In this document: positions 1 through 20,000 of the stretch, piece after piece
Layout of the letters: each line of letters opens with the position of its first letter
How positions within the stretch are numbered: the first letter of the stretch is position 1
Source: Candidatus Heimdallarchaeota archaeon
GTDB taxonomy: Archaea; Asgardarchaeota; Heimdallarchaeia; Heimdallarchaeales; JAJRWK01
Direction of reading: 5' to 3'
Assembly (NCBI GenBank): GCA_027001645.1
Contig: JALTMP010000118.1
Coordinates: forward strand, 1 to 20,000
Length of the DNA stretch: 20,000 nucleotides
Position numbers and translations under genes: made by a program
The notes under the pieces: model-generated
Databases searched by the model: none
Told to the model about the DNA's origin: nothing
The model's input: the letters and a program-made list of their open reading frames with translations, nothing else

Positions 1-859
1 TCGTTAGACTAAATACGATGATACCAAGTAGTGCTAGACCACCTATTGAAAACCAAGCATCAAAGCTTAGTGCGTTCCTCTCTGCAACCTTGCCAGGATC
101 ATCTAGGTTTTGTAACTCTGCTTTTTGCGTAAAGGTCAAAGTTGCATTGATGATTTCAGAGGACCCTCCTTGGTCGAATAGCATTGTTCCATTCAATGCA
201 CCAGTGGCTTGGTTATCTGACAACAGTCCTGTTTCTACTTCATAATCCATTACAAGGTTGAAGTCAATCGAAGAGGCATTAAAGTCTTGAATCGAAAAGC
301 CTTCTGAGAAGGGCAAAATGTCAGCGGTATCTAGGCCCGTGGCATTGGGAAGATAAAGCCCTAGCCTAAGCGTTAGGAGTGAGGTAGACAAGGTATGATT
401 TGCGGTAATTATGGTTTCGTTTCCAAATAGAAAAGCAAGCTGTCCAATGTATTCCCAAGATTCACCAAAAGCGGGAAGAAAATCATCAATTTCTTGGTAA
501 GCCAGCGGCAGGAGATAAGGAACGCCCCCGTTAGGAATGAATACAGTAGCGTTTTCAGTATCAAAACGCTGAATAGTTACGAGCTGTTCCGTTGTATTGT
601 CATCAATCGTCTGCAAATACCGATATCCGTCGTCAGCTAGTTCAATGAATTCGATTTCAATTGACGTACGATTCTCAAAGGAGATTGGGAACGGAATGGA
701 TGGGCTGGTAATTGAGACTTTGCTGACGGAAAGATAGGTCACCTTGCCACCTTCCCCAATTCCCCAAATAGTGGATTGAATTTGAGCTTGAACGGAAATA
801 CTTGACACCAGAAACAGAATCGCCAATAATGGCAACGTCTTTCGTAAGAGACCAATCAT
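1..859 (-). CDS. Secreted/membrane-anchored protein of unknown function; partial, runs off the left edge
   Basis: Reverse-strand reading from ATG at 859 stays open to base 1: MIGLLRKTLPLLAILFLVSSISVQAQIQSTIWGIGEGGKVTYLSVSK...NALSFDAWFSIGGLALLGIIVFSLT. It has a signal peptide and a C-terminal TM. It is absent from the supplied ORF track because its stop lies outside the window. Confidence 0.8.
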   Translation of the reverse strand, partial: MIGLLRKTLPLLAILFLVSSISVQAQIQSTIWGIGEGGKVTYLSVSKVSITSPSIPFPISFENRTSIEIEFIELADDGYRYLQTIDDNTTEQLVTIQRFDTENATVFIPNGGVPYLLPLAYQEIDDFLPAFGESWEYIGQLAFLFGNETIITANHTLSTSLLTLRLGLYLPNATGLDTADILPFSEGFSIQDFNASSIDFNLVMDYEVETGLLSDNQATGALNGTMLFDQGGSSEIINATLTFTQKAELQNLDDPGKVAERNALSFDAWFSIGGLALLGIIVFSLT

Positions 860-995
860 ACATTTAGAATCTAGAATTTGTTAAGAAATAAGGCTTTACA
901 TTGAAGCTGAAATATAAACTAATGGTGAGAAAAAGAGAGACGCCGGCCAGATTTTGATTTCAAAATTTATTACCTTGCATTTGGATCATACATTA

Positions 996-1697
996 ATGGC
1001 GCGATTGATCCCGCTAATTATGATCATAATGATAATATCAGTGGTAGGAATAGGAATCGTTCCTGTTCAAAGGATCGATGCTCAAGGGGAAAGAGCGGAG
1101 GTCTTCATAAACCGTGATCTCGAAATAATATCGAAACCGTCAGAAGGCAATTCTCTGTTCACGTTCAGTGCGAGTATTACAATCATCAATTACAAGTCAG
1201 AAAACATAGAATTGAAATTCCCCTCCTCTTGCACGTTTAAGATCGGAGTTAATGTATCCTTTGTTGATTCTAGGTTGAGAGCCGAGAGAAAACACGAAGA
1301 TGTGTGCGCACCAGTCGAAACAAAGGTCATTATTAAACCAGGCCAAAACAATTTTAGCGTTGTTGGATCCATCTTGATCTTAGATTGGGCAGATAGAATA
1401 CTTCCAGATGGAAAATATGTACTCTTTGTAACACAGGATTCTTACACAACACCTACAGAATCAGACTATTCTATTCTTGACCCGGAAATCTTTGATAATT
1501 ATGGAGTCATTTTGCTCGTAAATAACGGTAAGTATAGTTTTGAGTTTGATGTTAGCCTGGGGTGTCCTTGCGCATATAACCCCAATAATAATACTGCGGA
1601 TCAAAGCATTACGTTCTCTTCTCTTTTGCTAGGATTCCTCGGACTCGCTGTCATTATGCGTGTCAAACCTTCCGATTCATTTAGAGGAAAAAGGTAG
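996..1697 (+). CDS. Membrane-anchored extracytoplasmic protein of unknown function
   Basis: The track ORF 954..1697 begins at TTG. The ATG at 996 starts directly with the hydrophobic signal MARLIPLIMIIMIISVVGIG. The C-terminal TM is SSLLLGFLGLAVIM. Confidence 0.7.
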   Translation: MARLIPLIMIIMIISVVGIGIVPVQRIDAQGERAEVFINRDLEIISKPSEGNSLFTFSASITIINYKSENIELKFPSSCTFKIGVNVSFVDSRLRAERKHEDVCAPVETKVIIKPGQNNFSVVGSILILDWADRILPDGKYVLFVTQDSYTTPTESDYSILDPEIFDNYGVILLVNNGKYSFEFDVSLGCPCAYNPNNNTADQSITFSSLLLGFLGLAVIMRVKPSDSFRGKR

Positions 1698-1840
1698 CAT
1701 TGAAGGTGTAGCACAAGCAAAAACAGAAAGAGATTTGCACAACCAGTTAAAACAGATTGAAGATACCGGAAAGATTGATTTCTTTTCTGGTTAAATGGTA
1801 ACGGGACCCCTAAAGCATTTAACATGTTATCTAACTGAAA

Positions 1841-1850
1841 GCATAAATAA
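1841..1850 (+). promoter_or_regulatory. Candidate archaeal Box A (TATA) element for the downstream structured RNA
   Basis: GCATAAATAA lies about 25-30 nt upstream of the predicted RNA start around 1870-1879, in an otherwise non-coding gap. Confidence 0.5.
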
Positions 1851-1878
1851 GGAGCTAAAAAGCATAAGATTGCTGAAT

Positions 1879-2020
1879 ACCGCCGTGACCGTAAGTCAAG
1901 CCGGCTGGCGTGACAGCCAGTAGTGAGCTGTGCTCGCGAAAGCTGTCAAGCTCTGGTTCGCCAGGGCCATAGCGGCCGGGTGATACCCGCTCCCATCCCG
2001 AACGCGGAAATCACGGCGGT
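1879..2020 (+). rRNA. Circularly permuted 5S rRNA (candidate)
   Basis: The canonical archaeal 5S 5' half (GGGCCATAGCGGCCGGG...CCCGCTCCCATCCCGAACGCGGAA, about 1964-2009) lies downstream of the canonical 3' half (AAGTCAAGCCGGC...CAGTAGTG...CGCGAAAGC...CTGG, about 1893-1956). Helix I is 1950-1956/1961-1967 with a TTCG loop. Helix II is 1975-1979/1901-1905. Helix III is 1987-1990/2004-2007. Helix V is 1912-1917/1942-1947. Helix IV is 1923-1928/1932-1937. A new terminal stem pairs 1879-1888 with 2011-2020. Confidence 0.85.
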
Positions 2021-2027
2021 TTTTTTT
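2020..2027 (+). terminator. Poly-T terminator for the permuted 5S-like RNA
   Basis: Eight consecutive T residues directly follow the GC-rich terminal stem. Confidence 0.65.
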
Positions 2028-2083
2028 ATGCGCTGAGTTATCCTCCTGAAAATATGACTCGATTAAGTCATTGTTCTACGCAT

Positions 2084-2905
2084 TTACCTTGGAGAGATAA
2101 ATGTTCCGTGTTCATCTGCGCCAATTAGGACGTTGTAAAGCGCACCATCTCTGTTTCCGTTTATTATTGCGACTTCACAGTGTGCATCAAGAATGGGAAG
2201 GATTGATTCTAGTTTTCCTTTCATACCCCTTGTTACGTCTTTGTAAGTGCTTCCACCAACAGAATCAGACTTTATCAACCGCATCACATCGGGAAGTTTC
2301 AGGTTTCTTAAGAGTTCTGCATCTGAATGCAGTTTCGGATCCTTATCGTATATTCCCTCAACATCACTAACAAAAATGACTTTCTCAAGACCAAGAAATT
2401 TTGCCAACAATTGAATAATGGTATCCCCACTAAGGATGCTTGAACCTTGTGCATAGTCTAGTACTGCATCTCCGTGTAAAACGGGCGTGTATCCTAGTCT
2501 CAGTGCATGAAGTAGAGCATGATCATCGAATTGAAACACTTCTCCATTCATAGTAATGAAGATAGCACTTGGCTGGATAGGAAAAGGCCGAAGACCAACA
2601 TCGAAGAGGGCTCTGGAGACCAATAACCTTAGTTCATCCATTTGTGTACGCAAAAAAGAAAACATTCGGAATTGATGAGGCTCTCGCGTTCCATAAGAGA
2701 GCTCGTACTTGGCAGCCACACCATGTCCAAAGGAACCTGCGCCGTGGACTACAATCACAGGTTTCTGAGAAGAAGCGATTTCATCCGCCAATCTCCTAAT
2801 TGTCTCTTCCCTAGCTACAAACTCCTTATCCTTCTCAGTAATCACTGAGCCTCCAAGCTTAACAAGGATAGGGAGCTCAATTGTTTCATTTGTTGTGTTT
2901 AGCAT
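2084..2905 (-). CDS. ipk: Isopentenyl phosphate kinase (amino acid kinase superfamily)
   Basis: Motifs ILVKLGGSVITEKDKEFVAREETI, VVHGAGSFGHGVAAKY, GSSILSGDTI, VSDVEGIYDKDPK and DVTRGMKGKL. It overlaps the mevalonate kinase gene by 7 nt. Confidence 0.9.
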   Translation of the reverse strand: MLNTTNETIELPILVKLGGSVITEKDKEFVAREETIRRLADEIASSQKPVIVVHGAGSFGHGVAAKYELSYGTREPHQFRMFSFLRTQMDELRLLVSRALFDVGLRPFPIQPSAIFITMNGEVFQFDDHALLHALRLGYTPVLHGDAVLDYAQGSSILSGDTIIQLLAKFLGLEKVIFVSDVEGIYDKDPKLHSDAELLRNLKLPDVMRLIKSDSVGGSTYKDVTRGMKGKLESILPILDAHCEVAIINGNRDGALYNVLIGADEHGTFISPR

Positions 2906-3921
2906 GTTTCAACACCTTGATTAGTGAGAACTGATGTGAATGCGTCAGCACCTGCTTTTATCAGCTCTTGTTTAATTTCACTTGCGTGATGAACGTTTTC
3001 AGCGAGAGCAATCATACAGCCACCGCCCCCCGCCCCAGTTAGCTTTGCTCCTAATGCCCCAGATTCACGAGCCACCCAAACATAACGATCCAGTAGAGGA
3101 TGACTCACTCCAAGGGCATGGAGTATCCCGTGATTAATGTTCATCAATTCTCCCAGATCTTCGAGATCATTTTTGAGTAACGCATGAAGACCTTGCTCGA
3201 CGATGTCAGAGATAGAGTCGAAGAGGTTCTGAACAGCTTTTTGCTTTCTCTTAAACAAAGACGCAACATTGGAAACCAACGTAGCTGTTGAACGAGGAAT
3301 TCTAGTATTGGCAATAACCAAAGGGATTTCAGTCGAAAGTTCCTTTCTTTCTGGTTTCTGCCCCTTGATAAAATAGACAAGCCCACCTAATGCGATTACG
3401 GTATTATCAATGCCACTTGGCTTTCCATGAGTGAGTTCTTCGCTTCTAAACGCTATTTCCCTTACTTGTAAAGAATCCACTTCTCCATTGAAAGCGGCCA
3501 AGAACGCCCCAACACTACTTGTCGCTACGGACGCACTACTCCCTAGCCCAGCACCAATGGGGATTTCAGAGTCAATAATCAGAGTCGCGTCAAACCCATT
3601 CATTTCTATCAAATTGAGGACATGATAGAAACCTAATGCTATGGGGTCAAGTGGTGTAGCGTTGCCATTGGATCCAGAGGCTTGTCCCAAGGTACGTAGG
3701 CGATCCGACGAAAAGCTTACTTCAAGTCCCATTGCGGGGGATTTCACGATAAGGTGGGAAACATCACTCTTTTTGATTTTAACTTGTGCACGAGATCTGA
3801 GGTTTAGAGCAACTGCAATGGCAGGGGTTCCATGAACAACAGAGTGCTCTCCAAAAAGAATGACTTTGGCTGGGGCAGTAGCACACCCGGTCATGTTTGA
3901 TCCATTATCCGTCATTGTCAT
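2899..3921 (-). CDS. mvk: Mevalonate kinase (GHMP kinase family)
   Basis: GHMP motifs APAKVILFGEHSVVHGTPAIA, IPIGAGLGSSASVATSS, GKPSGIDNTV and GAKLTGAGGGGCMIAL. Confidence 0.93.
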   Translation of the reverse strand: MTMTDNGSNMTGCATAPAKVILFGEHSVVHGTPAIAVALNLRSRAQVKIKKSDVSHLIVKSPAMGLEVSFSSDRLRTLGQASGSNGNATPLDPIALGFYHVLNLIEMNGFDATLIIDSEIPIGAGLGSSASVATSSVGAFLAAFNGEVDSLQVREIAFRSEELTHGKPSGIDNTVIALGGLVYFIKGQKPERKELSTEIPLVIANTRIPRSTATLVSNVASLFKRKQKAVQNLFDSISDIVEQGLHALLKNDLEDLGELMNINHGILHALGVSHPLLDRYVWVARESGALGAKLTGAGGGGCMIALAENVHHASEIKQELIKAGADAFTSVLTNQGVETC

Positions 3922-4087
3922 GAGGTGATGACGTATACATCTTTATGCGTTTATCGACTAAAGGGGGCAGGTAGATTGAATGATGATTTTTGCAAAGAAT
4001 TTCTTAAACACTTAGATTAAGCATAAATCAATGAAAAAGTTGGAAAAAAGGGGTACGCTTAGTCCAACGAGAGGACCAAAGAGCGAC

Positions 4088-4276
4088 TTAACGGATTTTC
4101 CGCTCGTATTTCTTAGTCCACTTAAGTTTTCGGGGATTACGCCCCATTTCAAGCATTGAAACTTTGCATTTTCGACTGCAGAATTTCAGAATGGAACCGT
4201 CTCTCCTAACGTATAAGAAACCTTTCCCAATCGGAATAGTGGAACCACAGAAGTTGCATATTTCTTCCTTGTGCAT
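4088..4276 (-). CDS. rpl24e: 50S ribosomal protein L24e
   Basis: MHKEEICNFCGSTIPIGKGFLYVRRDGSILKFCSRKCKVSMLEMGRNPRKLKWT, a typical L24e C2C2 zinc-binding protein. It is adjacent to S28e and L7Ae. Confidence 0.95.
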   Translation of the reverse strand: MHKEEICNFCGSTIPIGKGFLYVRRDGSILKFCSRKCKVSMLEMGRNPRKLKWTKKYERKIR

Positions 4277-4303
4277 CTTGATTGCCTCCTTGTCTTATCT
4301 CCG

Positions 4304-4534
4304 CTACCTCTTTCGTAAGTTCCTGGCTTCTCGCTCAGTCTCTCGTAGCATAAGGATGTCTCCAATTCGCACTGGCCCCCTCACATTTCGCGTGATAACG
4401 CGTCCCTTATCAGGACCTTCCAAGACTCGAACGCGGACTTGCATTACGTCTCCAACGATACTGGCGCGTCCAACGAGCTGAATTACTTCAGCAGGAGTGG
4501 GGGCATTTTCATCCATTTCACTCATATTTGCCAC
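4304..4534 (-). CDS. rps28e: 30S ribosomal protein S28e
   Basis: [66 protein letters not shown]. Confidence 0.96.
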
Positions 4535-4558
4535 CTTGTTCTTGTGTCAGCACTTTGT

Positions 4559-4918
4559 TCAGAAGAATTCTTTAATTCTCTGAGCAAGCGATTGCACTTC
4601 GGATTTTGCACCACCAGCATCAACGATTGCTGCGGCAGCGGCTTCAACTTCTAGTCCAGCGGCTTCTCCTACTTGTTTGCGAGTAGGAGCAAAAACATAT
4701 GCAATGCCTTTTTCTTGGCAAAGCATGGGGAGGTGAGCGACAATCTCTGGGGGATCAACATCGCCACCAATTACCACTAATTGAGCGGTTCCTCTCTCAA
4801 CTGCTTTGGTAACCTCATTGGTTCCCTTTTTGATTTTCCCGGTATCTCTTGCTCGTTCTAGCAGTCCAAGTGCTTCGTTTACAATTTCTTCAGGCAATTC
4901 GAGTTTCTTTAACGCCAT
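4559..4918 (-). CDS. rpl7ae: 50S ribosomal protein L7Ae (kink-turn binding)
   Basis: RARDTGKIKKGTNEVTKAVERGTAQLVVIGGDVDPPEIVAHLPMLCQEKGIAYVFAPTRKQVGEAAGL. Confidence 0.97.
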   Translation of the reverse strand: MALKKLELPEEIVNEALGLLERARDTGKIKKGTNEVTKAVERGTAQLVVIGGDVDPPEIVAHLPMLCQEKGIAYVFAPTRKQVGEAAGLEVEAAAAAIVDAGGAKSEVQSLAQRIKEFF

Positions 4919-5061
4919 TTTATGTACACCTTCCTCGGCTTGTTATAGCCTCTGATCAGCAATTTGAAAGCCTATTTGGATCATTAAAAAAGTTCCCATG
5001 TGTGTTATTCAAGCACGGGACAGAAAAGGAGGAGATGAGAAAAGAATTACCTCGTAAACGA

Positions 5062-6993
5062 TTAGGCTTTTCTATATCTTCGAGCAAGGATCGGGATCAT
5101 AGCAAGGGGAATGATGAAGTAAACAGAGGAGAAGGAAACAAAAGAGGTTCCCTCATCTGTTGTTGTGTTTTCCCCGGGTTCACCGGCGGGTTTGAGGGGC
5201 GCAGCTGAAACAAGGTTGGATTCAGGGCTTTTACCTAGAAAATTGACTGCGACGATTTTATAATAATAGGTAATTTCCGGGTATACGCTTGAATCAACGA
5301 AACTGCTCCCTGTCGTTGTGGCATACAGTTTAAATGGTCCCGTCTCTCGGCCACCCCTTAGAATGTATACCTTTTCGATCGGCAAGCCACCAGTATCTGG
5401 AATAGTCCAATTCAGGACAAGTTTACCCTCATCAGGAGTAATCGAGAGGATTGGAGCGCCGGGCTTCGTGAGAATTCCTCTTGAAGTATTTACCATCAGT
5501 GGATTAGATTTAACACCTTCGTTTCCACTTGTGTCTACTGCGGTTATTTCGTACCGGTAGATGAGATCTGGCGTTAAGCCTGTATCATTGAAAACAGTTT
5601 GAGTTTGATTGGCAACAACGGTGTCATTTCGATAAACAAGGTAATACGCAAGGTCATTTTCAGTGTTCTCATTCCATGTTAGCTGAAATGCAGTGGAATT
5701 AAGTACAGTTCCATTCAATCCATGGGGGGAAACAGGCGGGCGGAGATCATATGATCTCCAATCCATATTGAACCATGCATTTACAGGCAGATGGTCTGAA
5801 CCAACCTTTCCACTAGGTGTTTCTCCTGTAGTAGAATTAATCAACGCATCAAAGAAGTATTGATTCACAAAGATGTAGTCGATTCTGCTTTGATAGAATG
5901 GATCAATATAGGTATATCCTGGATTGTAAGGGTTCAATTCACGATACACATCGATAAACTGGTGTTTTTGGGAAGCTCGAGGATCGGAGCTGTTTAGCAA
6001 AATGGAGATTGGTTCATCGCCAAGTGCCAAATCATTTGGTGCCAGATCAGGGTTGTTTGTGTCTACGGGGGAGAACGAATTAAAATCTCCAGCATAAATG
6101 ATAGGAACATCGCCAAGTTCGTCAAAATAGTTGAGAATTCCAATTGTGTCAGCCAAACGTTGTCTTTGAGGAGCTCCTGAAGAATCACTGCAACAACGAT
6201 AGTGAGTGACAACAACGTGGACGTACATACTGCCTATTTCAACTACAGCATCTAGGAAATCATGCGCAGGCTTTATCTTGGTACCGTCATCAAGGGTTAG
6301 GGTCGAGATTTGATTGAACTCAACGATTGGGAATCTGCTGAAAATGGCTTGACCATCAGTGACAGATACTGGTTTCGTAACTCTGACATCGTATGGTGTT
6401 TCATCGGAGAAATACGTGTTGAATTCGTTAAGGATCTCCACTAGCTCAGGATCATTCTCGCTGGTCCAGCCACCAGTTTCAACAGCCACAAAAATATCCG
6501 GATTCTCCTCTTTGACAGCTTCCTTCCAAAGTGGGTTTCGCCCCGTTTCCCAGATATTGTAGTTGAGAAGTTTCCATACACCGCTTTCATAGTTGGAGTC
6601 GACAGTTACCGTAATGGATGCACTGCCTACATTTCCAAAAGCATCTGTCGCCTGCGCTTCTATCGTGTGTTGGCCACTTGTAACGTTGTAAGTATCCCAC
6701 TGATAGATGGTAACATTTTCAGCAACCACGACGTTATCTATGAGGATCTGATACTCAGTAATGGCGGAATCATCAGTTGCATTGAAGTAAATCGTGACAA
6801 TGTCGCCAACAGTTTCATCTGCTGAAGGATTCAGAAAAGTGATGGTGGGCGCGGTAGTATCAGATTGCTGCAAGATCGGTGTTGATTGCTTGCTAAAATC
6901 AATGAAGCCAACCACACTGGCTCCCGATATTGCCAAAGATAAGATGGTAAGAAAAACCAAGAACAGTCTTGTGTTGTGTTTCATATGGATCAC
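5062..6993 (-). CDS. Secreted, membrane-anchored endonuclease/exonuclease/phosphatase-fold protein with Ig-like and fibronectin type III domains
   Basis: Signal peptide NTRLFLVFLTILSLAISGASVVG; Ig-like repeat SADETVGDIVTIYFNATDDSAI...; EEP catalytic motifs YNIWETG, VAVETGG, YAGDFNSFSP, IDYIFVN and GSDHLPVNAWF; two FN3-like repeats (PPVSPHGLNGTVLNSTAFQLTW..., PGAPILSITPDEGKLVLNW...); C-terminal TM plus basic tail (YFIIPLAMIPILARRYRKA). Confidence 0.85.
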   Translation of the reverse strand: MIHMKHNTRLFLVFLTILSLAISGASVVGFIDFSKQSTPILQQSDTTAPTITFLNPSADETVGDIVTIYFNATDDSAITEYQILIDNVVVAENVTIYQWDTYNVTSGQHTIEAQATDAFGNVGSASITVTVDSNYESGVWKLLNYNIWETGRNPLWKEAVKEENPDIFVAVETGGWTSENDPELVEILNEFNTYFSDETPYDVRVTKPVSVTDGQAIFSRFPIVEFNQISTLTLDDGTKIKPAHDFLDAVVEIGSMYVHVVVTHYRCCSDSSGAPQRQRLADTIGILNYFDELGDVPIIYAGDFNSFSPVDTNNPDLAPNDLALGDEPISILLNSSDPRASQKHQFIDVYRELNPYNPGYTYIDPFYQSRIDYIFVNQYFFDALINSTTGETPSGKVGSDHLPVNAWFNMDWRSYDLRPPVSPHGLNGTVLNSTAFQLTWNENTENDLAYYLVYRNDTVVANQTQTVFNDTGLTPDLIYRYEITAVDTSGNEGVKSNPLMVNTSRGILTKPGAPILSITPDEGKLVLNWTIPDTGGLPIEKVYILRGGRETGPFKLYATTTGSSFVDSSVYPEITYYYKIVAVNFLGKSPESNLVSAAPLKPAGEPGENTTTDEGTSFVSFSSVYFIIPLAMIPILARRYRKA

Positions 6994-7089
6994 TTAGATT
7001 TTCTACAAATCATTTTCAAGATGCATGATGTTCGAAGTGATTTATGTATTTGGAACTAGATGCATTTTTTGATCGGAGCAGAGACCTTG

Positions 7090-9066
7090 TCAAGTACTAC
7101 TCTCTGAATTCTTTGTTCCACTCTCGCAAATAATTTGTTGATAAGCCCCAATCCAGTCATAGGCAATGTGAACAACGTATTTCTTGAGATGCGGATAACG
7201 CGAGGGGATCACTTCTACTAGATTCATGTCGATTTTTTCCTTAATGTTAGTAAGGGCTTGATCATGGTCCTTCGCAATAAGTACTTGATAAGACTCTAAT
7301 GTTTTGACCAGATCAGAACGAGTAAACATCCCCACGAGCAGATATTGTTCACTTTCAGGATTAGGAATTACTACCGGTAGTCGCCCCACCCCATATCGAT
7401 ACATTTTATCGAGCGTTTCCTTAACGGTGTCATCTGGAAAGGCTACCACAACTTCCTTTGTCATAATTCGCTTAATGGGTTGTTCGAGATCATTTGCAAT
7501 AATCGCTTTCCGAATATCCGAGAGAGTTACGATTCCGACGAGTTGATGAGTTTCTCGATCAACCACAGGATAGCCTTGGTGATGATAGGAAACGAACACA
7601 TCGAACATCACGCTGGCGGGTGTATCTTCATAAATTGCTACGACCTCATTGTGCATAACTTCGCGAACAAGAATGAATTGTAAGATTTCATCAGTAGTTC
7701 GTACTTGTGAGGTAATGCCGTATTTCCCAGCTAAGGGCTCAGTGTAAATAGATTCTTTAAGAATGGATTTGTGAATCAGAAAACTCGTGGCAATTGTGAG
7801 CATGAGTGCCGGGAACAGAGCATATTCTCCAGACATCTCAGTAGTGATTATGATCATGGTTAACGGAGCACGGGCAACACTACCAAATAGTGCGGACATC
7901 CCGAGAACAGCATACAAGCCTGGGTTGATATGAAGTCCCGGAAAGAGCAAGGAAAGGAAAATCCCAAAAGCAGCACCAGTCAGCGCTCCCATGAATAGAG
8001 AAGGCGAAAAGACACCGCCAGAAGAACCAGAGCCAAGCGTTAGGCTAGTAATGATAATTTTGATGAAAGCGTATGCTAAGAGGAGAAAGATCAATTTTAG
8101 AGCTTCGCTACGAGCAATGTCTGAGCTATAGTTCCATCCATTTAGCGCTTTTTGAATAACAGAATAGCTTGAACCTCGCAATTCCAAAGAAACGGTTACA
8201 AGAAAAATGCCAACACCTAGTCCACCAATGCCTGGTTTTGCCCAAGGAGGTAACGAAAGTTGTTCAAAGGTGTCTTCAGTGAATTTCAATGTTTCTTGCC
8301 AGATTACTCCCTCAAAAGCAATGACAACTCCCAGAATGACAAAAAGAATGAATTCAACGGGATGGTGAATTTCATAGGGGGGAACTTGAAACACGCTTTC
8401 AAACCCTCCAAGAATCACATAGTTAGTCGTCATTGCTGACGAAACACCGATGATCACGGGAATTACTGATCTAAATGTAATTGAAGCCAAAAGGATTTCA
8501 ATTCCAAAGAGGGCTCCGCCCAAGGGAGCGTTGAAAACAGCAGCAATGCCTGATGCTGCGCCAGTTGCGATTAGAATGTTTTTTTCACTTGAGGTTAATC
8601 GCGCTTTTTGGCCCAAGATTGATCCAAAACCCGCACCGATCTGTGCAATAGGCCCTTCAGAGCCGGCGCTATTTCCTGTTCCAATCGTAATCATCGACAA
8701 TACAAATTTGGCCATAGGGACCCTCATTCGCATGTTACCTTTATCGATAATCATGGATTGTAATACATTAGGTATGCCATGACCTTTAGCTTCAGGCGAG
8801 ATTTTCCACACACCATATCCAACAATAAGACCACCGATAGCAGGCAAAAGCACTATCGCAATTACAGTCATTCCACGGAAGAGCTCGTGTTGTTGGACAT
8901 ATCGGAGAAAGCGGTTTTGATTCTCTTCGCTGAAAAGCCAGTAATCGATCAGATCAATGCCCTTTCTGAAAAGAAATCCACCGATTGAAGCAACGACTCC
9001 TATTGCTATTGCGTACAAGTCTAATTCCACATCATGATGATGTCTCATTGCGTATATCTCATTCAT
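7090..9066 (-). CDS. ClC-family chloride channel/transporter with tandem C-terminal CBS domains
   Basis: Multiple TM helices; ClC signatures GTGNSAGSEGPIAQIGAGFGS, FNAPLGGALFGIEILL and TLGSGSSGGVFSPSLFMGALTGAAFG; tandem CBS regions (VREVMHNEVVAIYEDTPAS..., IKRIMTKEVVVAFPDDTVKETLDKMYRYGVGRLPVV). Confidence 0.93.
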   Translation of the reverse strand: MNEIYAMRHHHDVELDLYAIAIGVVASIGGFLFRKGIDLIDYWLFSEENQNRFLRYVQQHELFRGMTVIAIVLLPAIGGLIVGYGVWKISPEAKGHGIPNVLQSMIIDKGNMRMRVPMAKFVLSMITIGTGNSAGSEGPIAQIGAGFGSILGQKARLTSSEKNILIATGAASGIAAVFNAPLGGALFGIEILLASITFRSVIPVIIGVSSAMTTNYVILGGFESVFQVPPYEIHHPVEFILFVILGVVIAFEGVIWQETLKFTEDTFEQLSLPPWAKPGIGGLGVGIFLVTVSLELRGSSYSVIQKALNGWNYSSDIARSEALKLIFLLLAYAFIKIIITSLTLGSGSSGGVFSPSLFMGALTGAAFGIFLSLLFPGLHINPGLYAVLGMSALFGSVARAPLTMIIITTEMSGEYALFPALMLTIATSFLIHKSILKESIYTEPLAGKYGITSQVRTTDEILQFILVREVMHNEVVAIYEDTPASVMFDVFVSYHHQGYPVVDRETHQLVGIVTLSDIRKAIIANDLEQPIKRIMTKEVVVAFPDDTVKETLDKMYRYGVGRLPVVIPNPESEQYLLVGMFTRSDLVKTLESYQVLIAKDHDQALTNIKEKIDMNLVEVIPSRYPHLKKYVVHIAYDWIGAYQQIICESGTKNSESST

Positions 9067-9348
9067 CCCAATCGCCTTGTAGATTCAAGGTTGAAATCCT
9101 ACGGTCTTCCCATTACAAATAAGGGAAGAAAGGTGAGATAGGCCTTGAAGGTTTTGCCGGTCTGGACCGCGATCATTATGACACGAAGTCTAATAGCCAT
9201 GCTCAAATTTGCGGAAGATACTATAATGTTTCCGAAATGTGCTTAGATGATTTTACGAGACAAGATTGATTGAACAAGAAGAAGAATGCAAGTTACGAGA
9301 AAAAGGTAAAGAGGAGATAGAGGCCAAAACCCGGTAGTATTGCTAAAC

Positions 9349-11370
9349 TTATGTTGTTGATTCTGGCTCGAGTTCAAAGGTTCTCAGTTTACGATAAACA
9401 AAAACGGCGAAAACAGCAACAACGCCAACAGAAACAAAGAAGATTAACAGAAAGAAGGGTGAAACGTCATTGTAAGTAGGATCCTCACGTTCAATGAGAA
9501 TCGTTGCTTCCCCGCGTGCAAATCCTAATCCTGCTTGTTTTGCCTCGACAACGATATCCACATAGCCTTTAATCTTACTTCCATTCGGAAGAGCAAACGA
9601 GAGCTCGTGGGTATAATTAGTTGCGGTTGCATTCAACGTGAGATTGTAGCGTGCGAAAACATTGCCAGCTTGGGAAAGCAGAACTTGAACAGTCGCGTCA
9701 CTTGCGGTTTCGTTCAGGTTTTGATAAACGCCGGTTTTTACCATAATTGTGTCGGATTGGCTGTACCGATAGCGATCAGTAATGGTACTATTCACTTGCA
9801 AAAAGCCGTTGAATTTGGCAAGCCAGGGAAGAAGCCGGAGGAAAAAGACATCGTTGTCATTTATCACAAAAGACTGATTCGTGAGGATCAAGTCAGTGGA
9901 CATTGCAGCAAGTCTTCCTCCAAATTGAAGATCTACACCCAAGAAATAAGTGATGTTCCCTGGAAGTGTCTCGTTTGACTGTCGGACACCATCAGTGTTT
10001 GAGTCAAGGAACATATCAGCTGGAGTCTTGAGAATGTCGTAGAGCAAGTATTCTTGTGCAAATAGTGTGTCATTCTGTTTTAACAGGGTTAGATTTAGAC
10101 CAGAAGCATACAATGAAAGAGTGTTTATGATGCGATCGGTCAGTGGTGAAGCCCCATCTAGGAAGGGAGCAACTCCTTTAATGGTTGTAGCAGAAACTGT
10201 GGCGGTTTTAGTCCCGTTCTCACCAACCTTGCCAAATAAGAATTGTCCGTTAGAGACCGTTTGAAGGCCAAAAGTCTCCAAGAGCTTTTGAGCGGACTCA
10301 GAAACATCTTTGCTCACAACGAGGAAGAGAGAACCACCATCCCTGACAAACTGACGGTATGCTTCAATTTCATCGTCCGAAAAGTCATTATTTCCAACAA
10401 CGAGAATGGTCAGGTTATTGTTCTGCAATGTTTCTAATGTGACATCGTCCGTTTGATTGTTCAGAGTTACGCCATAGGATTTGAGAACTGTTTCGAATCC
10501 TTTGAGTGAAGCAGCATTGTCAATACCCCTAGTGTCAAAAAGAATTGTTGCATTTGAAACGGGGGCAACAGTGAATCCGGTTCCAGTCTGGTTGAGGCGA
10601 TAATTGAGCCAATCAGACTTGAGTACCGTTGTTGTGTTGAATTCCACTGATGCGTTTTGCCAAGCAAGGATTCTAAATGAGACAAGAATACTGTCATTAA
10701 TGTTAATATCGTATCCTTTTGCATCCTCACTATTAAGCTCTTTATACAATTCAAGGACAACGACATTATCCCCGGCGTCTGAGAAGTTTGCTCGAACGCC
10801 TCCAGTGTTGTCAAATCCACCGACGTAAGTGTCGTTTTCAACAATTGGAACGGAGTTATCCTTTGTACCATTCATGTAGACAAATGCATCAACAACTGAC
10901 GAATTGTACCTATCAACCACAATCAGATCGTGAGGAGCGTCAGCTGTCCCATACTCTTTCCGCGTTAAATCATTATCGAATTCGAAAGCAAACCAATCAT
11001 GAGTTGCATTATTATATGATAGTGGAGAATTTGTTGGAATAGTATCATTTACGGGGATAAATGAAGGACGGGAAAAATTCAGCATGATGAATAGATGTGT
11101 CCCATTAATTTGGACAAAGAGGTCTCCATTGAACCCAGCATCACCGCCAACGTTTACAGTGGTCTTCGATGCGTTGACCCATTCAAGCCCGAAGGAGCTT
11201 GAGTTGCCATCAAAGGTTGGGGTATTGTTTGCAATGATTGGGATGACAACGGTTTCTGTATCATCTCCCAACACACGAGCAGGACCTGGCGGGCTAAAGA
11301 ATAGAACTGTTGCAAGCAGTGCCAGGATAGATATTCGGGTGAATAATCGACCTCTATTCATATCACTCAC
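9349..11370 (-). CDS. Large secreted surface protein, N-terminal DOMON/carbohydrate-binding-like region, central Rossmann/GATase-like segment, C-terminal TM
   Basis: Signal peptide RISILALLATVLFFSPPGPARV; VNVGGDAGFNGDLFVQINGTHLFIMLNFSRP resembles a DOMON/CBM9-like start; TILVVGNNDFSDDEIEAYRQFVRDGGSLFLVVS; C-terminal FFLLIFFVSVGVVAVFAVFVYRKL. Confidence 0.65.
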   Translation of the reverse strand: MSDMNRGRLFTRISILALLATVLFFSPPGPARVLGDDTETVVIPIIANNTPTFDGNSSSFGLEWVNASKTTVNVGGDAGFNGDLFVQINGTHLFIMLNFSRPSFIPVNDTIPTNSPLSYNNATHDWFAFEFDNDLTRKEYGTADAPHDLIVVDRYNSSVVDAFVYMNGTKDNSVPIVENDTYVGGFDNTGGVRANFSDAGDNVVVLELYKELNSEDAKGYDININDSILVSFRILAWQNASVEFNTTTVLKSDWLNYRLNQTGTGFTVAPVSNATILFDTRGIDNAASLKGFETVLKSYGVTLNNQTDDVTLETLQNNNLTILVVGNNDFSDDEIEAYRQFVRDGGSLFLVVSKDVSESAQKLLETFGLQTVSNGQFLFGKVGENGTKTATVSATTIKGVAPFLDGASPLTDRIINTLSLYASGLNLTLLKQNDTLFAQEYLLYDILKTPADMFLDSNTDGVRQSNETLPGNITYFLGVDLQFGGRLAAMSTDLILTNQSFVINDNDVFFLRLLPWLAKFNGFLQVNSTITDRYRYSQSDTIMVKTGVYQNLNETASDATVQVLLSQAGNVFARYNLTLNATATNYTHELSFALPNGSKIKGYVDIVVEAKQAGLGFARGEATILIEREDPTYNDVSPFFLLIFFVSVGVVAVFAVFVYRKLRTFELEPESTT

Positions 11371-11587
11371 ATCTCAACGCAATTATAACGCATACTATGT
11401 TTACGTTTTGTGTCTTGTGGATCGCCGTAAAGCAATCTTATAAGAGTTATTGAACTGGCGTTGAACAACAATAGCGATGAAGGAAAGAAATACATCCCAC
11501 TAGTCGCTCAGAATCAACACCGTATCTTGGATTTAGCGTTGAGAACTTTTCAAAAAAAATGCGTATGGAATATAGAATATCAAAAAA

Positions 11588-11600
11588 TGCATAAAAGATG
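11588..11600 (+). promoter_or_regulatory. Candidate Box A for the 11616/11622-12662 gene
   Basis: TGCATAAAAGATG lies about 20-28 nt upstream of in-frame ATGs at 11616 and 11622. Confidence 0.4.
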
Positions 11601-12662
11601 TTTTTTTCTAATTCTATGTCTATGCCACGACTAGCTGTTGAGGATTCTGAAGAGTATAAGCGCTTGTCATTTGAAATAAAAATCCTCCAACAGCTCAAAG
11701 CATACTACGAAAGTGGGAAGAACTTTTATGACTTTGAGCTAAAGGACGGGGTTAGATTAAGAGATGTCATTGCATTCATGGCCGATTTTGGCTTCCCAAG
11801 ATCTAGTTCTGCGCCAAACATACCCCAAGCAATTAAGAGAATCAATGAAATGATCAAGGAAAGGCAGGACAAGCTAAGTAGCATGAGATTTTCAGAGATC
11901 AAATCACGTGCCCTTGATTCTTTACTCATCATCCCCTCATGGAATAGGCTGCTCAAGCGAAAATTCAATGGGTTTTACCTCAATAAGCCAGTAATAGACC
12001 TAAAAAGAGACACAATTGTCATGCTTACTGCGGGAACAGCGCAAGTTGCAGATTTTTACGGAGACCCTCTCGCAATCATCACAGGACCAGGGATATTCTA
12101 TACCGAATTCAGTATTGAGCCGGGGAAGTATCTGACGAATGTTCGAGAAATTAATATGATCATCATGCCCAAGGAACATTTTGATCGCTTAATTTCAGCT
12201 CCATCAATAGTCCAAGGGAATATCGATGCAACCGTTAATGAGTTAATGTGCATGATGCCGTTTCATATCATTGAGACACCTTACAGCGTTCAAGCATTAA
12301 CGAGAGGGGTTGTTTCAAGAAACGTGTTCCATCCCAACAAATCCGCACTCGACGCCTTGTGGCGTACTTGTAAGGACCCCACGTCATATCACCCCTCACG
12401 TCGATTTTCGGTGCTTAGTGCACACCCTCACTTTTACAATCGACTCTTGTTATCCCACCCGAGAGGATCTCAAGGCGGCACAGAAGACATTTCCTATCAC
12501 TTCGCCAGCGCGGGCATAGCTGCAATCTTGGATAACGCCGATCGACTGGTAGCAGAAATCATGTCAGAAGAACAACAAGCAGAACTCTTGAAAAAATTCG
12601 TCAAAGTAAAGGAAGAATACGCTTCTTTCGGACATGAACTACTCATGAGCTGGGCGCCTTAG
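11598..12662 (+). CDS. Conserved-looking protein of unknown function, 354 aa; the true start may be ATG 11616 or 11622
   Basis: Long ORF on +. A Box A-like ATAAAAGATG at 11591-11600 overlaps the track start, which argues for a leaderless start at 11616/11622 (MSMPRLAVEDSEE). Confidence 0.75.
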   Translation: MFFSNSMSMPRLAVEDSEEYKRLSFEIKILQQLKAYYESGKNFYDFELKDGVRLRDVIAFMADFGFPRSSSAPNIPQAIKRINEMIKERQDKLSSMRFSEIKSRALDSLLIIPSWNRLLKRKFNGFYLNKPVIDLKRDTIVMLTAGTAQVADFYGDPLAIITGPGIFYTEFSIEPGKYLTNVREINMIIMPKEHFDRLISAPSIVQGNIDATVNELMCMMPFHIIETPYSVQALTRGVVSRNVFHPNKSALDALWRTCKDPTSYHPSRRFSVLSAHPHFYNRLLLSHPRGSQGGTEDISYHFASAGIAAILDNADRLVAEIMSEEQQAELLKKFVKVKEEYASFGHELLMSWAP

Positions 12663-12783
12663 CAAGACTTTACTTGCAAAAAGAGTTTCCCAACCAAGAA
12701 ACAAGTGGGAAGACAAGCAATTATAATCCAGCAAGTGCATATAAGATATAGAGAGTGGACACCAGAAGCAAGATCCAAGAGGA

Positions 12784-13518
12784 GTGAGAGTATTGACAGA
12801 ACAAAAGAAAAAGAAAAAGAAGTCTATTCGCCAAAAACTTGCGAGCAAATTTTCCCAGATAAAGAAAAAGCCCGAAGATGAAAATTTACTTGCAGAAACA
12901 ATCTCAGAATTAAAGTCAGTAGTCCGGGATATGAAAGAAATTTTTGAGGAAATCGACAAGACCTTTGAGGAGGAAACTGAAAAGGAAAAGACTTTTTGGG
13001 ATAAGCTGAAGTCAAAGATGCCTCAACGGCTCCAGCCCCAAGACATTAGAAAAGAAAAGCAACAGAAACAAAAGATCAGAAGCAACAAGGAACGACTGGA
13101 AAAACTTGAGGATGCTTTGAGTCAGTTTGAAGCGATTAGCACAATGCCAGGAAAGGAAGACATGCTAGCAGAAGAATACTTGAAATTACTTAAGCAAGAT
13201 ATGGGTTCAAAGTTCAAGGATGAGGACTTGGAGAAAGTAATTGACGAGATGAAACTAGAAATTTATCGGTCGATGGAAGACATTAATGCTCAGATTCGCT
13301 TGTTGAAAACAGCCCTTGAAACAATCACGGAGCAACTGACAGAACAAGGCATTCAACTTGAGCGCATTGAGGAAAAAGTTGATGTAGTCGACAAAAAACT
13401 CGACAAAGCTCAAGAACTCATCAAAAAAGTTGCTCGACGATTAACAGGAAACAATGTTCTCATCTTAGTGCTTGCGGGCTCAGTGCTAAGCCTACTTGCC
13501 CTGAGCATTATCCGTTAG
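12784..13518 (+). CDS. Tail-anchored coiled-coil protein with Q-SNARE-like motif
   Basis: GTG start at 12784; an in-frame TTG at 12793 has better spacing from AGAGGAG. SNARE-like segment MEDINAQIRLLKTALETITEQLTEQGIQLERIEEKVDVVDKKLDKAQELIKKV (residues 164-216) followed by C-terminal TM VLILVLAGSVLSLLALSII (residues 225-243). Confidence 0.8.
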   Translation: MRVLTEQKKKKKKSIRQKLASKFSQIKKKPEDENLLAETISELKSVVRDMKEIFEEIDKTFEEETEKEKTFWDKLKSKMPQRLQPQDIRKEKQQKQKIRSNKERLEKLEDALSQFEAISTMPGKEDMLAEEYLKLLKQDMGSKFKDEDLEKVIDEMKLEIYRSMEDINAQIRLLKTALETITEQLTEQGIQLERIEEKVDVVDKKLDKAQELIKKVARRLTGNNVLILVLAGSVLSLLALSIIR

Positions 13519-14337
13519 AGAAACAATGCGCTCCAGTGAAATAATTTCTTTGATAGAGGGAAGAACAGTCACTTGATTGGGCTTGATCCCGTTTTTCATA
13601 AGAACGTTGTCAGCAGTCTCTCTTGAAACAACTCCTGTAAGCACCAAGATGGGGTGAATTCCCGCGACAATACTCCCTTTGATGTCTGTTTCTACCCTAT
13701 CTCCTACAAAGATCACTTCTTCTTTCTTTAAATTCAATTTTTCTAACATTCTTGTGTAGAGAAAGGGAGATGGCTTTCCACAAATGAGATCTGGCTCTTT
13801 TCCGACTGATGCCGTGAGGGCACTAACTAATGCTCCAGCGCCAGGGATAAAAGAGCCATTTGCTTGAGGTAGTGTCAAATCGGTGTTTGTTGCAATAAAC
13901 TTAGCTCCATTCATGATGTGATTCATTGCGATTTTGAGCTTTGCATAAGTACATTGTCGATCTAAACCAACTACTACATAGTCTGCTTTTTCGTTTTCAG
14001 AAGTGATGACTTGTAGATTTGCTCTTTTCAATTCATTGACTAGGCCTTGCTCTCCAATTACAAAAACAGATGCGTTTCTTTTTTCAGAGGCGATGGTCTC
14101 TGCAGCCATCATGGCAGAGGAAAGTATCTCATCCGCCCTAAAGTCGTAACCCAAGGCATGTAACTTTTCCAACAAGCTTTCACGATCTCTAGTTGAGTTA
14201 TTAGTTATTATCCCCACCTTAATTCCTTTTTCTCGCAGAAATTTAATTGTCTCGGGGCCACCTTTGATAGGCTCACTTCCGCGATACAAAACACCATCTG
14301 CATCAAATAGACAGCCGTTGATAGATAGTTTTCTCAT
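13492..14337 (-). CDS. HAD superfamily (subclass IIA, NagD/p-nitrophenylphosphatase-like) sugar or glycolate phosphatase
   Basis: INGCLFDADGVLYRGSEPIKGGPETIKFLREKGIKVGIITNNSTRDR; KPSPFLYTRMLEKLNLKKEEVIFVGDRVETDIKGSIVAGIHPILVLTG. Confidence 0.9.
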   Translation of the reverse strand: MRKLSINGCLFDADGVLYRGSEPIKGGPETIKFLREKGIKVGIITNNSTRDRESLLEKLHALGYDFRADEILSSAMMAAETIASEKRNASVFVIGEQGLVNELKRANLQVITSENEKADYVVVGLDRQCTYAKLKIAMNHIMNGAKFIATNTDLTLPQANGSFIPGAGALVSALTASVGKEPDLICGKPSPFLYTRMLEKLNLKKEEVIFVGDRVETDIKGSIVAGIHPILVLTGVVSRETADNVLMKNGIKPNQVTVLPSIKEIISLERIVSLTDNAQGK

Positions 14338-14338
14338 C

Positions 14339-15352
14339 TTAAGAAGTGAGAAGTTTCTCGGCTTTTTTTAGCCTATCTGTGGCGTATTGTTCTAGAAAGG
14401 AGACTTGATTTTCCAACTTCCCGTTAGTGTAAGTTAAATAGCTCTCCCCATTAGGAGGAGCCTTCACAAGGAATAATGATTGAATGGCCCACGAACCGAA
14501 AAGGACATTTACAACGAGCCGGTACATTTCCAATAATCGATCATCATTTAATTCGAGAGGATATCGTTCAAGAAACACTTCCTCGTCATTCTCACGTTGA
14601 GCGATTAGTTCCAAGACGGTAGCAACATCAAATTCTAGATGGGCTTGTCCCGCATAATCCCAATCGACAAGCACTGCATTTTTTTCAGAAATGAGAACAT
14701 TTTGAAGATTAAGATCGCCATGCACGAGAGTTGTTCCGGGTTTTTTTGCAAGAGCCCCATACTTAGAACCAAATAGTGCGAAAGTATCGCTCACGAGGTT
14801 AATGGAATGATCAAGCAGATCTTGATGCTCTGGTAGAAGATGGGCAATTTGTTGAGCCCCTATGAGATAGGAGTTGGAAAGTTGTAAAAATCTCAGGGGG
14901 GACATTGGAGAACCTAATCGATCAGAGAATGTTCGAGGTATTGTTTGTTGGTGAACTTCAGAAAGCGATTCCCCTAAAAGAAGCAGATTCTCTTGAGAAT
15001 ACGCATCTGAAAGAGAAGTGCCCTTGGCGAAGGAGGTGATGAGAATATCACTTTCATGAAGAGAAGATTTTGGAAGGGAAAGCAGAACTTCAGGGGCAAG
15101 TCCTAAGCCAAAAAGAATGCTTAGAGCAGATCGACTCCGGTCAAAACGGGACGAGCCCAGAATGAAATCATCTCCTATTGTGCAATAACTCATAATCACA
15201 TAATCGTCTCCAACTTGTAGCACGGTTTTTGCATAGCTATTTTCGAGAACCTTTACAGACTGATCTAACATGGCTTCGTGGTATTCTGGAGCCTCGGATT
15301 TGAGAATTTCCAGAATGCTGGAGATGATTTCATTTTCAGCCATCAAAGACAA
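14339..15352 (-). CDS. Aminoglycoside phosphotransferase/choline kinase-family small-molecule kinase
   Basis: APH-fold catalytic motifs GTTLVHGDLNLQNVLISEKNAVLVDWDYAGQAHLEFDVATVLEL. Confidence 0.8.
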   Translation of the reverse strand: MSLMAENEIISSILEILKSEAPEYHEAMLDQSVKVLENSYAKTVLQVGDDYVIMSYCTIGDDFILGSSRFDRSRSALSILFGLGLAPEVLLSLPKSSLHESDILITSFAKGTSLSDAYSQENLLLLGESLSEVHQQTIPRTFSDRLGSPMSPLRFLQLSNSYLIGAQQIAHLLPEHQDLLDHSINLVSDTFALFGSKYGALAKKPGTTLVHGDLNLQNVLISEKNAVLVDWDYAGQAHLEFDVATVLELIAQRENDEEVFLERYPLELNDDRLLEMYRLVVNVLFGSWAIQSLFLVKAPPNGESYLTYTNGKLENQVSFLEQYATDRLKKAEKLLTS

Positions 15353-15542
15353 GAAGCATTCCTAAGTAATGTATCTTTTGAATCTTGACTCTTACGTTTT
15401 TGAATAATGAGTTGCACCTTGAGGTTGAAAACAGCGAAAAAGCGTAGGACACGCTACAATGAAAAAAAAACGGATTGAAGAGCTTGTTGATTGTTGAGAA
15501 GAGACCTCAGAGGAAAGAGTTGTTCATTAAATCGGTAAAAAG

Positions 15543-15737
15543 TCAGATAGAAAAGCGAATAATTTCGTCTATCAAGTCCACGTGTGAGACAATCATTCTT
15601 CGACAGCATACTCTTGTAAGCCCGAGATCGTCTAGGACCTGCTCAGGATTCTCACCTTCGTTTACTCTCTCTACCCATTCTTCCCATTTGTCGGCAACAA
15701 CTTTTCCACATGTAAAACAGCGAACTGGAATCATCAT
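15543..15737 (-). CDS. rpoN: DNA-directed RNA polymerase subunit N (Rpb10 homologue)
   Basis: [63 protein letters not shown] has the characteristic CxxCG...CCRRM zinc site. Confidence 0.97.
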
Positions 15738-15814
15738 TTTTGCATTACCTTCGCTCTCAGTTTTCCTATTCTGAAGAATGTTTTAAAACAAATCGGTTAA
15801 GGACAGAAGAAGAA

Positions 15815-17662
15815 TCATCTCCAGACTTTGTGTGGTCCGAGTAGTTTATTCTTCCTCATTGTAAGGCGTTCAATCTCTTTTTTCAACTTTCGAATCTTGC
15901 TCTCAATTTTTTCGATTTCTAAATGAACGGCGGAGATTTTTTCTTCAACATTGTCAAGTTTTCTCTTGTAATTCAAAAGGTCCTTATCCAGCGCTTTGAT
16001 TTCTTCTCTTATTCTATCGATTTGAGCAGATTGTTGAGCTTTCCAGCGTCTTTTTTTAAGAATCTGCTTTCTAGTTAGTAATGTTCTCAACTCGCTCTTT
16101 ATGGAATTCGCAACGTCTGTTAGGGTCTGAACTTCTTTTTCCCGCTCATGTTTTTCGTTTTGAATGGACCGCAAACGAGATTTCTTCTCCTTGATTTCTT
16201 GTTCGATTTTTTCAGCATCACGGAGGAAACGGAGCAGGCTCTGGTAATATTTGAATAGGAAATTTGTCGGCTTTTGTCGCTCTTTTGTCTCGGTATTACG
16301 TTGATTACCCAATTCTTCTAGAACATGCGGGAGGTCTTCCACAAAAACAACGGGAATGTTATTGATTTCCTGGAATGGCTCTGGCACACTGCTGACAAAC
16401 AAGGATAGCACTTCTTCTGCCCCAAACTCTTTTCGGATGTGATCTTTCCTTAGCTCCATTTTCTCGACTGCTTTCTCGTAGTAGTTGCGCTTTCTTTCGG
16501 AGCCTCCAAAGATCCAACCTGCCCAGAAGCTGTAATCCTTAACTTCGATCAAAATGTATTTTTCTTGCTTTTCAGTGCTTCTGGCAATCATGTCAATCTC
16601 AGTAATGACACGATCGTCATCGCCTTCGTTTTCTACCACTTCGTATCTTGTGTTGACAATTTCCCATAGGGGCGATTCTTCAATAATATCTCTTACGGCT
16701 TCTTCTGCTAATCTTGCTTTGTCTTCCAGTTCCTCTAGGTCAAATGATTCGAGAAAAGTGGTGAATAACATAAAGGCTTCAAGCCCAATGAGGAAGACAA
16801 CTTTGCCTTCTTCCTCTCCTTCATAAATTGAGACTTGATGGGCGGGCTGTTCGATTCTCTTAAGATTAACATCACTTAAAGCATACAGAGCTTTGGCTGT
16901 TGATGAGTGAATTTTTAGCTTCAGTTTAAATAGAGTTCCGTGAGCAGTTGAGATTTCTGGCATTTCTCGCAACTTATGGCTAAGCCGTATTAACGCTTCA
17001 ATTTGCTCCGGTGTAAGCATGGTCATCGATCTGTAGAATGTGACAGGTGATCGAAGGAACATCAGAAATGCATTTCTGCGATGCAGTTCTAACACAGAAA
17101 GCGGAATATCCCAGTCATGGAATCCTTTACGATAATGAGTTCTTCGTTGTCTTTTCTTTCTCCACTGCAATCGCGCAACGTCAAGAGCGGTTCCCGCTAC
17201 TTTGACATCAAAAGAATGAATACGACTAAAGTGTCTTTCTCCACGCTCGGTTGGGCGAAGTTCGCCATTGACTTCTTCAAAAAGGCGGTTTTTGATAGCT
17301 TGTCTAAGAGTATGGATAAGAACTAGTTCAGAACCGAGGATTGCTAATTCACGGGTGGCACGGCTGATAGGAAGCCCTCTTGATGGTTGGGGTCTCCAGT
17401 CTTCCCACCGAAGAATTGTGTGCAATACGACATCGCATCCTGAGAGCATAATAATGGCAGGAAGACGAATCTGCGTAGTAAATTCTTCTCTAATCTTAAT
17501 GAGTTCCTTTATTAGCTCTCGTTTAGAATATTCAGAGGCTAGTTGATAGATTCTAGTCTTGACATATTTCCAGCGATCCTCCAGAATTTCTTGGGCATTC
17601 TTGTTCGACACAAATTGATCTGCACTTATTTTCCGAGGTTCTCGCTCCATTAAACTCTCCAA
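15815..17662 (-). CDS. Large protein with PD-(D/E)XK-nuclease-like segment and long C-terminal coiled coil
   Basis: RVITEIDMIARSTEKQEKYILIEVKDYSFWAG matches the D-Xn-ExK pattern. The last ~150 residues are Lys/Glu-rich heptads. Confidence 0.6.
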   Translation of the reverse strand: MESLMEREPRKISADQFVSNKNAQEILEDRWKYVKTRIYQLASEYSKRELIKELIKIREEFTTQIRLPAIIMLSGCDVVLHTILRWEDWRPQPSRGLPISRATRELAILGSELVLIHTLRQAIKNRLFEEVNGELRPTERGERHFSRIHSFDVKVAGTALDVARLQWRKKRQRRTHYRKGFHDWDIPLSVLELHRRNAFLMFLRSPVTFYRSMTMLTPEQIEALIRLSHKLREMPEISTAHGTLFKLKLKIHSSTAKALYALSDVNLKRIEQPAHQVSIYEGEEEGKVVFLIGLEAFMLFTTFLESFDLEELEDKARLAEEAVRDIIEESPLWEIVNTRYEVVENEGDDDRVITEIDMIARSTEKQEKYILIEVKDYSFWAGWIFGGSERKRNYYEKAVEKMELRKDHIRKEFGAEEVLSLFVSSVPEPFQEINNIPVVFVEDLPHVLEELGNQRNTETKERQKPTNFLFKYYQSLLRFLRDAEKIEQEIKEKKSRLRSIQNEKHEREKEVQTLTDVANSIKSELRTLLTRKQILKKRRWKAQQSAQIDRIREEIKALDKDLLNYKRKLDNVEEKISAVHLEIEKIESKIRKLKKEIERLTMRKNKLLGPHKVWR

Positions 17663-17760
17663 CCTTAGGTCAAATCGTGCATATTATAACTTGCTTATTT
17701 TGCACCATGGAGATAAAGTGTTCTGAAATGTTTATAACAATAAATGAGCGAAAATAGCCC

Positions 17761-18102
17761 GTGGATACGACATGCCCAAACTGTGGAACGATTAATCCGT
17801 CGGATGCGGCATTTTGTTCAGAATGCGGTAAGGTTCTGAGCGAAACAAGCACGGATGAAAAAACAGGAAAGGTCACTAACCTCGACACTAGTCCTGAACT
17901 AAGGTTTCATTCATCAAAAAGATCTTTGGCCAAAGCGGTTCCGATTTGGATTTTCTTGTTCTTTATTGATTGGGCTACTGGTGAGAAAGGTATCAATTGG
18001 GCTTATTGGGTAGTGGTTCCCTGGTTTGTGTTTGGTCCTTTAGCCTCGTTTCTAATGGAGTTATTGGATGTTGAAGAAGAGAAAAGCCTAGTGGACCACT
18101 GA
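17761..18102 (+). CDS. Zinc-ribbon small membrane protein
   Basis: GTG start; N-terminal CPNCGTINPSDAAFCSECG zinc ribbon; hydrophobic segments AVPIWIFLFFIDWATG and YWVVVPWFVFGPLASFLMELL. Confidence 0.75.
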   Translation: MDTTCPNCGTINPSDAAFCSECGKVLSETSTDEKTGKVTNLDTSPELRFHSSKRSLAKAVPIWIFLFFIDWATGEKGINWAYWVVVPWFVFGPLASFLMELLDVEEEKSLVDH

Positions 18103-18502
18103 TTTACACCAATCTTTTCAGAGTTAAAGATTCGTAATGAACACGTGTTATCTTCAGCGACCCCGTATTTTTCAGTGTTTTTCGTTTGCTTACCGCATTG
18201 GCAAGAATATCGACGCCATCATCGTGGACGATCCTAAGCGCAAACAAGGCCTAAGCTTAGATAAAAACACCTAGGTATTGGTGAGCTCCGTCTGTTGCTA
18301 GTGAAATGTACCTTACAAAGCAGAGAAAGTTCTCACAAGACCTAAGTTTAAGCCATTGAGTCGCTTCTGTCCGGGACAGTCTTCTAAACTTCCAACAGCT
18401 CAATGGTAAACGCAGATATGAAAAGAGCAGACGACATTGGCAGAAAATCATACCTCCAACAATCTCGCCTCGAGATAATAAACACCGAGAGTCATCCAAA
18501 GC

Positions 18503-18531
18503 ACCTTGGTTTTGGTACTAGAAACCAAGGT
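18503..18531. repeat. Perfect 10-bp inverted repeat (hairpin)
   Basis: ACCTTGGTTT (18503-18512), 9-nt loop, AAACCAAGGT (18522-18531). Confidence 0.8.
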
Positions 18532-18617
18532 TGTGGCATACGAGCAAAGATTGTATAAAATAATTCGTTCACTGCTTCGTTATTGTAATGCATTTAAAGT
18601 CGTAGCATAGATCAAGC

Positions 18618-19655
18618 TTGGGAATGAAGAACCTCCATCAAGAGAAGAAAGGCTTCAGTGCAAACTCCAAAACAGTTCGAGGTTTTGCTAAGGCTAATGG
18701 AAAAGCTCAATGTCATGGATGTGGAGGTAGGTTTCCTGTTACAGAATTGAGAGCGTTACGTTCAGGCTTTTCAAGCATTATCGATTATGGAGAAAAAAAG
18801 TCATACTGCTATGATTGTTCTTTTCTGTATAGAAATCCTGCACATTGGGTAAGAATTGCTTGGAATCGAGCAACAATCAAGAGAAGGCATGTTTTGCTAG
18901 CTTCCTTCCTTGTGCTATTATTTTCTCCAGTCATGCTTGTCTTATACCTGGCTTATGGGACAATACTGCTCACACTATATCTCGCGTTTCTTATTCCAAT
19001 TATTCCAATTCGCACGATCTGGGATGTTATGGGAAAGTCCAGAAAAGGCACAAAGATAAAGCGAAAAAGACTCACACTTTTTCTAAACCCGGGTATTCTG
19101 GGGAAATCGTTACGGGAGAACCATGACCTTTGGTGGCAAGGCAAGCTTGGGGTTAAGGATTGGGGATACCGACGAGATGCAATTGTAAAAAATATCTTTT
19201 CATTAGGTGCAAGCATAGTTCTTTTGGGGGAGGTTACGTATTATGGATTAACTAGAACTTACATTATTGATCCGTTTCCAACCCCACTCAATATTTTGGT
19301 AATTTTATACATAGCAACAGTGGTTTATTATTGGATACGAGCTGGAATCGCTGAAAAACTCTTTCCAGTTATTGGTGAGCTATTCTTGCTGGGAAAAGTT
19401 TTCTACTTCGATCTCAGAGAACTTGGAATCCGTTCTTTTTCTAGTTCTGAACAGCCGGTGATTAGCAATCCTGTCAGATGTGCTCAATGTGGTGAAAGAA
19501 TAGAGGATGGAGAAGATGCCTCCAAATGTGAACAATGCGGATTTGTTTTTCATTCCAAAGAACTGTTTGAGTTTATTTGGGATAATGGGTATTGTCCTAA
19601 ATGCAGAAATGTTAGTTTTCCAAAAAGAATCGACGTAGATGATTTACATGACTAA
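18618..19655 (+). CDS. Polytopic membrane protein flanked by N- and C-terminal zinc ribbons
   Basis: N-terminal CHGCGGRFPV...CYDCSF; TMs ASFLVLLFSPVMLVLYLAYGTILLTLYLAFLIPIIPI and NIFSLGASIVLLGEVTYYG; C-terminal CAQCGERIEDGEDASKCEQCGFVFH...GYCPKCRNV. Confidence 0.85.
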   Translation: MGMKNLHQEKKGFSANSKTVRGFAKANGKAQCHGCGGRFPVTELRALRSGFSSIIDYGEKKSYCYDCSFLYRNPAHWVRIAWNRATIKRRHVLLASFLVLLFSPVMLVLYLAYGTILLTLYLAFLIPIIPIRTIWDVMGKSRKGTKIKRKRLTLFLNPGILGKSLRENHDLWWQGKLGVKDWGYRRDAIVKNIFSLGASIVLLGEVTYYGLTRTYIIDPFPTPLNILVILYIATVVYYWIRAGIAEKLFPVIGELFLLGKVFYFDLRELGIRSFSSSEQPVISNPVRCAQCGERIEDGEDASKCEQCGFVFHSKELFEFIWDNGYCPKCRNVSFPKRIDVDDLHD

Positions 19656-20000
19656 TGATCATGAACAAAAACCATTAGATCCAAAGCATTTCTTGCTTCT
19701 CCCCTTTCTTGTTGGGGGGCTTGATCTATTATTTCAGTTACCTTTTTGGCCAGCCCAATACTTTCCTGTCTTCATCGTTTCTCTTTTCGCAGCGGCATTC
19801 TTCATTGGTGTCGTCATTCGAGACGTAAGATTGAACCTTCCCGATAGAAAAAAACTCATTGTTAAACAAGTAATCGTGCTAATTGGCGTGCTAACTTTGA
19901 CTGAAGTAATTAGCGGCCTACTATCGTCAAGAGATTTTACTTCATCGCTCATTGATGGGGTAACGTTTGGTGTTATAGTTGGTTTTGTTGCTTGGATCGG
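19648..20000 (+). CDS. Membrane protein, partial, runs off the right edge
   Basis: The ATG at 19648 overlaps the previous stop. The reading frame MTNDHEQKPLDPKHFLLLPFLVGGLDLLFQLPFWPAQYFPVFIVSLFAAAFFIGVVIRDVRLNLPDRKK... stays open to 20000. Confidence 0.7.
   Translation, partial: MTNDHEQKPLDPKHFLLLPFLVGGLDLLFQLPFWPAQYFPVFIVSLFAAAFFIGVVIRDVRLNLPDRKKLIVKQVIVLIGVLTLTEVISGLLSSRDFTSSLIDGVTFGVIVGFVAWI

Follow-up and report, generated by a model that had tools for sequence, protein, structure and literature searches.

The permuted 5S unit and its fold

The window, by which we mean the whole stretch of 20,000 nucleotides analysed here, carries, next to the locus discussed here, genes of ordinary archaeal type for isopentenyl phosphate kinase, mevalonate kinase, L7Ae, S28e and a CLC channel. 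The longer contig from which it was taken also encodes Arf/Gtr1-type small GTPases, which fits an Asgard archaeon. On the plus strand, positions 1880-2019 hold a permuted 5S rRNA unit that forms a small transcription unit with the following features.

1837-1850, plus strand: putative promoter, with a BRE-like GAAAGC at 1837-1842 and a TATA box, ATAAATAA, at 1843-1850
1870-1879, plus strand: predicted transcription start region and short leader TTGCTGAATA, placed by the archaeal TATA-to-start distance (~26 nt from the TATA centre) and by conservation
1880-1888, plus strand: leader (5') strand of the terminal helix, CCGCCGUGA, paired with 2011-2019 in the MFE fold
1889-1892, plus strand: CCGU, leader strand of the 4-bp central BHB helix, pairing with GCGG at 2004-2007 (4/4 pairs)
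1893-1895, plus strand: bulge A, AAG, 3 nt, with a predicted endonuclease cut A1894/G1895 from the geometry of the sequence
1895-1956, plus strand: 3' part of the 5S rRNA (GUCAAG, helix II 3' strand, loop A, helix V, loop E, helix IV, helix I 3' strand)
1957-1960, plus strand: UUCG tetraloop by which the natural 3' end of helix I is linked to its natural 5' end, from the sequence and the MFE fold
1961-2009, plus strand: 5' part of the 5S rRNA (helix I 5' strand, CAUAGC of loop A, helix II 5' strand, helix III, loop C CCCAUCCCGAAC, up to the AA bulge)
2004-2007, plus strand: GCGG in a dual role, helix III 3' strand in the mature fold and strand of the central BHB helix in the precursor
2008-2010, plus strand: bulge B, AAA, 3 nt, with a predicted cut A2009/A2010
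2011-2019, plus strand: trailer (3') strand of the terminal helix, UCACGGCGG, perfect complement of CCGCCGUGA
2020-2027, plus strand: T8 run abutting the terminal helix, a putative archaeal oligo-T terminator

The TATA box ATAAATAA ends 29 nt 5' of the terminal helix, and the related genomes Dive96 and PIR-30 carry an AAAGCAT(A/T)(A/T)AT motif at the same spacing. In the Jordarchaeia loci described below, AAAGCTTTATATT or AAATGTTTATATTT lies 24-27 nt upstream as a TATA-like box. The TTGCTG of the leader is kept in all Heimdall-type copies, and T-rich runs follow the element in the relatives, so that BRE/TATA elements and T-runs are conserved in both groups.

The MFE fold of 1865-2030 has a free energy of -68.3 kcal/mol (z = -3.3), and none of 200 shuffled sequences folds as well. 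It contains helix I (1950-56/1961-67, closed by UUCG at 1957-60), helix II (1901-07/1973-79), helix III (1987-90/2004-07), helix IV (1923-28/1932-37) and helix V (1911-17/1942-48), together with the 9-bp terminal helix 1880-88/2011-19. All of helices I to V that had been drawn by hand in an earlier note on this DNA are therefore recovered, as is its proposal that the natural termini are fused by a UUCG loop on helix I. Two of its measurements need to be revised: the core is 115 nt long (1895-2009), not about 117, and the new termini lie not in the internal loop between helices II and III but at the conserved AA bulge inside helix III. The 9-13 bp leader/trailer helix, the 4-bp helix and the two 3-nt bulges had been overlooked.

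Rotated models and relatives of the locus

At gathering scores, none of the Rfam families reaches threshold in the window. When the cut-off is relaxed to E <= 10, RF00001 matches 1959-2049 with 29.5 bits, against a gathering score of 38; its positions 1 to ~55 align to 1959-2013 with a posterior probability near 1 and are followed by junk. Among all 4227 Rfam families at this cut-off, the only other match is a chance-level one to isrK. A scan with RF00001 and with the permuted mitochondrial 5S model (mtPerm-5S) had been suggested in the earlier note; the former finds the 5' half at a score below 38, the latter finds no match. The locus has no colinear RF00001 match of 38 bits or more.

For the rotation test, the model was rotated instead of the query. 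Two covariance models were made from an identical set of seven bacterial 5S rRNAs with identical 30 base pairs, the seven being bona fide 5S genes (84-109 bits to RF00001) that had come up as false positives of our genome scan. In model R1 the order is rotated, with the break placed in the beta domain where the AA bulge meets the GU of helix III, and a UUCG linker is included (alignment A2); model R2 is its unrotated twin (alignment A3). R1 matches the window at 1895-2009 with 56.0 bits (E 2.8e-12) over the full length of the model, a match of 115 nt, with 1895-1956 on model positions 1-65 and 1961-2009 on positions 71-119, whereas R2 gives 29.7 bits and covers the 5' half only. As a control, normal bacterial 5S genes score 115-126 bits with R2 and 35-53 bits with R1. 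Because the rotated model matches over its full length and the unrotated one only over its 5' half, the locus is a complete 5S rRNA in circularly permuted order. Once rotated, the sequence has the five 5S helices together with loop C CCCAUCCCGAAC and loop E (AGUA/GAA), and its length is close to 120 nt. The central claim of the earlier note, a circularly permuted archaeal 5S gene whose score rises on rotation, is thus borne out, with the difference that the rotation was applied to the model and not to the query.

The locus is also conserved. An assembly artefact had been named as one way in which the claim might fail, and the identical locus is present in four independent assemblies (the ENA assembly, the NCBI MAG GCA_027016885.1 and two Logan assemblies of separate runs). 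We found the permuted architecture at 13 loci (12 distinct sequences) in genomes of two deeply divergent groups, one Heimdallarchaeota-labelled and the other Jordarchaeia; the labels are NCBI names and not placements in a phylogeny, and the sample covers these two Asgard groups with few independent lineages. A degenerate pattern in permuted order, run over species-representative genomes, gave true matches in 'archaeon Dive96_bin2.176', in the 'Candidatus Heimdallarchaeota' MAG PIR-30 and in two Jordarchaeia MAGs, and a further match in a Thermoproteota-labelled MAG, where the proteins encoded next to the element share 46-63% identity with Jordarchaeia proteins. In Dive96 the element stands at four contig ends, where the contigs break; one pair of these contigs is syntenic with the window, and the genome has at least two copies of the permuted 5S. 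Tracing a Jordarchaeia-specific neighbour gene into further contigs added six more lineages, and a metagenome scan with a three-part pattern returned four loci, of which three were true and largely redundant. Each relative folds by itself, as its own MFE structure, into the identical architecture.

R1 scores 42.6-59.3 bits on the 12 intron-free loci, while R2 gives 24-39 bits or no match on the relatives and never a full-length match. In the core helices of 12 sequences, 91.2% of the alignment cells are paired and 17 of 30 pairs have compensatory double changes, counts that come from model-guided alignments (A4, A5) and so lean to the model structure, the model itself being bacterial and independent of these sequences. 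Compensatory changes affect 8 of the 9 pairs of helix I, compared with 3-5 such pairs in slid controls. The helix I loop is YNCG in 13/13 loci (UUCG, CUCG, UACG or CACG) while the helix below it changes completely. Jordarchaeia helix II appears partly unpaired in the model-guided alignments owing to bulges of the bacterial model; drawn by hand, it is a continuous 9-bp helix, CCCACAUGC/GCAUGUGGG. A MAFFT alignment of Heimdall- and Jordarchaeia-type sequences (A1) misaligns helices IV, V and I and was used for the terminal helix only.

Several leads were set aside. Of 24 matches to the genome pattern, 15 were false: 14 fell on normal bacterial 5S genes that happen to have GTCAAGCC upstream, and one (L024) fell on coding sequence. 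Synteny with isopentenyl phosphate kinase is of no use as an anchor, the linkage of this gene to 5S being confined to the window's genus; in PIR-30, L037 and L038 no 5S lies beside it. A TFB-like ORF common to L017 and L033 proved to be a paralogous transcription factor and was likewise unusable.

The ends of the precursor

The terminal helix formed by leader and trailer varies in sequence and keeps its pairing. In an alignment of seven sequences all of its cells (100%) are paired and 5 of 13 pairs are compensatory, while slid controls reach at most 49%; all nine distinct variants, drawn from the 13 loci, are fully paired over 9-13 bp. Judged by these comparisons, the terminal helix is under selection. 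Between it and the 5S core lies a 4-bp central helix, which is CCGU/GCGG in the window, has CCGC in Dive96 (U-G replaced by C-G) and is CGUG/CACG in most Jordarchaeia. It has 4/4 base pairs in 11 loci and 3/4 in two. Flanking it are bulges of 3 + 3 nt in 13/13 loci; bulge B is AAA, GAU or GAA, always exactly 3 nt, and its register co-varies with that of bulge A. Core and terminal helix are separated by 6 nt (5' side) and 3 nt (3' side) in the window and in the S9B3 lineage, and by 7 nt and 2 nt, respectively, in most Jordarchaeia. The sum of the two is constant across lineages, a constancy for which a mature three-way junction would give no reason, the underlying indel covariation of the two strands involving few events.

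The geometry is that of the archaeal bulge-helix-bulge (BHB) motif in a relaxed form. Endonuclease cleavage of a standard BHB occurs after the second bulge nucleotide of each strand. Applied to the 13 loci, this rule gives in every case a predicted junction of CGGAA joined to GUCAAGCC or of CGGA joined to AGU(C/U)AA, which agrees with the Rfam consensus ggAAguUAAG. The predicted product of the window reads GCGGAA-GUCAAGCC and so restores the canonical 2-nt AA bulge of helix III; written to a different length, the ligated junction is GAACGCGGAA followed by GUCAAGCCGG. The corresponding predicted junction sequences, CCCATCCCGAACGCGGAAGTCAAGCCGGCTGG for the Heimdall type and TTCCGAACACGGAAGTCAAGCCC for the Jordarchaeia type, are absent from the DNA.

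The central helix can form only if helix III is open in the precursor. In the window the BHB conformer lies 1.1 kcal/mol above the MFE, and in most lineages it lies 0.3-1.7 kcal/mol above it; in the S9B3_HD70/Ga0180301 lineage, where the central helix has a G-A mismatch, it costs 5.6 kcal/mol. On the core side of bulge A, a continuous inner helix is absent and there is only a 2-bp proximal stem of helix III followed by a multiloop. A strict hBHBh' motif at the termini was rejected on this ground, the inner helix being missing, and the terminal motif is, on its predicted geometry, a relaxed BHB, a variant resembling a bulge-helix-loop. This makes the type of endonuclease relevant, since the motif is without a proper inner helix: the EndA reported from Asgard archaea is an (alpha-beta)2 enzyme with an L1 loop, a feature tied to relaxed BHB recognition (PMC5829648).

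Within the family itself, one Jordarchaeia lineage found in three metagenomes (L052, L053 and L045-47) speaks to the cut rule. An insertion of 32 nt (L052 5352-5383) interrupts the 5' strand of helix III in this lineage and is the reason why R1 matches it weakly, at 17.3 bits with filters off. The insertion is a canonical hBHBh' intron with an outer helix GGGAA/UUCUC, a central helix CUAC/GUAG and a 9-bp inner helix. Its bulges are CC/A and AA/G, and an independent comparison with L049, which has no intron, places the exon borders precisely behind the second nucleotide of each bulge. Comparison of these sequences thus confirms the cut rule on the permuted 5S family. Because the exon borders of the L052 intron obey the rule, the 5S precursors of these organisms are very probably substrates of splicing endonuclease and ligase.

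The remaining traits of a permuted BHB gene are likewise found at the locus. A single transcription unit contains the 3' segment ahead of the 5' segment; pairing of leader and trailer yields a 4-bp helix bordered by two 3-nt bulges, where one would suffice for a BHB, in a relaxed version with a rudimentary inner helix; and predicted cutting and ligation restore the canonical RNA sequence in 13/13 loci. What we observe directly is the permuted order of the gene, the conservation of its fold and its flanks, and the geometry of the BHB.

Proposed maturation, alternatives and precedents

Our results suggest, with a probability that we put at roughly 0.7, that window 1880-2019 is a functional permuted 5S gene, belonging to an Asgard archaeon with Heimdallarchaeota-labelled MAGs as relatives, whose transcript is converted by EndA and RtcB into a 115-nt circular 5S rRNA. 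The dedicated promoter and the oligo-T terminator would give a transcript of ~150-160 nt, which would contain in order the 62 nt of the 5S 3' part, the YNCG tetraloop that closes helix I and the 49 nt of the 5S 5' part. Leader and trailer would pair into the 9-bp helix and CCGU would pair with the helix III 3' strand GCGG, leaving one 3-nt bulge on each strand and hence a bulge-helix-bulge motif. The tRNA-splicing endonuclease EndA would then cleave each bulge behind its second nucleotide, A1894 and A2009 respectively, and RtcB would ligate A2009 to G1895 to give the canonical GAACGCGGAA-GUCAAGCC, upon which helix III could refold. The product would be a covalently closed 5S rRNA of 115 nt from which the flanks have been removed, and which most likely persists in the 50S subunit. 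For the Heimdall-type loci the predicted product has 115 nt, and for the four Jordarchaeia-type sequences computed it has 122 nt; folded as circles, these products take the standard 5S shape. Cleavage, ligation, persistence of the circle and its use in the ribosome are what we infer from these sequences. The predicted 115-nt and 122-nt circles and their junctions could be sought directly in existing metatranscriptomes. The earlier note had supposed a ribosome that uses a 5S rRNA with displaced ends; given that these ends lie in a conserved BHB helix and that the predicted product is canonical in 13/13 loci, the RNA is probably circular instead.

The closest precedent is the permuted SRP RNA of Thermoproteus tenax and T. 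uzoniensis, which is matured to a functional circle (Plagens et al. 2015, eLife; PMC4731332). There, too, the gene of a universal structural RNA of the single-copy type encodes the 3' part ahead of the 5' part, its leader and trailer pair as a BHB with a 4-bp helix and 3-nt bulges, the canonical gene had been 'missing' from annotation, and the host EndA is a heterotetramer of relaxed specificity. Conversion by tRNA-splicing endonuclease and RtcB into a functional circle is known for the SRP RNA and is predicted for the 5S. The two cases differ in that 5S is a component of the ribosome, that the organisms are Asgard archaea rather than Thermoproteales, and that the natural ends of the 5S are capped by a 4-nt YNCG loop. 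Moreover, the SRP RNA is permuted in few species, whereas the 5S permutation spans two Asgard classes. If our reading is correct, a breakpoint common to both to the nucleotide would point to a single ancient permutation event, or to transfer, within the Asgard archaea, and it could serve as a rare genomic character for Asgard phylogeny.

If the precursor is processed in this way, we lean slightly towards persistence of the circle. This is because the natural ends are bridged only by a conserved stable tetraloop, because the Thermoproteus SRP RNA remains circular, and because circular 23S rRNA has been reported within archaeal ribosomes (PMC12918454). The possibility that the circle is an intermediate, reopened in or near the helix I tetraloop to give a conventional linear 5S rRNA, is nevertheless to be considered, and we regard it as unlikely. 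Circularly permuted tRNA genes, described in Cyanidioschyzon merolae (Soma 2007) and in Thermofilum pendens (Chan et al. 2011, PMC3218864), mature in just this manner. As predicted for the 5S, their 3' half comes first and a leader/trailer BHB is cut and ligated to a circle, which is then reopened at the acceptor stem by RNase P and tRNase Z; archaeal pre-16S and pre-23S circles are usually re-linearised as well. The permuted 5S, however, is without evident processing signals of such a kind. Its natural ends are joined by only 4 nt, always a stable YNCG on a G+C-rich helix, which resembles a selected structural cap and not a spacer with processing signals, and opening would leave a helix I of 7-8 bp.

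Circular 23S rRNA, either as such or circularly permuted, has been reported in Pyrococcus furiosus (PMC7758197), in a Thermococcus barophilus preprint and in PMC12918454. It shares with the 5S a BHB-dependent circularisation of a large-subunit rRNA, with a circular junction that persists in mature ribosomes. In the 23S case the gene order is normal and the permutation post-transcriptional, whereas the 5S gene itself is permuted, and ligation would therefore be obligatory to restore helix III. Low-level circular 5S RNA has also been found in Sulfolobus and Halobacterium (Danan et al. 2012, PMC3326292). There the natural 5' and 3' ends are joined, which makes it a plausible evolutionary stepping stone; unlike the predicted product here, it is a minor species from a normal gene with its junction at helix I and not at helix III, and it was reported without RT-PCR validation.

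A second alternative is that the primary or lightly trimmed transcript serves as a linear permuted 5S rRNA, with its ends in a 9-13 bp helix that protrudes from helix III and with helix I capped by the tetraloop. The strong covariation of the terminal helix is what would be expected of a part of the mature RNA, and the MFE structure is the three-way-junction fold. Some prokaryotes tolerate large insertions in their 5S rRNA (PMC7530397, PMC7812874), and the mitochondrial 5S rRNA of brown algae and other stramenopiles, which is permuted (Valach et al. 2014, PMC4267664; Rfam mtPerm-5S), remains so in its final product. The earlier note had drawn a parallel to this last RNA, and part of it stands: both are permuted 5S rRNAs in which helix I is replaced or closed by a hairpin and the ends lie elsewhere, and standard 5S models miss both. 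The parallel is otherwise a loose analogy, since the mitochondrial RNA is organellar, has its ends at the loop A three-way junction, is not ligated and differs in final topology. Our locus shows neither ends at loop A nor a 5' hairpin in place of helix I nor a match to the Rfam model, its breakpoint being in helix III, in the beta domain.

A linear permuted 5S rRNA would leave much of the terminal geometry unexplained, and we consider it quite improbable. It gives no account of four leader bases that always pair with the helix III 3' strand, of unpaired stretches that are always exactly 3 nt on both strands, of the joint shift of the offsets (6/3 versus 7/2) by which BHB cutting restores the canonical length, or of the partial duplication of the helix III bulge AA at both ends. 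The protruding helix would, in addition, leave the molecule at the AA bulge of helix III, which is universally conserved in the Rfam consensus. The region of this bulge is a contact area for ribosomal proteins.

The remaining explanation, a rearranged 5S pseudogene, chance resemblance or assembly chimera with the true 5S elsewhere, agrees with the missing Rfam call at gathering score, and it is effectively refuted by the identical arrangement in four independent assemblies, a breakpoint common to 13 loci of two deeply divergent Asgard groups, compensatory changes in every helix, the conserved promoter and terminator, the at least two copies in Dive96, the rotated-model E of 2.8e-12 and the 5S that went unpredicted in closed Heimdallarchaeum genomes (PMC8813620).

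Returning to EndA/RtcB-dependent circularisation, a stronger form of it is that in the Jordarchaeia and in the Heimdallarchaeota-labelled lineage the sole 5S rRNA is obligately circular, so that EndA/RtcB ligation would be needed before it can fold and enter the ribosome. We find this proposition evenly poised. Should it be correct, ribosome biogenesis in these close relatives of eukaryotes would depend on splicing for all three rRNAs. The circular product by itself, if real, would bring the last of the archaeal rRNAs into the group that is circular at some stage or permanently, and the 'moonlighting' tRNA-splicing machinery would gain an essential ribosomal RNA as a substrate. To our knowledge, this is the first chromosomally encoded permuted 5S rRNA. 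The literature covered, which lay mostly outside subscription journals, contained no permuted, circular-by-design or intron-bearing archaeal 5S rRNA, in agreement with the earlier note's view that no archaeal example had been described.

The permuted arrangement also bears on genome annotation. Rfam, and by extension barrnap and RNAmmer, would detect at most half of such a gene, and MAG quality scores for which a 5S is required are distorted as a result. A permuted covariance model could allow annotators to locate these genes and to drop bogus ORFs called over them. No normal 5S gene was found in the ~0.4 Mb of Asgard loci that we fetched. A 2022 paper states of 5S genes that they 'could not be predicted' in two closed genomes of Heimdallarchaeum (PMC8813620), a gap that would be explained if those genomes carry the permuted arrangement. 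These two negatives lend indirect support to the idea that the permuted gene is the sole 5S gene of its genome. One description of a Jordarchaeum MAG lists a '5S rRNA gene'; this call may be partial or spurious, like the 38.4-bit match at L015.

Copies and an intron

In the metagenome-assembled genome Dive96_bin2.176, a relative of the window's organism, the permuted 5S rRNA gene sits at the end or start of four contigs, each of which is broken inside the gene:

L010, 1-137
L011, 3907-4046
L015, 1-137
L017, 1-140

The genome must therefore carry at least two near-identical copies, which broke the assembly. One of these copies is syntenic with the window, and the surroundings of the second one differ.

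In one Jordarchaeia lineage, labelled 'Freyarchaeota', helix III of the permuted 5S gene contains a 32-nt intron with the canonical bulge-helix-bulge motif (hBHBh'). The intron-bearing gene was seen in three separate metagenome assemblies (locus L052, gene 5233-5414, intron 5352-5383; the same in L053, L045, L046 and L047), and no published case of a 5S rRNA gene with an intron came up in our literature search.

Misleading annotation of the permuted loci

The Rfam 5S model RF00001 matches contig L015 at 77-196 with 38.4 bits, barely above its gathering score of 38 bits, and the match consists of the 5′ half of the 5S and unrelated sequence downstream, so that annotation pipelines can call a bogus colinear '5S' at permuted loci. 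Such a call may be the reason that the description of one Jordarchaeum genome includes a 5S gene. The permuted 5S DNA is also overlaid by called hypothetical ORFs or by neighboring genes with over-extended starts:

L054, 2971-3135, gene call
L052, 5142-5378, gene call
L014, 1293-1640, gene call
L048, 4001-5113, N-terminal extension of neighboring gene
L055, 5027-6130, N-terminal extension of neighboring gene

Short ORFs that appeared 'conserved' when the loci were compared by BLAST are just the RNA gene in translation.

Surrounding and other genes

The fetched loci flanking 5S genes encode small GTPases of the Arf/Ras/Roc type and Roadblock/LC7 (LAMTOR-like) proteins (L035/L036, 6858-7436; L052, 16918-18648; L054, 410-2524), a content that is typical of Asgard archaea and supports the taxonomic assignment. 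The window itself also encodes:

954-1697, +, 247-aa ORF without Pfam match
9349-11370, -, 673-aa protein
11598-12662, +, 354-aa ORF without Pfam match
15815-17662, -, 615-aa ORF without Pfam match

The 673-aa protein, which is probably secreted and membrane-anchored, has weak matches to DUF4350 (E 8e-9) and the IFT52 GIFT domain (E 2e-6); for an Asgard archaeon, a GIFT-like domain might be of interest to those working on eukaryotic signature proteins. The long C-terminus of the 615-aa protein is rich in lysine and glutamate and probably forms a coiled coil.

The archaeal false-positive locus L024 (metagenome-assembled genome SMAG_U8133) has two tRNA matches, of 166 nt (950-1115) and 105 nt (3817-3921), presumably tRNA genes with introns.

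Follow-up and report, generated by a model that had tools for sequence, protein, structure and literature searches.

The permuted SRP RNA gene of Thermoproteus gives a transcript that is circularised through a bulge-helix-bulge formed by its leader and trailer, the cut being made by EndA, with RtcB as the proposed ligase (PMC4731332). In T. tenax and T. uzoniensis (Plagens et al. 2015), a universal RNA was 'missing' from the annotation through the permutation; the gene is preceded by a TATA promoter of its own and transcribed with a leader and a trailer that are both short, the pairing of these two segments presents a 4-bp helix with 3-nt bulge(s), and cleavage and ligation restore the canonical connectivity in the form of a circle. 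The bulge-helix-bulge is defined as a 3-4-3 arrangement (PMC7758197, PMC4731332), the minimum being a central 4-bp helix with at least one flanking 3-nt bulge (PMC4731332). Archaeal 16S and 23S rRNAs are circularised at such motifs as well, and in some archaeal lineages the circle is the mature ribosomal form of the 23S rRNA (PMC7758197; PMC12918454). The 5S rRNA is explicitly excluded from the archaeal circularisation pathway (PMC12918454), and low-level circular 5S reads, without validation, have been reported for Sulfolobus and Halobacterium (PMC3326292).

Permuted 5S rRNAs are known from the mitochondria of brown algae and other stramenopiles (mtPerm-5S; Valach et al. 2014, PMC4267664). 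In these organellar molecules helix I is a hairpin, the ends are found elsewhere, only at the junction of the α and γ domains, and the standard model misses the gene; there is no terminal stem or bulge-helix-bulge, and the product is permuted and linear. An engineered E. coli 5S rRNA (cp5S; Huang et al. 2020), in which the native ends are joined by a 4-nt connector, is functional in ribosomes (PMC7283268).

The locus considered here lies in a 20-kb stretch of a draft genome, and the term window refers below to the whole of this stretch, which is the part of the genome that was analysed. The neighbouring genes encode isopentenyl phosphate kinase, mevalonate kinase, L7Ae, and S28e, a gene content that suggests archaeal DNA. 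Small GTPases of the Arf/Ras family, which are typical of Asgard archaea, are encoded on the contigs examined. A sister genus (L116; submitter label Candidatus Heimdallarchaeota) carries the same gene in shared synteny, its L7Ae being 88% and its kinase 67% identical to those of the window. The assignment to a Heimdall-related Asgard archaeon is based on this label, the synteny, and the GTPases, since the L7Ae sequence by itself and the names of protein clusters gave no taxonomic information.

The two segments ACCGCCGTGA (1879-1888) and TCACGGCGGT (2011-2020) form 10 of 10 Watson-Crick pairs with no mismatch. This perfect pairing, which the first-pass annotation had pointed out, is found in the sequence, in the fold, and by the repeat finder, where it is listed as inverted repeat I3. 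It constitutes the outermost helix in both the minimum-free-energy (MFE) and the centroid folds of 1879-2020, a region with a folding energy of -67.1 kcal/mol (z = -3.99) that is equaled by none of 200 shuffles. A 10-bp inverted repeat alone is not statistically unusual in this 20-kb window, in which about five further non-palindromic ones (≤200 nt apart) are present. The stem nevertheless stands above chance, because it exactly brackets a complete permuted 5S rRNA and is conserved in homologues. It is real, and it closes a 5S rRNA gene whose halves stand in swapped order. It is worth mentioning here that the stem and the adjacent T-run were also considered as an intrinsic terminator of the bacterial type; this was rejected, as the 122-nt 'loop' is a complete 5S rRNA and the scanner finds no terminator.

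A search of the window against Rfam at the gathering score (38 bits for the 5S model, RF00001) returns no match. At a permissive E-value threshold the 5S model gives 29.5 bits for the 5′ half only (1959-2020), and when restricted to 1960-2010 it gives a 3′-truncated match of 32.9 bits (E = 5.1e-06, model positions 7-52); nothing is detected by this model when the 3′ half is searched alone. A covariance model of the permuted order, R1, was built independently of the archaeal homologues from 19 ordinary 5S rRNAs (18 bacterial ones and that of Methanoplasma, which scores 85.8 bits with the Rfam 5S model), which were opened in silico at GGAA|GU and closed at their native ends by a GAAA connector. 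R1 matches the window with 60.4 bits (E = 1.7e-13), exactly at 1895-2009 and over its full length (model 1-120). The un-permuted products are collinear with the normal Methanoplasma 5S rRNA; their fold comprises helices I-V, and compensatory changes are seen in 21 of its 35 pairs. On the basis of the full-length R1 match, the collinear alignment, and the folding into helices I-V with compensatory pairs, the element is a 5S rRNA that is complete and circularly permuted.

The three-domain 5S fold is present, with helices I-V, the loop A junction, loop C (CCCAUCCCGAAC), and loop E (AGUA/GAA). Read from the 5′ end, the 5′ strand of the stem and CCGUAA are followed by GUCAAGCC and the 3′ strand of helix II, helix V, loop E, helix IV, and loop D; then come helix I (G1950-G1956 / UUCG / C1961-C1967), loop A (CAUA), and the 5′ strand of helix II, and finally loop B, helix III, loop C, GCGG-AA, a single A, the 3′ strand of the stem, and T8. 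The permutation break is located exactly between the AA bulge of helix III (A2008-A2009) and the following GU, that is, G1895 of GUCAAGCC, and the stem thus takes the place of the normal link between helix III and helix II, as had been suggested. Two further suggestions of the first-pass annotation are borne out: the alignment with the Methanoplasma 5S rRNA and the model boundaries show that the terminal helix has no counterpart in normal 5S rRNA, and the Rfam search, the collinear alignment, and R1 show that the ends which it brings together are the displaced ones of a permuted 5S-like RNA. The coordinates of all elements are collected in Table 1.

Table 1. Elements of the permuted 5S rRNA gene in the window, junction sequences before and after the predicted processing, and terminal stems of the seven homologue classes.
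Feature	Position	Strand	Sequence or pairing	Basis or remark
TATA-like element, putative promoter	1841..1849	+	GCATAAATA	~23 nt upstream of conserved UUGCUG
Short 5′ leader (predicted)	1872..1878	+	GCUGAAU	putative start near G1872
Outer stem, 5′ strand	1879..1888	+	ACCGCCGUGA	folding, repeat finder, covariation in seven classes
Central 4-bp helix, 5′ strand	1889..1892	+	CCGU	pairs with GCGG 2004-2007
5′-side bulge/linker	1893..1895	+	AAG	predicted cut A1894/G1895; R1 starts at G1895
5S 3′ half	1895..1956	+		fold, collinear alignment, R1 match
GU of outer helix III, loop B 3′ side	within 1895..1956	+		fold
Helix II, 3′ strand	1901-1909	+		fold
Helix V	1911-1917 with 1942-1948	+		fold
Loop E	within 1895..1956	+	CAGUA/GAAA	fold
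Helix IV; loop D	1923-1928 with 1932-1937; 1929-1931	+		fold
Helix I, 3′ strand and 5′ strand	1950-1956 and 1961-1967	+		fold
Tetraloop capping helix I, site of the normal 5S ends	1957..1960	+	UUCG	sequence, fold
5S 5′ half	1961..2009	+		RF00001 truncated match, alignment, R1
Loop A, helix II 5′ strand (1972-1979), loop B	within 1961..2009	+	CAUA (loop A)	
Helix III	1987-1992 with 2000-2007	+		
Loop C		+	CCAUCCC within CCCAUCCCGAAC	
Conserved AA bulge	2008-2009	+	AA	
Central helix, 3′ strand	2004..2007	+	GCGG	same stretch as helix III 3′ strand
3-nt bulge between central helix and outer stem	2008..2010	+	AAA	predicted cut A2009/A2010; R1 ends at A2009
Outer stem, 3′ strand	2011..2020	+	UCACGGCGGU	folding, repeat finder, covariation
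T8 run, likely archaeal oligo-T terminator	2020..2027	+		overlaps last stem base
Predicted junction, window type			CCCGAACGCGGAAGTCAAGCCGGCTGG	
Predicted junction, Heimdallarchaeum type			CATTCCGAACCTGAAAGTTAAGCCTGCC	
Unprocessed junctions, for comparison			GTGACCGTAAGTCAAG and GCGGAAATCACGGCGG	
Stem of class a			ACCGCCGUGA/UCACGGCGGU	window and Dive96 MAG (at least 2 loci)
Stem of class b			UGCCGUCGUGA/UCGCGACGGCA	PIR-30 / L011
Stem of class c			CUAAUGGCA(G)/(U)UGCCAUUAG	Ca. Heimdallarchaeum endolithica PR6, H. aukensis PM71, L137
Stem of class d			GCCUAGUAAGG/CCUUACUAAGGC	L141; one bulged A
Stem of class e			AGAUCCUGAG/CUCAGGAUCU	L139
Stem of class f			UCUCAACGAUG/CACCGCUGAGA	L142; two A·C mismatches
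Stem of class g			GCCUAGUAAG/CUUACUAGGU	L143-145

The putative promoter is assigned from the spacing between TATA element and start that is usual in archaea, and similar A/T-rich boxes with equal spacing are found at the paralogous or orthologous loci L037, L052, L116, and L011. The sequence GAUUGCUGAAY directly upstream of the stem is kept in the window and at two different Dive96 loci. On the 3′ side, T-runs follow the stem in the homologues too, and an oligo-T run is the signal that ends transcription in archaea. Taken from the sequence, these signals suggest that 1872-2027 is an independent transcription unit of ~150 nt.

Homologues of the gene were collected by pattern scans and by way of spurious ORFs whose translation runs across it, and seven sequence classes (a-g, Table 1) are found among the matches listed. 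The pattern scan of the genome collection gave at least 119 matches, mostly bacterial, in which a real 5S rRNA follows a chance match or the sequence is unrelated and coding; the matches listed include Dive96 (four contigs), PIR-30, and both Heimdallarchaeum genomes. Four of 10 matches of a metagenome scan with a tightened pattern are real, and the spurious-ORF search added the classes of L142 and L143-145. Matches in Methanoplasma (L105, L106) and Halogranum (L021) were checked as candidate permuted 5S genes and rejected. A search based on synteny with the isopentenyl phosphate kinase found near-identical copies only (L008), its relatives of 66-70% identity having no adjoining 5S gene.

R1 scores all seven classes at 56.7-66.7 bits, while none of the seven reaches the Rfam 5S gathering score. 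Helix I is 6-7 bp long, and its UUCG cap, which is shared by classes c and d and hence occurs in three deeply diverged classes, is replaced elsewhere by CUCG, UACG, or UGCG, and in L139 by a hexaloop. Both complete Candidatus Heimdallarchaeum genomes, for which 5S genes 'could not be predicted' (Wu et al., PMC8813620), carry the permuted gene; we attribute the missing annotation to the permutation. Four classes, those of the Heimdallarchaeum type (c, d, f, and g), have an insertion of 28-32 nt between the outer stem and the central helix, which forms a conserved and covarying hairpin, GGAUGCGUUCC, and in the same four the junction motif is partly duplicated right after the stem, as NCAG-A/U-AAG.

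Every class has a terminal stem of 9-11 bp at the same position and of different sequence. The pairing was evaluated in a mini-alignment of the inner nine stem pairs and the four central pairs from nine sequences, and also in a seven-sequence version. This alignment was assembled by hand, with the spacers normalised and the insertion and one bulged A removed, because full-length MAFFT alignments mis-register the terminal stems owing to the insertion and the differences in bulge length. In the mini-alignment, which leans towards structure because it is built from segments judged to pair, 98.3% of the cells are paired, the value for the leader-trailer helix being 97.5%, and all nine stem pairs show double-sided changes; the covariation score is reached by none of 500 shuffles, and controls in which the partner was slid by 1-3 columns are 18-38% paired. 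That seven stems of differing sequence, all of them perfect or nearly so, occupy one position is not chance, and the stem is conserved as a structure, not as a sequence. It thus passes the covariation analysis across homologues that had been named earlier as a way to check it.

Adjacent to the stem, the segment CCGU can pair with GCGG to give a 4-bp helix that, in the window class, is contiguous with the outer stem on the 5′ strand. On each side the order of the elements is that of the archaeal bulge-helix-bulge, i.e., a 4-nt central strand, a bulge, and a flanking helix. The central helix and helix III are mutually exclusive, since GCGG 2004-2007 is common to both. The energy of the window conformer in which the central helix is formed is -66.9 kcal/mol, as compared to -68.0 kcal/mol for the MFE structure, and the bulge-helix-bulge conformer lies similarly within ~1 kcal/mol of the MFE in Dive96 and PIR-30 and is itself the MFE in L139. 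All nine sequences of the mini-alignment can form the central helix (100% paired), and two of its four pairs have changed on both sides: CCGU or CCGC pairs with GCGG, CGGG or CAGG with CCUG, and CGGG with CCCG. Competition with helix III would make such a leader segment detrimental if it had no function.

The CCGU/GCGG helix with its AAA bulge corresponds to the minimum definition of the bulge-helix-bulge and not to the strict one. The motif is relaxed, in that the nucleotides following the 5′ bulge do not form the expected helix with those in front of GCGG, and endonucleases of strict specificity might not cut because this flanking helix is missing. Among the EndA architectures, α4 and α′2 are the strict ones, whereas the heterotetramer and ε2 accept a broader range of substrates. 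In the four classes with the insertion, the canonical geometry opposite the 3′ bulge is broken, and the NCAG directly after the stem is a competing second partner, which is the one chosen in the MFE fold of L143. The conserved covarying hairpin of these classes is odd for a discarded leader and hard to square with simple discarding.

We consider it probable, from the sequence comparisons and by analogy with the permuted SRP RNA of Thermoproteus, that the stem serves to process the transcript into a circular 5S rRNA. The transcript would start in mid-5S, at the connection between helix III and helix II, proceed through the 3′ half, cross the site of the normal ends (the 7-bp helix I with its UUCG loop), and end with the 5′ half. 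Leader and trailer would form the 10-bp stem, bringing both new ends together, and the stem, the CCGU/GCGG helix, and the AAA and AAG bulges would make up the relaxed bulge-helix-bulge. EndA, the tRNA-splicing endonuclease, would cut two nucleotides into each bulge, as is known from the geometry of tRNA introns, which here means the positions A1894/G1895 and A2009/A2010. This would remove the leader as far as A1894, together with the trailer beginning at A2010, so that the stem is discarded; an RtcB-type ligase would join A2009 to G1895, and helix III would re-form in place of the central helix. A covalently closed 5S rRNA of 115 nt is predicted to result, and its junction reads ...GCGGAA-GUCAAGCC..., the canonical one being GGAA|GUCAAGCC.

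Applied to the window, this splice rule yields ...CGAACGCGGAA-GUCAAGCCGG..., with nothing missing or added relative to canonical 5S rRNA, and the resulting ends coincide with the R1 boundaries. The canonical junction is recreated in six of the seven classes, the predicted circles being 115 or 121 nt long; the predicted product of L139 has one extra nucleotide (AUA vs AA). The first-pass annotation had named a circular pre-5S as one conceivable evolutionary route to the permuted gene; what these results suggest is that the permuted transcript matures by circularisation. Whether the stem is an extra arm or a processing stem had been left as two alternatives by the first-pass annotation, and the covarying 4-bp helix with its 3-nt bulge, together with the splice that recreates the canonical junction, favours the latter.

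The permuted tRNAs of Cyanidioschyzon merolae reportedly (Soma et al. 2007) pass through a circular intermediate made at a bulge-helix-bulge-like junction, and RNase P and tRNase Z then open this circle again where the natural ends lie. The inversion of the gene halves in C. merolae, according to the citation in PMC4267664, is of the same kind as in the present gene. Here, re-opening is disfavoured by the 6-7 bp of helix I and its conserved stable tetraloop. Considering also that UUCG occurs in three diverged classes and that E. coli tolerates a connector between the native ends, we think that the helix I hairpin stays closed and that the mature form is the circle. The broader proposal that the mature ribosomal 5S rRNA of these Heimdall-group Asgard archaea is a closed circle, into which the tRNA-splicing endonuclease and a ligase convert the transcript of a permuted gene, is a serious possibility that we put forward tentatively.

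The main alternative is that the stem is kept, in which case the product would be a linear permuted 5S rRNA with its ends clamped by a 10-bp extra arm at helix III/loop B; in the genes of the Heimdallarchaeum type the conserved hairpin would be kept as a second arm, and the product would be permuted as in brown-algal mitochondria. The stem is indeed the most stable element of the fold, and its location directly between the promoter-like box and the oligo-T run means that the ends of the primary transcript would already be tidy. In classes c, d, f, and g the hairpin shows sequence conservation and covariation, as expected of a part of the mature RNA, and a 5S rRNA that is permuted in its final form is known from brown-algal mitochondria (PMC4267664). 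However, retention of the stem leaves unexplained the lasting 4-nt complementarity to the 3′ strand of helix III, which is kept with three sequences and competes with helix III, as well as the bulge spacing that gives a full-length 5S rRNA to the nucleotide. In addition, the arm would exit at the AA bulge of the β domain, which contacts L18 and L5 (PMC4267664), and a steric clash may result there. We therefore regard a retained arm as unlikely.

The stem could also be a clamp for folding or processing that is cut off without ligation, by EndA acting without a ligase or by other nucleases, to give a linear 'nicked' permuted 5S rRNA of ~115 nt held together by helices II and III. Such a route would make use of the same bulge-helix geometry as the circularisation favoured here, and maturation of archaeal 5S ends by tRNase Z (as cited in PMC7714728) and by FAU-1 (as cited in PMC7758197) offers a precedent, so far as these citing papers relate it. 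On the other hand, EndA products that are held by a helix, with their 2′,3′-cyclic phosphate and 5′-OH termini, are ligation substrates in the known cases (PMC4731332), and helix III would lose stability through a nick next to the AA bulge. Removal without ligation is judged improbable. Finally, a dead, rearranged 5S pseudogene, with an inverted repeat that arose by chance or as the scar of a rearrangement, would fit the frequency of 10-bp inverted repeats (≤200 nt apart) in the window and the sub-threshold score of the Rfam 5S model, but it is very unlikely, as every 5S helix is kept via compensatory changes in seven divergent classes, the same architecture is present in two complete genomes for which no canonical 5S gene could be predicted, and the promoter-like and terminator signals are conserved.

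Returning to circularisation, the preferred reading, the comparison with the Thermoproteus SRP RNA is the closest. The present gene shares with it the absence of a universal RNA from annotation through permutation, a putative TATA-like promoter of its own with a predicted short leader and trailer, and a leader-trailer pairing that presents a 4-bp helix with a 3-nt bulge. The permuted order, the covarying leader-trailer helix, the central helix with its bulge, and a predicted splice that restores the canonical connectivity as a circle are thus all found here. The RNA concerned is however a 5S rRNA, a component of the ribosome, and the organism an Asgard archaeon rather than a member of the Thermoproteales; the break lies at an internal helix and bulge instead of a hairpin tip, and the cleavage and circularity that are experimental for the SRP RNA are predictions here. 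With the precursors of archaeal 16S and 23S rRNAs the present gene has in common the leader-trailer helix and a bulge-helix-bulge (3-4-3 in those precursors), with EndA cleavage and ligation to a circle as the predicted outcome. Those genes are collinear and have their natural ends joined, whereas here the ligation would mend an internal break made by the permutation.

The mtPerm-5S genes resemble the present one in the helix I hairpin, in the location of the ends elsewhere, and in being missed by the standard model. Their ends at the α/γ junction and their collinear β and γ domains are not found here: the break in the window gene lies in the β domain, between the AA bulge of helix III and GUCAAG, the γ domain precedes the 5′ strand of the β domain, half of the molecule is swapped, and the leader-trailer stem covaries. 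The E. coli cp5S, with its native ends joined by a 4-nt connector just as the UUCG loop joins them here, differs as a designed molecule whose opening lies in loop C or loop D and which was inserted by fusion in 23S rRNA (PMC7283268).

A literature search of incomplete coverage, which leaves prior publication possible, found no permuted or circular 5S rRNA reported in Asgard archaea, and within the same coverage permuted 5S rRNAs were found only in stramenopile mitochondria. The present case is probably of a known kind, a permuted RNA gene mended by splicing-type circularisation, that is new for 5S rRNA and for Heimdall-group archaea.

The 5S rRNA occurs universally, and locating its gene is normally a trivial task. 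The permuted gene would account for the 5S gap in the only complete Heimdallarchaeum genomes, and it follows that standard annotation (Rfam and models of the RNAmmer type) and quality criteria for MAGs that are based on 5S systematically miss the gene in the Heimdall lineage. If the proposed maturation is true, circularisation at bulge-helix-bulge motifs, which serves 16S and 23S rRNAs, tRNA introns, and one SRP RNA, would extend to the 5S rRNA, and the Heimdall-group Asgard, considered to be the archaea closest to eukaryotes, would be the first cellular lineage with an endless 5S rRNA and the first in which the 5S rRNA depends on bulge-helix-bulge processing. A natural circular or permuted 5S rRNA of this sort would also bear on the question of why 5S rRNA stays an autonomous molecule.

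The permuted 5S gene is present in both complete Candidatus Heimdallarchaeum genomes (CP084167.1 and CP084166.1; L068 and L117 in the table), for which 5S was described in the genome paper as not predictable (PMC8813620). In the Heimdallarchaeum-type genes, the outer stem formed by leader and trailer is separated from the central helix by an insertion of 28–32 nt, which contains a conserved hairpin with a covarying stem and the loop region GGAUGCGUUCC. Ahead of this hairpin stands NCAG(A/U)AAG, which partly duplicates the CAGG-AAAG junction motif. The insertion may be an expansion arm that is kept in the mature RNA, may assist processing, or may supply an alternative central helix.

In the L139 gene, which forms a class of its own, the leader–trailer duplex is longer, with an outer extension (AAGGAUC/GAUCCUU) past an internal loop (UUCUUGG/GCCUUAGG). 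Helix I is here capped by a hexaloop, not a tetraloop, and the predicted splice yields AUA in place of AA.

Coordinates of permuted 5S genes and associated features at the compared loci
Feature	Locus	Positions	Strand	Remark
Permuted 5S gene	L068	5750-5927	-	complete Candidatus Heimdallarchaeum genome
Permuted 5S gene	L117	6513-6690	+	complete Candidatus Heimdallarchaeum genome
Permuted 5S gene	L139	2170-2345	-	L139 class
Permuted 5S gene	L011	1-88	-	at contig edge
Insertion between outer stem and central helix	L117	6523-6552		equivalent positions in L141, L142, L143
tRNA-His(GUG) gene	L068	5527-5617	-
tRNA-His(GUG) gene	L117	6822-6896	+
tRNA-His(GUG) gene	L142	2285-2374	-
88-aa "protein" P0121	L142	2001-2267		translation across permuted 5S
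69-aa "protein" P0122	L143	349-558		translation across permuted 5S

Five contigs start or stop within a permuted 5S, namely four of the MAG Dive96_bin2.176 (L029, L037, L044, and L052) and L011, showing that the repeated gene breaks assemblies. Since the Dive96 genes have two distinct upstream and two distinct downstream flanks, that genome must carry at least two copies.

Translations across permuted 5S genes are deposited in public protein collections as two "proteins", P0121 and P0122, which share the peptide GHSEGVTLR...IPNLK and are annotation artefacts. Many Pseudomonas and Nocardia matches of the first genome-wide pattern (L017, L026, L028, L018, L032, and others) were rejected as conserved coding sequence that fits the degenerate pattern and is not 5S, which cautions against searches based on a pattern only.

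Other repeats are found in the window. Just upstream of the permuted 5S gene are two copies of the 9-mer AAAGCATAA (1839-1847 and 1859-1867) and, at 1820-1829, the 10-bp palindrome TAACATGTTA; these may have a role as promoter or regulator sites. The ORF at 14339-15352 contains or adjoins a perfect 15-bp inverted repeat (AATGAAATCATCTCC at 15161-15175 and GGAGATGATTTCATT at 15320-15334), whose arms are 144 nt apart.

At three loci, a tRNA-His(GUG) gene adjoins the permuted 5S. In H. endolithica, this tRNA gene is interrupted near the variable region by 16 nt that the H. aukensis copy lacks. In L142, an insertion follows the anticodon loop. Both insertions probably represent introns, of which one would lie at a non-canonical position and so hint at a splicing endonuclease of broad specificity.

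Follow-up and report, generated by a model that had tools for sequence, protein, structure and literature searches.

Membrane fusion in eukaryotes has SNAREs at its core, and how these proteins arose is a question that studies of eukaryogenesis have yet to settle. Proteins with SNARE motifs are also encoded by prokaryotes. Bacterial SNAREs exist in the Legionellales (e.g. LseA) that were acquired from eukaryotic hosts; as opposed to these, the sole native prokaryotic candidates have been four Heimdallarchaeal proteins reported in 2019/2020. They belong to the HPS (Heimdallarchaeota Prototypic SNARE) family described by Neveu, Khalifeh, Salamin & Fasshauer (bioRxiv 10.1101/810531; Curr Biol 2020). 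Two of them, HPS1 and HPS2, form complexes with neuronal SNAREs in vitro, which are promiscuous and of lower stability than the cognate complexes (bioRxiv 10.1101/810531). The tree of the same study sets the family apart as a separate clade that falls within none of the four eukaryotic types; its authors also predict an N-terminal three-helix bundle and allow for roles in tethering or bending of membranes. A cultured member of the Heimdallarchaeaceae with internal vesicles has been reported without clear SNARE homologues, so vesicle dynamics in that organism need not depend on HPS proteins. The draft genome of Ca. Y. umbracryptum is likewise reported to lack SNAREs.

Here we describe a gene within a 20-kb stretch of Heimdallarchaeal DNA (the window) that adds a well-supported member to the HPS family described in 2019/2020. 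It leaves knowledge of this class unchanged. What goes beyond the preprint are tandem HPS paralogue pairs, His variants of the zero layer and a wider spread of a conserved neighbouring gene. We favor the view, with a probability of about three in four, that the protein is a native Heimdallarchaeial member of the HPS2/LC_2 clade that works as a parallel four-helix-bundle membrane device.

The protein and its place in the HPS family

The features of the locus are collected in Table 1. The open reading frame proposed by the first-pass annotation stands, with its C-terminal sequence exactly as quoted there, and the exact protein is present in public assemblies. The product is a type-II, tail-anchored protein. 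The C-terminal hydrophobic helix is its sole transmembrane (TM) segment, with a maximum 19-residue Kyte-Doolittle mean of 2.82, and hydrophobic 19-residue windows start solely at residues 220-226. The cytosolic part ends in an amphipathic helix of roughly 70 residues that has SNARE layer geometry, i.e. 15 hydrophobic layers and one buried polar Gln. Every residue that the annotation had named as a layer sits at its stated position, and the distance from Q188 to the TM helix was recounted with the same result, 36 residues. Within the linker that follows the motif, L220 is a conserved hydrophobic residue that extends the heptad pattern.

Table 1. Features of the proto-SNARE locus in the window
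Feature	Position	Strand	Basis or remark
Conserved neighbour gene	11598..12662	+	354 aa from 11598; 346 aa from ATG 11622
A/T-rich TATA-like elements AAGCAATTATAAT ... CATATAAGATATA	12716..12750	+	also in L005 (upstream alignment)
Shine-Dalgarno-like AGGAG (putative role)	12780..12784	+	read off sequence; 8 nt 5' of TTG 12793
HPS-family proto-SNARE gene	12784..13518	+	ORF, 244 aa, GTG start
Alternative start TTG of proto-SNARE gene	12793		gives 241 aa
N-terminal polybasic run K8-K13	12805..12822	+	K9-K13 invariant in closest four homologues
Helical N-terminal region, residues 30-154	12871..13245	+	AF2 model, conservation
SNARE-like motif, layers -7 to +8 (M164-V216), 53 residues	13273..13431	+	layer conservation, hhalign, PDB and Pfam matches
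Zero-layer Q188 and invariant G189	13345..13350	+	codons translate to QG
Basic juxtamembrane linker A217-N224 (ARRLTGNN), 8 residues	13432..13455	+	family alignment, hydropathy
C-terminal transmembrane helix V225-I243, tail anchor	13456..13512	+	followed by R244 and stop codon

The charged helical N-terminal region of about 150 residues that had been noted ahead of the motif also held up: residues 1-150 are 47% charged (37 K/R, 33 D/E) and predicted to be helical. The AF2 model places helices at residues 30-68, 86-120, 125-140 and 146-154 (pLDDT about 70-83 here), and the region contains a conserved LPxxLQ motif (P80, Q84). In the AF2 monomer as a whole (pLDDT 69.8) the motif is broken at residues 188-192 and is not one helix. 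A Foldseek search gave no specific match for the N-terminal region; it returned generic helical bundles alone, with nothing at E<=0.001.

BLASTP finds homology over nearly the full length to HPS2 (OLS22354.1, Ca. Heimdallarchaeota archaeon LC_2; E=2e-42, 37% identity), HPS1 (PWI47941.1, B3-JM-08; E=2e-22, 27% identity) and OLS23218.1 (LC_3; E=2e-18, 25% identity), where these three sequences were taken from the supplement of Neveu et al. and carry OCR errors. The prototypic SNAREs of Heimdallarchaeota, which the first-pass annotation had named as the known class, are thus the family to which the protein belongs. In an NJ tree it groups with HPS2; together with P0002 and P0003 it is the sister group of the HPS2 group. 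HPS2 is like the window protein in length class, polybasic start, helical N-terminal region, 53-residue motif with a central Q-G, short basic linker and tail anchor. HPS1 and OLS23218.1 have motif geometry and Q-to-TM spacing identical to those of the window protein, but they fall into the other major clade of the NJ tree and lack the poly-Lys N-terminus. The polybasic run is found in members of the HPS2/LC_2 clade and is missing from the HPS1 clade.

Clustered at 50% identity, the family now has at least 20 clusters, which fall into two clades. We aligned 21 members, in which the layer pattern is kept at identities down to 20%. Hydrophobic residues account for 81-100% at each of the 15 layers around the zero layer, which itself has Q in 18 of the 21 proteins and H in the other three; G189 is kept in all. 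Orthologues thus conserve both the layer register and the central Gln, as the earlier claim required. All 21 have a single TM helix and a short linker, with a Q-to-TM spacing of 36-38 residues and a tail of 0-5 aa beyond the membrane helix. Tandem pairs of HPS paralogues occur in at least two other lineages, including those at L033 (6416-7132 and 7189-7911) and L035 (7264-7929 and 7956-8714).

Gene neighbours and possible mode of action

The gene beside the proto-SNARE gene encodes a protein of about 345 aa found in Heimdallarchaeia only, which is a possible regulator or partner of the proto-SNARE. A scan of the GTDB genome collection was successful with this neighbour protein; one with the HPS alignment gave nothing because its peptide patterns covered just the poly-Lys run and a single short motif. 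The neighbour adjoins the HPS gene in the window and in L005, L003/4/6, L001/2, L007 and L037, and lies 2.7 kb from it in L008. The pairing is kept in 6-7 lineages, through an inversion, and the neighbour homologues carry the names Heimdallarchaeaceae, Kariarchaeaceae or Hodarchaeales. The HPS2 locus has the same kind of neighbour gene, but reversed, whereas that of the window is in tandem orientation. Neveu et al. draw a 'protein of unknown function' beside the LC_2 and J059 genes, which is probably this neighbour.

Searches of Pfam, NCBIfam and PDB sequences and of structures with Foldseek gave no match for the neighbour, whose secondary structure consists of helical ends around a long beta-sheet core. 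In the other clade (HPS1, OLS23218.1) a Roadblock/LC7 gene follows the HPS gene; there is no Roadblock gene in the window. We considered a Roadblock- or longin-like fold for the neighbour, which would unite both gene contexts, and discarded it: neither is among the 50 Foldseek PDB matches listed. Nor are the two pairings themselves new. Fig. S2.2 in the supplement of Neveu et al. (bioRxiv 10.1101/810531) shows both the Roadblock and the 'unknown protein' pairings for its four genomes, so that only their wider distribution is added here.

We infer that the protein fuses or tethers membranes by forming parallel four-helix bundles. The tail anchor would direct post-translational insertion into the membrane. 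Several copies would then come together, their SNARE-like helices zippering in the N- to C-terminal direction to give a parallel four-helix bundle whose zero layer consists of Gln alone. Given that there is one HPS copy in the 20-kb window, the bundle in this genome region would be a homo-oligomer; hetero-oligomers could form where a lineage has tandem paralogues. A rigid link to the TM helix would pass the force of assembly to the membrane, and membranes would be tethered, bent or fused as a result. The helical N-terminal region may fold onto the motif in an autoinhibited 'closed' form, with its hinge at the invariant Q-G, and the adjacent conserved protein could regulate or join the assembly.

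It is also conceivable, if rather unlikely in our estimation, that this is a genuine HPS protein that takes no part in fusion, and serves as a cis coiled-coil scaffold, a tether, a membrane-shaping element or an anchor that recruits the neighbour (or the Roadblock/GTPase module in the other clade). Both conserved gene pairings would fit such a role, as do the tethering and bending functions allowed by the family's own authors and the vesicle-bearing member of the Heimdallarchaeaceae in which clear SNARE homologues were lacking. Eukaryotic SNAREs moreover act as QabcR heterotetramers together with NSF/SNAP and SM proteins, and the 20-kb window shows no gene resembling those for NSF, SNAP or SM proteins. 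Yet the spacing between zero layer and TM helix is fixed, and the heptad pattern runs into the linker at L220, which is what force transmission would require. In addition, HPS1 and HPS2 can occupy helix positions in real SNARE bundles.

The neighbouring genes raise a further idea, which we offer tentatively and think doubtful. Rather than acting alone as a homomer, the proto-SNARE might form the core of a small regulated module and anchor it in the membrane, with a make-up that varies from one Heimdall clade to the other. In the clade of the window the neighbour might be functionally analogous to a SNARE regulator; in the other clade a gene for a Roadblock/LC7 GTPase-platform protein has been retained beside the proto-SNARE gene. 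Heteromeric bundles could arise from the tandem pairs and would mark a beginning of the division of labour seen in QabcR complexes. The hinge between closed and open states would be the invariant Q-G, which is the fold-back point of the AF2 monomer.

The His zero-layer variants, the tandem pairs and the separate conserved gene partner of each clade provide experimental handles, opening the way to assays of homo- versus hetero-oligomerisation, partner binding and liposome fusion. Such experiments are timely now that Heimdallarchaeia containing internal vesicles have been cultured.

Relation to eukaryotic SNAREs

Pfam, NCBIfam and PDB sequence searches with the single protein are insufficient alone. 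None of the Pfam SNARE models (PF05739 SNARE, PF12352 V-SNARE_C and PF00957 Synaptobrevin) reached its gathering score; V-SNARE_C gave 21.1 bits against a gathering score of 27.1, and SNARE 13.9 bits against 26.8. The NCBIfam search returned only SMC-type coiled-coil noise. The best PDB sequence matches were to SNAP-25 (E=0.0026), with the central Gln on Q53. HMMER aligned LTEQGIQLERIEE to LDEQGEQLERIEE / LDEQGEQLDRVEE of SNAP-25 with Q on Q, which bears out the likeness around Q53 on which the first-pass annotation had drawn. The syntaxin-1A string that it had also compared, VESQGEMIDRIE, is genuine (100% database match, P0035).

Extended to the family, the HMM searches that the annotation had proposed as a check matched more than generic coiled coils. 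SNARE and V-SNARE_C are the Pfam families that most members match, 13 of the 21 for SNARE (best E=2.1e-5) and 12 for V-SNARE_C (best E=7.5e-5). In the PDB, SNAP-25 and syntaxin-6 come first for the single protein and the profile of a small family set, and the profile of the 21 members found syntaxin-6, -7, -13 and -1 and SNAP-25 and -29. On the other side, the single-protein scores lie below threshold, and the coiled-coil families NPV_P10, Baculo_PEP_C and DUF1664 gave member counts and E-values similar to those of the SNARE models. The top PDB match of the 21-member profile was a designed coiled coil (E=1.4e-7), above any natural SNARE. When 1.84 billion proteins were searched exhaustively with the profile, 26 matched at E<=0.001; all were read as family members or fragments, and no eukaryotic SNARE was recognised among them.

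The results on this other side would fit a generic tail-anchored coiled coil in which heptads and a chance central Gln had produced a convergent likeness to SNAREs, with no homology. Comparison of profiles argues against this. Using hhalign, the family profile was aligned to that of five SNARE motifs with 95.1% probability (E=3.2e-8) and with Q188 on the zero-layer column; probabilities against SNARE motifs were in the range 95-96.5%. Four of the five motif sequences were checked by database search, which confirmed three of the four (syntaxin-1A as a 100% match, SNAP-25 and VAMP with E about 1e-22 to 1e-19). The profile-profile score was 47.2. Shuffling of heptad blocks, which leaves heptads and composition intact, gave a mean of 24.3 (sd 4.7) and a maximum of 43.2 over 200 permutations, so that 0 of 200 equalled the real score, which lies 4.9 sd above them. 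The reversed sequence scored 12.6.

With single-sequence templates the hhalign probability was 90% for syntaxin-6, 77% for SNAP-25 SN1, 61% for SN2 and 5.5% for syntaxin-1A, with none for the R-type. In all four Q-SNARE comparisons, which are independent, Q188 falls in register with the zero-layer Q. The values for syntaxin-6, SN1 and SN2 equal or exceed most of those obtained between eukaryotic SNARE types. By these alignments the family profile resembles eukaryotic Q-SNARE motifs specifically, and in register. The earlier description of a tail-anchored protein with a Q-SNARE-like motif is upheld; the single-sequence comparisons point to no one type among Qa, Qb and Qc, the closest matches being the Qc syntaxin-6 and the Qb SNAP-25 SN1. 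Furthermore, all 21 members have one polar layer among the 16, placed relative to the TM helix as it is in SNAREs, and members of the family form the published in vitro complexes with neuronal SNAREs. Convergence is consequently improbable.

Syntaxin-6 (PDB 2NPS chain D) and SNAP-25 SN1 share with the window protein the 16-layer heptad pattern with a Gln zero layer and the local sequence LxEQGxQLxRIEE, at about 20% identity. Eukaryotic Q-SNAREs follow the same tail-anchor logic, with the TM helix about 37 residues past the zero layer; SNAP-25 differs in that it has two motifs and no TM helix. The layout of the syntaxin-type Qa SNAREs is also the same, with long N-terminal helices followed by the SNARE motif and the TM helix, and syntaxin-1A has Q-G at the zero layer as does the window protein. 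However, those SNAREs have a true Habc domain, for which the window protein gives no sequence or fold evidence, and a long linker between N-terminal helices and motif that it lacks.

The gene is native to the archaeal genome. It lies within a 45-kb archaeal contig with archaeal genes on either side, those in the window including RpoN, L7Ae, S28e and mevalonate-pathway kinases. In composition the gene matches its flanks, and syntenic loci are present in several MAGs titled Candidatus Heimdallarchaeota. The idea of a eukaryotic SNARE gene present through contamination or recent horizontal transfer, for which the host-derived SNAREs of the Legionellales provide a precedent, is effectively refuted by this setting, by the similarity of about 20% to eukaryotic SNAREs with no type assignable, and by the separate clade in the published tree. 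The Legionellales proteins are transferred SNAREs of eukaryotic type (E<1e-10), mostly with CAAX boxes rather than a tail anchor, whereas the window protein belongs to a deep, archaeal-only lineage. The gene is under purifying selection, with pN/pS = 0.064 relative to the 89%-identical orthologue of L005; we give only pN/pS for this pair because dS is saturated.

Start codon and upstream region

Scans of the window for tRNA genes and Rfam families were both empty. The proto-SNARE gene could start at GTG 12784 or at TTG 12793, the latter being the start of the protein in one database entry. When the upstream regions are aligned, L005 has ATG at the site of a GTA in the window. The TATA-like elements shared with L005 constitute a putative archaeal promoter.

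An HPS-family protein and its layers

The open reading frame with the Q-SNARE-like motif translates to the C-terminal sequence quoted in the first-pass annotation, with all the named layer residues in place and the central Gln, Q188, followed by Gly (codons 13345-13350). The protein is tail-anchored. Hydropathy gives a single transmembrane (TM) segment, V225-I243, followed by R244 alone, and 36 residues lie between Q188 and this segment. The N-terminal region had been described as charged and helical for some 150 residues; 47% of the first 150 residues are charged, and helix is predicted. Start codon candidates are GTG at 12784 and TTG at 12793, on which gene callers differ (entries of 244 aa and 241 aa). 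TTG is the start in one database entry, and there is an AGGAG at 12780-12784. The ATG of the closest orthologue (4068 in locus L005, on another contig) is GTA in the window, so that the gene must start at one of these two codons. Public assemblies contain an identical protein, encoded on a 45-kb scaffold of an ENA metagenome and on a Logan contig.

Among 5.8 billion proteins a word-indexed search found four homologues only; searching 1.84 billion cluster representatives exhaustively with a profile gave 26 matches that we read as family members or fragments. The sequences of three members of the Heimdallarchaeota Prototypic SNARE (HPS) family are given in the supplement of Neveu et al. (bioRxiv 10.1101/810531). 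All three align with the window protein over their full length in BLASTP: HPS2 (OLS22354.1) with 37% identity (E = 2e-42), HPS1 (PWI47941.1) with 27% (E = 2e-22) and OLS23218.1 from LC_3 with 25% (E = 2e-18). A neighbor-joining tree of 26 family sequences has two clades. The window protein forms with two homologues (P0002 and P0003) the sister of the HPS2 group, within the HPS2/LC_2 clade, whose members have an N-terminal poly-Lys run in common. The full-length matches and the tree position therefore place the gene in an already published family, in agreement with its earlier assignment to the prototypic SNAREs of Heimdallarchaeota. The protein agrees with the HPS family in every feature examined apart from the N-terminal domain; for the three-helix bundle that the same paper predicts there, the fold evidence speaks neither for nor against.

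We examined the anatomy of the family on 21 members, the most distant at 20% identity. At layers −7 to −1 and +1 to +8, 81-100% of the residues are hydrophobic. Conservation of the central Gln held for 18 of the 21, but three have His at this position (window 13345-13347): P0010 (L037, L038), P0014 (L031, L032) and P0021. The exact sequences of P0010 and P0014 are each found again in independent assemblies, which shows that the His is not a sequencing error. Arg is found at the zero layer in none of the 21. The Gly that follows is invariant, and is thus more conserved than the Gln. The layer geometry is stiffly coupled to the membrane segment, with a spacing from zero layer to TM of 36-38 residues in 21/21, no indels in between, and a tail of 0-5 residues past the TM. 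The heptad runs on N-terminally (residues 153, 156 and 160) and into the linker (L220).

Proposed assembly at the membrane

Complexes with neuronal SNAREs have been obtained in vitro for two HPS members (Neveu et al., bioRxiv 10.1101/810531). The helices of several HPS copies would zip up into a bundle of four parallel helices, all with Gln at the zero layer, and its assembly would pull, tether or fuse membranes. The bundle would be homomeric in this case because the 20-kb window has only one HPS copy; the window contains no other single-TM tail-anchored coiled-coil gene. The protein may also take up a closed form in which its N-terminal helices are folded back. The AlphaFold2 (AF2) monomer is all-helical with moderate confidence (pLDDT 69.8), and it splits the motif into two helices at residues 188-192 (window 13345-13359), at the invariant Q188-G189. 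This break may be a hinge of the closed form, or an artefact of single-chain prediction. A Foldseek search of the PDB with the model gave generic or designed helical bundles only.

The main rival accepts the same HPS family, and has the protein acting in cis scaffolding or partner recruitment instead of fusion. A cultured member of the Heimdallarchaeaceae with internal vesicles was reported without clear SNARE homologues. Recent papers continue to regard the in vitro complexes of HPS proteins as the nearest functional evidence for an Asgard vesicle-fusion machinery.

Comparison with eukaryotic SNARE motifs

The HMM comparison proposed in the first-pass annotation gave a divided answer. Pfam V-SNARE_C (E = 3.9e-4, 21.1 bits) and SNARE (E = 0.055, 13.9 bits) both matched the window protein, but fell short of the cut-offs, 27.1 and 26.8 bits respectively. 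Over the 21 members SNARE matched 13 and V-SNARE_C 12, and the generic coiled-coil families NPV_P10, Baculo_PEP_C and DUF1664 were about as good. A designed coiled coil was the top entry on comparing the profile with the PDB, and the E ≤ 0.001 matches of the exhaustive search included none that we recognised as a eukaryotic SNARE. Each of these results is a poor discriminator singly; those that follow do discriminate. The best PDB matches of the single window protein were all SNAP-25, with Q188 placed on the zero-layer Gln in each of the two SNAP-25 motifs. A small-family profile ranked syntaxin-6 first, and this is also the human SNARE nearest to HPS in the paper of Neveu et al. (bioRxiv 10.1101/810531).

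We used hhalign to compare the 21-member alignment with five eukaryotic SNARE motifs. Over 57 columns the probability was 95.1% (E = 3.2e-8), and Q188 fell on the column of the zero layer. As a control whole heptads of the family alignment were permuted (n = 200), retaining composition and the a/d pattern. The real order scored 47.2 against a permuted mean of 24.3 (sd 4.7, maximum 43.2), and the reversed alignment 12.6. By type, the probability was 90% for syntaxin-6, 77% for SNAP-25 SN1 and 61% for SN2; the match to syntaxin-1A was weak yet in register, and synaptobrevin gave none. These values equal or exceed those of most eukaryotic inter-type comparisons by the same procedure. The syntaxin-6 motif was taken from search output and the other four were typed in. 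A database search with these four gave syntaxin-1A at an identity of 100%, together with SNAP-25 and VAMP proteins at E ~1e-22 to 1e-19, confirming three of them.

The similarity to Q-SNARE motifs is therefore specific and in register, and the Q-SNARE reading of the motif is upheld by the profile match and the heptad permutations. Convergence on a SNARE-like pattern, with which the comparable scores of the coiled-coil families would be consistent, is unlikely given these two results, the single polar layer at the SNARE-like place relative to the TM in all 21 members, and the published complexes with neuronal SNAREs. Topology, the layer pattern and the profile-profile similarity all speak for a place in the eukaryotic SNARE superfamily, although the protein misses the formal Pfam thresholds and is not assignable to a type.

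Neighboring genes and tandem paralogues

The HPS gene is a real and native archaeal gene, and contamination is an unlikely origin: base composition is even throughout the window, and the neighbors include RNA polymerase subunit N (RpoN), ribosomal proteins L7Ae and S28e, a mevalonate kinase / isopentenyl-phosphate kinase pair and a CLC channel. The order 345-aa protein, HPS gene, HAD hydrolase, APH-type kinase, RpoN, 611-aa protein is repeated on other contigs, and also in MAGs titled Candidatus Heimdallarchaeota. Comparison with the 89%-identical L005 orthologue gives pS = 0.84 (saturated), pN = 0.053 and pN/pS = 0.064, indicating strong purifying selection.

Coordinates of the genes discussed, in the window and at related loci
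Feature	Locus	Coordinates	Strand	Remarks
HPS-family gene	window	12784..13518	+	ORF, 244 aa
345-aa family gene	window	11598-12662	+	upstream of HPS gene
345-aa family gene	L001	8886-9926	−	further copies across L005-L026
345-aa family gene	L003	2389-3426
345-aa family gene	L037	2-1039	−
HAD hydrolase	window	13492-14337	−	convergent with HPS gene
RpoN	window	15543-15737	−	HPS gene neighborhood
615-aa protein	window	15815-17662	−
673-aa protein	window	9349-11370	−
113-aa zinc-ribbon protein	window	17761-18102	+
Roadblock/LC7	L029	995-1495		downstream of HPS
Roadblock/LC7	L031	1844-2434		downstream of HPS
Roadblock/LC7	L032	1843-2343		downstream of HPS
Roadblock/LC7	L030	2365-2532		downstream of HPS
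Tandem HPS pair	L033	6416-7132 + 7189-7911		~36% identical mutually
Tandem HPS pair	L034	1-375 + 362-1129		first copy cut by contig end
Tandem HPS pair	L035 (= L036)	7264-7929 + 7956-8714 (= 3802-4467 + 4494-5252)		217 aa + 238 aa
Arf/Ras-family small GTPase	L035	12463-12978		GCA_048938655.1

The HPS and HAD-hydrolase genes overlap by 27 nt at their 3′ ends (13492-13518); they do not overlap in L003. The 615-aa protein belongs to no Pfam family and has a coiled coil of ~130 residues at its C-terminus (SMC/Rad50-type noise matches only), and its gene is kept beside RpoN in L003 and L028. The 673-aa protein matches DUF4350 and IFT52-GIFT domains, the latter barely over the Pfam cut-off; it is probably surface-anchored, judging from the hydrophobic segments at either end. 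The zinc-ribbon protein has one hydrophobic segment near its C-terminus (residues ~81-103), the second small tail-anchor-like layout in the window, but without a coiled coil.

The gene itself will not surprise specialists; the expanded family, its paralogue pairs and its conserved partners provide testable handles. The family of the 345-aa protein, with members of about this length, is confined to Heimdallarchaeia, with 21 species-level genomes in the genome scan and 37 clusters in the protein search, named Heimdallarchaeaceae, Kariarchaeaceae, Hodarchaeales or Ca. Heimdallarchaeum aukensis. The motifs SRNVFHPNK, GPGIxYTEF and SAH are strongly conserved. In the window, L005, L003/L004/L006, L001/L002, L007 and L037 its gene adjoins the HPS gene; in L008 it lies 2.7 kb off. 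The pair is tandem in some loci and divergent in others, with HPS identity falling to ~32%; adjacency is retained in 6-7 lineages despite the change of orientation. In more distant genomes there is no HPS gene within 6 kb. The 345-aa protein has no sequence match in Pfam, NCBIfam or PDB. Its AF2 model (pLDDT 81.3) has helical ends around a beta-sheet core, and Foldseek found nothing in the PDB at E ≤ 0.001, with TM-scores ≤ 0.16 among the matches listed.

At HPS1-clade loci (L029, L031/L032 and L030) the next gene 3′ on the same strand encodes a Roadblock/LC7 protein; the window has no such gene. This neighbor is a 166-aa MAPKK1_Int-like protein over the Pfam cut-offs (31.7 bits against 23 in L029). 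Both pairings are drawn for four genomes in supplementary Fig. S2.2 of Neveu et al. (bioRxiv 10.1101/810531), and the Roadblock pairing in B3 and LC_3 is noted in that supplement. Novelty in both is limited to their wider distribution.

The preprint and its supplement (bioRxiv 10.1101/810531) have a single HPS gene per genome and no tandem paralogue pairs. The tandem pairs found here have the zero-layer Gln in all copies, and the paralogues could form heteromeric bundles. The small GTPase gene of L035 lies ~4 kb 3′ of the tandem pair.
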